DNA from: a phage
Length of the DNA stretch: 64,000 nt
Sequence record: PZ445488.1
Reading direction: 5' to 3' (one strand)
Below are positions 1-64,000 of this stretch, in pieces; position 1 is the stretch's first letter, and each line of letters starts with the position of its first letter. The notes beneath the pieces were generated by a model. The model saw only the letters and a list, made by a program, of their open reading frames with translations, made no database searches and was not told the origin of the DNA. A program made the position numbers and the translations under genes.

Positions 1-398
1 GCATACGTTGCAATAATCATTGCTTCTTCACGCGTCCAGTAATTAGAGTATTGGTCAATAAAGCCTTGGTCGTCACCACAAACTTGTTGCGAGACTAATT
101 GAGGACCAACTATATCAAGTACTTCAGCCATATCTTTAGAGTAATGACGAACTCCAGGAATAACCAGAGTTCCACCGCTCTTCAATTTAAACCTATTAGC
201 TGCACATACTATAACACGTTGAACTTTTTGGTCATTGTTCCAATAGCACGTTTGCCAACAGATTTCAGGAACTTCATTCATTATATCATCAGCAGAATAA
301 TTATAACCGTATGACTGGAATTTTTCTGCTAGACTTTCAGGAGTCTCACGAGACAAGGCCAAATCTAATAGCTCTAAACGTTCTTTAAATGATTTCAT
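1..398 (-). CDS. hypothetical protein, N-terminal part only (gene runs off the window start)
   Basis: Minus-strand frame open from ATG (398-396) to position 1; ATG overlaps the TGA of the upstream ORF (ATGA coupling). Not in the ORF track because it has no stop in the window. Confidence 0.4.
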
Positions 399-739
399 TT
401 AAACCATTCCTTAATACGTTGCCAAATAGATTTTTGTGCTTGTTTATTTACACCAATCGAACGAATAACCGGTTGTGACTGCTGATATTCTTTATAATCT
501 TCTTTATAGATTTCGTAAGCTGCATCAACAAATGAACTGATCGCTGCCATAAAGTTTTTACGTATACCGCCAGGAGCTACTCCATTAGGGAATTCGGAAT
601 TTTCGCGAATAATTAAATATAACCCAGCTCTAACTTTAACGATAGTTCCAAGATAAGCCCCGTGGTACCAAATATCCCATCCTTCCTGAGTAGGTTCTGC
701 ACATTTACGAAGTTCGTTAATAATATTCAGCTTATTCAT
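395..739 (-). CDS. hypothetical protein (114 aa)
   Basis: Track ORF on operon strand, directly downstream of motA; no motif recognised. Confidence 0.5.
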
Positions 740-749
740 TATGTATTCC

Positions 750-1382
750 TCACAGTACGTTAGTTACAAGGGTAATGATTTCTTTAGACACATTAGGGAA
801 GTCAATGTAAGTATATTTACCACCGATCTTAATCTTAACATCATTTTCAAGAGAAGTAAACAGCTTTGATTCAGTTTCTGACATGTTGTATGCAAAGATT
901 CTAAGAGCGCCATCTCGTCGAATTTCAATTTGGCGAATGCCTAGAACTCGTTTAGCGAATCGAACTTCTAAGTTACTACGGTTTTCACCAATTTCTTTAA
1001 CTTCAACTTTATCTTTAATATTTTCAAAAACAAAGTTTGCTAATTCATGCATTTCAGGAGTAACTCCACGTGCTTTTCTGGTGTTACGTTTCTGAAGAAG
1101 TTCTGGAGCATTTTCTTGAGCAAATAGGTCTGCAGCTTTTTGGATAATATCCATTGCTTCGCCGGTTGCCACAAGTCCATCACCAGATTTTTCGACTAAA
1201 CCTTTCTTAATCAATACACCAATGTTAGAGTTAACAACTGATGCATTGTATTCTGCTTCCAGAGCTTCACGGACATTGGCAGCAGTGGTGAAGTTGTTCT
1301 TAATGATATAAACCATTATTGCAGCAGTTTTTTCATTCAGAGTGTTTTCAGAAGCTTTGATGATGTAAGTAACTTTAGACAT
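750..1382 (-). CDS. motA: MotA, activator of middle transcription
   Basis: 210 aa; N-terminus MSKVTYIIKAS...NSNIGVLIKKGLVEKSGDG...AQENAPELL matches recalled T4 MotA (211 aa); adjacent to gene 52 as in T4. Confidence 0.8.
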   Translation of the reverse strand: MSKVTYIIKASENTLNEKTAAIMVYIIKNNFTTAANVREALEAEYNASVVNSNIGVLIKKGLVEKSGDGLVATGEAMDIIQKAADLFAQENAPELLQKRNTRKARGVTPEMHELANFVFENIKDKVEVKEIGENRSNLEVRFAKRVLGIRQIEIRRDGALRIFAYNMSETESKLFTSLENDVKIKIGGKYTYIDFPNVSKEIITLVTNVL

Positions 1383-1410
1383 TTTATTTCTCCAAATTAG
1401 TATTTTTTTT

Positions 1411-1449
1411 TGATAGGTCTATAATATCATGTTTGAAGCAAAAGTAAAC
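1411..1449 (-). promoter_or_regulatory. early promoter with embedded stem-loop (PeSL-like), upstream of motA
   Basis: Plus strand tgataggtctataatatcatgtttgaagcaaaagtaaac; on minus strand reads GTTTAC(-35)-spacer-TATTAT(-10); near-identical copy at 1733-1770. Confidence 0.55.
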
Positions 1450-1486
1450 TTTATTTTGGGCTCTTTTTCAAAAGCCCTGGTAAAAT

Positions 1487-1702
1487 TTACAAACTCATTT
1501 CTTTAATAAGGCTAATAAGTTTTGCCTTTTTAGAACGAAGCTTTTCTAAATGATACCCGTTTGAACCGCGAACAACTAAAGAATTGATTTCAACTTCTAA
1601 GAAATTTAATTCTTCAACAAGTGCTTTACGGGGAGCATTCATACCAGGTTTAACTTTACCGAAACGAGTAGTTGTGTTTTGGGTTAATTTCATTTTAGAC
1701 AT
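1487..1702 (-). CDS. hypothetical protein (71 aa)
   Basis: Track ORF between 52 and motA; preceded by its own PeSL-like promoter. Confidence 0.45.
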   Translation of the reverse strand: MSKMKLTQNTTTRFGKVKPGMNAPRKALVEELNFLEVEINSLVVRGSNGYHLEKLRSKKAKLISLIKEMSL

Positions 1703-1732
1703 TTTATTTCTCCAATTTGGTTGTTTTGTTTT

Positions 1733-1770
1733 GATAGGTCTATAATATCATGTTTGAAGCACATGTAAAC
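1733..1770 (-). promoter_or_regulatory. early promoter with embedded stem-loop (PeSL-like)
   Basis: gataggtctataatatcatgtttgaagcacatgtaaac; duplicate of the 1411-1449 element. Confidence 0.55.
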
Positions 1771-1782
1771 TGTTTTGTGAGG

Positions 1783-1812
1783 AAAAATGCACAAAAGGGA
1801 GCTTCGGCTCCC
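1783..1812 (-). terminator. intrinsic terminator downstream of gene 52
   Basis: GC stem gggagc/gctccc (1797-1812) with 4-nt loop; minus-strand RNA followed by U-rich run UUUUGUGCAUUUUU. Confidence 0.5.
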
Positions 1813-1888
1813 TAATCATGTTTGTCCAACCAATACAACCAAATCACTAGTGCAGCTATTGCACTGAGAAATCCTAAGGCTAGGGCAC

Positions 1889-3214
1889 TCAAAGTGCCTC
1901 CAAGTCTTTAGTGTACTCTGTCACAACATCAGTAGACTTCCAATACTCATTTTCTTCTTTCTTAGCTTTAGCTTCTTCTGCTAGTTTACGTGCTTCATCG
2001 GAAGTGATATGGAAGATGTTAAGACCTACCAGTTTATCGACATGTTCTTTATACATTTCGATTTGTGCTAGCTCTTCGGTCAAAGCTTTACGAGTCTTGC
2101 CCTGAATCACAATTTCGCCACTGATAACTTTTTTGATGAAGTGTGCCTTAGCAAAAGCAAGTTTAAATGCTTTTTCAGATTCAAGGATTTTGTTGTCAAT
2201 ACGTTTCTGAACGTAAGTCTTACGGACTTCAACAAAATCTTTGATTAAGTCCACTACGTTATCGTAGACTGCTAATTTACCCTTTTCATTAATCACTGTG
2301 ATGTTTTGTGAACGACGTTCGATGAGACTAAAATCTTTCATGATTTTTTCATGACGTAGATCTTCATCATCAGGAAGCGAGTACTCTTTACGGAACTTCA
2401 CCTTAAACCCAAAGCCGTGTTCACCACAATCATCTTCCCATGAGATTAGACCTTTGTCTTCCAACGGGTCAAGAACCTTACTCACATACGTTTCACGGTC
2501 GAATTTATATGGGATTTCAGTTATCTGCATTTGAGTACGAGATGTGAACTTGTATGTTCCGTGAATCTCATAACGCCCATCAACTTCATGCACTTCACCA
2601 CGGAATTCCGGGAATTCAACTTTTGGCTTAGTGACATTTTTACCTTGAAGAGCTTGTAATACAGCCTTTTTGACTGATTTAAAACTATGAGGCAGAATAT
2701 TTGTTGCGTAACCGGTTGCAATACCAGAGACGCCATTCAAAAGAACTGTCGGAATAATAGGAAGATAGAATTTTGGTGGAACGTGTTCTTTATCTTCGTG
2801 AGCTGGAGCATATTCAGTATCTTTATATACGTTATAGAAATTTTTACTTACACGAGCAAAAATATAACGAGATGCTGCAGCTTTTTGGACTGTTCTAGAA
2901 CCAAAGTTGCCTTGGCCATCTAACAGTGGATAATTGTTGTTCCATGTGTTAGCCATTAATGCACCTGCATCTTGTGCAGAAGATTCACCATGGTGATAAC
3001 CTAAATCTGCAACACCGCCTGCAATTGACGCAAGTTTATGAAATTTTTCTTTATTACCACGAGCCAAATCTAATGCACGATGAACCACAAAACGTTGAAC
3101 CGGCTTAAATCCATCAATCATGTTTGGGATTGCACGGTTTTCAACGGTGTACATAGCATATGCTAAGGCTTCGTTATCAATAATACTTTTTAGATTACGA
3201 GAATTCAATTGCAT
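1889..3214 (-). CDS. 52: DNA topoisomerase II medium subunit (GyrA-like)
   Basis: 441 aa (T4 gp52 is 442 aa); GyrA/ParC-like breakage-reunion region; position beside motA. Confidence 0.85.
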   Translation of the reverse strand: MQLNSRNLKSIIDNEALAYAMYTVENRAIPNMIDGFKPVQRFVVHRALDLARGNKEKFHKLASIAGGVADLGYHHGESSAQDAGALMANTWNNNYPLLDGQGNFGSRTVQKAAASRYIFARVSKNFYNVYKDTEYAPAHEDKEHVPPKFYLPIIPTVLLNGVSGIATGYATNILPHSFKSVKKAVLQALQGKNVTKPKVEFPEFRGEVHEVDGRYEIHGTYKFTSRTQMQITEIPYKFDRETYVSKVLDPLEDKGLISWEDDCGEHGFGFKVKFRKEYSLPDDEDLRHEKIMKDFSLIERRSQNITVINEKGKLAVYDNVVDLIKDFVEVRKTYVQKRIDNKILESEKAFKLAFAKAHFIKKVISGEIVIQGKTRKALTEELAQIEMYKEHVDKLVGLNIFHITSDEARKLAEEAKAKKEENEYWKSTDVVTEYTKDLEAL

Positions 3215-3218
3215 ATTT

Positions 3219-3359
3219 TCACCATATTAATGAACGAATAACCATTATAACATCTGAAATGAAAAGCACTACTTGGATTAGTCCAAACATCACACCATAG
3301 TACAGAACCGTAAGCAACAACAAGAGCCCGAAGGCTCCTGCTAAGATTTTCTTAATCAT
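3219..3359 (-). CDS. small hydrophobic peptide (46 aa)
   Basis: Hand-translated MIKKILAGAFGLLLLLTVLYYGV...; start overlaps stop of next small ORF (TAATG); but contains a GAGCC-UUCG-GGCUC hairpin, so could be terminator sequence rather than coding. Confidence 0.3.
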   Translation of the reverse strand: MIKKILAGAFGLLLLLTVLYYGVMFGLIQVVLFISDVIMVIRSLIW

Positions 3360-3505
3360 TACTCGCCTTTTAATACGTTAAGAAGAGCTAAGACCGCTAA
3401 GGTACCTTGTGATACAGCCTGTTGAAATACTGTTGTTTCGCCTGTAACTAAAGTGTTAACGAATAAAAACGACCAACACAGCAATGCAATAATCCATGCT
3501 ACCAT
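3359..3505 (-). CDS. small membrane peptide (48 aa)
   Basis: Hand-translated MVAWIIALLCWSFLFVNTLVTGE...; GAGG Shine-Dalgarno 7 nt upstream; at the T4 ac/stp-equivalent position. Confidence 0.3.
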   Translation of the reverse strand: MVAWIIALLCWSFLFVNTLVTGETTVFQQAVSQGTLAVLALLNVLKGE

Positions 3506-3557
3506 TTTAATTACCTCAAAAATAAATTAAAGGCCTAACTTAATAGGCCTGTATAAA

Positions 3558-4004
3558 TTAGTAACTCTGCAGAATAAATTTGAAATTATCGGCCAGAAGA
3601 CGGTTCATTTCAGTGAGTGTTTGATATTCTGATGTATGGTTGCGAGTGAACGCTAGAGCCAATTGTCCTTTACCATAACCGGTAGTTAGGGGTTTCATGT
3701 TCTTAGCTGAAACAAAGATTACATCATATTCAATATTATTAGTGCCCATGGTACGGGCGAGTTGTGAGCGGCCTTGACGAATGTGAGAAAGAATTGCATC
3801 CAACCCTTGTTTAGAACGTTGACGTCCTACAAAGAATCGTGCTGCTACTTGTCGCCAATCAGATGAACCTTTAACAAAGAAGTAAAAACCTTCACGAGAA
3901 CGAAACTCTTTAGAAACTTCAGAACCGTATTCACCATTACGAACTACTGCAACAACTTCACCGCCAACTGCCAGAAGGTCTTTACGAGTTAAATATTTGG
4001 ACAT
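3558..4004 (-). CDS. ndd: nucleoid disruption protein Ndd-like
   Basis: 148 aa (T4 Ndd 151 aa); C-terminal block [13 protein letters not shown]...[39 protein letters not shown] matches recalled Ndd; between rIIB and 52 as in T4. Confidence 0.55.
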
Positions 4005-4042
4005 GCTAATTTCCTCAATTGATTAATGTTTTTGTAATCCAT

Positions 4043-4078
4043 GAGAGCATTATACTCTGCTCTCAAGAGTTTGTACAA
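4043..4078 (-). promoter_or_regulatory. early promoter upstream of ndd
   Basis: Minus strand TGTACA(-35)-17 nt-TATAAT(-10) (plus attata 4049-4054); same element repeated at 48952-48986. Confidence 0.5.
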
Positions 4079-4080
4079 TT

Positions 4081-4281
4081 TTATTCGGTTATATCAGAAC
4101 GTTCAAAAAGCTCTTCAACAGTTAAACATTCAGTGTCATCCTCAATAAAGAATCGAGTCCAACACGTTGGGGCGATACAGTTATGAGTTTGTCCGGTGAT
4201 AGAAGCTACACGAATAAGCTGCTGACCATTATTCAGAACAAATTTTTCACCAATTTCAACATCTTTAAAAAGCTTAGCCAT
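4081..4281 (-). CDS. hypothetical protein (66 aa)
   Basis: Track ORF with own PeSL-like promoter. Confidence 0.45.
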   Translation of the reverse strand: MAKLFKDVEIGEKFVLNNGQQLIRVASITGQTHNCIAPTCWTRFFIEDDTECLTVEELFERSDITE

Positions 4282-4300
4282 TTTGTGTTCCTCATGTTTT

Positions 4301-4339
4301 GATAGGACTACTATACCATAATCCTATCGTGATGTAAAC
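4301..4339 (-). promoter_or_regulatory. early promoter with embedded stem-loop (PeSL-like)
   Basis: gataggactactataccataatcctatcgtgatgtaaac; stem gatagga/tcctatc; GTTTAC on minus strand. Confidence 0.5.
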
Positions 4340-4531
4340 AATTAAATTACATTAAAATATGTTAAAGCCAGCCATGTTCCAGTGAACGAACATGCAATGT
4401 AAAAACCCGTATCACAAATTGTTCTTAGTACAATAAGAAGTGCATTTTTCATAAGTACCTCAACACAATTGAAAATATTATACAAATCATTGGGATACTA
4501 AGCAACCATATTCCTATCCACATTTTAGAGC

Positions 4532-4795
4532 TCATATCTCAACTTCCGCGAGTTCCATATATCCTTTGTTGATAACCTCTTTAAGGTCTTTAGAAAGAAT
4601 AACACCAAAATGGTCGTTCATATGTCCATTAACTAAACGAGTTATTTCGGCTTCAGATGACATATAAGGCACGTCTGAGTCCCAATGAGATAGACCCAAA
4701 TGGGTATAAATCATCCCTTCGTCATCTGCAGTGTTGTACATTGAAACAAATTCGCCTGTTACTTTATGTTTTGCGTAGAAAAATTTAAATTTCAT
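4532..4795 (-). CDS. hypothetical protein (87 aa)
   Basis: Track ORF with own PeSL-like promoter. Confidence 0.45.
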   Translation of the reverse strand: MKFKFFYAKHKVTGEFVSMYNTADDEGMIYTHLGLSHWDSDVPYMSSEAEITRLVNGHMNDHFGVILSKDLKEVINKGYMELAEVEI

Positions 4796-4812
4796 GATGT
4801 TATCCTCTTTTA

Positions 4813-4851
4813 GATAGGACTACTATATCATAGTCCTACTTAGTTGTAAAC
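4813..4851 (-). promoter_or_regulatory. early promoter with embedded stem-loop (PeSL-like)
   Basis: gataggactactatatcatagtcctacttagttgtaaac; stem aggacta/tagtcct. Confidence 0.5.
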
Positions 4852-4863
4852 ACTTTTGTGAAA

Positions 4864-5484
4864 TTAAAGATGAAGATACCACCCGTTGTAGTTGCTCTTG
4901 CGGACGATTTTCTTTAGGTCTTCATGGTCTCCCACGAACTTTATAGAATAAGAGAAGACGTCAGGTGAGGTTTCTTTGACATCTAATATAATAATGCAAT
5001 CTGCGACTCGATGGTTCAAGAAGGGCCCTATATTGATTCCATTACCACCCGGATAATCACCACTGTATCCTGTGGTAACCGAAATCCATTTCGAATCCAT
5101 CTGATGGGTCTTTACTTCTACGCGTAGACCACAGTACTTAGGATGAGCTAAAACGTCCCATGCATACGTGTACGGGTCTTCTACGTCTTCATTACCTTTA
5201 TTAACATATCCGTCTAGCCAATTTGCTACTACATACTCTGCAAAGACTGCAACCTTACAACGTCGAACAACGTCTTCTTTTATTTGACCTGGATCTTGTT
5301 TCAACGAGTACCGAGCAGTATCAGCGATCTTAACCTTCATTTCGCTAGTCAAAAACTCATTCGACAGGATAAATGTCGGAAGACTCTTCAGCCTCAACAG
5401 TCCCAAGTTCGTCTTTACCATAGATACCTCTAATGTGTAGTTCGCCAAAATAAATGCGGTCACCTTCTTCAAGATATTCTGCAT
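4864..5484 (-). CDS. hypothetical protein at the denB-syntenic position (start uncertain; 159-206 aa)
   Basis: Track ORF; the 5' end overlaps the upstream ORF in another frame, so an internal Met (5421 or 5340) is the likelier start. Identity with endonuclease IV not established. Confidence 0.4.
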   Translation of the reverse strand: MQNILKKVTAFILANYTLEVSMVKTNLGLLRLKSLPTFILSNEFLTSEMKVKIADTARYSLKQDPGQIKEDVVRRCKVAVFAEYVVANWLDGYVNKGNEDVEDPYTYAWDVLAHPKYCGLRVEVKTHQMDSKWISVTTGYSGDYPGGNGINIGPFLNHRVADCIIILDVKETSPDVFSYSIKFVGDHEDLKKIVRKSNYNGWYLHL

Positions 5485-5644
5485 CTACCGGTGGGATTTC
5501 AATAACAACTTCGTCACATTCTAACCAGCCATAGTGTGCATCACCTGGGTGTTTTACCAATTTAGCGCAATACACTGATTTACATTTATGATGGCCACGA
5601 AGATTAGCGATTTTGGATTCTGATACGTCAAATGGATGAATCAT
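5357..5644 (-). CDS. hypothetical protein (95 aa)
   Basis: Track ORF 5357-5683 trimmed to the Met at 5644 because the first 13 codons are the rIIB terminator hairpin. Confidence 0.4.
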   Translation of the reverse strand: MIHPFDVSESKIANLRGHHKCKSVYCAKLVKHPGDAHYGWLECDEVVIEIPPVDAEYLEEGDRIYFGELHIRGIYGKDELGTVEAEESSDIYPVE

Positions 5645-5654
5645 AATTACCCCT

Positions 5655-5681
5655 AAAGAAAAAAAGGGGACCGAAGTCCCC
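5655..5681 (-). terminator. intrinsic terminator downstream of rIIB
   Basis: Minus-strand RNA GGGGAC-UUCG-GUCCCC followed by UUUUUUUCUUU. Confidence 0.65.
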
Positions 5682-5686
5682 AATTA

Positions 5687-6622
5687 TTATTCTGCAAATA
5701 ATTCAGTAACGTCTGAAATTACTTCATAACGACAAGTACGCATCTTAGCATCACCATAGTCAACTGGGATGGATACAACATCACGTGGATGAACTTTAAC
5801 CTTCACAACTTTATCTGAGCTTGAACCAAAGTGGCGAATATAAGATTTAGCACAAACGTGGAGACCGCGAGAACAGGTTTGAGTATCATCGTCGTTAACT
5901 CGAGTACGAGGCATTGAAACAACTTTACCTGGGGAGTTATCAAATGTACCACTATAGCAGTCTAAATAGTCCTTACGAACTACTTTCCACGCATAGAAAT
6001 GACCATCTTCAGTGATTTCAATATCATTTGCAACCAAGAAGTCGAATAAACGTTGTACAGCTTTTTCGCTTGGGTTTTCTAACAGGTTTTCAAGGAACGG
6101 CAGATAGAATTTAAAGTCTTCGCCTTTTTCCATGGAATCAATAATACGATTAACCAAGCCAGAACGAATCTCTATACCTTGATAAAATAAACTACCACCT
6201 TCAATAACAACATTACCGTCAACAAACTTACTAATAGCTTTCTTGATGTTAATAAGTTCGACAGCTTTACTAAGGTTTCCTGCGACCAGATTAGCTTTAA
6301 TTTCTTCAAAATTTGCATGACTTGATGGGGTCGCATTGTATGCTACGCGTCCTTCAATAATTGAAATAAATTTAGATGACGCGTTCCATACTATTTCAGG
6401 ACGATGTCCGCCGATAATAGGTTCATTATTTTCTTGGACCTGTTCTTCGTCTTCAAATTCAGCTGCTTTCTCTTCAGCTTTAAAGTTCTTAACAATCTTA
6501 CGAAGAGTGTCAGTGGAAATATTGAAGTAATCAGCAATTTCCCGACGGGTCCATTGGCCTGATTTAACCAGACCGTAAGCTTCTAACTGTTCTTCTTGAG
6601 ACAAGCATTTAATATTGTACAT
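5687..6622 (-). CDS. rIIB: rIIB rapid-lysis/membrane integrity protein
   Basis: 311 aa (T4 rIIB 312 aa), immediately downstream of rIIA. Confidence 0.75.
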   Translation of the reverse strand: MYNIKCLSQEEQLEAYGLVKSGQWTRREIADYFNISTDTLRKIVKNFKAEEKAAEFEDEEQVQENNEPIIGGHRPEIVWNASSKFISIIEGRVAYNATPSSHANFEEIKANLVAGNLSKAVELINIKKAISKFVDGNVVIEGGSLFYQGIEIRSGLVNRIIDSMEKGEDFKFYLPFLENLLENPSEKAVQRLFDFLVANDIEITEDGHFYAWKVVRKDYLDCYSGTFDNSPGKVVSMPRTRVNDDDTQTCSRGLHVCAKSYIRHFGSSSDKVVKVKVHPRDVVSIPVDYGDAKMRTCRYEVISDVTELFAE

Positions 6623-6631
6623 AATGTTTCC

Positions 6632-8845
6632 TTATTTGGCTGCTTCCACAGCCTTCATGAATTTAACGATTTGAGCGACTTGTTCTTTAGAAAGAGTACC
6701 ACGTCGTCCCATGTAGTCTGACACAATATGATAATTGGTTTCGAATTCAATAACCATTTTATCATCATTATCGTAAGCATTATCTTTAAGCTTATCGAAA
6801 ATTTTAGCACACAATTCTAACTTCTTATTCAGGTCTGTATTAGTAGCACCTGCGAATCGATTCCATCCCCAACGATTATTTACTGTTGAGAGTTTTGCAA
6901 AGTCTTTACTGATTTCTTTGTTCTTAGAGCTAAAATACTTACTAAGGAAGTTAAGCTCTTCATTACGAGTAATATGATTCAAATAAGGCTGTGCTCTACG
7001 ACTTGGTGATACATACTCATCATAATCTACTTTATCGATTAGCGTAATATAGTCATTAATTGATTTTTCGAACAAGCATTCTACTTCACCAAGTTTACGA
7101 ACTTTCTTAGCAATCTGTGGACGAACTACAGTGAACTCTTTAATACCTGACAAATCAGCAATACGGGTCAAGAAATTGGAGTCATAGTTCAACCAACCTT
7201 TATCTGCGTCAAGACATTCAGCATTAGAACGATTACGAACTATAGCATAACCTTGGATTTCATCTGCTTCACTTGCCGGAATAAAGAGGTCTTCTGATAC
7301 CCAAACATCGTTTTCATTCTTAAAGAATCGATGAGCACTTGGGGATTTAGGACGAGGCTCATTAGTCCGTTTCCTGACTTCAATCCATGGCTTAACGATT
7401 TGTAAAAGCTCTGAAGTCTTGTACATGTTAATGTTGTCGCCATCAAAGATAACTTTAAGGCGTTCCAGAAGTTTCATTGCATCTTCGTCTGTAGGGTCAA
7501 CGAATAGTACGCTTTTACCAAAACCGCGTGGAACTTTACCGGTTAATTTAACCTCGTCTTTAGACATTTCAATTGAATTAAGAGCTCGCATTAATGGAAC
7601 GCGTCCCTTAACGTCGTCAATAACAATTTCAACGTTTTTAATGTTAATGCCAATCAGGCTGTTAATTGAAATAGTTGATGATGAGCTACCACTTTCACGA
7701 ATACGACGAAGACGAGGGGATTCAACGATATCGTATACGACGCCAAGATTACACCACTCAGGCCCCATTTTAAAACGTTTGTACAACTCAGAATAAGTTA
7801 GTTGTTCTTTAGAGTATTTCAGTGATTCAATATTAGACCCGGCCTTTTCCATGTATTTACGAGCGGTATAGCCAAGAGAATCAATTTCACGGAACACATG
7901 ACGTGGGTATTTACAATCAATCCATTTCTTAGAATCTTCAGCGAACAATTTAGCATCGATTTCTGCAACGCGTTTATGGATATTTGCTACCGTACGTTTA
8001 TCAAATGACAATGCTTCACGAGACGGAGCTACATCTAGTTCACCCATAGGGAATTTAATATAAGCTGTAGTGCATCGTGTCATCATCCATGTTTGTTCTT
8101 TAATAACACTTCCGATTGGATATACAATACCACCGTAAACAGCCATGATATTACCGCGTTCACCCCATGGAGCTTCCTTGGCCAAATATACATCATCAAA
8201 TTCAGGGAAGTATTTAATATCTTTAACACCACGAACTTCTGCAATATCACCTAGAGGACGCATAACATATGCAATTTCGGATGCGAACTTTTCAAAATCT
8301 TCCGGGTTAACCGGTACGACTACTTCTACACCAGTACGGTCATCAGGACCCATCTTATCTACAAAGGTCGGCTTAATTTGTGGACCCGTATCATCTTGGT
8401 AGATTACGTAACCACGAACTTCGCCGTTGTGATAAGACGTAAGGTTAAACGTATCGGTATATGCTAGCGGAGCTTTAGAGCCGAGTCCGAATCCACCGAT
8501 GAAATCGTTACTCGATGTTTTAGTTGAAGCAAAATATGAGTTATAGATTCCTGGCTCTTCGTCATTACCTCGAATGGTGAAATCGCTCATACCAGGACCA
8601 AAGTCTCGAACTACAAAACGTGGGTCTAAACGACCTGGAGCCTGAACAATAAACTTATCAGTGCAACCGTTAAGAATTTGTCCATCGATACAGTTTGTAA
8701 TTAATTCACGTACACAAGCCAATTCTTTGTTTGTATAAAGGTCATTAGACAAAATCTTATAAACTTTGCTATTGCCTTGAATAGTGAATGCTGTGCTCTT
8801 ACCACCGGAACCAATAATCGTTTCTTTAGCAGTTTCAATAATCAT
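6632..8845 (-). CDS. rIIA: rIIA rapid-lysis/membrane integrity protein
   Basis: 737 aa (T4 rIIA 725 aa); N-terminal ATPase-like region; synteny with rIIB and topoisomerase genes. Confidence 0.8.
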   Translation of the reverse strand: MIIETAKETIIGSGGKSTAFTIQGNSKVYKILSNDLYTNKELACVRELITNCIDGQILNGCTDKFIVQAPGRLDPRFVVRDFGPGMSDFTIRGNDEEPGIYNSYFASTKTSSNDFIGGFGLGSKAPLAYTDTFNLTSYHNGEVRGYVIYQDDTGPQIKPTFVDKMGPDDRTGVEVVVPVNPEDFEKFASEIAYVMRPLGDIAEVRGVKDIKYFPEFDDVYLAKEAPWGERGNIMAVYGGIVYPIGSVIKEQTWMMTRCTTAYIKFPMGELDVAPSREALSFDKRTVANIHKRVAEIDAKLFAEDSKKWIDCKYPRHVFREIDSLGYTARKYMEKAGSNIESLKYSKEQLTYSELYKRFKMGPEWCNLGVVYDIVESPRLRRIRESGSSSSTISINSLIGINIKNVEIVIDDVKGRVPLMRALNSIEMSKDEVKLTGKVPRGFGKSVLFVDPTDEDAMKLLERLKVIFDGDNINMYKTSELLQIVKPWIEVRKRTNEPRPKSPSAHRFFKNENDVWVSEDLFIPASEADEIQGYAIVRNRSNAECLDADKGWLNYDSNFLTRIADLSGIKEFTVVRPQIAKKVRKLGEVECLFEKSINDYITLIDKVDYDEYVSPSRRAQPYLNHITRNEELNFLSKYFSSKNKEISKDFAKLSTVNNRWGWNRFAGATNTDLNKKLELCAKIFDKLKDNAYDNDDKMVIEFETNYHIVSDYMGRRGTLSKEQVAQIVKFMKAVEAAK

Positions 8846-8857
8846 ATTTTTCTCTCA

Positions 8858-9058
8858 TCACAAGTTACGTTTAAAAATTTCTGCTACTTCAAGAAGTTCT
8901 TCTTTAGTAGCTGTATCGGTTTGTATTTTATATCGAATTTCTTTAAAGCGTTCTTTAAAGGACTCTGCTGACTCTATATCAAAAAATCTTTGGATAAGCC
9001 GGAATTCCCGGAGCACTGCTTTATCAAAAAGTTCCAAGTCCACGTTATATGTTCTCAT
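8858..9058 (-). CDS. hypothetical protein (66 aa), rIIA.1-like position
   Basis: Track ORF immediately upstream of rIIA. Confidence 0.45.
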   Translation of the reverse strand: MRTYNVDLELFDKAVLREFRLIQRFFDIESAESFKERFKEIRYKIQTDTATKEELLEVAEIFKRNL

Positions 9059-9150
9059 AATATTCTCTTCAGTAGATTCCTAGGGCACTATTACTAAAGA
9101 CCATATAATCTATCATCTTATGGGTAATAGTGCCTCAGGCGATTCAGGAT

Positions 9151-10251
9151 TTACGCTGTGAAGATTTTATCCCACATCGCAACAACTGCATCTCGGTTAT
9201 ACTTCTTCCATACTGCTTCAGCACGTTTAACTCGAGCTTCGTATGTGTCAGTGAATTCTAATACAGCTTTTGCGTAAAGCGCAACTACTTCTTTCTTAGG
9301 AGTAGAGGAATCAATTTCTACACGCACAGTATCTGGGTCATATTCGAATGTCGCGTGCGGATAATCCTTAAAAACTAACTGAATTACAGGGACACCTTTA
9401 GAGATGGCTTCAATAGAACTATTCTCTACCGTACCCGTGTCAGGACACGTATTGATAAGTGCTTTAGCTGTTTTAAGACGTTCCATGATTTCACTGTGTG
9501 GAGCATCAATAATAACAGGATACTTAGCCGGTGGTGCCCATTTACTAGGACAGTATCCTACACCATTTTCGCCTAGTGCTTTAATCGCTTCAAGAGCAAC
9601 ATCAGTACGACGCATTTTAGTGTCATAACGTTGTGCACTAATAATCAGATCAGTCGCCGGAAGAACTTCAGGTTTATCATTCAAACAAATAACCGGATAA
9701 TCTTCGGCTTCAAACAACGGATTTGCTCGCCAATAATCATAATCAATTTTGTCAGTCAGACCTGAAGTCATATAACAATATTTGCGTTCAAATTCACGGA
9801 AGGCTTTAGTAGGAGCATAACTCTTACCACCGTTCTTATGAATTTGAATAGTCTGGTCCCAAATTTGAACAATGCCACGAGATACCGGTTCAAATGGTGT
9901 TGCCATAAAATTCTTATGAACTTTAGAGAGACCCGCGTCTTTAATTGCCTGAACGGTTAGTTTGGTCGGTTCCATAGTAACAACAAAATCGTATTCATGG
10001 ATGCCGGCTAGTTCAACAATCTTACGAGCCATAGTATAACTCATACCTAGACTGAATTTAGTCAGATGACCAACAGGATGATGATTAACCTTCCAATCAC
10101 CAAATGTGTCATTATCAAAGCCGATATAATCAATATCAGCACCGATAGAAACTAAATATTTCAACACATTTAAATGTACTGCTTCAAGACCACCTTGTAC
10201 ACGTTCTGGGTTAAATGGGACTGCGCGAGATGGGATAAACATAACTTTCAT
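9151..10251 (-). CDS. GT-B fold glycosyltransferase (GT4-like)
   Basis: 366 aa; C-terminal ENSSIEAISKGVPVI fits the GT4 E-x7-E / G-x-P-V-I donor-binding motif; N-terminal MKVMFIPS...GGLE Rossmann start. Confidence 0.6.
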   Translation of the reverse strand: MKVMFIPSRAVPFNPERVQGGLEAVHLNVLKYLVSIGADIDYIGFDNDTFGDWKVNHHPVGHLTKFSLGMSYTMARKIVELAGIHEYDFVVTMEPTKLTVQAIKDAGLSKVHKNFMATPFEPVSRGIVQIWDQTIQIHKNGGKSYAPTKAFREFERKYCYMTSGLTDKIDYDYWRANPLFEAEDYPVICLNDKPEVLPATDLIISAQRYDTKMRRTDVALEAIKALGENGVGYCPSKWAPPAKYPVIIDAPHSEIMERLKTAKALINTCPDTGTVENSSIEAISKGVPVIQLVFKDYPHATFEYDPDTVRVEIDSSTPKKEVVALYAKAVLEFTDTYEARVKRAEAVWKKYNRDAVVAMWDKIFTA

Positions 10252-10260
10252 AATTAAGCC

Positions 10261-10294
10261 TTATTAAAATTAAAATGAAGCTCCCGAAGGAGCT
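10261..10294 (-). terminator. stem-loop terminator downstream of the topoisomerase gene
   Basis: agctcc-cgaa-ggagct hairpin (10279-10294) then U-rich UCAUUUUAAUUUU on the minus-strand RNA. Confidence 0.45.
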
Positions 10295-12129
10295 TAGGAC
10301 ATCCATTCTTTACGAAGTTCTGAATCATCACCCAACAACATTTCAAAGAGTTCTTTCCAATTTTCAGGAAGTTTAACTACGTCGTACACAGGGTTCTGAA
10401 TCATTTCACGATACTCTGACTTTTCAAGGGAGCCCAATCCCTTGATGTATCGAATACTATGCTTAGGCAGCGTATCTTTAACTTCTTCATACTCAGCTAC
10501 AGTATAAAACCATTTTTGAGTTTTGCCAATTTGTGCAATAATTACAGGTGTTTTAACAAAGCGAATACGTCCTTGTTCAAACAATTCAGGCCAATTACTA
10601 AAGAAAGCAAGCAAAGCAGGATAAATACTTCCAAGGCCGTCATGATCGGCATCGGTCATAATTGCAATATTACGATAGTTCGTATTCTCTGCCTTTTCAC
10701 CAAGAATAAGACCTGTGATAGCACAGATATCAAAGAGCTCTTTGTTCTTCATCATATCAGCATATGACATACCCCAGCTATTCATCACCTTACCACGTAA
10801 TGGGAATCCGCCGTGTAGTTCACGGTCACGAACATCAATGAGATAACCAATTGCCGAATCACCTTCTGTTAAGAACAATGTCGTATCTGCATCTTTACCA
10901 CATTGGTTAGCTTTAATATGCTTATGAACCTTAGCTTTAGTTGCCTTTTTAGCTGCTTTAGTTTCTGCGGCCTTTTCTGCTGCCAATTTACGAGCTAATG
11001 CTGCTTCAATTATAGGCATTAAAACTGCTTCAGAATTCAAAATATTTTTTGCCAATTTTTTGGTATCTAATTTAATATGCGTCCGAATTTCGCCATAAGG
11101 ACTTGTTAAACGCTCTTTGGTTTGGGAATCAAAACGAAGGTTCTTCATTCCACGAACGAACATTAAGAGAGTGAGACATTCCTTGATGCGCGCTTTAGTC
11201 ACGTCGATTTTATATTTGCGTTTAATAGCCGGAATTAATTCTTCGCAAATGTCGTCCATCACACATTCAATGTGATGACCGCCATTTTTGGTATGGATGT
11301 TATTAACATAAGTTAAATGACGGAAGCCATCTGGTGACCGACCAATGGCAATAGAGCATCCATCTTGTTCTTGAATGACGGTCTCTTCATCAAATTGTTT
11401 AGCAAACTTCTTAAAGTTACCTTTAATCCTTTTGCCATTAAATTTAAATTCAATACCAGGATAAACGACTGCCAATGTTTGGAGCCGGTCTATAGTAATA
11501 TCTTGGTATATTTTTTCAAATTGATTCATTTCAAAATGAGAGAAATCAGGAATAAACTCGACCTTAGTCCCGTTGTTTTTAGACGGCTTAGATTTCCAAG
11601 AAATATTATCAGCATTATTAGAACAATTAACTGTCAATTCGTTTTTACCATCTGAAGTAGTGCCAACAAAAGAGACAGAAAAAATATTTGTTAATGAAGA
11701 ACCGACACCGTTTTGTCCACCCGTAACACGTTCTTTGTCGTCACCAAAGTTGCCACCAGCTTTTGTACGTGTCCACGCCGCAACTGGTCCTGGAATTTCT
11801 TCTCCTTCAGGAGTAATAACTGTTTCTTGAGGAATACCTCGTCCATTATCTTCAACAGTCACTTTATTAGAATTTAAATCAATACTAACAGAAATTTTAT
11901 TAGCATATTTGAAATTGGTTCGAATAGCTTCATCTACCGAGTTGTCAATAATTTCATCAATTAATTTGAGAACACCTGCAACATATTTAACCTTTTTAAA
12001 TTCACCGAATAGGAAACGTTCTTGTTCTTCATTGGCAACACTTCCAATATACATGCCAGGACGCTTCAAACAATGCTCTTTATCAGATAGCATTTCAATT
12101 TTATTATCAATCATTAGATTTTCTCTCAA
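10294..12129 (-). CDS. 39: DNA topoisomerase II large subunit, GyrB-like ATPase + Toprim (single fused 39/60-type gene)
   Basis: 611 aa continuous ORF with GyrB-like ATPase N-terminus; in T4 this function is split into genes 39 and 60. Confidence 0.85.
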   Translation of the reverse strand: MRENLMIDNKIEMLSDKEHCLKRPGMYIGSVANEEQERFLFGEFKKVKYVAGVLKLIDEIIDNSVDEAIRTNFKYANKISVSIDLNSNKVTVEDNGRGIPQETVITPEGEEIPGPVAAWTRTKAGGNFGDDKERVTGGQNGVGSSLTNIFSVSFVGTTSDGKNELTVNCSNNADNISWKSKPSKNNGTKVEFIPDFSHFEMNQFEKIYQDITIDRLQTLAVVYPGIEFKFNGKRIKGNFKKFAKQFDEETVIQEQDGCSIAIGRSPDGFRHLTYVNNIHTKNGGHHIECVMDDICEELIPAIKRKYKIDVTKARIKECLTLLMFVRGMKNLRFDSQTKERLTSPYGEIRTHIKLDTKKLAKNILNSEAVLMPIIEAALARKLAAEKAAETKAAKKATKAKVHKHIKANQCGKDADTTLFLTEGDSAIGYLIDVRDRELHGGFPLRGKVMNSWGMSYADMMKNKELFDICAITGLILGEKAENTNYRNIAIMTDADHDGLGSIYPALLAFFSNWPELFEQGRIRFVKTPVIIAQIGKTQKWFYTVAEYEEVKDTLPKHSIRYIKGLGSLEKSEYREMIQNPVYDVVKLPENWKELFEMLLGDDSELRKEWMS

Positions 12130-12790
12130 ATTGCATGACTATATTTTTGTATGAACCTTCCGGAAATCCACGTTTAACGCTTTCTTTAGCAAATTTACCG
12201 ACCTTTGGTTTATCCAATTCTAACCATAATTTATATAAAGAAGATTCATATTCCCATACAGGACTTTTACGATTTTTAAGCCCACACTTTATAAGCGCTT
12301 CCTTTGTATGTTTCTTATTATAAAATGGATTGTTTTTGCCACTCATTGCTTTAGAATGTTCAGGGCGCTTAATTCCATACATCGGATTAAGATCGCCTTT
12401 CTTGATAATTGATTGTAGTTCAATAGTTTCTTCAGAGTGATTGTGTCCATAAAATGGATTTAACTCTTTTGAAACATCCATACCAAAGCACCCATCGACT
12501 GTGGCATAAGACATGTTGAAAAATTTTTCAGATTTAACCACATTATGCAATTTCTGGTAATACAACTCACAAAACGTCGCTTCTTCACGTGTATCAAATT
12601 CGCCAATAATACATGAATCAAATAAATGAGGATTATCTTTTATCTCTTTATCATAAATTTGTTTATATTTTTTCGACTTTACCGTACCATGATAGTAACT
12701 GTTTGTATGTTTATCAAGATAAGTAGACCCTATATAAAACGGTGGCAACTTATCGCCTGTGTATATTGTTAAGTATGTTATGTATTTCAT
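12107..12790 (-). CDS. GIY-YIG homing endonuclease (Seg-like) with NUMOD3 repeats
   Basis: 227 aa; YITYLTIYTGDKLPPFYIGST...YHG GIY-YIG core plus three NPxYG..HSEET-type repeats; 3' end overlaps the first 23 nt of gene 39. Confidence 0.75.
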   Translation of the reverse strand: MKYITYLTIYTGDKLPPFYIGSTYLDKHTNSYYHGTVKSKKYKQIYDKEIKDNPHLFDSCIIGEFDTREEATFCELYYQKLHNVVKSEKFFNMSYATVDGCFGMDVSKELNPFYGHNHSEETIELQSIIKKGDLNPMYGIKRPEHSKAMSGKNNPFYNKKHTKEALIKCGLKNRKSPVWEYESSLYKLWLELDKPKVGKFAKESVKRGFPEGSYKNIVMQFERKSND

Positions 12791-12824
12791 AAAGGTATTC
12801 TATCATCCGAAATCTAAAGCAAAA
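12791..12824 (-). promoter_or_regulatory. putative MotA-dependent middle promoter
   Basis: Minus strand TGCTTTA (MotA box) - 12 nt - TAGAAT; the same GCTTTA...CGGATGATAGAAT block recurs upstream of gene 47. Confidence 0.4.
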
Positions 12825-12838
12825 AGGGCCGAAGCCCT
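12811..12838 (-). terminator. stem-loop terminator
   Basis: agggc-cgaa-gccct hairpin then UUUUUGCUUU on the minus-strand RNA. Confidence 0.45.
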
Positions 12839-13260
12839 TATTTAAATTTAATTTTCTGAAGTGCATCAATTGCAGCCAGACGCCCTTGTTCACTTTTAAC
12901 TGTAATGACCACATCACCTGATACGATCACCGAACCATCAACAAATTCTATAGAGCCTTTTTTGAAATCAACTGACGTAGGTTCCGGAACTTCTTCAAAG
13001 AATTTAAATTCTGCACCATAAAGCAGAATATCACCTTGCATACTATGAATAGTTCGGCCATAATCGCCTACGGCTTCTACAGCAATAACCGAAACGCCGT
13101 AACCAATCATCTCTTCCACAATAAAATCTTTGGACAATAAAGTAGTATGCAGATTAGTATTAAGACGTTTACCAGTCGTATTAAGAATTCTCAAGAAATT
13201 ATCTTCTTGTCCTTTGATAATACGATATTTCTTACCAACTTCAAAACCTTTAAAAGCCAT
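12838..13260 (-). CDS. hypothetical protein (140 aa)
   Basis: Track ORF, operon strand. Confidence 0.45.
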   Translation of the reverse strand: MAFKGFEVGKKYRIIKGQEDNFLRILNTTGKRLNTNLHTTLLSKDFIVEEMIGYGVSVIAVEAVGDYGRTIHSMQGDILLYGAEFKFFEEVPEPTSVDFKKGSIEFVDGSVIVSGDVVITVKSEQGRLAAIDALQKIKFK

Positions 13261-13262
13261 AA

Positions 13263-13442
13263 TTAACCCTTTTTAAGTAAGTCGTAAAAACCACCGTTCA
13301 CATGTTTAGGAGCAGAAACCCGACGAGTAGACAGACGATGACATTCAGGGCAAACATCGTTTTCTCGTTCAGAAATTCTTTTAATTTTTTCATATTCATG
13401 GCCGCAATCTTCAGATTGGCATTTATAGTCGTATAACGGCAT
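13263..13442 (-). CDS. small zinc-ribbon protein (FmdB-like CxxC...CxxC), 59 aa
   Basis: Hand-translated MPLYDYKCQSEDCGHEYE...CPEC; below the 60-aa track cut-off. Confidence 0.4.
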   Translation of the reverse strand: MPLYDYKCQSEDCGHEYEKIKRISERENDVCPECHRLSTRRVSAPKHVNGGFYDLLKKG

Positions 13443-13447
13443 TATTA

Positions 13448-13876
13448 TTATTCCTTAAAATGTGCTTTCAACATTTGATACAAAGACCATGCCTGGTCGT
13501 TATTTTTGATAGTAATCGTCATCACCGGAAATTCAGACAATTCGTCAAGTTCACCAGAATCTTGCTCTTCGGACGCTTGATACGGATTTCCAACTTCATC
13601 AAAAAACTCTGCTTCATTCGTGGAGAGCCAGATAAAGTTTTCATCAAGGATATCACCACCTGTCGCGTATCCAACCATGCCAGTAGATGTCACAATTTTA
13701 GTAGGACGACCAAGATGGTCAACATCTAATACTTTAAATGGTTCCATGCCAAGACGTCGTGCATAAATCCCATTATCGGTGTGGTCCTTAATAAACTCTT
13801 CTTGGGCACGTTTATCTTTAAATTGGTACCACGAGTTAACGCGGAATTTATTAGCCATTAGTAAGTTTCCTTCCAA
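13448..13876 (-). CDS. hypothetical protein (142 aa)
   Basis: Track ORF, operon strand. Confidence 0.45.
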
Positions 13877-14130
13877 TAAGTTGTACCGTTTTCAGTGATT
13901 TCACGGAAGATACCGTAGATAGGCATTTCATCACCGAGTTTTTCGTAAACGTAAACCACTTCAGTGTAGCATAAAAATCCGGTCCAGTTTTTCTGTACAA
14001 CAACTAAATCAGGATTAAACAGAACATCTTCAAACTCATCGATGTTTGAATCAGTAGTTACGTTTTTAATGATTTGACGTTTCATAATATTCTCCTCTTG
14101 TTTTGATAGGTCTATAGTATCATAGACCAT
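13858..14130 (-). CDS. hypothetical protein (90 aa)
   Basis: Track ORF with own PeSL-like promoter and GAGGAG RBS. Confidence 0.45.
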
Positions 14131-14144
14131 AGTTGTTGTACATC
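14105..14144 (-). promoter_or_regulatory. early promoter with embedded stem-loop (PeSL-like)
   Basis: gataggtctatagtatcatagaccatagttgttgtacatc; stem ggtctat/atagacc. Confidence 0.5.
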
Positions 14145-14667
14145 ATTTTAGCAAAATAAAATCAACTTGTTCTGCCAATGAACGTCTAAACATTAATTGA
14201 CAACTTCCGAGGATGAAATCAGGTGCTTCATAGACCGCGATGTAGTATCCTTTAGCTTTCAAGAGTTCAACATCCACCTGGTCATCAAACCATGCATAAA
14301 CCGCGTCAACGCTTTCAAATCCAAAATAGAACCCTTGAGCCCAATCTTCACTCAATTCAAATGTGTACTCAATTCTATGGTATCTTAAGATATTTTGTTC
14401 AAGAAGTTTGTCTTCATTTACTGTAGGACGATTAGGGACATTATAGTTGTCGCCGTGATGGTAGAAGTTACCTGAGAGTATTCCATGCTTATCAAGGAAC
14501 TCCCATGTTTCTTCAGAGTTGTCAGTGCCAGACCAACCGTAAGGTGAGCGAGGTTCTTTATTCCAAGAGGTTTCCCAAATTCTGACGGCTTTACCGTCTT
14601 CGATAACAATTCCTGGTAATGATTCACGTTGAGTACAAAAACTACGTTCTACGCGGTAAACTAACAT
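14143..14667 (-). CDS. hypothetical protein (174 aa)
   Basis: Track ORF with own PeSL-like promoter. Confidence 0.45.
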   Translation of the reverse strand: MLVYRVERSFCTQRESLPGIVIEDGKAVRIWETSWNKEPRSPYGWSGTDNSEETWEFLDKHGILSGNFYHHGDNYNVPNRPTVNEDKLLEQNILRYHRIEYTFELSEDWAQGFYFGFESVDAVYAWFDDQVDVELLKAKGYYIAVYEAPDFILGSCQLMFRRSLAEQVDFILLK

Positions 14668-14672
14668 ATTAT

Positions 14673-14722
14673 TCTCCTCTGGTTGATATGGTTATAATAT
14701 CAAAACCAGAGGAGAAGTAAAC
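14673..14722 (-). promoter_or_regulatory. early promoter with embedded stem-loop (PeSL-like)
   Basis: 12-bp stem tctcctctggtt/aaccagaggaga around a loop containing tataat; GTTTAC at 14717-14722 on minus strand; the distal stem arm doubles as the GAGGAG RBS. Confidence 0.55.
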
Positions 14723-14726
14723 AACT

Positions 14727-15146
14727 TTATGCGAAAGCAGCTGGGCTATATTTTTTAATTTGGAATTCAGGAACTACCATGAACTGACCAGCGAAAACGA
14801 TGTTATAAAGCTTAACACCATCTTCTACCCAACGGTCGCTAATAAATCCGGCGATTTGCTTAGTTTTCCATGGCGTTCCATCAGTTGCCGCAGCAATAGT
14901 GAATTCATGGTCTTTTTCAACAGAAACTGATCTGCATAGTCCCCATTTGAACGCTTTTTCTTCTGGCTCAATGAACTGGCTTGAGACGTAGCCAATATTA
15001 CCATTAGCATCACGAACTTTAACTTGGTTACGACCAAAAACCGGATCACTCACAGAAAGAACTTCAACCAACTTCCCGGCAACTTTAGAGCGAGAAGCAA
15101 CAGATACATATACGTAATCACCTGTAGAGAGATTTACAATATTCAT
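14727..15146 (-). CDS. paralog family protein A (139 aa)
   Basis: C-terminal GFISDRWVEDGVKLYNIVF shared with the next two ORFs. Confidence 0.5.
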   Translation of the reverse strand: MNIVNLSTGDYVYVSVASRSKVAGKLVEVLSVSDPVFGRNQVKVRDANGNIGYVSSQFIEPEEKAFKWGLCRSVSVEKDHEFTIAAATDGTPWKTKQIAGFISDRWVEDGVKLYNIVFAGQFMVVPEFQIKKYSPAAFA

Positions 15147-15155
15147 AATAATTCC

Positions 15156-15641
15156 TTAAGCTTTACGAGGAGACACATAGCGAGTGATTTCAGATTCTTT
15201 AACAACTCTGAAGTCACCTAAGAATATGATATTGTATAACTTTTCACCATCTTCAACCCATTGGTCACTAATGAAGCCGCACATAGTATCAGTTTTGCTT
15301 GGATAACCGTATTCATCGATGAAGTCAAATTCTTTATCAGTCTGGAATTCAACGCCTTTGCAAAGGGCCCATTTGAACTGTACATTATGCTCTGTGGATT
15401 CAACTTTTTCTCTTGAAGCAAAAGCACTACTCACAGGCGTTTCCAAGAACTTTGCACGAACATAAGCAAATTTGGTTTCCTGTGTCCCAAAACTAGGAAT
15501 AATACGAACTTTTACCTCAGAATCTTCATCTTTAACGCCTTCTTTAAGTTGAATACTTACAACTTCGACCAATTTTCCTGCGGCTTTAGAACGAGATTTG
15601 TTAGATACGCGAACGATTTCACCAATAATACCAAGATTCAT
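15156..15641 (-). CDS. paralog family protein B (about 162 aa from internal Met)
   Basis: Track ORF 15156-15704 trimmed to MNLGIIGEIV...; shares SRSKAAGKLVEV and GFISDQWVEDGEKLYNIIF with neighbours. Confidence 0.5.
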   Translation of the reverse strand: MNLGIIGEIVRVSNKSRSKAAGKLVEVVSIQLKEGVKDEDSEVKVRIIPSFGTQETKFAYVRAKFLETPVSSAFASREKVESTEHNVQFKWALCKGVEFQTDKEFDFIDEYGYPSKTDTMCGFISDQWVEDGEKLYNIIFLGDFRVVKESEITRYVSPRKA

Positions 15642-15703
15642 AATTTCTCTCTCTTTGTTTAAATTGAATTCATTATACTCCATCCATCCTTGGATATACA
15701 ACA

Positions 15704-16198
15704 TTAATTAAGGATATTAACCACAGCACTACGTGGAACTACACTAAAATCACCTGCATGAACAACGTTCAGAAGTTCAACACCGTCTTCAATCCACTGG
15801 TCAGTTACCCATCCATTTACTGGACCTGCGAACGGGCGTCGAATTGAAACATATTTACACAGCAAATCAGTAGGCTCAATAGGCTTAATCAGAGTACCGT
15901 ACATACAAGCGATATCCATATCAATACAGATGTCTTTAACGGGTTCTACTTCTTCAATCAACAGTTCAAAGTCTGTGCTTGGAAGGGCGGTAGTAGAAAT
16001 TGTACCATATGAATTTTTAATTTCTAAGAATAACCAAGGGCCTTCAGCTTGTTTGATGAAGTTAACAATAGTGAAACTATTGCCTTGAGTGGCACCTAAA
16101 ATTTCACAAAACTTTTCGTAAGCTCGCACTGAAGCACTGTACCAGTTGATTTGTTTTTCGTCTTTCAGGATGTAAGTAGCCGTAGTATTGATATTCAT
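15704..16198 (-). CDS. paralog family protein C (164 aa)
   Basis: C-terminal GWVTDQWIEDGVELLNVV motif. Confidence 0.45.
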   Translation of the reverse strand: MNINTTATYILKDEKQINWYSASVRAYEKFCEILGATQGNSFTIVNFIKQAEGPWLFLEIKNSYGTISTTALPSTDFELLIEEVEPVKDICIDMDIACMYGTLIKPIEPTDLLCKYVSIRRPFAGPVNGWVTDQWIEDGVELLNVVHAGDFSVVPRSAVVNILN

Positions 16199-16228
16199 AA
16201 TGTTTTTCCTGTTTGGTTAAGATAGAAA

Positions 16229-16259
16229 GATTATACTCCAACCATCCTTGGTTGTAAAC
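16229..16259 (-). promoter_or_regulatory. early promoter, hairpin-in-spacer type
   Basis: attatactccaaccatccttggttgtaaac = minus GTTTAC-18 nt-TATAAT; spacer holds the caacca/tggttg hairpin; repeated at 57174 and 58193. Confidence 0.55.
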
Positions 16260-16264
16260 TGGTT

Positions 16265-16942
16265 TTATCGCTGTTTTACACTTATCGGGTCAGGATTCTC
16301 AGGGACATCTTCAAGGCCAAGCGCATAACGCTGAGCATATTTTAACATCAAAATATCTTTAGCACAATCGTGAATACTATCATGGGCAACGAATCCTTTT
16401 AGCGTACCCATCGGTAATGGACACATACTTAATCCTCGTGTCAACGAGTAAGCTTCGATTGCCGTACGAATATCACGTTGAGCCCAGAATTTAACAGGTT
16501 CTAATTTATCGGTATCAATATCTGGTTCAAGAACACCTTCATCACGATAGAGGTCACGAATCAAATCGACCAAGATCGGGAAGTCAAAGCTCATACCACG
16601 GCACCACATCTGTGATTTCCATTGGTCAACTTTATTAGCTCGACAATAATCTAAAAAGATTTTAATGCCTTCAAGCGTAGTGACATCGTCTTCAGACGGA
16701 GCCAGGTTTTTACGTGCTTCTGCTGATTGTTCTTTCCACCATTTCATAGTGGATTTAGCGAAAACTCGCTTCCCTTTTTGAGAAGCTAAATTAAATTTAA
16801 TTCGCTTACCTCGTTGAACAAGTTCTTCAAATGTTTCAACAACTTCAGGGTCGGAATTATATGCAATAACCGCAAGGTCAATAACAGCCGCTTTTGATGT
16901 ATTGCCGAATGTTTCAAAATCTATAATAACATCAGTGCTCAT
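16265..16942 (-). CDS. dexA: exonuclease A (DEDD 3'-5' exonuclease)
   Basis: 225 aa (T4 DexA 227 aa); N-terminal DFETFG exonuclease motif; adjacent to dda. Confidence 0.7.
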   Translation of the reverse strand: MSTDVIIDFETFGNTSKAAVIDLAVIAYNSDPEVVETFEELVQRGKRIKFNLASQKGKRVFAKSTMKWWKEQSAEARKNLAPSEDDVTTLEGIKIFLDYCRANKVDQWKSQMWCRGMSFDFPILVDLIRDLYRDEGVLEPDIDTDKLEPVKFWAQRDIRTAIEAYSLTRGLSMCPLPMGTLKGFVAHDSIHDCAKDILMLKYAQRYALGLEDVPENPDPISVKQR

Positions 16943-16951
16943 AATTTTCTC

Positions 16952-18265
16952 TCAAATAAAATGGACGTCAAAACGACCGCGAGTTGTGCCGACATACAAT
17001 AACTGTTTAGCTAATTCTGAATCAGCATAATGGATACACGGTGTATAAACAAAGGCCGTGTCAACAGACATACCCTGGGCCTTATGGAAGGTTGATACTG
17101 GTAGTGCCTTCACCTTAGTGAACATACGTTTAGCATCCCAGAATTCACTCCATGGAGCTTTACCACCTTTATTCCAGAATTTGTATGTTTCTGCTGTCTT
17201 AGCCAAAAACAAATTGAATTTATAAAGCTCTTCTTCAGAAGAAATAACCTTTATATCCTCGCGGACGTATTCTTCATCATCCACATATGTTTCTACTGTA
17301 AGATTCCAATATCGTATCATATACTCGCCTGAAACACCACGTGCTTTAACGAATGTAGACGTTTCTACAGCATCTCGAATACGAACGAATTGCCCGTTAT
17401 TGAAAAGCATTTCGGTCATATTTTTGCCATCTAGCTTATACGTCTTGGTAAACGGCTCTTGTAGAACAATGACCTCGTCTTTAATAAATGGTTTTTCTGT
17501 TTCGAGAAGTTTTCGGCGAATAATTGAATTCAACTTATCTACTGACTTATTTGTGAATGCCATCATTCGATTTTCGAAAAGGTCTTCAGGAGTTTTAACG
17601 ACGTTAAAATAGTTCATCATATACGATTTAAGGTCTGTATATCCATGAACACCGTGCCCATCAACTACTTTATCGTAAATCCATTTGCCATTACGAATAT
17701 CAGTCGCAACATCAATAATTGGTGCATTGCTACGTTTAACTTCTGTAAGGTTGCATTGCACGAAGTCTTTGTGAGTGAAGAAAGGACTTAGATACGCAGT
17801 TGATTCGCCTGGGTCTACCGGTCGAATTTGACATCGGTCGCCGATTCCAATTACTGTGCACCATTTAGGGATACTAGCTAACATTATTTTAAACAGAGAA
17901 CGGTCACACATTGACGCTTCATCAAATAACAGTACACGACACAAGGCTAAGTCGGGAACCTTTTTCTGTTCAAATAATACGTTTTCTTCGTATGTAGTTG
18001 GGTTGATTTTAAGAATGCTATGAATAGTCGATGCTTCTTGACCTGCAAGTTTGCTTAGAACCTTTTTAGCAGCGTGTGTAGGGGCTGCTAAAATAATACC
18101 TGATTCTCCAGAAGAAATAAGGGCTTCAACGATGAATCTAGTAAGGGTTGTTTTACCTGTACCAGCAGGCCCATTAATAGTTACGTGATGTTTCTTTTCT
18201 TTAATAGCTTTCATAACAACGTTGAAGGCGTTTTTCTGGCCTTCGGTCAAATCGTCAAATGTCAT
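16952..18265 (-). CDS. dda: Dda SF1 DNA helicase
   Basis: 437 aa (T4 Dda 439 aa); Walker A GPAGTGKTT; synteny. Confidence 0.8.
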   Translation of the reverse strand: MTFDDLTEGQKNAFNVVMKAIKEKKHHVTINGPAGTGKTTLTRFIVEALISSGESGIILAAPTHAAKKVLSKLAGQEASTIHSILKINPTTYEENVLFEQKKVPDLALCRVLLFDEASMCDRSLFKIMLASIPKWCTVIGIGDRCQIRPVDPGESTAYLSPFFTHKDFVQCNLTEVKRSNAPIIDVATDIRNGKWIYDKVVDGHGVHGYTDLKSYMMNYFNVVKTPEDLFENRMMAFTNKSVDKLNSIIRRKLLETEKPFIKDEVIVLQEPFTKTYKLDGKNMTEMLFNNGQFVRIRDAVETSTFVKARGVSGEYMIRYWNLTVETYVDDEEYVREDIKVISSEEELYKFNLFLAKTAETYKFWNKGGKAPWSEFWDAKRMFTKVKALPVSTFHKAQGMSVDTAFVYTPCIHYADSELAKQLLYVGTTRGRFDVHFI

Positions 18266-18573
18266 CGTAAAGTCCCTGCAATTGGAATACTAACAATACG
18301 ACCCGTGTCCAGGATTCGTTGATATAATCTTTGCGTCTCCGCATCTAGTTTAACGTGTTTCATTTCAAGCTTATTAAACCAGAACTTACGCGGAGTTTCG
18401 ACCATTCTTAGAACTCCCATTTTTAAATCTGTTTTATACTGTGTTTTCAAAGTATCGAAAACTTTATCTGCAATATCCTTTCTAAAAAATACTGCAGGAC
18501 GATGTTCATCAAGTGGAACCGGGACAGTAAATCCTTCCATATCTCGATAAACTATTGCATATACATAAACCAT
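18262..18573 (-). CDS. hypothetical protein (103 aa), dda.1-like position
   Basis: Track ORF overlapping the dda start by 4 nt. Confidence 0.45.
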   Translation of the reverse strand: MVYVYAIVYRDMEGFTVPVPLDEHRPAVFFRKDIADKVFDTLKTQYKTDLKMGVLRMVETPRKFWFNKLEMKHVKLDAETQRLYQRILDTGRIVSIPIAGTLR

Positions 18574-18575
18574 AA

Positions 18576-19324
18576 TTAACCTTTAATCAGTTGGAATAAT
18601 GATGCGCTAAGTGGTAAGCCACGTTTCAATTTTAATTTACCAATGAAACCAATCTTTTCAAAACGTTGCAGACCTTGGATAACTTTATCATATGTATCGA
18701 AAAGCGATTCAGCGTCAGTTAATTTAGTTTTAGTTTTCCAGTCAGAGCCTTTAAGAAGAACATTGAGTTTAGTAAGTTCATGTCCTTCCGCTTGATGTGA
18801 ACCATTAATGCGTGCTTTCAAAGCAACAATTCTAAGTTTAGATTCGTTAGATAAAGGTTGATTTTTCATCATGTTCGCCATATGCTTAACACGATTTTCA
18901 CGTTTTGCTCGGATTTTTAAAATAGTACCATAAACCTTTTTAATTTGGGCCCATTTCTTCTCGTCGAGATTAAGTTTCTCTACTTTACGGACAGAAGGAT
19001 TAGCGATACGTCTTGCAATGGCATCACGTTTCTCAATAAGTTCTTCTAATGTTAAATCAGAACGAGCCGTGTTATATTTTTTCTTAACTGGGATAACATT
19101 ACCTTTAATGTATCCTATATCGTTATTAAAACGTTCTAAGGATAATTTCTCACCTTCAACAGAGTTATTGAAAGATTCACCTGAGTAAGCGCAGACCTTT
19201 TGATCAAGAATGTTTTTAAGGTAATTAAAGTCTAAGTTAAAATCCTTAGAGCGTCTCTTCGCAGAAGCTCTGGTGTGGTAAAGACGACGATTGATTTTTT
19301 TTTAATTTTATTATTTGATAACAT
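18576..19324 (-). pseudogene. srd: srd-like gene interrupted by a 1-nt frame change in an A9 run (or sequencing error / slippage site)
   Basis: ATG at 19324 with AGGA RBS gives only 30 codons; shifting frame in the A9 tract (plus T9 at 19295-19303) joins a stop-free frame running into track ORF 18576-18881, about 250 aa in total (T4 Srd 247 aa). Confidence 0.45.
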
Positions 19325-19477
19325 AATATTTTCCTCTGTCTTACGGACGTTAAGGTCATTTAGCTGATAAGCTTATAATATCATGCCCTCAGGTAGTGTA
19401 CACTCTTTTTTCATAAAATGCTTTAATTTTTTATGTGTTATAATGGTTTTGAGTTCCATCCGGTTATTCCAATCCAG

Positions 19478-20086
19478 TCAGTAACCGACAATAGACAGAT
19501 TCCAGATTGTATAACGTCCATCTTGAATAATAGAATCTACACGCAGTGTAGTCCCTATAGGGAGCATAAATTCACATTCGTCAGATATAAGTCTAGCATT
19601 AGACCGTCTTGTCGCTTCAGGGAAAGCTCCATTGAACTCACAAGATGGCGCAGCCAGAATCATGTTAAGCATATGTTCACGGAAGTTGAAAGCAAATGGT
19701 GCATCTTTGATGCAGAACATATTAAATGTTCCATAAAAATTATATGAAGCGAAGTTACGTGCTACACCGAACACTGGACTAAAGCTCATTACTCTGTCAA
19801 ATTTAATAATACTACCAATGCCTTTATCAACAAGTGTGGCCATAGTTTTCTTAGAGATTCCACGATACATTGTCTCAGGAACTGAAGACGTCCAATTTCT
19901 ACGAACAATTGCACTTAAATCTTGTTGAATGCTATCAGGCTTGTTTTCCATACACTGCCATAGTACACTTTGTTCAATGTCGCTGAATTGCTCATCGATT
20001 TTGTACTGAAGCATATCTTGATAATCCGGGCATTGAGCACGACGAACCATTTCTTCAATTTCACACTCGTTATACGGCATAAACAT
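19478..20086 (-). CDS. ADP-ribosyltransferase, ModA/ModB-like
   Basis: 202 aa; ordered YRG ... SFS ... E-x-E motifs consistent with the R-S-E ADP-ribosyltransferase triad; at the modA/modB position. Confidence 0.5.
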   Translation of the reverse strand: MFMPYNECEIEEMVRRAQCPDYQDMLQYKIDEQFSDIEQSVLWQCMENKPDSIQQDLSAIVRRNWTSSVPETMYRGISKKTMATLVDKGIGSIIKFDRVMSFSPVFGVARNFASYNFYGTFNMFCIKDAPFAFNFREHMLNMILAAPSCEFNGAFPEATRRSNARLISDECEFMLPIGTTLRVDSIIQDGRYTIWNLSIVGY

Positions 20087-20143
20087 TTAGGTTTCTCCTG
20101 TGGTTGATAAAGGTATAGTATCATCATCGGAAGAGTTTGTACA

Positions 20144-20725
20144 CTAAAAATTCAACATTTTCAAATGAATGATTTTGTATAACCGAGATAAAGGGTCATA
20201 TTCTAAGTCTTCAATTTCTACAATCTCAAATCTAGAGATACCTGAGACCATATATTCTTGTTCAGATTCAATCATATCTAGGACGTCAACACGTTTTTCT
20301 TCCATAACATGCTTAGGGTTCTTTCCGGCGAGTACAATGTTAATCATGTTTTGGTAGTAATCAAAAATGAATGGAGCATTCCTGAGACTAAGAATAGTGT
20401 ACGTCTGATATTCCCAACTCCCAGAGAACTGTCTGGCCGTACCAAAGTCTGTTGTAAACGATGTTACTCGTCCAGGAGACCAATGGCATCCAACAGAAAG
20501 AAGGGAAAGACGTTCTACTTCTTCTGGAGTTACACCACGATAGAGTTCTACTGGTACTGTAGAAGTCATATGCTTACGAACAAGATGGTCTAATTCATAG
20601 TGGAAATCTGGGTCTTCCTTATAATCAGTGCAAGCCCAGAGAATGTTTTGTTCTTGTTTAGTGAATTTATCATCAATTAGTGCTGCGAGATATTCGCGTT
20701 CTTGAAGTTCAGATTGACATGTCAT
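20144..20725 (-). CDS. ADP-ribosyltransferase, ModA/ModB-like paralog
   Basis: 193 aa; LYRG ... SFTT ... ESEQEYMV motifs; tandem to the previous gene. Confidence 0.45.
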   Translation of the reverse strand: MTCQSELQEREYLAALIDDKFTKQEQNILWACTDYKEDPDFHYELDHLVRKHMTSTVPVELYRGVTPEEVERLSLLSVGCHWSPGRVTSFTTDFGTARQFSGSWEYQTYTILSLRNAPFIFDYYQNMINIVLAGKNPKHVMEEKRVDVLDMIESEQEYMVSGISRFEIVEIEDLEYDPLSRLYKIIHLKMLNF

Positions 20726-20743
20726 GATAGACCTCCATTTAAA

Positions 20744-20781
20744 GATAAGCCTATCATAACACGAGAGGAGGGAATGTAAAC
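20744..20781 (-). promoter_or_regulatory. early promoter
   Basis: Minus strand GTTTAC-17 nt-TATGAT upstream of the 193-aa gene. Confidence 0.45.
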
Positions 20782-20941
20782 TACTTTTTAAGCTTTCCTA
20801 CTAAAGGTCCATCAGGGCCAGGTTGTTCTAACATGAATAACGATGCTTTAAAAAGCAATGTCAACCCTTTCACCATTCGATACCATGTCTCAAAGTCTTT
20901 TTCCTTGATTTCTAGTAAGAATTTCTCTTTAAATTTCTCTT

Positions 20942-21130
20942 TCATTTCCAAGGACTCCATGGTGGAGGGTCGTCATAATAAGAGGCAAGGTCTTTCAGGG
21001 CTTCAACAGGTAAACTAAAGCCGTGTCGTTGTATAATACTATCTAGTTCATCGACAAGTTCACTACGATGCACTTTAGGAGCCTTGACTTCAGGCTCATC
21101 AAACATACTCATAAGGTCCATATTATTCAC
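20942..21130 (-). CDS. hypothetical protein (62 aa)
   Basis: Track ORF, operon strand. Confidence 0.4.
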   Translation of the reverse strand: MNNMDLMSMFDEPEVKAPKVHRSELVDELDSIIQRHGFSLPVEALKDLASYYDDPPPWSPWK

Positions 21131-21587
21131 CTAAATAAAAACTAGCAGGTTCAGAGAATGTTTCTAGTGCTACACCTTTTGTCTTAAAAAATTTCCAAAT
21201 AGCTCGTTGCAAATGGATTAAATCTGCTAATGATGTAATAAAGTATTTTTTGGCAAAATATGTATGGTCTCGCTTTTCAAACAGGTCTAAACGCTTTTCA
21301 GGATTCACATAAACAGCATTTTCTGTAGATTCATACCCTAAGTCCTTTATGCCTTCTTCAAGACTAAACGGAGAATTTTTAGAATGAGTAATAGCTCCAA
21401 CTCGCTCTACACGAATTTTGTAACCTTTAGGAATCTGCAATTTGCAGAATTCTTCTACGATATATTGCGGATTATTTAGACTTTTGTTAATGAGAATAGC
21501 TATTTCTAGTGGAGTCTTATCTTCTACTGGTATATGTTTAAATGACTTGGCTTCAAGCAAATACATTTTAAATAACATAGCATCCAT
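21123..21587 (-). CDS. hypothetical protein (154 aa)
   Basis: Track ORF, operon strand. Confidence 0.45.
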   Translation of the reverse strand: MDAMLFKMYLLEAKSFKHIPVEDKTPLEIAILINKSLNNPQYIVEEFCKLQIPKGYKIRVERVGAITHSKNSPFSLEEGIKDLGYESTENAVYVNPEKRLDLFEKRDHTYFAKKYFITSLADLIHLQRAIWKFFKTKGVALETFSEPASFYLGE

Positions 21588-21762
21588 TATAATTTCCTCG
21601 ATGGTTCACCCATATAAAGTTTTACAATACGTTCGCCTTCATCTTCGACGAGCTTTTCTTCATGTTTCTGGAATTCTTTAGCCATATTCTCTTCAAGAAC
21701 ATCCAGCCAATCTTCTGGACCGACACCATCATTCCAGCTTTTAAACCATTTTACTATTCTGT

Positions 21763-21951
21763 TCATTCGCAGCTCCCTGAGTCCGAACTACAATCGGAAT
21801 AACTTGAACCAGAATCTCCAGACCAGGATGATACGTAAGAATGATTATAACTTGAAGAGTTTGAAGCAGACTTAGGACGAATAACTTCTTCCATCATGAC
21901 GTCACCAATATATTCCCAACTTTTTTCATGTGTATCAGGAATAGGCATCAT
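21763..21951 (-). CDS. hypothetical Ser-rich small protein (about 62 aa)
   Basis: Track ORF 21763-22074 trimmed to an internal Met to avoid overlap; C-terminal low-complexity SSWSGDSGSSYSDCSSDSGS. Confidence 0.35.
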   Translation of the reverse strand: MMPIPDTHEKSWEYIGDVMMEEVIRPKSASNSSSYNHSYVSSWSGDSGSSYSDCSSDSGSCE

Positions 21952-21964
21952 ACCTTCGCCTGGT

Positions 21965-22192
21965 TTAACAACAAATAACTTCTTCAGCATCGTAAGCATT
22001 AATTGTTCCTCGAACAAAACGAACACCACCATCATCCCAACGGATTTCGGCATTAAATTTGACGTCTTCACCATCCATCATGAATGAGTGTACGACTACG
22101 TCATCATAATATCCAAGACCGTATTTCAGCGAAACTTCTTGTGCAATCAAAGCGCCTAATGTGTTATTAGGTTTAATCCAACGATTTAACAT
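21965..22192 (-). CDS. hypothetical protein (75 aa)
   Basis: Track ORF with GTTTAC early promoter about 55 nt upstream. Confidence 0.4.
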   Translation of the reverse strand: MLNRWIKPNNTLGALIAQEVSLKYGLGYYDDVVVHSFMMDGEDVKFNAEIRWDDGGVRFVRGTINAYDAEEVICC

Positions 22193-22254
22193 AATGTTCT
22201 CCTCTTGAGTAAGTAAGAATATCTTAACATAGTTTTTAGTGGATGTAAACTCTA

Positions 22255-22285
22255 GAAACGAAAAAAGGAATCCCGAAGGATTCCT
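22255..22285 (-). terminator. intrinsic terminator downstream of soc
   Basis: Minus-strand RNA AGGAAUCC-UUCG-GGAUUCCU followed by UUUUUU. Confidence 0.65.
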
Positions 22286-22293
22286 TAAATTAT

Positions 22294-22530
22294 TTAACCA
22301 CTTACTGGTGTAGGGGTAAACATTGCAGCGTTCTTAGTTTTCCAAGTTGCTGCATCAGAAACGACATCAGAATAAGCTGCCTTTTCTGATGGAAAGATTT
22401 GGTAATGAGAATCTGCAATCCGATGTTCGTTTGAATAAATCTCAAACGGTACAGAAACTTCCATACCTTTAACTTCTTTACCTTCACCCGCAGGATGCGT
22501 AAAGGTTTTGATGTTTACATAACCACCCAT
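22294..22530 (-). CDS. soc: small outer capsid protein Soc
   Basis: 78 aa; GYVNIKTF and HYQIFPSEKAAYS match recalled T4 Soc; TATAAATA late promoter 33 nt upstream. Confidence 0.7.
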   Translation of the reverse strand: MGGYVNIKTFTHPAGEGKEVKGMEVSVPFEIYSNEHRIADSHYQIFPSEKAAYSDVVSDAATWKTKNAAMFTPTPVSG

Positions 22531-22562
22531 AATTAACTCCTTTGTTGTTTAATTACAGGTGT

Positions 22563-22570
22563 ATTTATAA
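22563..22570 (-). promoter_or_regulatory. T4-type late promoter TATAAATA for soc
   Basis: Plus tatttata = minus TATAAATA, about 30 nt upstream of the soc ATG. Confidence 0.65.
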
Positions 22571-22575
22571 CTTAA

Positions 22576-23094
22576 TTAGTAACCATTATCCTGACGTTCA
22601 AAGTTGTGTTGGTTTTTCAAGTAGTAAAGTTTAAAGATTTCTTCAGCCGAAAGACCTAGACCTTGGAACATATTTAGAACGAAATGCAGAATATCAATCA
22701 TTTCAAATTTAATTTCAAGCTGGTCTTCAGGAGACAGTTCATCAATACGACGATTTCGATATTCAGCATGTTGTGCCTTCCACGGCTTCCATACACTGCT
22801 GGCGGCTTTTTCACCATTGCTCATACCACCAAGTGAAGTCAGCAGTTCACGGAATTCATCATCAATATAATCTTTCTGATTACGCAGCCAATCAACAACA
22901 TCACCAGCAGTGGCCAATTCATCAGGATGTTTGTTATGTTCAGGCTTGTCATTTGCCAGACGAACCTGTAAAGATTTTTGCATATCAAGCATTACCTGCA
23001 GTGGGTCTTTATCTTCGTGAATCAGAGCATTAAAATAAGCTTCTTCTGCTTTATCAACACCAGAAATAAGTTGTGAACATTCATTAAAGTGCGC
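22576..23094 (-). CDS. 56: dCTP pyrophosphatase (dCTPase/dUTPase)
   Basis: 172 aa from the second ATG (first ATG lies in the AAAGGAAA RBS); MAHFNEC...DPLQVMLDMQ...ELLTSLG...SPEDQLEIKFE...EEIFKLYYLKN matches recalled T4 gp56. Confidence 0.75.
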   Translation of the reverse strand, partial: AHFNECSQLISGVDKAEEAYFNALIHEDKDPLQVMLDMQKSLQVRLANDKPEHNKHPDELATAGDVVDWLRNQKDYIDDEFRELLTSLGGMSNGEKAASSVWKPWKAQHAEYRNRRIDELSPEDQLEIKFEMIDILHFVLNMFQGLGLSAEEIFKLYYLKNQHNFERQDNGY

Positions 23095-23185
23095 CATTAT
23101 TTTTCCTTTCAATTCAGTATAAGAGAGTTAATTCTAACATTAATTTTATAAAGCGTAATAAATAATAGGTAACCAAGGAGATATT

Positions 23186-23383
23186 ATGTTTAAACTTCCA
23201 TCGTTAATCAACGCTATTAAAGGCAATAAAAAGAAAACTGCTATCGCTGCAATAGTTGTAGGCGGCATTATTTCATGGAACTTCGGGATTGCACCATTGT
23301 TAGTTGCCCATGGTATTATAGTTCCTTCTGTTCCATTGGATACTGTAGTTGATTTGGCCTTTGCTATTATAGGACTTGTTTAA
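23186..23383 (+). CDS. small two-helix membrane protein (65 aa), opposite strand to the operon
   Basis: AAGGAG RBS 7 nt upstream of ATG; hydrophobic AIAAIVVGGIISW...LAFAIIGLV; lies in the 56-61 intergenic gap, convergent with gene 61. Confidence 0.35.
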   Translation: MFKLPSLINAIKGNKKKTAIAAIVVGGIISWNFGIAPLLVAHGIIVPSVPLDTVVDLAFAIIGLV

Positions 23384-24402
23384 ATCTTCGAATAACGAGA
23401 TAATCTCATTTTAGCATGCAACCCACTTGAAATATTCTGTTTCATATATTCTAAAATTTCTTGTGGTGTTGCATTTTCTTTCATTACCATATCATTCACA
23501 TCCTTTGAACTCCATGGAGCTCGGTCCCAGAACATAACACGTTCGCCTGCATCTACTAATCGCTTCATACGAGCTATAGTATCCGGATGCCTAGGTTCAT
23601 TATCCATTACCCATACCCGACGTTCTTTAAATGGTACCACATCTAAATCTATTGAGCCGCCTGTAATAGCGATTGCGTTTGGTATGAATAAACTATCAAT
23701 AGGACCTTCCATTACCCAGACGTCTCCTTCCTTAACACGTTCAACACCATAAATTTTTGTTGCAGACTCAAAAGCTTTAATAGTGATATATTTCTGAGGA
23801 GCATCTTTGCGAAGTGCACGTCCTTGAAATGACTCAGCCTTCCCGTCTTTATTAAAAATAGGAATCACTAAACGCGGTTCTGGAATCTCTTTCTTATACG
23901 TGCCTGGTTGAATCTTGTTGACCAATTTAGGCCATTCTAATGTGAACCATAATCTGTTCCATGATTCTTTAGGAATACACCGGGACTTAACATATTTCAC
24001 AATAGGATGCTCTTCAGGCAACTTGTCCAGACGAGAACAAGACGGCAAAGAATTTATAGTCTTTTTCTCCGGTTCTGGTTTATGTTCAGGAACCTTTTCA
24101 ATCTTTGGTTCCATTCTAGCTTTTTCTTTACGAACTTCCATTAGATATTCACGATAAAGCTCTTCGTCATACTCTTTTAAGTATCCGGAAATTGTATTAT
24201 GATATTGACAGTTATAGCAATGCACATTACCTGGAGTACCGCCATAATACCATCCGCGAGCTTTCATTGCATCTGTCTGGGAGTCGCCACAAACCGGGCA
24301 TCGAAATGTTAATTTAAATGTGCTTGAATTATTGATTTGTCTAAAACGAGGTAGGTGAGAAAACGCACGATAAGCAAATTCATTATCTATCCATTCAGCC
24401 AT
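23380..24402 (-). CDS. 61: DNA primase
   Basis: 340 aa (T4 gp61 342 aa); N-terminal zinc ribbon CPVCGDS...CYNC followed by Toprim-like region. Confidence 0.8.
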   Translation of the reverse strand: MAEWIDNEFAYRAFSHLPRFRQINNSSTFKLTFRCPVCGDSQTDAMKARGWYYGGTPGNVHCYNCQYHNTISGYLKEYDEELYREYLMEVRKEKARMEPKIEKVPEHKPEPEKKTINSLPSCSRLDKLPEEHPIVKYVKSRCIPKESWNRLWFTLEWPKLVNKIQPGTYKKEIPEPRLVIPIFNKDGKAESFQGRALRKDAPQKYITIKAFESATKIYGVERVKEGDVWVMEGPIDSLFIPNAIAITGGSIDLDVVPFKERRVWVMDNEPRHPDTIARMKRLVDAGERVMFWDRAPWSSKDVNDMVMKENATPQEILEYMKQNISSGLHAKMRLSRYSKI

Positions 24403-24441
24403 AGTATTCTCCAGAGGCCTTAAATTAATAAGGCCATCATA

Positions 24442-24936
24442 TCACAACTTATTAATATTTACTTTAATTCGCTTTCTTTTCTTGGAAGGAATTTGTTCTG
24501 GACCTTTATTTACGACTGCACCTGTAGTTGTTCCTGATGCAATAGCTTGAGGACTGCCACCTGAATCACCAGCAACCATATCCTCAAATAAAGGGAGTTC
24601 TTTAAATATTTCTTTCTGTTGTTCTTCAGTAATGTTATAGCGTGAAGCTACAGCACTCCAGGCAGACATCATTGAGGCCATTCCATTAAGACCTGGAACA
24701 GTACTCATCATTCGCTTCATTGAACGAACTGAAGCATGAAAAGGTGTATAAGCCGCTTTCTCTTCGGGAGTAGAAGGACGTTTAAGAACACTTCCACGTT
24801 CGTCGATTATTTTGGCTTCGTACGCTTTCCATTCGGTAAAAGGTTTTTGCATTAGTCGAATAAACTTATATGCGTAAACAGAATCTATTGCAGTGTTAAT
24901 AATACCCATAGGTACCTCCTGAGTATATTTAATCAA
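24442..24936 (-). CDS. hypothetical protein (164 aa)
   Basis: Track ORF in the 61.x-equivalent block. Confidence 0.45.
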   Translation of the reverse strand: MIKYTQEVPMGIINTAIDSVYAYKFIRLMQKPFTEWKAYEAKIIDERGSVLKRPSTPEEKAAYTPFHASVRSMKRMMSTVPGLNGMASMMSAWSAVASRYNITEEQQKEIFKELPLFEDMVAGDSGGSPQAIASGTTTGAVVNKGPEQIPSKKRKRIKVNINKL

Positions 24937-25126
24937 TCACAAAGATCGCTTTATCACCGTTCGCATCTGTGACTTCATATGTAGTGTCTTCATAGTGTGG
25001 AATATTCCAAATTACACCATCATTAGCTTTTACGCTAATATGGTATTGGTGTTTTGAAACAACTTCATAATCTTCAAAACTTGTAAAAACACTAATTTTA
25101 GAACCAGTGCAAATTGCAGTAGTCAT
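24929..25126 (-). CDS. hypothetical protein (65 aa)
   Basis: Track ORF, operon strand. Confidence 0.4.
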   Translation of the reverse strand: MTTAICTGSKISVFTSFEDYEVVSKHQYHISVKANDGVIWNIPHYEDTTYEVTDANGDKAIFVID

Positions 25127-25127
25127 T

Positions 25128-25787
25128 TTAACCTCGATTCATAAATGCATTAAATATTTGGTCATCAACAGAAATTTCTAATTCGACTTCAATTGTTTCA
25201 GCCTTTTCTTCAGGTGGTAATTCGTATCCACACACTACAATTTTTTCATCGATATCAAAATATACAGAAGCAATACGATTAATGTTACTTTCAGTTAAGT
25301 CTAAATCAACATCAACATCTTTTTGACCTACACTTAAAGGATAACTAATACGAGTTATTTTATTATCTTTAACAAAGAGTCCACCAACATACTCTGTACT
25401 ACGTTTGAAGTTTACACGTTTCCGAATTGAAAGATATGATACATCTTTACCGTGAGCTCGGCTCATAGGACATAATGAATAACTAGAATAAGAGATGTCA
25501 AATCCTACGCCTTCAACATGTGCTAGAGTATCATGAGTAAACCAATTATAGTCGTATGCCAAATCCATTAAATTATAATATGTGAAAGGCACTGGATTAA
25601 CATCATATGTTGTACCTTTAAAATCTGCCCAGGCAACGATTTCGTTATCTTTAACAATTACAAAAATTACACCAATATGGTATCCGTTATTATTTTCATT
25701 CGGCGTTATATTATAACATTGTGCATTAGGAAATTTACCATATTTAAATGGCGCGTTTTTGTGCATGTAATAAATCATATTATTCAC
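25128..25787 (-). CDS. hypothetical protein (219 aa)
   Basis: Track ORF in the 61.2-equivalent position. Confidence 0.45.
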   Translation of the reverse strand: MNNMIYYMHKNAPFKYGKFPNAQCYNITPNENNNGYHIGVIFVIVKDNEIVAWADFKGTTYDVNPVPFTYYNLMDLAYDYNWFTHDTLAHVEGVGFDISYSSYSLCPMSRAHGKDVSYLSIRKRVNFKRSTEYVGGLFVKDNKITRISYPLSVGQKDVDVDLDLTESNINRIASVYFDIDEKIVVCGYELPPEEKAETIEVELEISVDDQIFNAFMNRG

Positions 25788-26073
25788 CTGTGATTTCGGT
25801 TACGATATCTTTGTTATCGAAATTAGGGTCACAATACAAAACATAGTTGTACTGCATGATACCGCCAGACTTAAGTTGTTCAACAACTTTATTAACCATA
25901 TTAGGACGGTCTCGTTTAGTGATGTTCATGATATCAGAGAAGATTTGTTGTTCAACATCTTCTTGATTTGCAGTCATTGACCACTCACAGAGGTCTTTAT
26001 CATAACCTGCTGTAACTGGAGCTGGTGCACATGATACTGCAAGTAAGATTGCTGCCAATGATAACTTTTTCAT
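25780..26073 (-). CDS. sp: Spackle-like periplasmic protein (lysozyme inhibitor / superinfection exclusion)
   Basis: 97 aa with signal peptide MKKLSLAAILLAVSCAPAPVTA; GYDKDLCEWSM...GGIMQYNYVLYCD matches recalled T4 Sp (97 aa); between 61 and 41 as in T4. Confidence 0.6.
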   Translation of the reverse strand: MKKLSLAAILLAVSCAPAPVTAGYDKDLCEWSMTANQEDVEQQIFSDIMNITKRDRPNMVNKVVEQLKSGGIMQYNYVLYCDPNFDNKDIVTEITGE

Positions 26074-26093
26074 TTTAACTCCTTAGTTGATTT

Positions 26094-26132
26094 GATAGGA
26101 CTACTATACTATAGTCCATCTATAATGTAAAC
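26094..26132 (-). promoter_or_regulatory. early promoter with embedded stem-loop (PeSL-like)
   Basis: gataggactactatactatagtccatctataatgtaaac. Confidence 0.5.
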
Positions 26133-26136
26133 AAGT

Positions 26137-26385
26137 TTATTCTTTTTCGCGAATAATAATTACTTGTTGAGGCTGCTGAGCAGATTTCTTTTCGGCAACG
26201 ATAGACCAAATTAAAGTTCCAATCCAACCAATCATCGTCCAGTTAAAGAGTAAAGATACAAAGAAGATTGCTGTTGTGCTTTTTGTGCCACGAATAAGTG
26301 CGATTACCCAAGGCAACATGTAAATGATGATTGAACCAATACCTGCGATTAAAACTGCTACTGAACTAGCTACGAATAATTCCAT
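26137..26385 (-). CDS. small two-helix inner-membrane protein (82 aa), possible immunity-type
   Basis: Two hydrophobic segments (SSVAVLIAGIGSIIIYML / LLFNWTMIGWIGTLIWSIV); own promoter and AGAGGAAA RBS. Confidence 0.5.
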   Translation of the reverse strand: MELFVASSVAVLIAGIGSIIIYMLPWVIALIRGTKSTTAIFFVSLLFNWTMIGWIGTLIWSIVAEKKSAQQPQQVIIIREKE

Positions 26386-26410
26386 GTTAATTTCCTCTTG
26401 ATTTGTTATG

Positions 26411-26443
26411 TTTATAGTATCTTATTTTAACTTTGGTGTAAAC
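26411..26443 (-). promoter_or_regulatory. early promoter
   Basis: Minus strand GTTTAC-18 nt-TACTAT. Confidence 0.45.
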
Positions 26444-26446
26444 CGA

Positions 26447-26815
26447 TTAATTAAATTTGTTTAAACGTTCAATACACTGGACATAGTTATTCGCGATTTG
26501 TTTCTGGGAAGGCTCTTTACCAGTTGTTTCAACATAGCGAATGAATGCGATTTCAGTAGCCTGTAGACAATGTTCTTTAACGCGTTGTTCTTTTGACAAT
26601 GCTACAGTATCAGAATCACGATAACGTTGAGCATGAGCATCAGCTTTAATCATTCGATTACCTACAGTAACCGGGTCTTCCACTTCAACTTTAGGTTGGT
26701 CATACTGTTTAACATTCGGATTGTAAATCAATTGGCCAACGTTATTAGGGATAAAGCCATGAGCACCACATCCGGTTAATCCAAATACCATTGCTAAAGT
26801 GATTAATTTTTTCAT
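26447..26815 (-). CDS. predicted lipoprotein (122 aa)
   Basis: Signal peptide ending in lipobox LTGC (MKKLITLAMVFGLTGC). Confidence 0.55.
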   Translation of the reverse strand: MKKLITLAMVFGLTGCGAHGFIPNNVGQLIYNPNVKQYDQPKVEVEDPVTVGNRMIKADAHAQRYRDSDTVALSKEQRVKEHCLQATEIAFIRYVETTGKEPSQKQIANNYVQCIERLNKFN

Positions 26816-26834
26816 TTCAATTTCCTCTGTAGTT

Positions 26835-26873
26835 GATAGAAAGATAGTAACGCAGTATGTGGTGCTTGTAAAC
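26835..26873 (-). promoter_or_regulatory. early promoter
   Basis: gatagaaagatagtaacgcagtatgtggtgcttgtaaac; GTTTAC on minus strand. Confidence 0.45.
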
Positions 26874-26885
26874 AGTTATTTAAAA

Positions 26886-27074
26886 TTATTGAAAATCTGC
26901 TTCGAAAACTTTCTCGTCATTAACAAATGCTTTAACTAATGCGTTGTTCACTTCGGCAAGTTGTACCGTAACCCACTCGATTTCTTCGCGATCACCTGAT
27001 AACATGATATCTTTAGTGAACATCTCACCGCTTTTAAACCAACCGATAAAAGTAACTTTAGTTAATTTGCCCAT
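26886..27074 (-). CDS. dmd: Dmd-like antitoxin (discriminator of mRNA degradation)
   Basis: About 62 aa from the second Met; VTFIGWFKSGEMFTKDIML...AEVNNALVKAFVNDEKV resembles recalled T4 Dmd (60 aa); adjacent to gene 41 as in T4. Confidence 0.5.
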   Translation of the reverse strand: MGKLTKVTFIGWFKSGEMFTKDIMLSGDREEIEWVTVQLAEVNNALVKAFVNDEKVFEADFQ

Positions 27075-27388
27075 ATTTCCTCGCAAAATGCCCATTCAGC
27101 GTGATAAACTGTAGCACCTTTAGTATCATTCATTTGAACTACGTCTACTGGAGAAATTACTCGATAGAGACGTGGTTCACCTCCATAAGAGCGTGCTGCT
27201 CGTCCTGCATAAATCTTTGCTAAACCGATATCTTCAGTAAAGAATACACGATTCAAGTTTTTCTTACGTCCAGTTTCAGACAGAACTCCTGTTTCTTCAG
27301 GAGGACAAAGCATGTTTTCGATGTTAGCTGAACTACTTGAACCGTGATAAAAAATCTTAAATTCTGCTTTGCAATCGATGGTTTCCAT
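27062..27388 (-). CDS. hypothetical protein (108 aa)
   Basis: Track ORF with own early promoter (27410-27448). Confidence 0.45.
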   Translation of the reverse strand: METIDCKAEFKIFYHGSSSSANIENMLCPPEETGVLSETGRKKNLNRVFFTEDIGLAKIYAGRAARSYGGEPRLYRVISPVDVVQMNDTKGATVYHAEWAFCEEIWAN

Positions 27389-27409
27389 TTTGTTCTCCTC
27401 TTGGTTGGT

Positions 27410-27448
27410 GTAAGTACATCATATCATGCCTAGAGGAAGATGTAAACC
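27410..27448 (-). promoter_or_regulatory. early promoter
   Basis: Minus strand GTTTAC-18 nt-TATGAT. Confidence 0.45.
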
Positions 27449-27454
27449 CCGAAA

Positions 27455-27478
27455 GGAGACCGAAGTCTCCTTTTTATT
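27455..27478 (-). terminator. stem-loop at the 3' end of gene 41
   Basis: ggagac-cgaa-gtctcc perfect hairpin; the T5 run lies on the plus-strand side, so polarity is ambiguous. Confidence 0.4.
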
Positions 27479-28919
27479 AAAATTTTAACTCATTGGCTAA
27501 GCTATCTAGGTCAGCACGTGTTGCTTTGGCTTTACCTACGCGTTCCGTACGATTCACCTCTGCCTGACGCATCTGAGCACCTGCGTTTTCATTTACTGTG
27601 TTAGGTGTGTTCATGCCTTCTTGCTCAATCTCAATCCATTTCTGGTTGCCTTTACGTACACCCATCAAGAACTTGTTCCACTTATTCTTATCACCGTATC
27701 GTGATTTGATTTGTTTGATAAGTTGTTGTTCAGCTTGTGCAAGTTCTTCGGTTTCAATTACGGCCAACATGAAATCTGCCGTTGCTGGTAAACCTGCTGA
27801 TTCTGCGATATCACTCATGTTCATGTCTGAAGCATCCCATGCTGCACGTCCTACTTGGGCTGCAGTCCATAGAACTGTTTCAGATTCTACTGCTAATGCA
27901 CGAAGTTCTTCTGCGATAGCTTTAACTAATGTGTAGCTATTTTCAGTGTAAACTCTGATACGACAAGACCCACAAATACCTAAGTAATCAACCATGATTA
28001 CAGATGGCACAAAGTTCTTCTTAAGTTTTAACTCATTAAGCAATGCACGGAATGTATTAGCATTAGCTCCACCAGTAGGATACTGTTTAACTACTAAACG
28101 TCCTAATGTGGATTTTGAACGCCATTTTTCCATCTTGGCTTTATATTCAGCATAAGATACGTTACCATCATCGATATCATCGAGCGATACGTCAAGCATA
28201 TTTGCATCTATACGCTTAGCACAAACTTCTTCAGCCATTTCCATGGAAATATAAAGAACATTATGTCCTGTTTGAAGATAATCTGCAGCAAGTGAACAAA
28301 GGCCTAAAGATTTACCAACGTTAACACCGGCCATTAAAACGTTCAGTGTACCTGTTTCTGCGCCACCTTTGGTGATTTTATTAAGAATGTTTAATTTGAA
28401 CGGGACCTTACGTGCTTTATTTAGATAAGAAAGCCAGCGTGCTTCATAGTCTTCCATCCAGTCATGTCCAACATAACTATCAAACGAAATTGAAAGTGCT
28501 TGACGCATAATATCAGGAATAGCTCCTACGTCAGGCATTTTCTTGTTACGTTGTTCTGGAGGTAGTTCAGCATTAGACTGAATCTCAATGATTTTGGATG
28601 TAGCATTATACATCGCTTTTTGCTGGACATATTTCTCAGTTTCTTTAACCAACCATTCGTGGTCTTCAGGAGTATCAGCCAATTTTTCAATTAGGTCTGA
28701 AGTTCCTTTATATTCGGCTTCAGTTAAAGAACTGTTATCTAAAGCCACCTTTAACGCATTGATAGATGGCATTGCATTATATTCGTTAACGTGGCTCTTT
28801 ATAATTTTAAAGACGTTTTTTGCCGGTCCACGCTCAAAATACTCAGAATCCATATAAGGCCAGACCTTAGAAAAATAAGCCTGGTCATATACTAGATGAG
28901 ACAAAATAATTTCTACCAC
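27477..28919 (-). CDS. 41: replicative DNA helicase (DnaB-like)
   Basis: 480 aa (T4 gp41 475 aa); Walker A GVNVGKS; synteny with 61 and uvsX. Confidence 0.85.
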   Translation of the reverse strand: MVEIILSHLVYDQAYFSKVWPYMDSEYFERGPAKNVFKIIKSHVNEYNAMPSINALKVALDNSSLTEAEYKGTSDLIEKLADTPEDHEWLVKETEKYVQQKAMYNATSKIIEIQSNAELPPEQRNKKMPDVGAIPDIMRQALSISFDSYVGHDWMEDYEARWLSYLNKARKVPFKLNILNKITKGGAETGTLNVLMAGVNVGKSLGLCSLAADYLQTGHNVLYISMEMAEEVCAKRIDANMLDVSLDDIDDGNVSYAEYKAKMEKWRSKSTLGRLVVKQYPTGGANANTFRALLNELKLKKNFVPSVIMVDYLGICGSCRIRVYTENSYTLVKAIAEELRALAVESETVLWTAAQVGRAAWDASDMNMSDIAESAGLPATADFMLAVIETEELAQAEQQLIKQIKSRYGDKNKWNKFLMGVRKGNQKWIEIEQEGMNTPNTVNENAGAQMRQAEVNRTERVGKAKATRADLDSLANELKF

Positions 28920-28928
28920 GATAACTCC

Positions 28929-29270
28929 TTAAAAGAATTTAAATTTTTTCTTGGTTCGTTCATTAAAAGCTTGTTGTACTTGCATTGTAACACATTTTTC
29001 AACATGTGGTGCAAGTTCTGCTTTTCTGTCCTGGTCAAGAACTGCAAAGTCCATTACGATTTTACCATCAACCCAGTCTAGTTTTGTAATATAGACTATA
29101 TGATGAGAACCATCTTCAAGTGTAATCAGAATCTCTTGAATGACATTTTCCATTGCTGAACGGATAATTTTAAGAGATTCATTAAACACTCGTTCTTTGC
29201 GAATGTCTTCCCCTTCCGAAGAAGGGGATTCATCAACGATTTCTAGATTTAAATCATCGAGATTATTCAT
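28929..29270 (-). CDS. 40: gp40-like protein (114 aa)
   Basis: Track ORF 28929-29414 trimmed to Met 29270 to remove the overlap with uvsX; length and position match T4 gp40. Confidence 0.45.
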   Translation of the reverse strand: MNNLDDLNLEIVDESPSSEGEDIRKERVFNESLKIIRSAMENVIQEILITLEDGSHHIVYITKLDWVDGKIVMDFAVLDQDRKAELAPHVEKCVTMQVQQAFNERTKKKFKFF

Positions 29271-30435
29271 CGAAATCTTCCATTTCGTCAAGGTCGTTTT
29301 CAATATCTGCTGCAGACGGAGCATCAGAAGCTTTAACAGGAACTTTAGTTGTTGCTTTGCAATTAATAAGGTCGTTAACAGCGTCATCAACTTCTTTAAT
29401 AGAAGAGATAGCACCTAGTTTATATTTAGTTTCAATTGCATCTCGGAAAGGTTTGTGTTTAAACAACGGTCCCCAGAATTCTACACAATCAGTAGCTTTA
29501 GCACGCCACGATTTCTCTTCACGAATCATTTCACCTGTTTCTTCGTCAAGGAATTCACGAGCATACCAACCAGCTTTAGGCTTAACAACAAATCCAATTT
29601 CAGTTGCCATTTCTAACAAGCCACTGAATGGATCAATACCGCCATCAAAATTAACCGTGATTGGGAAAGTAGATTTCTCTTTAACTGTACGAGATTTTTC
29701 TGCTTTCAACGTGAAGTCATAACCGGTCAATTCTGTACCTTCTTTAACCTGACGTTTAGAGATAAAGAATACAGTGTTAGCAGAGTAAAGAATACCTGTA
29801 CCACCACCCATAATCTCTTTAGGATATAGTCCGCCGATTTCCATTGCTGTATGGTTGATTGCAACACACGGAATATCTTTAATAGTCAGATAAGGAGTCA
29901 CAATGCGGAACAGAGATTTAAGTGCCTTAGCACGAGACATATCACCTACAACTTTCTCGTTCAATGCATCTTCGGTTTCTTTCTTAGATGCAGTATTACC
30001 GATTGAATCGATAAAGATAATAACTTTATCACCGCGTTCAATAGCATCAAGCTGATTAGTCATATCGACTTTAAGTTGTTCGACAGACTGAATTGGTGTA
30101 TGAACTACGCGGTCCAAATCAACACCCATTGAACGAAAATAAGATTCTGAAGCACCAAATTCAGAATCATAGAACAAACAAATTGCATCTTTATATTTCT
30201 TCATATACGCTGCAACCATAGTTAGTCCAAACAGCGTTTTAAAGTGTTTAGAAGGAGCAGCAAAAATAGTTAAGCCTGATTGCAATCCTGCATTCAGAGA
30301 ACCACCTAGTGCGATATTCAACATCGGAATACGAGTAGGGACTTCATCACGATTATTAAACAGCTTAGACTTAGTCAAGTCTGCAGTCATTTTAGAAGTA
30401 GAAGCTTTAATCAGACGAGATTTTAAATCAGACAT
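29263..30435 (-). CDS. uvsX: UvsX recombinase (RecA-like)
   Basis: 390 aa; MSDLKSRLIKASTSK...GWYAREFLDEETGEMIREEKSWRAK matches recalled T4 UvsX over most of its length. Confidence 0.9.
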   Translation of the reverse strand: MSDLKSRLIKASTSKMTADLTKSKLFNNRDEVPTRIPMLNIALGGSLNAGLQSGLTIFAAPSKHFKTLFGLTMVAAYMKKYKDAICLFYDSEFGASESYFRSMGVDLDRVVHTPIQSVEQLKVDMTNQLDAIERGDKVIIFIDSIGNTASKKETEDALNEKVVGDMSRAKALKSLFRIVTPYLTIKDIPCVAINHTAMEIGGLYPKEIMGGGTGILYSANTVFFISKRQVKEGTELTGYDFTLKAEKSRTVKEKSTFPITVNFDGGIDPFSGLLEMATEIGFVVKPKAGWYAREFLDEETGEMIREEKSWRAKATDCVEFWGPLFKHKPFRDAIETKYKLGAISSIKEVDDAVNDLINCKATTKVPVKASDAPSAADIENDLDEMEDFDE

Positions 30436-30533
30436 TGTATTTTTCCATAGGCATCATTATATTTTACTCATGTTTAAAAGATAAGATGATTATATACTAA
30501 GGGTTATACAGCATTTAAAACTTTAAATGGCTC

Positions 30534-31082
30534 TTAACGAGCCCATTTGATGATTTCTGTAATCAAACCATTACGTTCGCTTGCATTAAATCCTATAACT
30601 TTGTTAGCACCATCATGATTAAGTAATTGATATGTTTGGATTTTGTTATGAATTGCAAACTCTTCAAAATGTGAAATGACTGTATTAAAACCGAATGAAG
30701 ACAAAGTAATAAGGTCGTCTTCAAAACTTTCAGTCATTTCGTTACGTGTTAAAATAATTGTGAACACATCATGGTTTTGGCAAAGACGAACATAATCCTG
30801 CTCATAAACATCAAGAACAGAGTCCGCATCTTGACGAATACGTCCATAAACCCAGTTACTAATATATCCACGGTCTAACAGATAAATCTTAGTAGGGTCT
30901 AAATAATTCAACATCGTTTCGAAACAGCCAACTTCATTTCGAGACTTAACATCGAAACGTCCATCAACTGTTCGTTTAGGGAAATCAATCTTTACATATC
31001 TTTCACTAATTTCCATTATGTCATTAATGAAAGTTGTTTTACCGGCATTATCCGGGCCATCTACTAAAATAATTTTAGCCAT
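30534..31082 (-). CDS. P-loop nucleotide kinase, thymidylate-kinase-like
   Basis: 182 aa; Walker A DGPDNAGKTT and DRGYIS (DRY-type) motif; start overlaps stop of the upstream gene. Confidence 0.5.
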   Translation of the reverse strand: MAKIILVDGPDNAGKTTFINDIMEISERYVKIDFPKRTVDGRFDVKSRNEVGCFETMLNYLDPTKIYLLDRGYISNWVYGRIRQDADSVLDVYEQDYVRLCQNHDVFTIILTRNEMTESFEDDLITLSSFGFNTVISHFEEFAIHNKIQTYQLLNHDGANKVIGFNASERNGLITEIIKWAR

Positions 31083-31083
31083 T

Positions 31084-31983
31084 TTATTCCTCGATTACGA
31101 CATCTTCGTATTTAGGTATATTATACGGCGAAGAAATTAAAGCGTTAAAGTAGATGAACTCACCAAGACCTGGATGGAATACTTCTTCAGGATTTTCGAA
31201 ATATTGAATCTTCGGGCGTCCTTTAAGAATTTTATAGTACTCAGTTTTAGTTGGTTTAAAAATTCGAATCAGCGCTTCTTCAGGATACTTATTTCTGTCG
31301 AAGCTATTATTTGGATCGGTTATATAAAGCGGTTGGCCTAATTGAATTGCACATTCAACCACTTGTTCAAAACGATAGCACGGGTCACTAATTCGAAATG
31401 GATGAAAAATACCATCTAGATGAATAGGAGCCAAATCACCTACAAGACGCTGCATGATGGAAGGACGTATAACTTTCTGAGTTACGATAATCTTATTACC
31501 ATCTGCACCGGCGTTAACCAGCACTTCTTTTTGACGTTCATTCAACACAGTAGTTTGAAGTGAACGATTAACCGACAACATATCGGTTTTTAAGAATTCG
31601 TCAATATAAAAACGTGGTTTATTAGGGTCTGCCGTGATATTGAAATTGAATTCTACATCAAAAGCGCCGTCATATCCAGTGATATCTGTTATTAGAAAAT
31701 CACAATCATAATAAGCAATTAATGAATCAACCACAAATTCATTTTCAGACCAGAAATATTTACGAGTGTTATACGCGTTATCTTTATACCATAATGGAAC
31801 AAACTTAAATTCCGGGAAAAGACGTTCACATTCTTTAATATCAGATGCATTACGTGGATATGTAATCACATCACCTGGATTAGCACGGTGCAAATGAAGT
31901 TGGAAGTTGCCATCCTTAAGGATAGCATACTGTCCAGTTTCATAAGACCGCATACTCAAGATTGGTACGCGGAAAATAGCCAT
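31084..31983 (-). CDS. hypothetical protein (299 aa), candidate hmC sugar transferase
   Basis: Sits where T4 carries beta-gt; its ATG overlaps the stop of gene 42 (ATGA). No catalytic motif recognised; the functional call is by position only. Confidence 0.4.
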   Translation of the reverse strand: MAIFRVPILSMRSYETGQYAILKDGNFQLHLHRANPGDVITYPRNASDIKECERLFPEFKFVPLWYKDNAYNTRKYFWSENEFVVDSLIAYYDCDFLITDITGYDGAFDVEFNFNITADPNKPRFYIDEFLKTDMLSVNRSLQTTVLNERQKEVLVNAGADGNKIIVTQKVIRPSIMQRLVGDLAPIHLDGIFHPFRISDPCYRFEQVVECAIQLGQPLYITDPNNSFDRNKYPEEALIRIFKPTKTEYYKILKGRPKIQYFENPEEVFHPGLGEFIYFNALISSPYNIPKYEDVVIEE

Positions 31984-32699
31984 TAGTCAAGGAATCCTTT
32001 AACATAATCAAAATCACGTTCAAACACATGGGCACTTACCATGGTATGAGTATAATCACCAACTTCTACACCGCATTCGTTAGCGATATAATGAAGTAAT
32101 TTTCCTTGGAGATAAAAATCCAACTGCATAACAACAGCACAGTTCTGAGAACGCATATGACAGTGGGTATAAAGCTTACCATCACGAATATAATAAGTTA
32201 CTGAGTCAGTACATGGATATTCAAGTGTTTCGTCCGAATCAAGCAAAGCCTGATCAGAACTTTCTAGAATTTGGAACACAACTCTTCGAGAGTTAGGTTT
32301 TTCTTTAAGTTCTTTTAGAAGAGTTGGTAATTGGGCCGCAATGCGAGGACCATAGAAAGTGTTGAAGTTCGCCGGCAAAACATCTGATTTTGGTTTAGAA
32401 ATAAATTTAGCGACATTAGGATATGCCTTAAACGCTTCTTCTGCGTTGGTACCACCAGAAATCATAAACTTCCAGAAGTCTTCGGCATATTCATAAGAGA
32501 TGCGGTTAATACGTGGGTCGGTCATTTTGAATGATGATGGAGTGTCAACAACTACTGTCATAGACCCAATTTCATTACAACGTCCAATACGAGAATCAGT
32601 TACGAATTCCGGGTTTTCTAAAATTTCACGATTGACTGCTTTAAATGCGGTTTGAAAATCTGCGGCTTTGATATATTTCATTGTGTTATGTTTTCCCAT
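31983..32699 (-). CDS. 42: dCMP hydroxymethylase (thymidylate-synthase fold)
   Basis: 238 aa (T4 gp42 246 aa); NSRR and YPCTD motifs at the positions of the recalled T4 gp42 blocks; synteny. Confidence 0.8.
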   Translation of the reverse strand: MGKHNTMKYIKAADFQTAFKAVNREILENPEFVTDSRIGRCNEIGSMTVVVDTPSSFKMTDPRINRISYEYAEDFWKFMISGGTNAEEAFKAYPNVAKFISKPKSDVLPANFNTFYGPRIAAQLPTLLKELKEKPNSRRVVFQILESSDQALLDSDETLEYPCTDSVTYYIRDGKLYTHCHMRSQNCAVVMQLDFYLQGKLLHYIANECGVEVGDYTHTMVSAHVFERDFDYVKGFLD

Positions 32700-32741
32700 G
32701 TTTACCTCAATACAATTTATTATATACTCAATTCATAAAGC

Positions 32742-32981
32742 TTATTTGAATTTCTTGGCAATGTTGATATAACGTAAAGCTTCAGAATCTATACTTCCAA
32801 GAACACTATGAAGAAATGCATCAGCGTAGTATTCCAATTGAACAGGTTCTTTAATCACTTTAGCCGCTTTGGTTTCAAACAGGCCCATCAGGGCCTTTTT
32901 AAGAATTTGTTCGTTAGTGTTCAGTTTCATAGTCAAAATCTCTTCGTTAAGTTTATAATTAAAACTTTTTCTAGAAATCAT
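32742..32981 (-). CDS. hypothetical protein (79 aa)
   Basis: Track ORF overlapping the stop of the 386-aa gene. Confidence 0.4.
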   Translation of the reverse strand: MISRKSFNYKLNEEILTMKLNTNEQILKKALMGLFETKAAKVIKEPVQLEYYADAFLHSVLGSIDSEALRYINIAKKFK

Positions 32982-34138
32982 TCCGGGTACCTCAAAGCGT
33001 CATCAGAGCTAGTTATATCAATAATAGATATGGAGTTTTCTGCTAACCCGTTTTTAGATAATTGACGTTTATAATATCTTTCACAATATGTACACGTCGT
33101 CCCGCAGATTTCATTAGCACAATCGAAATCTGGATGTCTGAACCACCTTTTTTCTAAAAAGCCATCTAACAAAGAGGTTTCAATATTTACTGTATGTGAA
33201 AACTCAGTTTCGTTTTCAAGAGTGAAAATAGTCTCTAAAGGCTTCCACAGTTCTAACAAATTACCTTCAAACTTTTCAGAAGCGTATGCTTCAAGAACTT
33301 TCAAAATGTAGTCTGTGCTACCTGTACGTCCTGAAACTTTGAATTGAGTGATACCAATATCATTATAAAGTTTCAAATCTTGAGGACGAACAAAACGAGT
33401 TCTCAGCCAGTTAAATGGGTCTGTATCACGAGCTTTAATACAGTGTTGCATTGGATATCCATTTAAGGATTTAGCATCATCAGCGGTAACATCAGTACTA
33501 TGGAAAATATAGCAAGAGTCACGATAGCTACAATGTGTTGTATACCCTTTACCAGCATTAGAACAGAACTCATTTACAAGAACTTCAAATATTATATTGT
33601 TCTTATTGCAAAACTCTGCTGCACGCTTCAGGAAAGAAACTGAACGGTTCTTATGAATTCCGCAGCAGACCTTTTTGATATTATATTGGTCATGCAAGTA
33701 TTTGATTTGAGTTACAGCATCGACATGTAGAATTGTTGAAACTTCAATCTCAATATCTTTATTGACTTCACGAACAATTTCCATAACAACAGGGTTAGCG
33801 ATAGTAATACGCCATACGCCTATTGACCAAAGATACTGAACATAATCCTGAATAGCTTTCTTCTTCCACTCAACTAGTTCTCTTTTTGAACCAGGATTTA
33901 TCGTGTTGAGTGTATAGTTAAAGCAAATACCTAATTCGTTACAACGTTTAACGTAATCTTCTAACATCTTTTTGTCAACGTCAGGAAGCCTAAAATCAGG
34001 TCTGGCTGCTACAAAAGCCATTTCTCTTGTAGAGCCGTATACTTCGTTTATCAAGCTATTAGGATAAGTTTTATTGAGCTCTACGATTTTATCAAGAAGA
34101 GCTAAATCAAAATTCGTTCCGATTTTAAAAGTATTCAT
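32978..34138 (-). CDS. hypothetical Cys-rich protein (386 aa), possible Fe-S / U32-like enzyme
   Basis: Cys clusters EFCSNAGKGYTTHCSYRDSCYIFHS and C-terminal CANEICGTTCTYC (Cx4Cx3Cx2C); not the radical-SAM CxxxCxxC layout; fold unassigned. Confidence 0.4.
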   Translation of the reverse strand: MNTFKIGTNFDLALLDKIVELNKTYPNSLINEVYGSTREMAFVAARPDFRLPDVDKKMLEDYVKRCNELGICFNYTLNTINPGSKRELVEWKKKAIQDYVQYLWSIGVWRITIANPVVMEIVREVNKDIEIEVSTILHVDAVTQIKYLHDQYNIKKVCCGIHKNRSVSFLKRAAEFCNKNNIIFEVLVNEFCSNAGKGYTTHCSYRDSCYIFHSTDVTADDAKSLNGYPMQHCIKARDTDPFNWLRTRFVRPQDLKLYNDIGITQFKVSGRTGSTDYILKVLEAYASEKFEGNLLELWKPLETIFTLENETEFSHTVNIETSLLDGFLEKRWFRHPDFDCANEICGTTCTYCERYYKRQLSKNGLAENSISIIDITSSDDALRYPE

Positions 34139-34195
34139 TTTTTTTGCATCTCACGTTAATTGATGCGATGGTTTTTGCAGGTCTTACTTAAATTA

Positions 34196-34597
34196 TTATA
34201 GATTAGGTTTATATGATTTAAATGTTTCGAATTCGCCTTTATTCATAAGAGCTTTGAATTCGTCAGGACGCATAGCTTTGTCGTCGATAATCCAATCATA
34301 TACTGGTTTATGTGTTAGCAAATTATGGTACTTCAAGCCAATGTTTGCCAAGTTCTGAATCAGACTTGGGAGAATGTCAATTGCTATACGACCAGGACCT
34401 ACTGACTTCATACCACGAGCCGTGTAAAGCGTTATGGTATGCCCTGCATCATACAGGGCATTAATGGCAGACACCATTTCGACGTCTGGTTTGAAGTTCA
34501 CGTAATCACGATTGTTATTCCATTCCGTGATGCAATCATCGATATCAAAACAAAGATTAAGCATGTTTTCTACATGGTGCATTAGATTCGTTCCCAT
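34196..34597 (-). CDS. HAD-like phosphatase (small)
   Basis: Ordered motifs FDIDDCIT (I), ITLYTARG (II), THKP (III), DWIIDD (IV); likely starts at Met 34582, overlapping the upstream stop. Confidence 0.45.
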   Translation of the reverse strand: MGTNLMHHVENMLNLCFDIDDCITEWNNNRDYVNFKPDVEMVSAINALYDAGHTITLYTARGMKSVGPGRIAIDILPSLIQNLANIGLKYHNLLTHKPVYDWIIDDKAMRPDEFKALMNKGEFETFKSYKPNL

Positions 34598-36270
34598 TGA
34601 TGAGTGATATCGCCACCGATTGGACGATAGGAAACACCAGTTTCTTTATCAGTTAGTACCCATTTACCAGGATTTTTTGTAATCAGAGTAGCCGTTACAG
34701 GTTCTGCTACGTCATAACTAATAGAGCCGTCTTGAAGTACACGGCCCATGTTATGTAATTGCTTAGTCAGAAGTTCCATACCTTTATAATATGCGGCCAC
34801 CGCTTTAAGTGGATTATTCTTGAAATAACCACCTAATGCAATCCAGATAATTGCTACTGCCAAATGATGATACTCATTAAACGAACTCATCTTTCCATAT
34901 TTGTAAACTAATGGATTGATGTTAATAGTCACATTACAAGTTGTTTCATCAATAGTAAACTGACCCCAGGTCGGATTAGCATTGAATTCATCATAACCTG
35001 AAACAGCATAAAGCACTTTAGCTTCATCGTACAATTTTGGCCCGTAAATCTTGGTTTCACCAAAATATCCACGAGGGTCGATAAACTTGACTTCACCATT
35101 ATCAGTAATCATAGTATTACTGAAGTTCGGGTCGCCGTGAATAACAGAGTACTGTCCCTGAGAACGGTTATGATAACGAATAAGATGTTCTAAAGCTTGT
35201 TTCAACATTGGCTTCAGACGTCCAATCTTAGTGTAGTTCACGTGTGTGATTTTACCAAATGAATCAATCAATGGCTGAATGCTTTCACAACGATCAATAA
35301 CTTTCGTATAGAACTCTTTAGTGAAATCACGGCGAACAGTTTCAGGACTTACAAAATAAGTGTCTGTGCTGAATTTCAGTGCATCTAAAATTGCATCAAC
35401 AATTTGTGGACGAGCAAGACTTGATTTGGATTTAATATATTCAAATGCCGGCTTACCTTTAATGCGTTCCATAATAAAGTGGCCGCCAGGATGATAACTT
35501 ACAATCCGTGGAACTGAATCTGATTTAACTTTCTTATACCAATTGACTTCATCTTTTTGAAGTGCAACGCCCTGTTCTGTTAAAGCAATCTTTGTTACCG
35601 TTTCTTCGCCAATTTCAACTGCATTAAAACTACGATTAAGTTCACGAACTTCATGAGCTTTTTCAAGTTTAGGCATATCACCTAAATCAATTAGATTCAT
35701 AAGCTCTGATTTATTGAATGCACTACCGTAAAGGAATTCTACGAAATCACGTCCTTTGCAGTATTCGTGAATTTCCTCATCAGTAGAACCCATGTAGAAT
35801 TCCCAGTCTTTGAACTGATAAATTCCTACAACATTACCACCTGTTGAACCTACGTTAGTGATATTTTCACCATCGAAATTATATCGACATTCATCACCCT
35901 TAACATAGATTGCGTTAACATTCCAAGACCATGAACCAAAGTCAGGAATAATATCACACCAGTTAACAATTACGTTATGGCCATCTAAATCTTTGTATAA
36001 TTTAGCAAGAGCATAAGCAGAACCATACGCTTCATCAACTGTACGAATAGTCACATTGAACCCTTCTTGCTCGCAATAAGCTCGAACAGTTTCAGCAAAT
36101 TTTGAATGAACTACTACAATAATTTCATCTGCGCCAAGGTCAGAATAAATTGTATACAAATTGCTCAGAATAGTGTCTTGTTTATAGTTAACAAGCACCT
36201 TAGGAATATGGTGCGTTATTGGATACAAACGAGTTGCCAGTCCAGCACCAAGAATAACAGCTTTTTTCAT
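34582..36270 (-). CDS. bifunctional sugar-1-phosphate nucleotidyltransferase (RmlA/GlmU-like) + anomeric sugar kinase (APH/choline-kinase fold)
   Basis: 562 aa; N-terminus AVILGAGLATRLYPIT (G-x-G-T-R-L-x-P-x-T); C-terminal half has HGDPNFSN (Brenner HGDxxxxN) and FIDPRG (DFG-like). Confidence 0.7.
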   Translation of the reverse strand: MKKAVILGAGLATRLYPITHHIPKVLVNYKQDTILSNLYTIYSDLGADEIIVVVHSKFAETVRAYCEQEGFNVTIRTVDEAYGSAYALAKLYKDLDGHNVIVNWCDIIPDFGSWSWNVNAIYVKGDECRYNFDGENITNVGSTGGNVVGIYQFKDWEFYMGSTDEEIHEYCKGRDFVEFLYGSAFNKSELMNLIDLGDMPKLEKAHEVRELNRSFNAVEIGEETVTKIALTEQGVALQKDEVNWYKKVKSDSVPRIVSYHPGGHFIMERIKGKPAFEYIKSKSSLARPQIVDAILDALKFSTDTYFVSPETVRRDFTKEFYTKVIDRCESIQPLIDSFGKITHVNYTKIGRLKPMLKQALEHLIRYHNRSQGQYSVIHGDPNFSNTMITDNGEVKFIDPRGYFGETKIYGPKLYDEAKVLYAVSGYDEFNANPTWGQFTIDETTCNVTININPLVYKYGKMSSFNEYHHLAVAIIWIALGGYFKNNPLKAVAAYYKGMELLTKQLHNMGRVLQDGSISYDVAEPVTATLITKNPGKWVLTDKETGVSYRPIGGDITHQWERI

Positions 36271-36308
36271 GTTGTGGTCCTCATTGGTAAGTAGGTGTAT
36301 TGTACACT

Positions 36309-36455
36309 ATTCTAGTTAAAGCATTCATACTTTGCTTGTAGTCCAATCATAATCCATCCGATTATAAGAGTCGGAATCATTACTGGAGCCGTTAAGCTCC
36401 AGTAGATAGTCATGACAAGCATCAATAGTAAAAGTCCTATTGTTATTGCTTTCAT
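36309..36455 (-). CDS. small membrane peptide (48 aa)
   Basis: Hand-translated MKAITIGLLLLMLVMTIYWSLTAPVMIPTLIIGWIM...; ATG overlaps the TGA of the isomerase gene. Confidence 0.3.
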
Positions 36456-37087
36456 TGTTCGCCTCGTAACATGGCACCTAGTGCACCACCAGGGTGGAAC
36501 TTAAGGAAGTCATTAGAGGTAAATCCGCGTTCAGACGAAAGGTTGATAGCGAACGTATCGATAAGCGCTAACAACAATGTAGTGGACATTGTAGGAGCCA
36601 GAGAATTCTCATCAACCTCTACCGCGATACCGGTACAGAATGTATAATCAAAAAGAGCTTCGTATTCTTGTGGAATGTCCGGGTTACAATGCAACAGAAT
36701 CTGTTTGACATTTGGACGAATCATTTTAAGATGCTTAGCCACGCCTATCATTTCTTCAGTCTTACCAGAACGACTAATATGAATCAACACATCATTAGGC
36801 GCAATGAATCCTGCATCACCGTGAGAATAATGCCCAGTGTTCAAGTACATACTCGGGATACCGAGCGAAGCAAATGTCTCAGAAGCTTTAGTTGCAATAT
36901 TAGCATTCTTACCAACACCTGTAATAATTACTCGGCTTTCATAATTACTAAGTCCAGGGCGTCGAAGAGTTTCTAGAATAGCATTATAACGAGCAGGGTT
37001 TTGACTAATTACTTTGGCCATAGCGGCCAAAGAAGAAGCTTGTTTTATGATTGCGTCAATAGCGATAGTAATAGGAGTAGTTTTCAT
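36452..37087 (-). CDS. SIS-domain sugar-phosphate isomerase, KdsD/GutQ-like arabinose-5-phosphate isomerase (no CBS domains)
   Basis: 211 aa; TGVGKNANIATKASETFASLGIPS...HGDAGF...ISRSGKTEE...LAPTMSTT...RGFT.NDF..HPGGALG aligns block-for-block with recalled E. coli KdsD SIS domain. Confidence 0.7.
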   Translation of the reverse strand: MKTTPITIAIDAIIKQASSLAAMAKVISQNPARYNAILETLRRPGLSNYESRVIITGVGKNANIATKASETFASLGIPSMYLNTGHYSHGDAGFIAPNDVLIHISRSGKTEEMIGVAKHLKMIRPNVKQILLHCNPDIPQEYEALFDYTFCTGIAVEVDENSLAPTMSTTLLLALIDTFAINLSSERGFTSNDFLKFHPGGALGAMLRGEQ

Positions 37088-37127
37088 ATTTCTCTCATTT
37101 AATTAGTTTACCGTCCATGACATTATA

Positions 37128-39839
37128 TCAAAAATCGAACATATCGAACAGAGATGCTTTCTTCTCGTAATCGAGTTTCGCTGCTGATGTGAATCCTTCA
37201 AGTGGTTTAATAAATGTCTTCTCAAGGAGAACAGTGTAGTCCATCCAATGAAGTACGTCGTCTTTAATTAAATCTGTGATTTCAGTACCAGAAGGCCATG
37301 CGATACATTTATCACCGAATGGGTTTCCATCACGTAAAGGCAGAACGTATACCTTTTCGCCTTCTACAACTTGTGGAGCATCAATATTACCTTTGATAGC
37401 TCTGTTATATGTCAGAATTCCACGAATATGGAACGGGCATTTAGGACCAGGGAATCCACCAACGTCATATTTAGCAATGTTATTCGCAGAAGATACCGAC
37501 GCGATGCTAATATAATTCAATTGACGGAATTCTTTTTCAAACTCTTTAAAATATTCTTGTAATGATTCTTCACCTTCTTGAAGCATACGACGAATACATT
37601 CTTTAAGAGCTTTCTGTACTGCTTTAGGGGTCGAAGATTTCTGTGTTTCGAGACCCATGATTTTGAGTTTAGGCTCAGCGTATCTGGTTCCTTCCATATC
37701 CCACACGTTTAATGCATAACGTTTCTTACCAGTCCAGAATCCACCAATACCTTTAGAACCGAGTGGAGGACCAGCAATAGCTTCTCGGTCCATGAACATC
37801 AAATGTTGCTTATTATTCATGTATTCACACATTTCACGGAAACCTCTATCAATAGCCGGTTCCATACGTTCACGAGCAAACTTATCTAAGAAGTCTACCC
37901 AATGGTTGGTATCACGGAATTTAGATTCACCAACCTTATCGATAATTTTATCAGCAGATACGTAAATAGAGTCTGTATCACCATAAAGAACGAAAGCTTC
38001 ACCTTCTGTACCACAAACTTCATTCAGATATTCATTAACTTTACGTTCAATCCACTGTAAAGCCATTTGCCCGAATGTTGTGATTGCAGTAGCATTACGC
38101 AAATCATAATAACGGAACCAAACGTTACCAAGTGCACCATAAAGCGAGTTGATGAGCAATTTACGGTTAATTTGTGCAGTCATACCTGCAACTTCAGTAC
38201 GTTGAGCTCTAAACAACATTTCATTAAGAGATTTAGCAGACAACTTTTTAATCTTTTCTTTAATCTCGTCAGTGAAGTCGAAACGATAATCAACATCTAA
38301 TGGTTCGTCAACAGAAAGATTAGGATTATGTAACGCCTCTTTAATTATTTCACCATTACGTTGAGCCGCAAGCATATAACCTTTATGTTCTTTACGTTGA
38401 TTAAAGACCTTAGTGATTTCAGTTGGAACTACACCATCACGGTCTTTATAATACATCATGCCGTTAGGAGAGCAACTGTACACATCTGAAGGACGTTCAG
38501 CGATTGCGTTAATATAATCATGCAATGGAGCTACTTTAAACGTTCCTGCTATTGTTTCTGGGCTAATATTCACTTGGCGAATAATACTTGGATACAGAGA
38601 TGTAAGGTCGAAACTCATTACATATTTGTATCGATTTGGAATAGGTTCCTTAACAAAAGCGCCAGGATAAGGTTGAACCGGGTGAGAACGACCTTGTGGA
38701 ATCACCTTGTTCTGCTCTTTAAGGCTATTAAAAATAATAGCATCCCATGTTTTAATTGGGCTGAACACAGATTGAATCTGTATCTTAGCATAATAACCCA
38801 TGTCCAAACTCAAGTTGATGAACTGGCGCTTAGCATCAATTTGCAATACACGATACACGTCGATAATGTTATAAGAAATATATCGTTGGTGATTGCTTTC
38901 ACGAAGCTTAGAAATAGGGCCGTCATATTTCAGTTTACCGACATTCAATTCAAATTCTGAAATGTAATCCAGAGAATACGACGGTTGGTTTGTGAAAGAG
39001 AATTTTTTGTAAAGGTCAATGTAATCAAGAACAGAAATACCGAACAATGTAATGATTTCACGAGAACCATACATGTTTTCGATAACTTTAACACGAGTTT
39101 TACGATGTGGTGATAAACGTTTCGCAGTAGATTCGCCAAAAATATTCTTGATTCGGTTATACACATATGGAATATCAAATGACTCAACGTTCCATCCGGT
39201 TAAAATGACAGGAGTTTTCTGTTGCCAGAAGTTGAGATATTCCATCAACAATTCTTTTTCGTTATCGAACGGCATATAAATGATTTTATCGATAATTTCG
39301 GATGGAACTTCATCACCACCTTGTTCTTGAAGCTTAGCCGCAATTTCGATAGACCATTCTTCTACATTACCATATGGAGAATTCAAAAGGTCGAATACGT
39401 AGAACCTGTCGTCAATTGAGTCATAATGGGTGATAGCATCAATCGGATGTTTTGCTTGTGACGGCTCAGGGAACCCATCCGGAGATGTTACTTCGATATC
39501 GAAGTTAGCCACACGAATTTTTGTATGGTCGTATTTGATTTCATAGTTATAAGTGTCAGACAAATACGACAATTTGAAATCGTCCATACCTAATGCTTCA
39601 AGACCGATATCTTCCATGCGTTTAATCCATTGGGAGGCATCACGCATATTAGCGAACAACTTACGAGTACACGGCTTACCGTAGATATCGAAATATTTCG
39701 TAGCCTGACTTTCTGGACAATGAGCAAACAATGATGGTTTATATTCTACTTCACGAGTACGTTCACGGCCATTAGAATCGATGTAACGTTCAAAAATTGA
39801 ATCACCAATCTGTTCAACCGTTAAGTAAAATTCTTTCAT
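37128..39839 (-). CDS. 43: DNA polymerase (family B) with 3'-5' exonuclease
   Basis: 903 aa (T4 gp43 898 aa); YGDTDS polymerase motif C and SLYPS motif A; uninterrupted. Confidence 0.9.
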   Translation of the reverse strand: MKEFYLTVEQIGDSIFERYIDSNGRERTREVEYKPSLFAHCPESQATKYFDIYGKPCTRKLFANMRDASQWIKRMEDIGLEALGMDDFKLSYLSDTYNYEIKYDHTKIRVANFDIEVTSPDGFPEPSQAKHPIDAITHYDSIDDRFYVFDLLNSPYGNVEEWSIEIAAKLQEQGGDEVPSEIIDKIIYMPFDNEKELLMEYLNFWQQKTPVILTGWNVESFDIPYVYNRIKNIFGESTAKRLSPHRKTRVKVIENMYGSREIITLFGISVLDYIDLYKKFSFTNQPSYSLDYISEFELNVGKLKYDGPISKLRESNHQRYISYNIIDVYRVLQIDAKRQFINLSLDMGYYAKIQIQSVFSPIKTWDAIIFNSLKEQNKVIPQGRSHPVQPYPGAFVKEPIPNRYKYVMSFDLTSLYPSIIRQVNISPETIAGTFKVAPLHDYINAIAERPSDVYSCSPNGMMYYKDRDGVVPTEITKVFNQRKEHKGYMLAAQRNGEIIKEALHNPNLSVDEPLDVDYRFDFTDEIKEKIKKLSAKSLNEMLFRAQRTEVAGMTAQINRKLLINSLYGALGNVWFRYYDLRNATAITTFGQMALQWIERKVNEYLNEVCGTEGEAFVLYGDTDSIYVSADKIIDKVGESKFRDTNHWVDFLDKFARERMEPAIDRGFREMCEYMNNKQHLMFMDREAIAGPPLGSKGIGGFWTGKKRYALNVWDMEGTRYAEPKLKIMGLETQKSSTPKAVQKALKECIRRMLQEGEESLQEYFKEFEKEFRQLNYISIASVSSANNIAKYDVGGFPGPKCPFHIRGILTYNRAIKGNIDAPQVVEGEKVYVLPLRDGNPFGDKCIAWPSGTEITDLIKDDVLHWMDYTVLLEKTFIKPLEGFTSAAKLDYEKKASLFDMFDF

Positions 39840-39886
39840 TATTTTTCCTTTAGACGAGTTATTGTCTTTTGTTTGTTGATGAACTT

Positions 39887-39915
39887 ATTATACTCCAAAT
39901 GGGACCGAAGTCCCA
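39887..39915 (-). promoter_or_regulatory. regA-43 intergenic stem-loop with adjacent -10-like box
   Basis: tgggac-cgaa-gtccca hairpin 5 nt after the regA stop; minus-strand TATAAT immediately downstream, about 50 nt before the gene 43 ATG. Confidence 0.4.
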
Positions 39916-39920
39916 TTGCT

Positions 39921-40298
39921 TTAATTACCAATTGTATATTTTGCTTTCAAAGTCCAGTCATCTTTCTGTTTAAAAGAGATAACACGGAAGTTATTAGTCA
40001 GGCCAAACAGATCTTCACGAGCAGAGTCTTCAATAACAATCAAGCCCCAGTCTTCAAGCAACTGAGCAATCGAATCACGACGCTGATAGTCTTCACCATC
40101 AATATCAACCTGACGTCCATCCATACGCAACATTTCTTTAAAGTGGACAATATAGTACTTACCTTGCTTTTGGAGGATATGACAAGACTGGTAAAGGACT
40201 TTATCTTTGTTATTAGCGATGCCCATACGGGTTAGAGTCTCTTTGACTTTCAGAAAATCTTCAGGGTTCTTCAATTTAATTTCAATCATTTTTACCAT
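39921..40298 (-). CDS. regA: RegA translational repressor
   Basis: 125 aa; [28 protein letters not shown]...[15 protein letters not shown]...[11 protein letters not shown] matches recalled T4 RegA. Confidence 0.8.
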
Positions 40299-40855
40299 TC
40301 CAATGCTAATTTTTTAAATTGTTTTTGTTCTTTTACGTTTTTAGTAACTTCTTTGAGAAATTCATCAGTGACCATGGCCTTCAGTTCTTTAAGGACTATT
40401 GGCAACTTGTTATTTTTTTCAAGGAGCCGCTTATACTCGGTAGCATCATTCATGTTGATTGTGTAATGTTTCATCAACAGTTTGATAACTAGTAACTCTG
40501 AAGTGTCTTCGACTAGTTTAGCCCATTTAGAGAATCGACGACCACGCGGAATTGCCGCCATCATATAGTTGAAGTGCGCTTCATCACTTAATTCAGAACC
40601 GACTAAGTTCATCATGTAAACGGCTGGCATACATTCTGGAAACTGTGATAATGAGTTCTCAACCATAAATTTTGAGTAGTCGACCTGAGCAATTGACATA
40701 GATTTCTTTTCATTAATAGCATTAATGATTTTAAAGAATTCATTCTCAGGTTTTTCTTTAAACATATCAGCACATTTTTGAATCGCATCAGCGTCATTAG
40801 ACTTCCATGCAATTTGGTGCTCGTTAAGCTGGACGTCATCATCGAATAAGTTCAT
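40292..40855 (-). CDS. 62: clamp loader small subunit
   Basis: 187 aa (T4 gp62 187 aa); between regA and 44. Confidence 0.75.
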
Positions 40856-40856
40856 A

Positions 40857-41819
40857 TTATTTCCAAGTCAGTTCGCAGGTCAGTTGAAGAAGCATATACA
40901 TAACATGTAATTCAATATTACATGCTAGTCCATGAAACTTATTATTTTCGCCTGCAATTTCGTAAAGCGAAATAATACTTTTACCGGGTGCAACTTGGTC
41001 ATAACATTCTGAAACTAATTTATCGATGAACCATGAATAATCTGCAGCATATTTTGGAGCTAATGCACGAAGCTGTTTGATATCTTTGTTCTTCATTGCT
41101 TCGATAACATCAGAGACTGTGCCACGGTCATTAGTTACGATAGACAGAATACCTGCATCAAGAACACCTTTAGACGAGTACTGGTCTAATTGGCCAATTG
41201 TGCGACGAAAGTCTGGGAAGTTCTTTTTAACCAGAGCTGCAACAACTTTCATATCAGCGATTTCGATATTTTCGTTCTTACAGATTTCAACCATACGATG
41301 AATCATTTTCTTCATCATCGAGATTTTATCTTCTTCAGTCGGACGACCGAATTCGATAACTCGACAACGACTACGTAATGGTTCAATAATTCCATCAATA
41401 TTGTTAGCAGTGATAATAATAGAGCAGTTACTAGAGAATTCTTCCATAAACGTACGAAGGTGACGTTGTGATTCGGCAAGGCCACTACGGTCAAATTCGT
41501 CAATAACAATAACTTTAGGCTTGCCTTCCATTGAGACTGAACGAGCGAATGCAGTTAACGGACCACGCACAAAATCAATCTTACAATCAGAACCGTTGAC
41601 GAACATCATTTCGGCATTGATATCATTACATAATGCTTTTGCTACGGTTGTTTTACCTGTACCAGGAGAAGGAGAGTGCAAAATAATATGAGGAAGTTTT
41701 CCTTTAGATACTAAAGACTTGAATATTTCATGGTCATACGCAGGCAGAATACATTCGTCAATGGAAGAAGGACGATATTTCTGTTCTAGAATGTGTTCTT
41801 TGGAATTGATAGTAATCAT
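40857..41819 (-). CDS. 44: clamp loader large subunit (AAA+)
   Basis: 320 aa; Walker [11 protein letters not shown], Walker B VIVIDEFD. Confidence 0.85.
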
Positions 41820-41894
41820 GTAATTTTCCTCATTATCATTAAACTGGAGGATTTCTCCTCCATAATCGTACTACATTAAACGTAAAGCTTTGAC

Positions 41895-42581
41895 TTAGAA
41901 GTCGTGAGTAGAATCGGCTTCCATTGCAATAACATAACTTACTTGAGAGCTTTCAAACTTGGCTGCAACTTTATCACCAGCTCCCCACAACATTACTTTA
42001 TAGTTACCTGGCTGGATTTTCATATTAGCCATGTTGATTACGAAGTTAAAGTTGTTAGAACCATCATAATCGGTAAGAGTCAAAGAATACTTAGGACGAG
42101 TCAAGCCAGAATCTTCAACTTTATTGTAACCATTGATAACAATTTTACCATCTTTATTTGTAATAGCAATTGTATCAATCTGAAGACCACGTGAAACTCG
42201 AAGCAATTGTTGAAGGTCTTCGGCTTTAATTTCAGTAATCACAGAAGCCACTGGGAATTGAATTGGCTTATTAGGAAAAACAATGGTGCTCTTGTCGGCA
42301 GCAGGCCAATAAACTGTGGAACGTGTATCTGCAATTTTAATATTGCCATCAGTGTGCATTGAAATTTCAGCATCATCAGACACTAGACTCAAAATGCTTA
42401 AGAAGCTATTCAAATCATAAAGTGCTACGTCAAAATCAATTTCATCAGAGATATTTGCTTCTGCATAAGTGGTGCCATTAACTGCACGAGTCATAATAAA
42501 TTTACCTTGACTCAGCAGAATACCGGAGTTAATAGAGGCAAAGTTTTTCAGAATAGCGATAGTATCTTTAGACAGTTTCAT
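41895..42581 (-). CDS. 45: sliding clamp
   Basis: Track ORF 41895-42596 trimmed to MKLSKDT...; 228 aa; matches recalled T4 gp45 along its length. Confidence 0.85.
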   Translation of the reverse strand: MKLSKDTIAILKNFASINSGILLSQGKFIMTRAVNGTTYAEANISDEIDFDVALYDLNSFLSILSLVSDDAEISMHTDGNIKIADTRSTVYWPAADKSTIVFPNKPIQFPVASVITEIKAEDLQQLLRVSRGLQIDTIAITNKDGKIVINGYNKVEDSGLTRPKYSLTLTDYDGSNNFNFVINMANMKIQPGNYKVMLWGAGDKVAAKFESSQVSYVIAMEADSTHDF

Positions 42582-42623
42582 TTTATTTCCTTTCAAGACA
42601 ATTCAAAGTTTATAACAAATTTA

Positions 42624-43040
42624 TTATGCATCAACCATCTGCTTTTTAATAGCTTCAGGCAGTGATTCAATATATTCTGGAATTTTAGAAGCAACAATTT
42701 CGCCAGCTGCAATTAATTGTTCGTCTGCATCAACACAGTAGAAATCTTCCAGACGCTCAGAACCGTCTTTATCAAGAACGATTTTTCCACCGGCTTCAAT
42801 AGAATCTTTATAGTGCTTACGCATCAGATGAATCCACATATCAGATACATCGTTATCAATAAAACCATAAATCATAAAACGAGTTTCTTGTGGCAAAGAT
42901 TGAAGCTTTTTAGCACTTGCGTCATCACAATGCAGGACCCATGCTTTACGAACACGATTATGGTTATGCGGGTTAGCGTCAGTACGGATAGAAGTAACTT
43001 TCAGATCAGCAGCAGTGAAACCTTTAGCAGTAGTAAACAT
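42624..43040 (-). CDS. rpbA: RNA polymerase binding protein RpbA-like
   Basis: 138 aa at the rpbA position between 45 and 46; assignment by synteny. Confidence 0.45.
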   Translation of the reverse strand: MFTTAKGFTAADLKVTSIRTDANPHNHNRVRKAWVLHCDDASAKKLQSLPQETRFMIYGFIDNDVSDMWIHLMRKHYKDSIEAGGKIVLDKDGSERLEDFYCVDADEQLIAAGEIVASKIPEYIESLPEAIKKQMVDA

Positions 43041-43052
43041 ATTATTTCTCTC

Positions 43053-43253
43053 TTATTCGTAGAAGTCAGTAACTGTCCATGCGGAATTGCGATTAGACAT
43101 TATTTTATTATACTCATCTTTAAAAGCAGATTTGAGCATTTGTTCAGTAACAATATGTTCTTCACCTGAAAACGTATTGGTCAAAACATATTTTTTAATT
43201 TCAGGGACAACGAGAAGATGTTGTCCGGTTGAATACTCCATGTTGTTCTCCAT
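43053..43253 (-). CDS. hypothetical protein (66 aa)
   Basis: Track ORF between 46 and rpbA. Confidence 0.4.
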   Translation of the reverse strand: MENNMEYSTGQHLLVVPEIKKYVLTNTFSGEEHIVTEQMLKSAFKDEYNKIMSNRNSAWTVTDFYE

Positions 43254-43295
43254 TTAATTTGATGTGGTCATTATAACCACATCGTGTTAAAGCGT

Positions 43296-44984
43296 TTATG
43301 AAACAGTCATTACCGTAAATCGTCCAACTTTGCTCATCTGAAGATGTTGTCCATAACGTTGAGGGTCATGGTCTCGATGAGAGATAATGAACACATTAGT
43401 ATTTTGTAAACTTCCAAGAATGGTATCTATAGCCTTAACAGCCTCAGAATCGACAGCACCATCAAAAACCTCATCAAGAATCAGAGTGTTGATTTTAACG
43501 CCAGAGACCTTTTCAGCAATATCTCGCCATGTAAACAACAATGCGATATCGATACGTGCCTTTTCACCTTGACTAAATGAAGCATAACTGAACTCTTCAC
43601 GGCCACGTGATTTTATAGATTCATTGAATTCTTCGTCAATAGAAAACACGTAATCAGCTTCCATGATTTTAAGATAGTGGTTAATCTGCTTGTTGAACAG
43701 AGGCACATATTTTTTAATGATAGCACCTTTAATACCAGAATCTTTTAACATATCTGTGATAATACCACGATGGTATTTTTCAAGAACGATATCCGATTTT
43801 GTTTTAATGATTTTATCAAGTTCTTTTTGAAGCAAAGCTATCTCATCGGCGTGGTCGATAAATTCCGCCGAGGCTTGCTCTATTGCAGCTTTAACTTTCT
43901 TAGCTTTATCAATAGTGGCAATCATTGCTTGTTTCTTGGTACGGATATCGGATGCAAGGTCCTGTTTAGTCTTAACATTAGCTCGATATTCGTCCACTAG
44001 GACACTCAGATTATCTCTGTGGCAGGTAAGTTGCTCGAATGAGTGATTACATTCATGAAGCTTATCGGTAATCTTAGAGACAATAGGGTCACCCTGGTGC
44101 AACTGTGATGCGCAAGTAGGACATGTACCGCCATCATGATACATCTTAATAACTTTGTTATATGAGTCAATTTTAGATTTAATCAAGAATGCTTCTTGTC
44201 CGATCTTGTTGAATGCCTCAGTAGGGTCTTCGTCAAGAACGATATTAAGTAGACGCTCGTTAGCTTCTTCAATTTCTGCTTTTAATGAACGAGCTTCTTT
44301 GGCTAGGTCGTCATACATATTCTGTAGACGCGCTACATTATCGCCAGATAATTTCTTTTGACGTTCGATATTCTCGTTATAAATCTTAATTTGTTGGATA
44401 ATACCATCTTTCTTGGCATCGAGAACTTGTCCCTGGGAATTAAGTTCTCGAACTTGAGACTTATTGATTTTATCCATTTCAGCTAGTGTTCCAACTTCTA
44501 ATAAGTCTTCAACAAGCTTTCTGCGAGCAGGGGTGCTAAGAGCCATGAAAGGGGTATACCCTGCCGTCCCAAGCACAACGATCTGTTTAAAAGACGCGTA
44601 TGACATTCTGATGCTACGTTCAAATTCTTCTTGGAAGTCACGACTGCTGGCAGATTCATCAAGACGAACACCGTCAACGGAGATTTCGAAAATATTAGGC
44701 TTTTGGCCTCGTTTAATGAAGTATTTTTTATCATCGAATTCCATCCAAAGCTCAACTAAGAGCTCTTTCTTGTTCGTGCTATTAATGATTTGTCCTTTCT
44801 TAACATCACGAAATGGTTTACCGAAAAGTCCGAAAGTAATGGCTTCTAACATCGTAGATTTACCACCGCCATTTTTACCAGTGATTAATGTCTTTTGGAC
44901 TTTATCTAATTGGATATCAATAGGATTCCCACCTACCGACATGATGTTTTGATAACGAACACGATTTAATTTAAATGATTTCAT
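43296..44984 (-). CDS. 46: recombination endonuclease subunit (SbcC/Rad50-like)
   Basis: 562 aa (T4 gp46 560 aa); Walker A GKNGGGKST, coiled-coil middle, C-terminal LILDEVFD Walker B. Confidence 0.85.
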   Translation of the reverse strand: MKSFKLNRVRYQNIMSVGGNPIDIQLDKVQKTLITGKNGGGKSTMLEAITFGLFGKPFRDVKKGQIINSTNKKELLVELWMEFDDKKYFIKRGQKPNIFEISVDGVRLDESASSRDFQEEFERSIRMSYASFKQIVVLGTAGYTPFMALSTPARRKLVEDLLEVGTLAEMDKINKSQVRELNSQGQVLDAKKDGIIQQIKIYNENIERQKKLSGDNVARLQNMYDDLAKEARSLKAEIEEANERLLNIVLDEDPTEAFNKIGQEAFLIKSKIDSYNKVIKMYHDGGTCPTCASQLHQGDPIVSKITDKLHECNHSFEQLTCHRDNLSVLVDEYRANVKTKQDLASDIRTKKQAMIATIDKAKKVKAAIEQASAEFIDHADEIALLQKELDKIIKTKSDIVLEKYHRGIITDMLKDSGIKGAIIKKYVPLFNKQINHYLKIMEADYVFSIDEEFNESIKSRGREEFSYASFSQGEKARIDIALLFTWRDIAEKVSGVKINTLILDEVFDGAVDSEAVKAIDTILGSLQNTNVFIISHRDHDPQRYGQHLQMSKVGRFTVMTVS

Positions 44985-45235
44985 ATGTATTCTCTTCGAA
45001 TGAAGTCCTCTACATATTTTAACATGTCATCCCTATCAGCAAAATATTCATCTAGTTCTGCATACATAACAACACCTGGGGCGTACTCACAGGTAACATA
45101 CATTGTTCCAAAGAAACGAGGAGTTGATTCCTCGTAATTCTCAGTCCATTCAACTATACCAATATAACCGTCACCAACACTAAATTCATGACGATGGATT
45201 TCATAATCAGTCTTCGTCATTATACGCATCCTCAA
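44981..45235 (-). CDS. hypothetical protein (84 aa)
   Basis: Track ORF between 47 and 46. Confidence 0.4.
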   Translation of the reverse strand: MRMRIMTKTDYEIHRHEFSVGDGYIGIVEWTENYEESTPRFFGTMYVTCEYAPGVVMYAELDEYFADRDDMLKYVEDFIRREYI

Positions 45236-45464
45236 TACACGCTTCAGCCATTTTAAGAATAGAGCCAGGAGTATCGTTGTCCATTATATTAAAGCTAAAT
45301 TCAATAGCCCAGTCGGTACAGACATGAACGGCTTTAACTTCATTGCCTTCAACGCGTAATGGCTCAATCCAATACTTGATAGTGTTCTCGAATCCATCAT
45401 CATCTTTAACGTCTATTTCAACTTCAAGCCCGAGCCCAGCATTGTTAAATTCATCTAAAGTCAT
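45207..45464 (-). CDS. hypothetical protein (85 aa)
   Basis: Track ORF between 47 and 46. Confidence 0.4.
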   Translation of the reverse strand: MTLDEFNNAGLGLEVEIDVKDDDGFENTIKYWIEPLRVEGNEVKAVHVCTDWAIEFSFNIMDNDTPGSILKMAEACIEDAYNDED

Positions 45465-46480
45465 TGTGTTGCCTCAATATAAAGTTCGTTGGAATATTTG
45501 ACCAGCGCTTCTCTGTCTTCGTCTGAGATATCTGGAATCGCGTCAATATATTCTTTAATGATATCTTGAAGTGATTTAATCTCGATTTCCTGGTCGTCAT
45601 CAGATTCAACACTGTTATCAACTTTAGAAACCATACGAAGAGAGTGAACTACTTTTTCAAGTTCAGATTCAAACTTAGTCAACTCTGAATCAATTTCTGA
45701 TACTATAACACGTACGGCTAGATTAGTATAATCAGAATAATTAATTTTGCCTTTAAACGGATAAGTGATTCGTCGATGCCATGTTGTTTCATTAGGAATA
45801 AATTCCATACGTTCAACATCAGTGTCAAATACCCAGAATCCGCGCGGATCGTTCTCATCACCTGCAGTAAGGGTCCATGGTGTCCCAATATATTTGACGT
45901 TAGCAGCTTCAGAGATTGTGTGGAAGTGGCCAGACCAGACTTGTTTATAGGTCTTTAAGAAATCAGGTTCAAGCCCATGAGACTTCATTCCTTTATAGAA
46001 ATAAAAACCGTTCAGTTCCCAGTGACCAACACAATACGCAGCAGAAGAAGTCTTGATGTGCTCTAAGATTTCACCTGTATTTTCTTCACACATCCACGGA
46101 ACGATATCGATCAGACATCCGTCAAAATCTACAGTAGTTGGATGTTCGTAAATAGTAAAGTTTTCAAATTGAGTTAACAATTCAGAAACAGTGTTAGGTG
46201 TTATTGTATTCTTAAACGCCATGTCATGGTTTCCTATCGTGACATGAACGTGAATGCCTGCCTTAGAAATCATATCAACGATTTCACGATTGAATTCCAT
46301 TGTACGATGTGTTATTGCTTTACGGACGTCGAACCAATCACCGTACTGAATCCAAGTTTTAATCCCGTGTTTCTTAGAGTATTCAATTGCTTGACGAATA
46401 CCATCGCGTTGAATATCTTGAACCCATGGGTCGTCTTGTTTGACTCCAATATGGAAGTCGCCTAAGTGCAAAATTTTCAT
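45461..46480 (-). CDS. 47: recombination endonuclease subunit (SbcD/Mre11-like phosphoesterase)
   Basis: 339 aa (T4 gp47 339 aa); N-terminal MKILHLGDFH metallophosphatase motif. Confidence 0.85.
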   Translation of the reverse strand: MKILHLGDFHIGVKQDDPWVQDIQRDGIRQAIEYSKKHGIKTWIQYGDWFDVRKAITHRTMEFNREIVDMISKAGIHVHVTIGNHDMAFKNTITPNTVSELLTQFENFTIYEHPTTVDFDGCLIDIVPWMCEENTGEILEHIKTSSAAYCVGHWELNGFYFYKGMKSHGLEPDFLKTYKQVWSGHFHTISEAANVKYIGTPWTLTAGDENDPRGFWVFDTDVERMEFIPNETTWHRRITYPFKGKINYSDYTNLAVRVIVSEIDSELTKFESELEKVVHSLRMVSKVDNSVESDDDQEIEIKSLQDIIKEYIDAIPDISDEDREALVKYSNELYIEATQ

Positions 46481-46497
46481 ATTATTTCCTCATTAGT

Positions 46498-46530
46498 TAA
46501 TTCATTCTATCATCCGTTTATAAAGCAAAA
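46498..46530 (-). promoter_or_regulatory. putative MotA-dependent middle promoter for 47/46
   Basis: Minus strand TGCTTTA - 12 nt - TAGAAT, 22 nt upstream of the gene 47 ATG with GAGGAAA RBS. Confidence 0.5.
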
Positions 46531-46550
46531 AAGGAACTCCGAAGAGTTCC
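46519..46550 (-). terminator. intrinsic terminator
   Basis: Minus-strand RNA AGGAACUC-UUCG-GAGUUCCU followed by UUUUUUGCUUU. Confidence 0.6.
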
Positions 46551-46762
46551 TATCCACATAGTACACCATACAGAGGCTCATTTGAACTTTTAAATCGAAT
46601 GGGCTTGTATGTAATAGTTCCTTCGGCTTTAGCTTTATCATAAGACTCTTTAAAACGTCTCATTCTTTCTGCTTTGCCTTTACGGATTTTATCGAAATTT
46701 TCAGAAGTCGGGATGTTCGTCATGCATAATCACCTCTCAGAAAATACCTAAATCGATTTCTC

Positions 46763-46984
46763 TCATCGTTTCCACCATTTCTTAACTTGAAATGAATCAA
46801 CCCACACGAGTTGTTTTGGGTCTGCCTTTACAATAGGCGGACAAATTTCTGTAATAGAACCGTCGTGATATTCCTTTTCAGAAATTTTAACACAAAGAGG
46901 ACCTCCCAATTTAAGGGTGAACCCTGCATTCAGCTTCAGACGTTTAAACTTTGTTTGAACTAGCGCCATTAATGATGTCCTCAA
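46763..46984 (-). CDS. hypothetical protein (73 aa)
   Basis: Track ORF in the interval where T4 carries alpha-gt. Confidence 0.4.
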   Translation of the reverse strand: MRTSLMALVQTKFKRLKLNAGFTLKLGGPLCVKISEKEYHDGSITEICPPIVKADPKQLVWVDSFQVKKWWKR

Positions 46985-47267
46985 TAGCCTGACGAGTAGT
47001 AACCCACTGGATTTTAATTAACTTGTCATTATATGGTTGTCGTAGAATATCCCGAGATTTCTTAATAGCATATTCGTAAGCTTCGAAGTTGTTTTGAATT
47101 GCTGCTTCTTGAGCATGAGCATAAAGACGGTTTAGTTCAAAACGATTCTTTTTAAGAATCTTTTCGGATTTTTTACGTGCTTCAGCTTCATTTTTCTTTT
47201 GGATTTCTTGTAGCATTTTAGCTACTGCATCTTCTGCTTCTTTATTTTCAATAATCTCGGTAGTCAT
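46944..47267 (-). CDS. hypothetical protein (107 aa)
   Basis: Track ORF, operon strand. Confidence 0.4.
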   Translation of the reverse strand: MTTEIIENKEAEDAVAKMLQEIQKKNEAEARKKSEKILKKNRFELNRLYAHAQEAAIQNNFEAYEYAIKKSRDILRQPYNDKLIKIQWVTTRQAIEDIINGASSNKV

Positions 47268-47268
47268 A

Positions 47269-47478
47269 TTATCTCATTAAATTAAAATAAAAACGTCCAT
47301 CCTCTTCAATACAGAACTCATACTCAACCGGAGTCCCATTTATCGAAAATGACACGTCATGTGGGTTCAAAGGGTCGATGTCAAAATTAATTTTAAATTC
47401 ACGACCCAACAGTTTTACCAAATAAGGGATTGCTTCGTCAAAAGGTTCTTCTAAGTAGTTAGAGATGTCAATTGTCAT
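47269..47478 (-). CDS. hypothetical protein (about 69 aa)
   Basis: Track ORF 47269-47562 trimmed to an internal Met to limit overlap with gene 55. Confidence 0.35.
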
Positions 47479-48025
47479 CCTCATATAAAAAATCCAAACT
47501 AGGCGAATCGCTAACAACTTCCTTCTTTTCAGCCCCAGGAGCTTTATAAGCGGATTCTTCATAATGCGTCATTTTATCGTAGATGTCTTGAATAAACGTT
47601 TCATCTACCAACGCTACCATATCATCGTCATGACTGTCGTAGACATTATGAACGAAGTAACTATATTTCTTTGCAACTTCCTTACGTTCTTTTTTGATAC
47701 GTTGGACAAAAGCATTAAAACAAGCTCGAGTTATGTATGCATGTGGGTTATTGTACTTAGTTTCGTCGAAATTATGAAGTCCCTTAATAGAGGCTTCAAT
47801 CCCATCTGCAATCATCTCCTGCTTCCAAGACTGGGTATATCCTGAAAAGTTGAAACGTTTGGACAGGCCTTCGGCAATAAGCATAATTGCTAAACCGATG
47901 GTATCATTCTGACGAATAATTTTGTTTGGGTCTTTATTATTTAAGAGCTCCTTTTTCCACTCGATTATAGCGGCGAGAAGCTCTTTATTATTCACATAGT
48001 TATTTTTAGGTTTTTGTTCAGTCAT
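47468..48025 (-). CDS. 55: late-transcription sigma factor
   Basis: 185 aa from [17 protein letters not shown]...; [59 protein letters not shown] matches recalled T4 gp55. Confidence 0.85.
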
Positions 48026-48046
48026 AAGTACCTCTTGGCTCAATTC

Positions 48047-48090
48047 ATAGGTCTATTATATCATAATATTTAGAGACCTATCTTAAAGCA
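48047..48090 (-). promoter_or_regulatory. stem-loop element with MotA-box-like motif upstream of gene 55
   Basis: ataggtct...agacctat hairpin (PeSL type-1 core) and minus-strand TGCTTTA. Confidence 0.35.
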
Positions 48091-48097
48091 CGAGATA

Positions 48098-48367
48098 CTA
48101 TCGGAGCAAACAATAAGCCTGAAACACTTTTTCCATTAAACGTTTGAACTCATGTATATCAATATAAAGCTCAGTAAGACCGGCATTATAAAGAAAATCT
48201 AAAAAGTTCTCATGTGTTTCGTTATAGTCGCCTTCATTTAATTGAGATACATGAGTTTCCCAAAAACCAACACCTTTAACGAATGGAAAATACGTGACTT
48301 TCATGTATTCGTCAACATAAAATTCGCCCAGCTTTTCTTCAGTTATACTGATTCGAGTTAATTTCAT
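48098..48367 (-). CDS. hypothetical protein (89 aa)
   Basis: Track ORF, operon strand. Confidence 0.4.
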   Translation of the reverse strand: MKLTRISITEEKLGEFYVDEYMKVTYFPFVKGVGFWETHVSQLNEGDYNETHENFLDFLYNAGLTELYIDIHEFKRLMEKVFQAYCLLR

Positions 48368-48591
48368 TCTAGTTCCTTTGCTGCTTCAAGAGCAGCATCA
48401 AGCGAATCAAATTGGTCAACGAAATCAATATTCAACGCATCGTCAACCGTAGCATATAGCCACCATTGTTTAAATTCATATTCTAGAATAAATCCAGGAC
48501 CTTCGATCTGAGGAAGACCTAGACTATTTGTACCAACTTCGTAACCAGCTAGACGCAGATCATTAATCAAAGTTTCTGTTAGTACGCTCAT
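48364..48591 (-). CDS. hypothetical protein (75 aa)
   Basis: Track ORF with 4-nt overlap to neighbour. Confidence 0.4.
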   Translation of the reverse strand: MSVLTETLINDLRLAGYEVGTNSLGLPQIEGPGFILEYEFKQWWLYATVDDALNIDFVDQFDSLDAALEAAKELE

Positions 48592-48920
48592 TTTACCGCC
48601 TTAACAATTTTCAAGTCAGCGAATTTTTTCTTACGTTGATTTTTCATACGACGGATAGTTTTTTCAGAGATTTCATGTTTCTGATAAGCTTTAGATTCAA
48701 CACCAAATGCAGCAACGTCAAATTCAGAAAGAATATATTGTACTAGAATTTCGCGAATAGAATTACGTCCAATTTTCTGGTCGTGTTTTTGCATGATTTC
48801 ATAAAGACGGAATTCCCACGCGTCAAGAACTTGAGGAGTAACAATACCACCTTTTTCTAGAAGACTAACAACTTTATCGAAAGCGAAAGAGTTCACTACG
48901 TTTTTGATTTTAGTAGACAT
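48588..48920 (-). CDS. hypothetical protein (about 110 aa)
   Basis: Track ORF 48588-48959 trimmed to Met 48920 (AGAGGAAAA RBS) because the first ATG lies inside the promoter -10. Confidence 0.4.
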   Translation of the reverse strand: MSTKIKNVVNSFAFDKVVSLLEKGGIVTPQVLDAWEFRLYEIMQKHDQKIGRNSIREILVQYILSEFDVAAFGVESKAYQKHEISEKTIRRMKNQRKKKFADLKIVKAVK

Positions 48921-48951
48921 ATTATTTTCCTCTGTTATTTTATTATCCAAC

Positions 48952-48986
48952 GAGAGCATTATACTCTGCTCTCAAGAGTTTGTGCG
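48952..48986 (-). promoter_or_regulatory. early promoter (copy of the ndd promoter)
   Basis: gagagcattatactctgctctcaagagtttgtgcg, near-identical to 4043-4078. Confidence 0.45.
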
Positions 48987-49226
48987 TTATTTCGTGATAA
49001 GATAATGTAAATAGTTTGCTTGACGAACACTGATATCAACACCCATATCAAAGATACCTTTATAGAACGGGTATTTGTTTTCAGTAGAATCTAGACTAAA
49101 AGCCTTTCCGCCACAACTAACGGTAATAGCATCAGTTAAAGTGTCATATGCAAACTTAATAGTTGAGCCGTTCACTACGACTTCAAGACGTTTTTTCGAT
49201 GTAATAATGTCTAATTCTTGTTCCAT
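48987..49226 (-). CDS. hypothetical protein (79 aa)
   Basis: Track ORF, operon strand. Confidence 0.4.
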   Translation of the reverse strand: MEQELDIITSKKRLEVVVNGSTIKFAYDTLTDAITVSCGGKAFSLDSTENKYPFYKGIFDMGVDISVRQANYLHYLITK

Positions 49227-49286
49227 GATATTTTCCTCATTTTAAGACGATAGGAAGATAACACTTCTTCCTACCATCGTAAACTA

Positions 49287-49499
49287 TTAACCGAACTTTT
49301 TAGCGCCTTTCCAGCCTTCGTACATAATTGCGCAAGTCAATAGCACAGCATGTTGGCATTCTTTGTATTTGTAAATCCAGAACCAGCGTAAAAAGTCTTC
49401 ATCCTCAACACCGTTGAGTTTCATATTGGCAAAGAATTCGGCACGTTCTTCACGAAGTTGCCATGACACAATATTTTCAGGATTCATTTTGTGTTCCAC
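49287..49499 (-). CDS. hypothetical protein (70 aa)
   Basis: Track ORF, operon strand. Confidence 0.4.
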   Translation of the reverse strand: MEHKMNPENIVSWQLREERAEFFANMKLNGVEDEDFLRWFWIYKYKECQHAVLLTCAIMYEGWKGAKKFG

Positions 49500-49711
49500 G
49501 CCCCATTTTCATCGATGAACTTAATCCAGTCATTTACAGACCATTTAGTTGTATCACCCTTTGGATTAACATTTAAAGTATATAATCCCTGCTTAAAAAG
49601 CATTCGTTTGATATTCATAATTTCCTCAACTGTAACGATAACATTCGTTAGCTTTACGTTTGGCTTCAGTATGAGAAGTATTATAATCATACTCTTCTTT
49701 ACTGTAAACAT
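49484..49711 (-). CDS. hypothetical protein (up to 75 aa; start uncertain)
   Basis: Track ORF; 5' part overlaps the upstream ORF in another frame. Confidence 0.3.
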   Translation of the reverse strand: MFTVKKSMIIILLILKPNVKLTNVIVTVEEIMNIKRMLFKQGLYTLNVNPKGDTTKWSVNDWIKFIDENGAWNTK

Positions 49712-49949
49712 CTTTTTTCAACTTACGAACCTCTTTGCGGAGTTGTCGATTCATTTCATTCTTGACTTCAGAATCAACACCTTTCATACGTTTCCATTTA
49801 TCTGAGCGGAAGATGTTTTCAACCATGTCTTTGTGGCTAACACCGTCAGGAGCTTTACGCTTACCAAAATAGTCGTAATCGCGAACTTTCAAATCTTTAC
49901 GACGATATGTTTTACCCATAAGTACCTCAGAGGTTGATTGATACGACAC
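49626..49949 (-). CDS. hypothetical basic protein (107 aa)
   Basis: Track ORF, Lys/Arg-rich. Confidence 0.4.
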   Translation of the reverse strand: MSYQSTSEVLMGKTYRRKDLKVRDYDYFGKRKAPDGVSHKDMVENIFRSDKWKRMKGVDSEVKNEMNRQLRKEVRKLKKDVYSKEEYDYNTSHTEAKRKANECYRYS

Positions 49950-50175
49950 GTTTGATAAAATTCACTTCACTTACTGAAAGGTCTTTGAGACCGATTGATT
50001 CTAAACGCTGAGTAAGCGTCAACATCGGGATATAATCCCATTGTGTTTTAGTCGTTTGATAAGTACGGACGCCATTAGCAATTTCAACATGTAAATCGGA
50101 AATGGTAATGAATACCAGTCGCTCGTCATTAACTTTAAGGGTTAGAACAACTTTCTTTGAATCTAAACTAATCAT
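49927..50175 (-). CDS. hypothetical protein (82 aa)
   Basis: Track ORF, operon strand. Confidence 0.4.
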   Translation of the reverse strand: MISLDSKKVVLTLKVNDERLVFITISDLHVEIANGVRTYQTTKTQWDYIPMLTLTQRLESIGLKDLSVSEVNFIKRVVSINL

Positions 50176-50474
50176 GGCTTAATTTCCTTCGCAATTGAAC
50201 AGAAGATACCACGGTCACAAAGCATTTCACCAATTTCTGGATATTTGATTGAACGGTACCAAACATCCAGGCTTGAAACTCTGGTTATCTGTACTGCATT
50301 ACCGTTGACAGAATAATACTGGTCAACCTTAATTTCTTTATCTTCAATTGTCATTTTATTTTCCTCTATAGTAGATGGTTTAATCTTAACACATCTATTG
50401 AGGATGTAAACTGTTTTATGAAAATATTTTTGATTTGAGAGGGGCACAAGGAGATAGTGAAGTGAGGATTCCAA
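50172..50474 (-). CDS. hypothetical protein (100 aa)
   Basis: Track ORF, operon strand. Confidence 0.4.
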   Translation of the reverse strand: MESSLHYLLVPLSNQKYFHKTVYILNRCVKIKPSTIEENKMTIEDKEIKVDQYYSVNGNAVQITRVSSLDVWYRSIKYPEIGEMLCDRGIFCSIAKEIKP

Positions 50475-50489
50475 TAGATTATATTAGAA

Positions 50490-50521
50490 ATGGGATAAAG
50501 AAGACCAGGCGGCACCTGGTC
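50490..50521 (-). terminator. stem-loop terminator downstream of the nrdH-like gene
   Basis: gaccagg-cggca-cctggtc hairpin followed by UUCUUUAUCCC on the minus-strand RNA. Confidence 0.4.
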
Positions 50522-50843
50522 AATCTTCTATGATATCAGAGTCGTATCCTAATGAAATCAAGGACTTTTTAAACTCTGCAATATTCTTTTGTTTCTTATC
50601 ATTTAAAAATATGACAGGATAACGAATATTAAGTGAAGTGAATCCTGCACGTTTAGCAAGAGATACGATTAAAGGACGATCATATTCAATCTTACCATTA
50701 TTAGTGAGGACTTTATAAAATGTATAAGGAGCATTGAGCTCCTTTAAAAGTTTTGTAACAGTATAACATCCTGGACAACGACCTACTTCTTCAGGGATGC
50801 CATAAATTTCAATCTTGTTCTTTAAGTTCGAGTTTTGTTCCAC
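50520..50843 (-). CDS. nrdH: glutaredoxin-like protein (NrdH-like)
   Basis: CPGC redox motif; likely GTG start at 50843 with AAGGAA RBS (about 107 aa); the longer track ORF 50520-50972 overlaps the upstream gene. Confidence 0.5.
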   Translation of the reverse strand: MEQNSNLKNKIEIYGIPEEVGRCPGCYTVTKLLKELNAPYTFYKVLTNNGKIEYDRPLIVSLAKRAGFTSLNIRYPVIFLNDKKQKNIAEFKKSLISLGYDSDIIED

Positions 50844-51126
50844 GAGAAATAATTCCTTGATAAGCCCAATAAGGAGGATTAACAGAATCATCACCAGAGT
50901 TTTCTTCAGGAAAATAAACCTGGATAACAAATCCAGATGCATCAAATGTAAAATAAACTGTAGGCAGTTCACCTAACAATTCGACACGAGCATTAATTTC
51001 TTCGAGATCTCGTTCGCGTTCAGCCCAAAAACTAGGATTTAGATTACATTCGTAAAAATAATAGTCATTACCGAACATATCAAACCCATTCCAACTCTCT
51101 ACCACGTACCGCTCAAAACTAATCAT
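50809..51126 (-). CDS. hypothetical protein (105 aa)
   Basis: Track ORF, operon strand. Confidence 0.4.
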   Translation of the reverse strand: MISFERYVVESWNGFDMFGNDYYFYECNLNPSFWAERERDLEEINARVELLGELPTVYFTFDASGFVIQVYFPEENSGDDSVNPPYWAYQGIISRGTKLELKEQD

Positions 51127-51128
51127 AA

Positions 51129-51344
51129 TTAAGCCTTTTTATCAAGAACAGAATTCAGTCTGTTAGTAATTTTATCCAGACGCTCATTGAACTCATTAGA
51201 AGATAAGCCCTTTTCTGGAGAAATTAAACTAATCACGAAAAATACACCAGTAAAAGGAATAAGAAAAATAGCTCCAACTGCCATAAACAAAAAGAACGTT
51301 ACAGTTGTAAGAAAATCAGCTAAACCTTTACGAAATTTATACAT
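51129..51344 (-). CDS. small membrane protein (71 aa)
   Basis: One long hydrophobic segment TTVTFFLFMAVGAIFLIPFTGVFFVISLI. Confidence 0.4.
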   Translation of the reverse strand: MYKFRKGLADFLTTVTFFLFMAVGAIFLIPFTGVFFVISLISPEKGLSSNEFNERLDKITNRLNSVLDKKA

Positions 51345-51458
51345 ATTTACCCTTAATTAATTAACCAAGCATTGATAAGCACTAAACCATATTGCGAATA
51401 AAATTCTGGACCAAAATGAAAAATCATATCATTTATAGTATCCATAATGTAATTCAAT

Positions 51459-51929
51459 TTAATCATGTTTCCACACCCCATCGGTATTTGACCAAAGTCG
51501 CTGATTATCTGATCCTCGCCACAGCTTTTTGGTCGGAAGATTTTTCTCATACTTCCCATCAATAATAACATCAACATATTTAAGCATTTCTAGCTGTTTA
51601 ATATCTTCAAACTTATATCCTGTCCACAACCAAATGCTTTTATTGGGATAAAGATTTTTTACTGTTTGAACAATGTAATGAATAACATCTCGGTTATCAG
51701 GATAGAGAGGGTCTCCTCCGGTTATAGTTAATCCTTCTATATAATCATTATTCAAACATTCAATTAATTGTTCTAGTGTTTCACCAGTGAATGGAATACC
51801 ATTTCTAGCGTTCCATGTTGATTTATTATAACACCCTTCGCATTTATGCAAACAACCTGTAACGAAAAGAACGACCCTACAACCAGGGCCATTCACAAAA
51901 TCGCAAGGATAAAATCTATCATAATTCAT
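51459..51929 (-). CDS. nrdG: anaerobic ribonucleotide reductase activating protein (radical SAM)
   Basis: 156 aa (T4 NrdG 156 aa); CLHKCEGC = CxxxCxxC cluster. Confidence 0.8.
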   Translation of the reverse strand: MNYDRFYPCDFVNGPGCRVVLFVTGCLHKCEGCYNKSTWNARNGIPFTGETLEQLIECLNNDYIEGLTITGGDPLYPDNRDVIHYIVQTVKNLYPNKSIWLWTGYKFEDIKQLEMLKYVDVIIDGKYEKNLPTKKLWRGSDNQRLWSNTDGVWKHD

Positions 51930-53743
51930 TGGTGTTTAACCCTATGCATGATTTCTTTATTTTTACCGAGATTAAATCCGCGTTCGTTCGGATTTCCAAG
52001 ATAACCGCATGTTCTTCTTATGGTGTTCATCTTTTTAGGATCAGTTTCTCCACAAACTGAACAAACAAATCCGTTTTCAGTAGGAGTCATTTCATGGGTA
52101 CTTCCACACGTAAAACATTTATCTACTGGCATATTAACACCAAAATAATCTAAATGTTGTGCAGCATAATCCCACACAGCCTCAAGACCTTTTAGGTTAT
52201 TTTTCATATCAGGAAGTTCAACATAAGAAATGTGACCACCTGTCGCAATGAAATGATATGGCGCTTCACGAGAAATCTTTTCAAACGGAGTAATATTTTC
52301 TTCTACTGAAACATGGAAACTATTAGTGTACCAGCCTTTATCAGTGACATCCTTTACACTTCCATATTTTTCTGTATCAAGTTTACAGAAACGATAACAC
52401 AAGTTTTCAGCAGGAGTAGAATATAAACTAAAAGCAAATCCAGTTCTTTCAGTCCACTGTTTAAGATGAGCATTCATTTTAGTTAAAATTTCTTGTCCAA
52501 TATCACGACCAACAAGAATATTCAATTCATGAATACCAATATATCCTAAAGACACTGAACTTCTACCGTTTTTAAATAACTCAATTATATCATCGTCGGG
52601 TTTAAGACGAACACCAAATGCACCTTCTTGGTAAAGAATAGGAGCAACAGTAGCTTTAACTCCTTTTAAGGAACTAATTCTACACATCAAGGCTTCAAAG
52701 CACAGATCCATTCGTTCATTAAATAACTCAACAAATTTCTGTTCATTGAACTGTGTTCCAATATAAGAATCTAACGCGATGCGAGGAAGATTCAGTGTTA
52801 CAACACCGAGATTATTACGTCCATCAAGAATTTCATTACCAGTCGAATCTTTCCATACACTCAAGAAACTACGGCAGCCCATTGGAGAAACAGGAATAGA
52901 TGAGCCGGTGATAGCTTTATTATTCTTAACAGAAATAATGTCAGGATACATTCTTTTGCTTGCACACTCTAGAGCGAGTTGCTTAATATCATAGTTCGGA
53001 TCGTCTTTATAAAGATTAACACCCTCTTCGACAAACATAACAAGTTTAGGGAAAATAGGAGTTATTCCATCACGACCAAGACCTTTAATCCGATTTTTCA
53101 GAATTGCTTTCTGAATCATTCGTTCGGTCCAATCAGTTCCAGTACCAAATGTAATTGTTACAAAAGGCGTTTGCCCGTTTGAACTAAAAAGAGTATTTAC
53201 CTCATACTCATAAGCTTGAAATGCGTCATATACATCTTTTTCTGTTTTAGATTGAGCATAATTCAGAATGTCTGGTATTTGCCATTTTTCTGCATCTTCA
53301 ACATGTTTAGCGTATGTACGTTTAACATAAGGAGAAAGAACTTTATCGACATTCGCAAATGTAGTTCCGCCGTACTGATGTGAAGCAACTTGTGCAGTAA
53401 TTTGTGCCATAATTGCAGTAGCAACACCAATCGATTTAGGCGTTTCAATTTGAGCATTGCCCAATTTAAATCCGTTCTCAAGCATCCCCTTTAAATCGAC
53501 TAAACAGCAATTGGTAAACGGAAGAGCAGGAGAATAATCAATATCATGCATGTGGATAATTCCACTTTCATGCGCATTCATAATAAAAGACGGGACCATA
53601 TTTTTGGCAATGTGCTTAGACACAATACCAGCCATAAGGTCCCGTTGAGTTGGAAAAACACGAGAATCTTTATTAGCATTCTCGTTCAAAAGATCTTTAT
53701 TAGTTTTATAAATTAATCCTTCAATTTCTTTTTCAATTTTCAT
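51926..53743 (-). CDS. nrdD: anaerobic ribonucleoside-triphosphate reductase
   Basis: 605 aa, uninterrupted; C-terminal glycyl-radical motif RRTCGYLG and CxxC zinc site. Confidence 0.85.
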   Translation of the reverse strand: MKIEKEIEGLIYKTNKDLLNENANKDSRVFPTQRDLMAGIVSKHIAKNMVPSFIMNAHESGIIHMHDIDYSPALPFTNCCLVDLKGMLENGFKLGNAQIETPKSIGVATAIMAQITAQVASHQYGGTTFANVDKVLSPYVKRTYAKHVEDAEKWQIPDILNYAQSKTEKDVYDAFQAYEYEVNTLFSSNGQTPFVTITFGTGTDWTERMIQKAILKNRIKGLGRDGITPIFPKLVMFVEEGVNLYKDDPNYDIKQLALECASKRMYPDIISVKNNKAITGSSIPVSPMGCRSFLSVWKDSTGNEILDGRNNLGVVTLNLPRIALDSYIGTQFNEQKFVELFNERMDLCFEALMCRISSLKGVKATVAPILYQEGAFGVRLKPDDDIIELFKNGRSSVSLGYIGIHELNILVGRDIGQEILTKMNAHLKQWTERTGFAFSLYSTPAENLCYRFCKLDTEKYGSVKDVTDKGWYTNSFHVSVEENITPFEKISREAPYHFIATGGHISYVELPDMKNNLKGLEAVWDYAAQHLDYFGVNMPVDKCFTCGSTHEMTPTENGFVCSVCGETDPKKMNTIRRTCGYLGNPNERGFNLGKNKEIMHRVKHQ

Positions 53744-54213
53744 TTTAAACTCTTTCTAAGCTGCTTTTTGAATGAAGCTATTAATTGTGTTTTAGTATCA
53801 GATTCATTATATTCAAATCCTCTTTGAAGCATCTCAGTCATCATTTCCTCTTTACCTAGTCTTGAGAACTCTTTAGTTTTGTCTGGAACAAAATTAGGAT
53901 GGATATTATTATCAGAATAATCTTGTTTCAAATAAGCAAGAAGAGCTTCAAGCCATTCGAGGTAGTCGACATCACGACCTTTAAGACCAGAACGGTTGAA
54001 CTTATGCTTCATTTGGCCTTCTGCTGCGTTGCACAGATTACAGAGTAATCCACGAACTCTACCGGCTTTTGGCCCGTTTAACTCGTGGTCGTGGTCAAGA
54101 TGGTTACCTTGAACATCAGGGTCTAATTCACGGTGGCAAATAGGACACTTACCGTTCTGTGCATCATAAAATTTTTGTTTTTCTTCTTTATATTTTGCGC
54201 CTGATAATAACAT
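53740..54213 (-). CDS. 49: endonuclease VII (Holliday junction resolvase)
   Basis: 157 aa (T4 EndoVII 157 aa); CPICHREL...HLDHDH His-Me finger; TATAAATA late promoter 30 nt upstream. Confidence 0.8.
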   Translation of the reverse strand: MLLSGAKYKEEKQKFYDAQNGKCPICHRELDPDVQGNHLDHDHELNGPKAGRVRGLLCNLCNAAEGQMKHKFNRSGLKGRDVDYLEWLEALLAYLKQDYSDNNIHPNFVPDKTKEFSRLGKEEMMTEMLQRGFEYNESDTKTQLIASFKKQLRKSLK

Positions 54214-54242
54214 GATAAACCCTTACCTTAAATAGATAAGGG

Positions 54243-54250
54243 TATTTATA
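54243..54250 (-). promoter_or_regulatory. T4-type late promoter TATAAATA for gene 49
   Basis: Plus tatttata = minus TATAAATA, 30 nt upstream of the ATG. Confidence 0.6.
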
Positions 54251-54252
54251 AT

Positions 54253-54450
54253 TTAGTAAATGTTATAAAAGTTACGATGAGAACGTTTAGCTTTGCGAAG
54301 CTGACGTTTAGTAGGACGAACTGTAAATGGTTGTCCAGAGAAAAAATTCGGATCGGTTTTAATAAGCAAATACCAATCACGCTTGCCATTTTTTAATAAA
54401 CGGTACAATAATTTAACTTGCATAATAATCTCTTCCCATTTCCATATCAA
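54253..54450 (-). CDS. hypothetical protein (65 aa)
   Basis: Track ORF, operon strand. Confidence 0.35.
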   Translation of the reverse strand: MIWKWEEIIMQVKLLYRLLKNGKRDWYLLIKTDPNFFSGQPFTVRPTKRQLRKAKRSHRNFYNIY

Positions 54451-54551
54451 TTAATTCATTTATTGAAGGTTCATCATAACATGGTTCTTCGTCGTTGTAA
54501 ACCGTTTCGACGTCTGGCTCGACAGTCTCCCATCGAGCCGAATACCATGGT

Positions 54552-54908
54552 TTAACCCCGGAGTTTATTGAGCTCTTCATAATCAATCCAGGATTCTAGC
54601 CCTGATGGCAGGTCACATTCAATGTTCCACAGAAGCTCTTCAATGGCTTGCAGGCGATTATATTCTTCAACGGTAATGGTAACCATTGGTGCAACCGGTT
54701 CTGCCTTTTTAACCATCATGTCGTTCATCAGGACGTAAAGGTCATCACGAACGACAGTGTCGTTCCAACCCCATGATTTGGCTTCGTAAGCTAATGATGA
54801 AGGGAGCACATTTAAAACTTCAATAATAGTTGGAGCATCAGGACCAAGTTCATTGGCACAAACTTCGTATACATCTTGGAAATCTTTAAGATTTAATGAA
54901 TATGTCAT
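54552..54908 (-). CDS. hypothetical protein (118 aa)
   Basis: Track ORF, operon strand. Confidence 0.4.
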   Translation of the reverse strand: MTYSLNLKDFQDVYEVCANELGPDAPTIIEVLNVLPSSLAYEAKSWGWNDTVVRDDLYVLMNDMMVKKAEPVAPMVTITVEEYNRLQAIEELLWNIECDLPSGLESWIDYEELNKLRG

Positions 54909-54926
54909 TTAAAATATTCTCGCAGT

Positions 54927-55223
54927 TTATTGTTCTACCCAGGCACAGGAAACTTCGAAATCAGGACCACCGTATTCCCAGTGATATTCACCAACAGGAA
55001 TCCAGTCACCGTGCTCGTTTTCTTCATAGTCCTCAGCCTCAAGGCCAACGAATCGCCATTGGACACCGATGATTCGATTACCCATTAATATATGAAATTC
55101 ACCCCATGGATTATCGATAGCATATTGGATATCGTTCTTAGCACGAGAACACATTTCTTGATATAACAAAGCTTCTAATTCGCCCTGATCATAAGGGCCC
55201 GGGAAAGTTAAATCAATACTCAT
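54927..55223 (-). CDS. hypothetical protein (98 aa)
   Basis: Track ORF, operon strand. Confidence 0.4.
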   Translation of the reverse strand: MSIDLTFPGPYDQGELEALLYQEMCSRAKNDIQYAIDNPWGEFHILMGNRIIGVQWRFVGLEAEDYEENEHGDWIPVGEYHWEYGGPDFEVSCAWVEQ

Positions 55224-55483
55224 TTAAAATATTCTCGTAGTTGGTCAAATCCACCAATATGACTTCCATCAGGAGCAAATACTTGAGGCATAGTCAATCC
55301 AACTTGTGATTCACGTCCAAGCTTAACCAGAAGCTCAGCAATTTTCTCATCATCAAAAACACCTTTTTCTGGCATAACATTAATGAATTCGAATGGCTGT
55401 TTCTTAACAGTCAGCAATCGTTTCGCATTATCACAATAAATGCATTTATGAATAGTAGAGTCATACCCGTACACTTTAAACAT
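55220..55483 (-). CDS. nrdC: thioredoxin/glutaredoxin NrdC
   Basis: 87 aa from MFKVYGYDS...; CIYC redox motif; matches recalled T4 NrdC. Confidence 0.7.
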   Translation of the reverse strand: MFKVYGYDSTIHKCIYCDNAKRLLTVKKQPFEFINVMPEKGVFDDEKIAELLVKLGRESQVGLTMPQVFAPDGSHIGGFDQLREYFK

Positions 55484-55889
55484 TATTTTTCCTTTCATCG
55501 ATTAAATATGCAATGCCAAATACAATACATGTAATAAAACCTGTGATACAGATAGAAACCAACAACACTGTACCAAAGAACCAAATCAAGTTATTTTTAG
55601 TAGTTTGTTTGATATCCATCTCACGAATTTCTATAGCTATCGTATCACCTTTATTCAGAAGCGTATAAAACGACGGTGATACACGCCTGTCAAAAACTCG
55701 TCCTTGCTCATCTTTATAGACTGCAATAAATTCTAATTTAGAATATTTTCCTGTAGATTGGCCTGAGATTAATTCCACTACCTCCACAGGAATTACTTTA
55801 GTTTCCATGTAAGTATTCTGACTGTTCCAAATGAATGGAATAATGGCAAAAACTAAAGCTGCGATAAAACAACGAAGGCTATATCTCAT
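55476..55889 (-). CDS. membrane protein (137 aa)
   Basis: N- and C-terminal hydrophobic helices. Confidence 0.4.
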   Translation of the reverse strand: MRYSLRCFIAALVFAIIPFIWNSQNTYMETKVIPVEVVELISGQSTGKYSKLEFIAVYKDEQGRVFDRRVSPSFYTLLNKGDTIAIEIREMDIKQTTKNNLIWFFGTVLLVSICITGFITCIVFGIAYLIDERKNNV

Positions 55890-56194
55890 TATAATATTCT
55901 CTCAAATTTGTGGAAGCATTTACGGCATTTCAATTTCAAGTTATCAGTGGTCCAGTTAACCAGTTGGACTTGGATAGTTCCACATTCCGGGCATGGATGT
56001 TTTGCTGCTGATTTGGCAGCATTTTCACGTCGTTCAACCATTTTCATTATTTCGTTCCATGCCGGAGGAACGAACTCTTCTTCACCGTGGATTTTATCTC
56101 GCTGAACAAATTCAATCTTTGAACTATCGTCAATAAACTTAACCAAGCAGTGGTTAGTGTTCATATCAATATCCTCTAAAAGACGTAGTTTCAT
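55889..56194 (-). CDS. zinc-ribbon protein (101 aa)
   Basis: C-terminal CPECG...CRKC. Confidence 0.4.
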   Translation of the reverse strand: MKLRLLEDIDMNTNHCLVKFIDDSSKIEFVQRDKIHGEEEFVPPAWNEIMKMVERRENAAKSAAKHPCPECGTIQVQLVNWTTDNLKLKCRKCFHKFERIL

Positions 56195-57144
56195 TATAAC
56201 ACCTCAATGGCATTTCGTAAACCATCCGCTTTTGCATTCAGAGCTTTTAATGATTTAGTTTGTTCTGCAATCTGGGCTTCGACTTCTTTCAGACGTGATT
56301 TGAGGTATTCACGTTCTTCGCTCAGGTTATCAACCTTTTCTGCTTTAGGTTCTTTAATAGGCTTAGACTTAAACACATTAGGATTCTTCAGCTTAATTCG
56401 GGTGCGAGAACTATATAACATTGAACCGTTATCTTCGGATTCGTCGAACGTTTCAACAACATCCATAGTCTCTAACAATGTAATAAGTTTATAAGACAAT
56501 GAACGAACGGTTTTGTTATGCTTATTAATTTCTTCAGCTTTCATGGTACCGAGATTACGTGAGTAGTAATAAGGAACCTGGATATCAATTGATAATGATG
56601 CGTTACCATTACCGGTTGGTTTGAATACTGCAGTAACCCAATCTTTAACATGAACTTTATTTGTACGGCCATCACCGCCAGTGAATAATTTACGAGAATG
56701 TTTAAAAAGCATATTCACTTGGTTATTGAATTCACAAGCAAATTTATCAGCAAATTTAGTTTCAGGAATGGTAGATAACCAATCAGCCAAATGAGTCTTT
56801 TTAACATCATTAACAATAGTGAATTCAACCAAATCGGTTTTAGATGTCACAGATTTAATAAAGCTCGGCTTCATAAAGTTTTTAATGTTATCGCGAGCTA
56901 CAGTAGAAGATAATAAACGAGAACGTTTGAACCATTGAAGCAGTGTCCCTAATGAATGAGAATACGCATTCTGAGTATCTTTACAGATATGATTTTCTTG
57001 ACCTGTGTATGTACCAAAATCGCGAAGAATACCACTTACTACATCTCGGTGTGGAACATCAAATCCTAGTGCACCAACAGCGCGCTTGGCATGAACGTTA
57101 GCGATAAGACCGGCAAAGTATTCAATGTAATGTGAACGTGTCAT
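56194..57144 (-). CDS. hypothetical protein with C-terminal coiled coil (316 aa)
   Basis: Heptad-like C-terminus LSEEREYLKSRLKEVEAQIAEQTKSLKALNAK; own hairpin-in-spacer promoter. Confidence 0.45.
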   Translation of the reverse strand: MTRSHYIEYFAGLIANVHAKRAVGALGFDVPHRDVVSGILRDFGTYTGQENHICKDTQNAYSHSLGTLLQWFKRSRLLSSTVARDNIKNFMKPSFIKSVTSKTDLVEFTIVNDVKKTHLADWLSTIPETKFADKFACEFNNQVNMLFKHSRKLFTGGDGRTNKVHVKDWVTAVFKPTGNGNASLSIDIQVPYYYSRNLGTMKAEEINKHNKTVRSLSYKLITLLETMDVVETFDESEDNGSMLYSSRTRIKLKNPNVFKSKPIKEPKAEKVDNLSEEREYLKSRLKEVEAQIAEQTKSLKALNAKADGLRNAIEVL

Positions 57145-57173
57145 AATATTTTCCTCTCGTTAAGATAGATTCA

Positions 57174-57203
57174 TTATACTCCAACCATCCTTGGTTGTAA
57201 ACC
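57174..57203 (-). promoter_or_regulatory. early promoter, hairpin-in-spacer type
   Basis: attatactccaaccatccttggttgtaaac, exact copy of 16229-16259. Confidence 0.55.
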
Positions 57204-57206
57204 GTT

Positions 57207-58166
57207 TTATGATTTTAATGCATTCATTGCATTAAAAAGTTTAGAATACTGCAACTGGAGATTCGTTACAACACTTTGAGCATCACGAAGCTTAGCTTGT
57301 GCTTTGTCAAGTTCAACGGACAGTTGGTCCATAGTGGCCTTGATTTGATTGTAATGGTAATCTTCGACCGGAAGAAGGTCATTAGAAACATTTAGTTTTA
57401 CTGCAGACAGTTTGCACACATTTGGCAAACCTTTAAACATTGATTTACCCGAAGTAGAATATGAACCTAGAACTTCAGCATTACCAATTGGGGTTGCAGT
57501 AATTGACGCTTCAAATGTTGCATTTTCCTTTTTAAGATTTTGATAGTATTCAGAGTCTTTGTGCCACCATGGCGCAGGAACCTTTTTACCAATAGATACA
57601 CGAGCCTGGATAGCGATATGGCCCTTATTCTTGATAGGGTCGATAATATTAAGCTCACGAGAATAAATTGCTTTAATCTGGTGGATATTATCACCTAAAA
57701 CTTCCAACGCTTGGTGGAATACACGAGCAACGTTATCATTCTTAGGTTTATACGTAAGAGTGAACTCGTTCTCACTGATAACCATGATTTCCAACTTATC
57801 GTAAGTATATTTCAAATGTTTCATGTTAATTGCTTGAGGACGAATACGAGAAGCAATGGCCATCAGATTGTTAAGGTTATTCCGGAACTGCTTAGCGAAA
57901 TATTGTCCTTCACCGCCAATACAAAAATTACGAAGTTTCTGTTTGGCTAATAAACGGCTGAACTCACCATTTTTAATGAACTCTTTAACGGGCGTGTTAG
58001 TAACACATTCAAATTGAGTAAACATACGAGAAGTAATCCCATAATACGAACAGACTTCCTCAATCTCTTCAGGAGTTTTTACAGGCATACGGATAGGATT
58101 AGGTCCTGGAGTATATGCGTTCGAGGTAAATTCTTTGATAAGTTCTCTACGTGTAATAAAAGCCAT
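57207..58166 (-). CDS. hypothetical protein with C-terminal coiled coil (319 aa)
   Basis: C-terminal MDQLSVELDKAQAKLRDAQSVVTNLQLQYSKL; own hairpin-in-spacer promoter. Confidence 0.45.
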   Translation of the reverse strand: MAFITRRELIKEFTSNAYTPGPNPIRMPVKTPEEIEEVCSYYGITSRMFTQFECVTNTPVKEFIKNGEFSRLLAKQKLRNFCIGGEGQYFAKQFRNNLNNLMAIASRIRPQAINMKHLKYTYDKLEIMVISENEFTLTYKPKNDNVARVFHQALEVLGDNIHQIKAIYSRELNIIDPIKNKGHIAIQARVSIGKKVPAPWWHKDSEYYQNLKKENATFEASITATPIGNAEVLGSYSTSGKSMFKGLPNVCKLSAVKLNVSNDLLPVEDYHYNQIKATMDQLSVELDKAQAKLRDAQSVVTNLQLQYSKLFNAMNALKS

Positions 58167-58192
58167 TTTATATTCCTCATGTTGAAAAATTT

Positions 58193-58223
58193 ATTATACT
58201 CCAACCATCCTTGGTTGTACATC
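58193..58223 (-). promoter_or_regulatory. early promoter, hairpin-in-spacer type (variant -35)
   Basis: attatactccaaccatccttggttgtacatc. Confidence 0.5.
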
Positions 58224-59217
58224 ATTCCTTAAGAAGTTTTACTACTTGAATAAGATTAGCTCGTTCTGTTTTATTTTTACCATTTAAGCCTGCTAATCGT
58301 GAGATTTCATCGTCAGTCTGTTGAATAGTTACATTAAGTTCGTTAATCAAAGCTTCAAAGTATTTGATTTGCTCAGCATGTTTTGATTCAAATTTCTGAA
58401 CCGGAATAACGTCTTGGTTCAGTTCATCAATAAGGTCTTTAAGAGCATCTTCTTGGTTGATATCATATTCAACTTCTTTTATTTCTTCAACGAGCTCGTC
58501 TTTATATCTAACGTCTTTTAGTCCTGGAGCTGGTCCTGAAATCTCTTCTTTAAGAGTACAAACATACCCAATACGGTATCCAATGCCGTCTCGCTTGATA
58601 TCAACTTCGTCGATAAATCCACAATGTTTAAGACCAGAGCCGATTATGTCAAAATATCCTTGACGTCGTCCTTCAAACGTTACACGAACTACTAAGACAG
58701 TTTTACCACCAACCTTTTGAAGCTCACATTTATAAAAGTCTGTTGAACCTGAATAACGTGGATGAGTTTTAAAGTTCATCTGACGATCTAGGCCCATTTG
58801 TAAACGTGCTGTTACGGCCATAAAACGTGTTTGGTTCTCGTTAAGATGAGCAACAATCCATTTCAAAGGCATTTTACACTGTTCACGACCGAACAAATCA
58901 GTACGTCCTAGATTACGCAGGATATTGTTAGAGTTAATCATCGACAGAACGTTAAGTTTATTCAGCGCGCTGAAGATTCCATCAGCCATTGATTTTCCAT
59001 AACCTTTACACGCTTTAATAAGTGCTCGCGGCAGATTAGTATAGATTTCAGACGGCATATGAAAATCAAATTTACTAGTCAGTAATTGATGAACTTGGAT
59101 AGCAATTTGCTCATAATTAAGTGCTCTGCGATCGTTATGGTCTTTAAACCACACTTTAATCTGTGAAGCACATAAACCGTTAATTTCATGTTTTACCGCA
59201 TCAGATGTAATACTCAT
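58222..59217 (-). CDS. hypothetical protein with C-terminal coiled coil (331 aa)
   Basis: C-terminal EQIKYFEALINELNVTIQQTDDEISRLAG. Confidence 0.45.
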   Translation of the reverse strand: MSITSDAVKHEINGLCASQIKVWFKDHNDRRALNYEQIAIQVHQLLTSKFDFHMPSEIYTNLPRALIKACKGYGKSMADGIFSALNKLNVLSMINSNNILRNLGRTDLFGREQCKMPLKWIVAHLNENQTRFMAVTARLQMGLDRQMNFKTHPRYSGSTDFYKCELQKVGGKTVLVVRVTFEGRRQGYFDIIGSGLKHCGFIDEVDIKRDGIGYRIGYVCTLKEEISGPAPGLKDVRYKDELVEEIKEVEYDINQEDALKDLIDELNQDVIPVQKFESKHAEQIKYFEALINELNVTIQQTDDEISRLAGLNGKNKTERANLIQVVKLLKE

Positions 59218-59279
59218 AACTATTTCCTCAGATTGAATTGGAACTCAAAACCATTATAACCCGTCCTTGGGTAAAGCGT

Positions 59280-59807
59280 TTATGCGTGAACCGTCTTTAA
59301 ACGTTCTTCAAATTTCCGAAGAGTACTAATACGTTCTGCTTTCTGTTTTGTATAGTTTGCAATACGTTCTGAAGTGAGAGCGTATCGTTCGTTTACTGTT
59401 TCTTTCATGAAGTCAGGGATTTCACGAGAAGCTTTAATTTCATCAAACTTGTCGAGTACTGCCTGGTCTTCAGCGATTAAATTTTCATACATCTCGATAT
59501 CTTTCTTGATAAACTCGATATCTTCCTGAGTTACTTTGGATAAACGAGATGCTTTATCCTTTTTGTACTGCTCGTTAGTTTCACGAGACCAGAATAATGT
59601 ACGTTTTTTGTTAGTGTTTTTGTAGACTTCCACAATTCCAACTGAATCGATGATAACAATCCAATTCCAGCGAGATTTGAAAATCTGACCTCCATCCACG
59701 GTAATCTCGTTACCATAAGCAACGTCATTAAAGAACTTGCTCTGTGCTTCAGATTTAAATTTACCGTCGTTATAATTTACCAGGTTGAAAATATCTTTAG
59801 CGTTCAT
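59280..59807 (-). CDS. hypothetical protein (175 aa)
   Basis: Track ORF with PeSL-like promoter. Confidence 0.45.
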   Translation of the reverse strand: MNAKDIFNLVNYNDGKFKSEAQSKFFNDVAYGNEITVDGGQIFKSRWNWIVIIDSVGIVEVYKNTNKKRTLFWSRETNEQYKKDKASRLSKVTQEDIEFIKKDIEMYENLIAEDQAVLDKFDEIKASREIPDFMKETVNERYALTSERIANYTKQKAERISTLRKFEERLKTVHA

Positions 59808-59825
59808 GTTTTACCTCCAGTAGTT

Positions 59826-59863
59826 GATAGGTCTATAATAACATAACCATAGACCTTGTAAAC
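59826..59863 (-). promoter_or_regulatory. early promoter with embedded stem-loop (PeSL-like)
   Basis: gataggtctataataacataaccatagaccttgtaaac. Confidence 0.55.
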
Positions 59864-59865
59864 AA

Positions 59866-60153
59866 CTAAAAGAAACTTTTTTCGGTATTTTTTCCACTGA
59901 ACCAAACAGACTTCGGGATTTTTTGTAATTTTTCAGATTTAAGTTTCTCTTCCTGTTCTTTCTTATATACACTCTTGTCGTACTGGAGCATCTCTATGGC
60001 ATTCTTTTGCAAATGATCTAAGGTAATTAAGGCTTTAGTTTTTCCTTTCAAGGAAGAGTCCTGGCGAACTTCCTCGCTATATTGCATCGTAGAACTAACC
60101 ATACGATGTGCATAGAGTTCGACTGCGGCTTTAATTTTTTGCATAAAATCCAT
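59866..60153 (-). CDS. hypothetical protein (95 aa)
   Basis: Track ORF, operon strand. Confidence 0.4.
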   Translation of the reverse strand: MDFMQKIKAAVELYAHRMVSSTMQYSEEVRQDSSLKGKTKALITLDHLQKNAIEMLQYDKSVYKKEQEEKLKSEKLQKIPKSVWFSGKNTEKSFF

Positions 60154-60290
60154 AACATATCCTCTTTGATTTGTACATCATTATTTTAAATATTTCTATG
60201 CCCTCAGTAGGTTCCTGGTGTCCTTCTTTGAGGTAAGCCATATGATTATTCATCTTTATGGCTTTTGTTACCTCAGGACTTCCTGTAAGC

Positions 60291-61292
60291 TTATTTCAGT
60301 AAAGTTACTTCAGAGATTTCCTCCCAACCATCTTTATCAGTTGAAATAAAATCTGCTACATAAAGAGCCGTACGTAATGATACATTGCGAAGACGAGATA
60401 CGTTAGCCTTCATCCAGGACAATGCTTTGTACGTTTCAGCATCAGTCAAGCCACGTTTCTGCATCATGTCAGTAGATAATATTACATCTTCAACTCGAAC
60501 CATAATCTCTTCATTAGAGTGTACTCCAAGGTCCAAATACACTGAACGAGATACTAAAGCTTGAAGGTGTGGAGCAAGTTTCGAACCGCGTTCTAACTCT
60601 TTATCAATATCAACGTTTGTAATGAAAACGATAGTACCTTCAAACTCAAATTCTTTATCGATACCCTTATCCTCGAGATAAGATGACGCAGTGCTCCAAC
60701 AAACTTTGCGTTTATCTCCGGTATCTAATGCTGCTTTAAGAAGGTTCAGGATGTCCATATCTGAGAATACGTCAACGTCATCGATTAAGAGAACGCTGTC
60801 TTCATCACGGTTGAGCCAAAGTTGTTCGTAAAGGCCAATACCGGAGATTTTACCATTAATGCTTTTGTATTTGATGAAACCATTATCATTAGCATTATTA
60901 AGTGCTTTATCCAGAGAATACGTCTTACCAATACCAGCTGCACCTGAAATAATGAGTGAACGAATTTTGCCATCAATAATGCCATTCGTCATCATGTTCA
61001 TTACTTTAAAGCGTTTGTTGATACGAGTTTTCATATCTTCAGTGCTTTCAACAACTGCAACTGGTGACGTCTCAACTCCTTCCATTACGATGTCTGATTT
61101 GAAGACCCATACTCCACGTTCAGAACCATCAATCATAACGAAAATTTTACCGTCACCTAAGTGGGAACATTCAGGATTAAGCTTTGCCGGGAACCATGTC
61201 TTTGTGGCAACATAAGAACCAGAGATTTCGTTATTACGATAGATACCTTTTTTGATTTGAACGTTGAACATTTTATTCTCCAATTTACTCAT
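60291..61292 (-). CDS. P-loop NTPase (AAA-like) of unknown function (333 aa)
   Basis: Walker A SGAAGIGKTY and Walker B VLLIDDVD after a roughly 110-aa N-terminal domain. Confidence 0.5.
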   Translation of the reverse strand: MSKLENKMFNVQIKKGIYRNNEISGSYVATKTWFPAKLNPECSHLGDGKIFVMIDGSERGVWVFKSDIVMEGVETSPVAVVESTEDMKTRINKRFKVMNMMTNGIIDGKIRSLIISGAAGIGKTYSLDKALNNANDNGFIKYKSINGKISGIGLYEQLWLNRDEDSVLLIDDVDVFSDMDILNLLKAALDTGDKRKVCWSTASSYLEDKGIDKEFEFEGTIVFITNVDIDKELERGSKLAPHLQALVSRSVYLDLGVHSNEEIMVRVEDVILSTDMMQKRGLTDAETYKALSWMKANVSRLRNVSLRTALYVADFISTDKDGWEEISEVTLLK

Positions 61293-61300
61293 TTCGTTTC

Positions 61301-61338
61301 GATAGGTCTATAGTATCATATCCTAAAAGCATGTACAC
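61301..61338 (-). promoter_or_regulatory. early promoter with embedded stem-loop (PeSL-like)
   Basis: gataggtctatagtatcatatcctaaaagcatgtacac. Confidence 0.45.
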
Positions 61339-61344
61339 TACTTT

Positions 61345-61385
61345 TTAAAAATATTTTAACCCCCTAAGGGGACCCGAAGGTCCCC
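61345..61385 (-). terminator. stem-loop terminator
   Basis: ggggacc-cgaa-ggtcccc hairpin right after the stop of the 88-aa gene, followed by a U-rich stretch. Confidence 0.45.
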
Positions 61386-61389
61386 ACAT

Positions 61390-61656
61390 TTACTTATCAC
61401 ACTTAGCAACATAATTAGGCATATCACAGAATACAGAGCGAGTAACTACTCGTCCCTTTGACCATGCTTCAGTTGCTTGTCCGGCCGTGCTATTAATATA
61501 GCTTGATTTAATGTTCTCAATACCCTGAGAATGTGATGCATTTACCGAACCGTTAGAAGGCGCAGGAGCCGGTGGTAACCAGTCTCCTGCGCCCGTGGTA
61601 GCACCAACAGAGAATGCCATCATTACTGCGAATAAACCAATTACTAATTTTTTCAT
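61390..61656 (-). CDS. secreted/periplasmic small protein (88 aa)
   Basis: Signal peptide MKKLVIGLFAVMMAFSVGA; TATAAATA late promoter 29 nt upstream. Confidence 0.5.
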   Translation of the reverse strand: MKKLVIGLFAVMMAFSVGATTGAGDWLPPAPAPSNGSVNASHSQGIENIKSSYINSTAGQATEAWSKGRVVTRSVFCDMPNYVAKCDK

Positions 61657-61683
61657 ATTTACCTCAAGTTAATGGTTATTTAT

Positions 61684-62673
61684 CTATTTATAGTAAGAAT
61701 TATGATTTTCGAGATAGACTTGCTCAAGGAAATCATCCCAGAAACTCATATCTACTTTTTGTTGCATACCATTCTTGGCAGCTTGTTCTGACGCATGTTC
61801 AACTTGGTCAACGATATCTTCTAGGAATTCTTGTACAGTTTTAAACGTATGTTTACCAAGCTTAACATCGAGAATAAATGGAGCATCTTGAAGTGGGTAA
61901 ACCAGGTCGCCGGTTTTGTAAATTTCCAATAATTGAAGTCCACCACGACATGCATGACTCAATGCTTTCCAGTCAATACCTTCGTTAGCTTCTGCCTTAC
62001 GAGCACGTTCACCATAGTTCTCTTCCAGTTTAACCAGGATGGCATTGAACTCTTTATTGGTTAACGTGTCTTGGAATTTACGGTCTAACAGATTATAGAA
62101 TGTTTGCTTACCTGTTTTCTCGTTTTCGGTTTCAACCCACGAAGCAAATTCACCTACAGGCAGAACATTCTTCATATGTGATAAACGAATTACTGCACCA
62201 TTATCAAAGTATTGTCCCCATTCATTAGAACGTTTAAGGGCTTGACGAAGAACAGCCAGTCGAGAACCCTTGACACCGTATTTAGAAGCTTGCTTACGGA
62301 CATACCCTAAATAAGATTTCATGTTAGTGGTATAGAAACGAGACCTGTTATCTTGAATATACTTCCATACATCAGGCAAATCAGATTTAACTACTAGACT
62401 TGGTGGAGTGTGAAGCATATCTAATGCGACGGTTTCACCATCCGCAGCTAGTTTAAAGAAATATTTGAGACTATACAACTCATGGTCTACGTCGTCTTTT
62501 GTGTTCTTAGAAGATGTGTTATTCGTGTTCTTGCTCATGTGTTCTTTAACGTTACCGGTCAAGATATCACGAGCATGAGGGACATAAATTTCTTTAAAAT
62601 CGACGTCAGATTCAGGAGTAGACGTTCCATAAAGGTGGCTACCAAAGTAGCTTTTCATAATTGTTTTCATCAT
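61684..62673 (-). CDS. Pol-beta-type nucleotidyltransferase-fold protein (329 aa)
   Basis: N-terminal FGSHLYGTSTPESDVDF = G-S-x9-D-x-D minimal NTase signature. Confidence 0.5.
   Translation of the reverse strand: MMKTIMKSYFGSHLYGTSTPESDVDFKEIYVPHARDILTGNVKEHMSKNTNNTSSKNTKDDVDHELYSLKYFFKLAADGETVALDMLHTPPSLVVKSDLPDVWKYIQDNRSRFYTTNMKSYLGYVRKQASKYGVKGSRLAVLRQALKRSNEWGQYFDNGAVIRLSHMKNVLPVGEFASWVETENEKTGKQTFYNLLDRKFQDTLTNKEFNAILVKLEENYGERARKAEANEGIDWKALSHACRGGLQLLEIYKTGDLVYPLQDAPFILDVKLGKHTFKTVQEFLEDIVDQVEHASEQAAKNGMQQKVDMSFWDDFLEQVYLENHNSYYK
61685..61692 (-). promoter_or_regulatory. T4-type late promoter TATAAATA
   Basis: Plus tatttata = minus TATAAATA; overlaps the stop codon of the upstream gene. 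Confidence 0.55.
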
Positions 62674-63143
62674 TTAGCCTTATATTCAAGAGTAGGACAG
62701 ACTTTTTCTTTACGAGCTTTAAGGTATTCACCTATTAATGATTTCTTACGTTCAATAGGCTCAAGTCCATTTTTAATTCGTTCTTGGTTTTGCGCAATGA
62801 GCTCAATTTCTTTATAATATTTTCTGTCGTTATATTTGTCTAACAACCAAGACGGACCAATTACCAACCCGGTAGCAATAAAAGCCATGACTGCTACAAT
62901 TAAAATGCCTACACCAATTGAGGCTGGAACTAATGTCCATAGACTGCTAAAAACAAAGAATTTAGTTAAAATTTCCTGGCCAATGATTGTGACTGCTGCT
63001 AAAATCGCAAATCCAATAATTGAAACAGCCAATACCGGGATTAACGTTTTCCAAAAATAAGCACATAATGTTTTCGGACGATTCCACGTACTATTGAACG
63101 CGGCATAAATTTTAAAGTGCCAAGAGTTTTCATTGATAATCAT
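62670..63143 (-). CDS. membrane protein (157 aa)
   Basis: Several hydrophobic helices (LIPVLAVSIIGFAILAAVTII; LVPASIGVGILIVAVMAFIATGLVI). Confidence 0.45.
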   Translation of the reverse strand: MIINENSWHFKIYAAFNSTWNRPKTLCAYFWKTLIPVLAVSIIGFAILAAVTIIGQEILTKFFVFSSLWTLVPASIGVGILIVAVMAFIATGLVIGPSWLLDKYNDRKYYKEIELIAQNQERIKNGLEPIERKKSLIGEYLKARKEKVCPTLEYKAK

Positions 63144-63152
63144 AATAATTCC

Positions 63153-63695
63153 TTATTTCAAAGTCGGGATAATAGAATCGAGATAAGCTTTAAGAGCAAC
63201 TGCTTCATCTTTGTCTAATGTAACGATATGTTGACGAAGGTCATCAATTTGGCGAATAACTACGACATCACCGTCTTCATAAGAAGGATTAACGCCTAGG
63301 ACCGTTGTATAGTCAGGGCGGTCCTGATTTGTAATAAAAGCATTACGGCATTTAGCCCATTGAAGTTTGGCTTTTTTGACTGTTTCAGATTCCATGAATT
63401 CTTTCACCTTAGTGACAAATGTTTTCCAATTATTAATAGAAAAACATTTGTCTTCAGTTTCGATATTAACCCCACTATAAAGTCCGTGATAAAAACGAAC
63501 TTGAAGGTCTTCATCAATGTTAATTACAGATGCATGGCCGGGTGGATTGAGTTTCAAAATCTTGTCCAGTTCCATAGGAAGAATAGTAACAGCATCATCT
63601 TCTTGTGTCAGAACGTAAGCATAACCACGTTTTTCGATACATAAATCACCAAACAACTCGGTTGTTTCAATTACAATTTTCATATTATTCACCAA
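63153..63695 (-). CDS. hypothetical protein (about 176-180 aa)
   Basis: Track ORF begins with TTG; the ATG four codons in (63683) is the likelier start. Confidence 0.4.
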   Translation of the reverse strand: MVNNMKIVIETTELFGDLCIEKRGYAYVLTQEDDAVTILPMELDKILKLNPPGHASVINIDEDLQVRFYHGLYSGVNIETEDKCFSINNWKTFVTKVKEFMESETVKKAKLQWAKCRNAFITNQDRPDYTTVLGVNPSYEDGDVVVIRQIDDLRQHIVTLDKDEAVALKAYLDSIIPTLK

Positions 63696-63864
63696 TTAAA
63701 GTTTCAACAAAATTCACCAAAGCATTCTGGCACGCATCAACCTGATTTTCATAAAAGTCTCCGTTATCATTTACCGCGTGATAAGCTACATCATTCAAAT
63801 CTGAATCGGCTTCACGTAGGTCACGGATAAGGCCCATCAATTTATTAGCTTGTTCACGGGTCAT
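63685..63864 (-). CDS. hypothetical small protein (59 aa)
   Basis: Hand-translated MTREQANKLMGLIRDLREADSDLN...; below the track cut-off. Confidence 0.3.
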   Translation of the reverse strand: MTREQANKLMGLIRDLREADSDLNDVAYHAVNDNGDFYENQVDACQNALVNFVETLIGE

Positions 63865-64000
63865 TTTACCATACTCGTTTCAATAAGATTCACTATGCCG
63901 TTTACCATGTTATAAGTAAACATCGGATAATTGTATTGTACTACAACATAAGCGATAAGCAAAAGTTTCATTTTGTTCTCCGTTCATTTTGGTAGGACTA

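Follow-up and report, generated by a model that had tools for sequence, protein, structure and literature searches.

Organization of the array

The window analysed here, 64,000 nucleotides of phage DNA (sequence record PZ445488.1), comes from a Mosigvirus, that is, an RB69/CEV1-like coliphage of the T4 type. Three tandem open reading frames of about 320 codons, singled out in a preliminary description of this DNA, are real, and all of them lie on the minus strand:

56194-57144, minus strand: w316, ORF of 316 aa
57207-58166, minus strand: w319, ORF of 319 aa
58222-59217, minus strand: w331, ORF of 331 aa

The array probably represents the nrdC.3/nrdC.5/nrdC.6 block of the hyperplastic pin-nrdC-mobD region in an RB69-like T4-type phage. 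Gene order relative to nrdC.8 and nrdC.2 is identical in T4 and in the window; NrdC.4, present in T4, is missing from the window phage, and the membrane-gene relative of T4 nrdC.7 has been relocated to the nrdC.1 position. In the best-studied phage, the nrdC.x block is one of the least understood parts, and most records mislabel it 'thioredoxin'.

Family assignments of the three proteins

We identify w316, from its sequence, as the orthologue of NrdC.3. Its identity to the T4 protein is 57-59%, and a full-length match to phrog_1435 (E=3.6e-102, residues 1-316), combined with this orthology, places it in the NrdC.3/NrdC.4 family; PF26897 is found on all of its homologues. The protein is laid out as a helical N-terminal region, an alpha/beta centre and a C-terminal coiled coil. 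By the same kind of evidence w319 is assigned as the RB69-type NrdC.5, a member of DUF7235 and hence of the family of the T4 anti-Dsr1 protein: residues 15-318 align to positions 1-307 of PF23882 (E=1.1e-121, 406 bits against a gathering cut-off of 30), a full-length match that T4 NrdC.5 equals (E=5.3e-126), and phrog_2351 matches it at E=4.3e-100. The two proteins have in common the Pfam model, the PHROG, the position in the nrdC block, the size and the C-terminal coiled coil, yet they are only 24% identical (E=1.6e-11). The third protein, w331, is assigned to the NrdC.6 family, whose models are phrog_2257 and PF26899, by a full-length match to phrog_2257 (E=1.6e-127), the PHROG that also matches T4 NrdC.6 (E=6.4e-126); identity to T4 NrdC.6 is 29-33%, with E=1.6e-18 at 29%.

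The C-terminal coiled coils that had been proposed for all three ORFs hold up for two of them. When the last 42 residues were tested for heptads, p was 0.002 for w316 and 0.0005 for w319, and in the AF2 model of each protein a long C-terminal helix (residues 275-315 and 266-318, respectively) is the most confident part; for w331 the test gave only p=0.12.

A probable single, highly diverged superfamily

Are these three families in fact one? The ORFs had been described as divergent, which is correct but understated: pairwise BLASTP among w316, w319 and w331 found no similarity. We weighed the reading that they are three unrelated ORFans, alike in size and in a generic C-terminal coiled coil, and that independent cassettes were inserted here with no duplication and divergence. 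The empty BLASTP result is compatible with such an origin, as are the three separate Pfam and PHROG families, and PeSL-type shuffling is known to juxtapose unrelated ORFs (PMC4122927).

Profile-profile comparison points the other way. We pooled paralogues and compared families F34 (NrdC.3/4), F5 and F6 with hhalign. NrdC.3 and NrdC.4 fall into a single PHROG and align with 93.6% probability over 241 columns; in an exhaustive HMMER search of 1.84 billion representatives with the NrdC.3 profile, the sole non-self match was NrdC.4 (E=1e-5), so that this search found no relatives outside T-even phages and gave no functional lead. F34 aligned to F5 with P=1.2e-4 (local) and 4e-6 to 1.3e-5 (global), and to F6 with P=2.5e-4 to 1.1e-3 (local, 232 collinear columns) and 1.9e-5 to 3e-4 (global), against P>=0.04 for reversed profiles and P>=0.07 for unrelated families. 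Shallow alignments gave no significance in hhalign, and F5 against F6 directly stayed non-significant (P=0.04-0.07), both of which suit unrelated ORFans; the deeper F34-F5 and F34-F6 profiles, collinear over 200-270 columns with P from 1e-3 to 4e-6, argue against them. Merging sharpened the signal: F34+F6 against F5 reached P=1.5e-7 locally and 7.9e-10 globally (94-96% probability), and F5+F6 against F34 reached 3.6e-6 and 6.6e-9, with reversed merged controls at P>=0.013; F34+F5 against F6 was locally weak (P=0.012). The aligned columns of the merged profiles lie outside the coiled coil, in N-terminal and middle motifs ('SRLLxxxxxxxLxNF' and 'FxxxFxxNQxxxLxxxASRLxxG'), and a C-terminal end motif, 'LxxA[ILM]xxLK', is common to all branches.

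We consider three unrelated ORFans unlikely. That w316, w319 and w331 are very diverged tandem paralogues of one superfamily that includes NrdC.4 has moderate to good support from these alignments, in agreement with the single diverged family suggested at the outset, which is the most likely reading. Its members would share a variable helical N-terminal part, the two conserved motifs, a small alpha/beta region, a linker and a C-terminal amphipathic helix. As far as we found, NrdC.3/4, NrdC.5 and NrdC.6 have no prior annotation as one superfamily.

Structure predictions added little to this comparison. From alignments of close homologues only, AF2 models reached a mean pLDDT of 53.6 (w316) and 39.8 (w319), too poor for a comparison of folds; the order of secondary-structure elements is similar between these two low-confidence models. 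Searched against BFVD, the better model retrieved no more than the NrdC.3 orthologue and one fragment, PDB sequence and profile searches with all three families gave no match, and NCBIfam and Pfam searches gave, beyond the family matches, just weak coiled-coil noise.

Promoters of the array

A 30-nt element had been reported in identical form before each of the three ORFs, with a fourth copy at 16229. The genes are on the minus strand, so the element must be read as its reverse complement, GTTTACAACCAAGGATGGTTGGAGTATAAT; none of its matches is expected from shuffled sequence. Five promoters of this general type occur in the window:

57173-57202, minus strand: early promoter of w316, exact 30-mer, -35 GTTTAC/TTTACA, -10 TATAAT at 57178-57173
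58193-58222, minus strand: early-type promoter of w319, 30-mer copy with two mismatches, hairpin at 58217-58202 as in the w316 promoter
59253-59281, minus strand: middle-type promoter of w331, MotA-box-like aaaCGCTTTA at 59281-59272, 13 nt, TATAAT at 59258-59253
16230-16259, minus strand: distant exact copy, driving a MotB.2-like ORF (15704-16198) next to dexA
15672-15701, minus strand: diverged fifth copy, -35-like TTGTAT, hairpin ATCCA-AGGA-TGGAT at 15695-15682, driving a MotB-like ORF with a probable start at 15644

The element is thus exact before w316, carries two mismatches before w319 and is absent before w331; the distant copy is exact as well, and starts one nucleotide later than reported. 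The w316 promoter matches the sigma-70 consensus at 11 of 12 positions with a 17-nt spacer (counted from TTTACA) and classifies as a T4-type early promoter; the spacer is filled by a hairpin, CAACCA-AGGA-TGGTTG (57197-57182), that is also recovered in the MFE fold and has GGAG after it. The w319 promoter, at 10 of 12 matches, also classifies as T4-type early; its -35 is weakened (ATGTAC/TGTACA) and abuts the w331 stop codon.

The w331 promoter was not called by the sigma-70 scan, does not classify as early and has only the core CCAAGGAYGG in common with the 30-nt element; its hairpin, ACCCA-AGGA-CGGGT (59272-59259), has an A.C mismatch as closing pair. It does fit the MotA middle-promoter consensus, (a/t)3TGCTTtA at 12+/-1 bp from the -10 (PMC2988021), with one box mismatch and 13-nt spacing. 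We identify it, by its motifs and position, as the homologue of the MotA-dependent middle promoter PnrdC.7, mapped in T4 with a start at 53325 (Hinton 2010 Table 1, PMC2988021): both follow nrdC.8, and both carry a CGCTTTA box, the CCAAGGAYGG core and TATAAT, the distance from box to -10 being 12 nt in T4 and 13 nt in the window. Unlike its T4 counterpart, the w331 promoter drives an NrdC.6-family gene directly, because nrdC.7 has been relocated.

The array would be served by two sigma-70 early promoters and one MotA/AsiA-dependent middle promoter, an arrangement that would let each gene be expressed on its own, at staggered times. The independent early expression proposed before is borne out in that each gene has its own promoter; the promoters are not identical, and that of w331 is of the MotA middle type. 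In T4, nrdC.5 and nrdC.6 lack dedicated promoters, which makes the arrangement of one promoter for each gene, including the early-type promoter of the w319 gene, a lineage-specific feature.

A covarying hairpin in the promoter spacer

In all five promoters a hairpin with a stem of 5-6 bp and an AGGA loop lies between the -35 or MotA box and the -10. Around this same loop at least six stem variants occur. Across phages 86% of cells are paired, compared with 66% after shuffling, both sides change in four of the six pairs, one stem position occurs as all four Watson-Crick pairs, and the covariation score of 0.465 (against 0.095) was reached by none of 500 shuffles. The hairpin is found in both promoter classes, early and middle, in three genera, and also at loci that are not orthologous, T4 rIIA.1 among them. 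This pattern of compensatory change indicates selection for base pairing in the AGGA-loop hairpin.

We find it rather improbable that the hairpin is a functionless by-product of quasi-palindrome-templated mutation or of shared descent with gene conversion among cassettes. Such an origin would fit a stem of just 5-6 bp whose folding energy is unremarkable (z-scores of -0.8 to -1.7, with +1.1 for the sense strand of the w331 copy), the near-identity over about 45 nt of the copies in one genome, which points to conversion or recombination, and the lack of an Rfam family matching the region. It does not sit well with six or more different stems that stay paired around an invariant loop, with pairing that holds across promoter classes, genera and loci, or with the position at which every Watson-Crick pair occurs. 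Still less likely is an operator at which a phage or host protein that binds DNA as a dimer would regulate these promoters. Between -35 and -10 is the classic operator position, and conservation is seen in the inner CCA/TGG half-sites and in the centre; against an operator, the outer stem positions show covariation in place of conservation, the AGGA centre is asymmetric, and the distance from hairpin to -10 varies, the loop lying 3-10 nt from the -10 box.

Our preferred reading is an RNA hairpin that would form in read-through transcripts from upstream promoters. Such a hairpin could define where the upstream cistron ends on its 3' side, perhaps in combination with RegB cleavage at GGAGUAUAAU next to it. 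Followed by G, A or C, this sequence matches the RegB/S1 11-mer GGAGRAYARAA at 8-9 of 11 positions; in that 11-mer U is tolerated at position 5 and rare at position 10 (PMC1702504). We found no documentation in the literature of RegB cleavage at hairpin-promoter sites. The RegB-cleaved GGAU of T4 motB.2 was considered as a hairpin loop and rejected, that GGAU being a Shine-Dalgarno sequence. The hairpin lacks a U-tract and is therefore not a canonical terminator, and no intrinsic terminators were found between the genes on the coding strand. The natural stem mismatches are all A.C on the sense strand, corresponding to G.U on the antisense strand, and so do not favour a sense-strand RNA. An antisense RNA, which the G.U mismatches brought to mind, is disfavoured because the late-promoter consensus TATAAATA occurs nowhere on the plus strand of the window. 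When IMG/VR was scanned for CAAGGATG-N(2-10)-TATAAT, the matches were mostly due to chance, with stem lengths decaying as by chance. Small, tractable and present in sigma-70 as well as MotA-type promoters, the covarying hairpin could connect the architecture of promoters in T4-type phages with mRNA processing and with the modular exchange of genes.

Repeated cassettes and modular exchange

In the array, the hairpin promoters are part of compact intergenic cassettes of 55-62 bp that run from a stop codon through the -35 or MotA box, the hairpin, the -10 and a conserved 5' leader to the RBS. The five copies in the window, which share about 45 nt, all precede variable paralogue arrays. They resemble PeSLs (PMC2839356; Comeau 2014, PMC4122927), repeated short cassettes with a strong sigma-70-like early promoter, a stem-loop, an RBS and a start codon, which likewise lie between the accessory ORFs of hyperplastic regions and are linked to indels and exchanges. 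Middle-promoter versions (PmSL) have been described as well. The resemblance stops at the stem-loop. The published one is located just upstream of the promoter as a terminator and has the form GGGG..CCCC in RB49 and AGNA-loop-TCNT in PST/T4, whereas the hairpin in the window, with its AGGA loop and no U-tract, is nested inside the spacer; no terminator-like site was found on the minus strand.

Comparative evidence argues for recombination between copies. ESCO47 lacks the NrdC.5-type gene, and in its chimeric promoter the sequence switches within the hairpin; crossovers in the loop have been reported for PeSLs (Arbiol 2010, PMC2839356). The repeated cassettes probably provide short homologies for the loss, gain or swap of array genes, in a modular shuffling of the PeSL kind.

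Divergence and a probable role in counter-defence

Accessory and diversifying, as first proposed, is an apt description of this family, which numbers 2-4 copies among related phages and is confined to T-even-like phages. Its genes diverge far faster than their neighbours: identity to T4 is 57% for w316, 24% for w319 and 29% for w331, as against 83-99% for NrdC.8, gp49, NrdC and NrdD. In IMG/VR we counted only seven NrdC.3 loci.

The suggestion of counter-defence has a real precedent for one branch. In T4, the early gene nrdC.5 defeats the defence mounted by the sirtuin NADase Dsr1; expressed alone from a plasmid, it restores infection and plating on dsr1-carrying cells (Srikant, Guegler and Laub 2022, PMC9391042). 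Of the three branches, that of w319 is most likely to act like T4 NrdC.5 against Dsr1, as judged from family membership at just 24% identity. We infer that counter-defence is the most likely function of the array paralogues in general. In the opening minutes of infection each would be produced to act not as an enzyme but as a binder that oligomerises through its coiled coil, while its variable body neutralises a host immune protein.

Another early function, such as host takeover by nucleoid, transcription or membrane remodelling, with an indirect Dsr1 phenotype of NrdC.5, is a less probable competitor that deserves some weight. We found no paper on the mechanism of NrdC.5, nor any on NrdC.3, NrdC.4 or NrdC.6; the three proteins match no anti-defence or defence model; and at other places in the window this promoter cassette drives MotB-like proteins that bind DNA and serve host takeover. 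Speaking for counter-defence instead are the restoration of plating by plasmid-borne nrdC.5 alone, the dispensability and variable copy number of these genes, and the presence of other anti-defence genes nearby, among them that of the OLD inhibitor gp49.2 (PMC13096335). If four of the largest nrdC.x ORFs form one fast-evolving family with a proven anti-Dsr1 member, the other paralogues become specific candidate inhibitors of other E. coli defence systems.

A more far-reaching proposal, which we regard as speculative and on balance doubtful, is that NrdC.3/4/5/6 make up one modular superfamily of coiled-coil immune antagonists, each of them retargeted to a separate defence effector of the host, with Dsr1 as the first target found, and that the AGGA hairpin is a dedicated signal for RNA processing or structure-specific recombination that would permit autonomous expression and swapping between T-even phages. 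A functional analogue of T4 NrdC.5 does exist in another phage lineage: DSAD1 of phage SPbeta inhibits DSR2, so that both proteins counter a defence-associated sirtuin NADase, although their targets differ. We detected no sequence relationship between the two; the mechanism of DSAD1 is structurally known (PMC11087589 and others).

An array of nrdC accessory genes

The array comprises the nrdC.3, nrdC.5 and nrdC.6 accessory genes of a T4-type phage. Over its 4.1 kb the DNA matches a fragment of Escherichia phage CEV1 at 100% identity and many Mosigvirus coliphages (RB69-like, T4-type) at 97-98%, and in the annotated relative ATK47 these genes belong to the block nrdC - nrdC.x - nrdC.11, flanked by pin/gene 49 and mobD. 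The three open reading frames of the preliminary description are all present, at 316, 319 and 331 aa:

56194-57144, minus strand: w316, 316 aa, T4 NrdC.3 orthologue (57% identity), phrog_1435, PF26897
57207-58166, minus strand: w319, 319 aa, full-length DUF7235 (PF23882, E=1e-121) and phrog_2351
58222-59217, minus strand: w331, 331 aa, phrog_2257/PF26899, shared with T4 NrdC.6

In T4 the tandem array numbers four genes of this kind (nrdC.6,.5,.4,.3); w319 is only 24% identical to T4 NrdC.5, a member of the same family, and w331 is 29-33% identical to T4 NrdC.6. The accessory character proposed for these genes is evident in both copy number and divergence: T4 and SG1 have four copies, this phage and the Dhakaviruses three (in differing sets) and ESCO47 two, and identity to T4 is 57% for w316, 29% for w331 and 24% for w319, as against 99% for NrdD, 92% for NrdC, 88.5% for gp49 and 83% for NrdC.8 among the neighbours. 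A NrdC.3 profile searched against 1.84 billion representative proteins recovered only itself, fragments and Dhakavirus NrdC.4 (E=1e-5).

Several features of the surrounding block deserve mention. The product name 'thioredoxin' has spread over nrdC.2 through nrdC.11, in ATK47 as in many GenBank records, because of the locus names only; domain model searches found no thioredoxin domain in the proteins so labelled. In this phage a predicted membrane protein resembling NrdC.7 (55476-55889, minus strand; 40% identity to T4 NrdC.7) is encoded between nrdC and nrdC.2, and its T4 counterpart between nrdC.8 and nrdC.6, an instance of cassette relocation inside the nrdC block. Directly upstream of the array lies a NrdC.10 homologue (60291-61292, minus strand; 333 aa), an uncharacterised accessory protein that carries a Walker A motif and weakly matches AAA/STAND NTPase models as well as clamp-loader PHROGs. 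The T4 reference nrdC.6 is annotated at 275 aa, compared with 295 aa for orthologues in other T4-type phages. When its C-terminus was compared with five further loci (L005, L007-L009 and L011), the conserved C-terminal helix (SSKAKSEREKLIKIVDLLKS) was found to run on in another frame past the annotated stop (NC_000866 locus, 9000-9100, minus strand), and therefore a frameshift or sequencing error in the T4 reference has truncated the coiled coil.

Evidence for a likely single superfamily

Do three such dissimilar proteins descend from one ancestor? Pairwise BLASTP among w316, w319 and w331 found no similarity, and shallow profiles linked only NrdC.3 with NrdC.4 (93.6% probability). Deeper alignments were then made of three families, F34 (NrdC.3 plus NrdC.4), F5 (NrdC.5) and F6 (NrdC.6), with paralogues taken from seven IMG/VR loci, the window itself and the GenBank loci of T4, SG1, ESCO47 and the Dhakaviruses Bp7 and SHP1. 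With hhalign, F34 matched F5 at P=1.2e-4 locally and 4e-6 to 1.3e-5 globally, and F6 at P=2.5e-4 to 1.1e-3 locally (232 collinear columns) and 1.9e-5 to 3e-4 globally; reversed profiles gave P>=0.04 and the unrelated NrdC.10 and NrdC.11 families P>=0.07. Two families were also merged and aligned by hhalign with the one left out. F34+F6 against F5 reached P=1.5e-7 locally and 7.9e-10 globally (94-96% probability), F5+F6 against F34 P=3.6e-6 and 6.6e-9, and F34+F5 against F6 P=0.012 and 1.6e-4, with reversed controls at P>=0.013. Compared directly, F5 and F6 reach only P=0.04-0.07.

The columns aligned between families cover the N-terminal and middle parts, outside the coiled coil, and by eye both SRLLxxxxxxxLxNF and FxxxFxxNQxxxLxxxASRLxxG occur inside them in every branch; a C-terminal LxxA[ILM]xxLK is likewise common to all branches. 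The predicted C-terminal coiled coils are supported for w316 (heptad p=0.002) and w319 (p=0.0005), with long helices there in AF2 models, but the signal in w331 is weaker (p=0.12). The AF2 models, built on alignments of close homologues only, are poor (pLDDT 53.6 and 39.8). On these profile comparisons NrdC.3, NrdC.4, NrdC.5 and NrdC.6 likely form a single, very diverged superfamily, and the array genes are probably one fast-diverging family; this evidence is modestly new.

Early and middle promoters

All genes of the region lie on the minus strand, so the repeated 30-mer is to be read as its reverse complement. Copies of it stand at:

57173-57202, minus strand: exact copy, upstream of w316
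58193-58222, minus strand: copy with two mismatches, upstream of w319
16230-16259, minus strand: exact copy, in front of the MotB-like array by dexA
15672-15701, minus strand: fifth, more diverged copy, in front of the same MotB-like array

No matches are expected in shuffled sequence. The original observation was largely right in substance, except that an identical element does not precede every open reading frame: w316 has an exact copy and w319 the two-mismatch copy, but w331 retains only the core CCAAGGAYGG. The coding-strand sequence of the element is GTTTAC-AACCAAGGATGGTTGGAG-TATAAT, and with 11 of 12 sigma-70 consensus positions matched at w316 and a 17-nt spacer counted from TTTACA, it is a T4-type early promoter; at w319 the -35 is weakened to ATGTAC.

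Upstream of w331 stands aaaCGCTTTA - 13 nt - TATAAT, which fits the MotA-box definition of a middle promoter, (a/t)3TGCTTtA at 12+/-1 bp from the -10 (PMC2988021). In position this promoter is homologous to T4 PnrdC.7 (CGCTTTA-TACCAAGGATGG-TATAAT), for which Hinton's list of identified middle promoters gives a mapped start at 53325 (PMC2988021). Each gene is therefore expressed independently, from two promoter classes; the proposal of independent early expression holds as to a promoter per gene, but that of w331 is of the middle type. In T4 neither nrdC.5 nor nrdC.6 has its own promoter.

One further sigma-70 match (10/12, GTTTAC..TATAAT; 56193-56222, minus strand) lies within the final codons of w316, its -10 overlapping the ATG of the nrdC.2-like gene. 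Its GTTTAC derives from conserved G-L-R codons of the C-terminal motif and T4 lacks the TATAAT; the match is probably a coincidence.

A covarying hairpin in promoter spacers

Between the -35 or MotA box and the -10 of each of these promoters lies the sequence NNCCA-AGGA-TGGNN. Across the pooled loci the AGGA loop defines the commonest tetraloop hairpin, the promoter-associated ones all lying on the coding strand, and twelve distinct variants were collected (including CAACCA/TGGTTG, ATCCA/TGGAT, CATCCA/TGGATG, AGCCA/TGGCT, CCACA/TGTGG, TTATACCA/TGGTATAA and ACCCA/TGGGT). A scan of the first 54 kb of T4 found such an early promoter upstream of rIIA.1 (L134, 2420-2460, minus strand; GTTTAC-TT-TACCACA-AGGA-TGTGGTA-TAAT), far from the nrdC block, and the hairpin class is therefore not limited to one region.

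In the stem pair counts 86% of cells are paired versus 66% in shuffles, four of six stem pairs have changed on both sides, and one pair occurs in each of the four Watson-Crick forms. Covariation scores 0.465 versus 0.095 in shuffles (0/500 as high; slid controls <=0.11), and it is unbiased because the outer pairs lay outside the selection pattern. A covarying AGGA-loop hairpin common to early and middle promoter spacers is modestly new; the genes, their Pfam and PHROG families, the T4 early and middle promoters and cassettes of the type called promoter-early stem-loops (PeSLs) are all previously known kinds.

The hairpin is predicted in the minimum-energy fold of both strands, at unexceptional energies; it has no U-tract and matches no Rfam family. 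With its loop 3-10 nt away from the -10, it is not a fixed RNA-polymerase contact. Natural stem mismatches, namely T to C changes at the closing pair in several loci and a single G to A, always give A.C on the sense strand and G.U on the antisense; the plus strand of the window holds no late promoter able to give antisense RNA. In most variants GGAG directly follows the hairpin, fused to the -10 box (GGAGUAUAAU), and this fusion matches the RegB/S1 site GGAGRAYARAA (PMC1702504) at 8-9 of 11 positions. We speculate that a stem-dependent 3' end or a RegB cut could arise at UGGUUGG/AGUAUAAU in the w316 promoter; the literature documents no RegB cleavage at these hairpin-adjoining candidate sites. 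A related candidate at T4 motB.2 was rejected: the GGAU cut by RegB there is the Shine-Dalgarno sequence.

Cassettes and possible recombination

PeSLs and their promoter-middle versions are repeated cassettes between accessory ORFs in T4-type hyperplastic regions, where they bring about deletions and insertions and give rise to mini-circles, some of the crossovers falling within the loop (Arbiol 2010, Comeau 2014). The cassettes of the window share ~45 nt that extend from the -35 across a conserved leader (TCTATCTTAAC), and front two paralogue arrays, nrdC.3/.5/.6 and the MotB-like genes by dexA. Published PeSLs have a terminator stem-loop upstream of the promoter; the stem-loop here sits inside the spacer and does not resemble a terminator. 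ESCO47, which lacks a NrdC.5-type gene, has a promoter whose left half is of the w319 type (ATGTAC-AACCAAGGA) and whose right half is of a different type (CGGATGGAG...), leaving an A.A mismatch in the stem; a crossover inside the hairpin would be expected to produce just such a promoter.

A counter-defence precedent

An evolved T4 clone carrying a deletion fails to infect ECOR17 owing to the Dsr1 (SIR2-domain) defence, which NrdC.5 overcomes (Srikant, Guegler and Laub, eLife 2022, PMC9391042), and gp49.2, a neighbour of the array, is an OLD inhibitor (PMC13096335); the region is therefore rich in counter-defence genes. One of the three families of the array, NrdC.5, thus has a demonstrated counter-defence member. 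The suggested role in counter-defence has this published precedent for the NrdC.5 branch, but our literature search found nothing on NrdC.3, NrdC.4 or NrdC.6, nor on the mechanism of NrdC.5, and structure and domain model searches found no solved relatives or informative domains for these families. The interpretation in the preliminary description is largely borne out. From these findings and the way other anti-sirtuin proteins such as DSAD1 work, we infer that each paralogue might be produced early, form oligomers and bind a host immune protein stoichiometrically, its target specificity sitting in the variable body of the protein.

Other inverted-repeat promoters

The MotB-like array (14727-16259, minus strand) consists of three tandem paralogues by dexA with a common C-terminal motif, GFISDQWVEDG..LYN..F.G.F.VV. 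Two of the three genes lie behind the hairpin cassette (16230-16259 and 15672-15701), and the third has a promoter (14694-14722) with a spacer complementary to its own RBS. Further early promoters of the window fall into two more inverted-repeat classes:

4310-4339, 4822-4851, 26103-26132 and 59835-59863, minus strand: class one, the spacer pairing with the first transcribed bases and enclosing the -10 (e.g. TAGGACT..TATAGT..AGTCCTA; AGGTCTAT..ATAGACCT)
14694-14722, 20753-20781 and 27418-27447, minus strand: class two, an anti-Shine-Dalgarno stretch in the spacer pairing with the downstream gene's RBS (tctcctctggtt..aaccagaggaga; cctcc..ggagg; ttcctct..agaggag)

Class two would sequester the RBS in read-through transcripts, as occurs in T4 genes e, soc, 49 and I-TevI.
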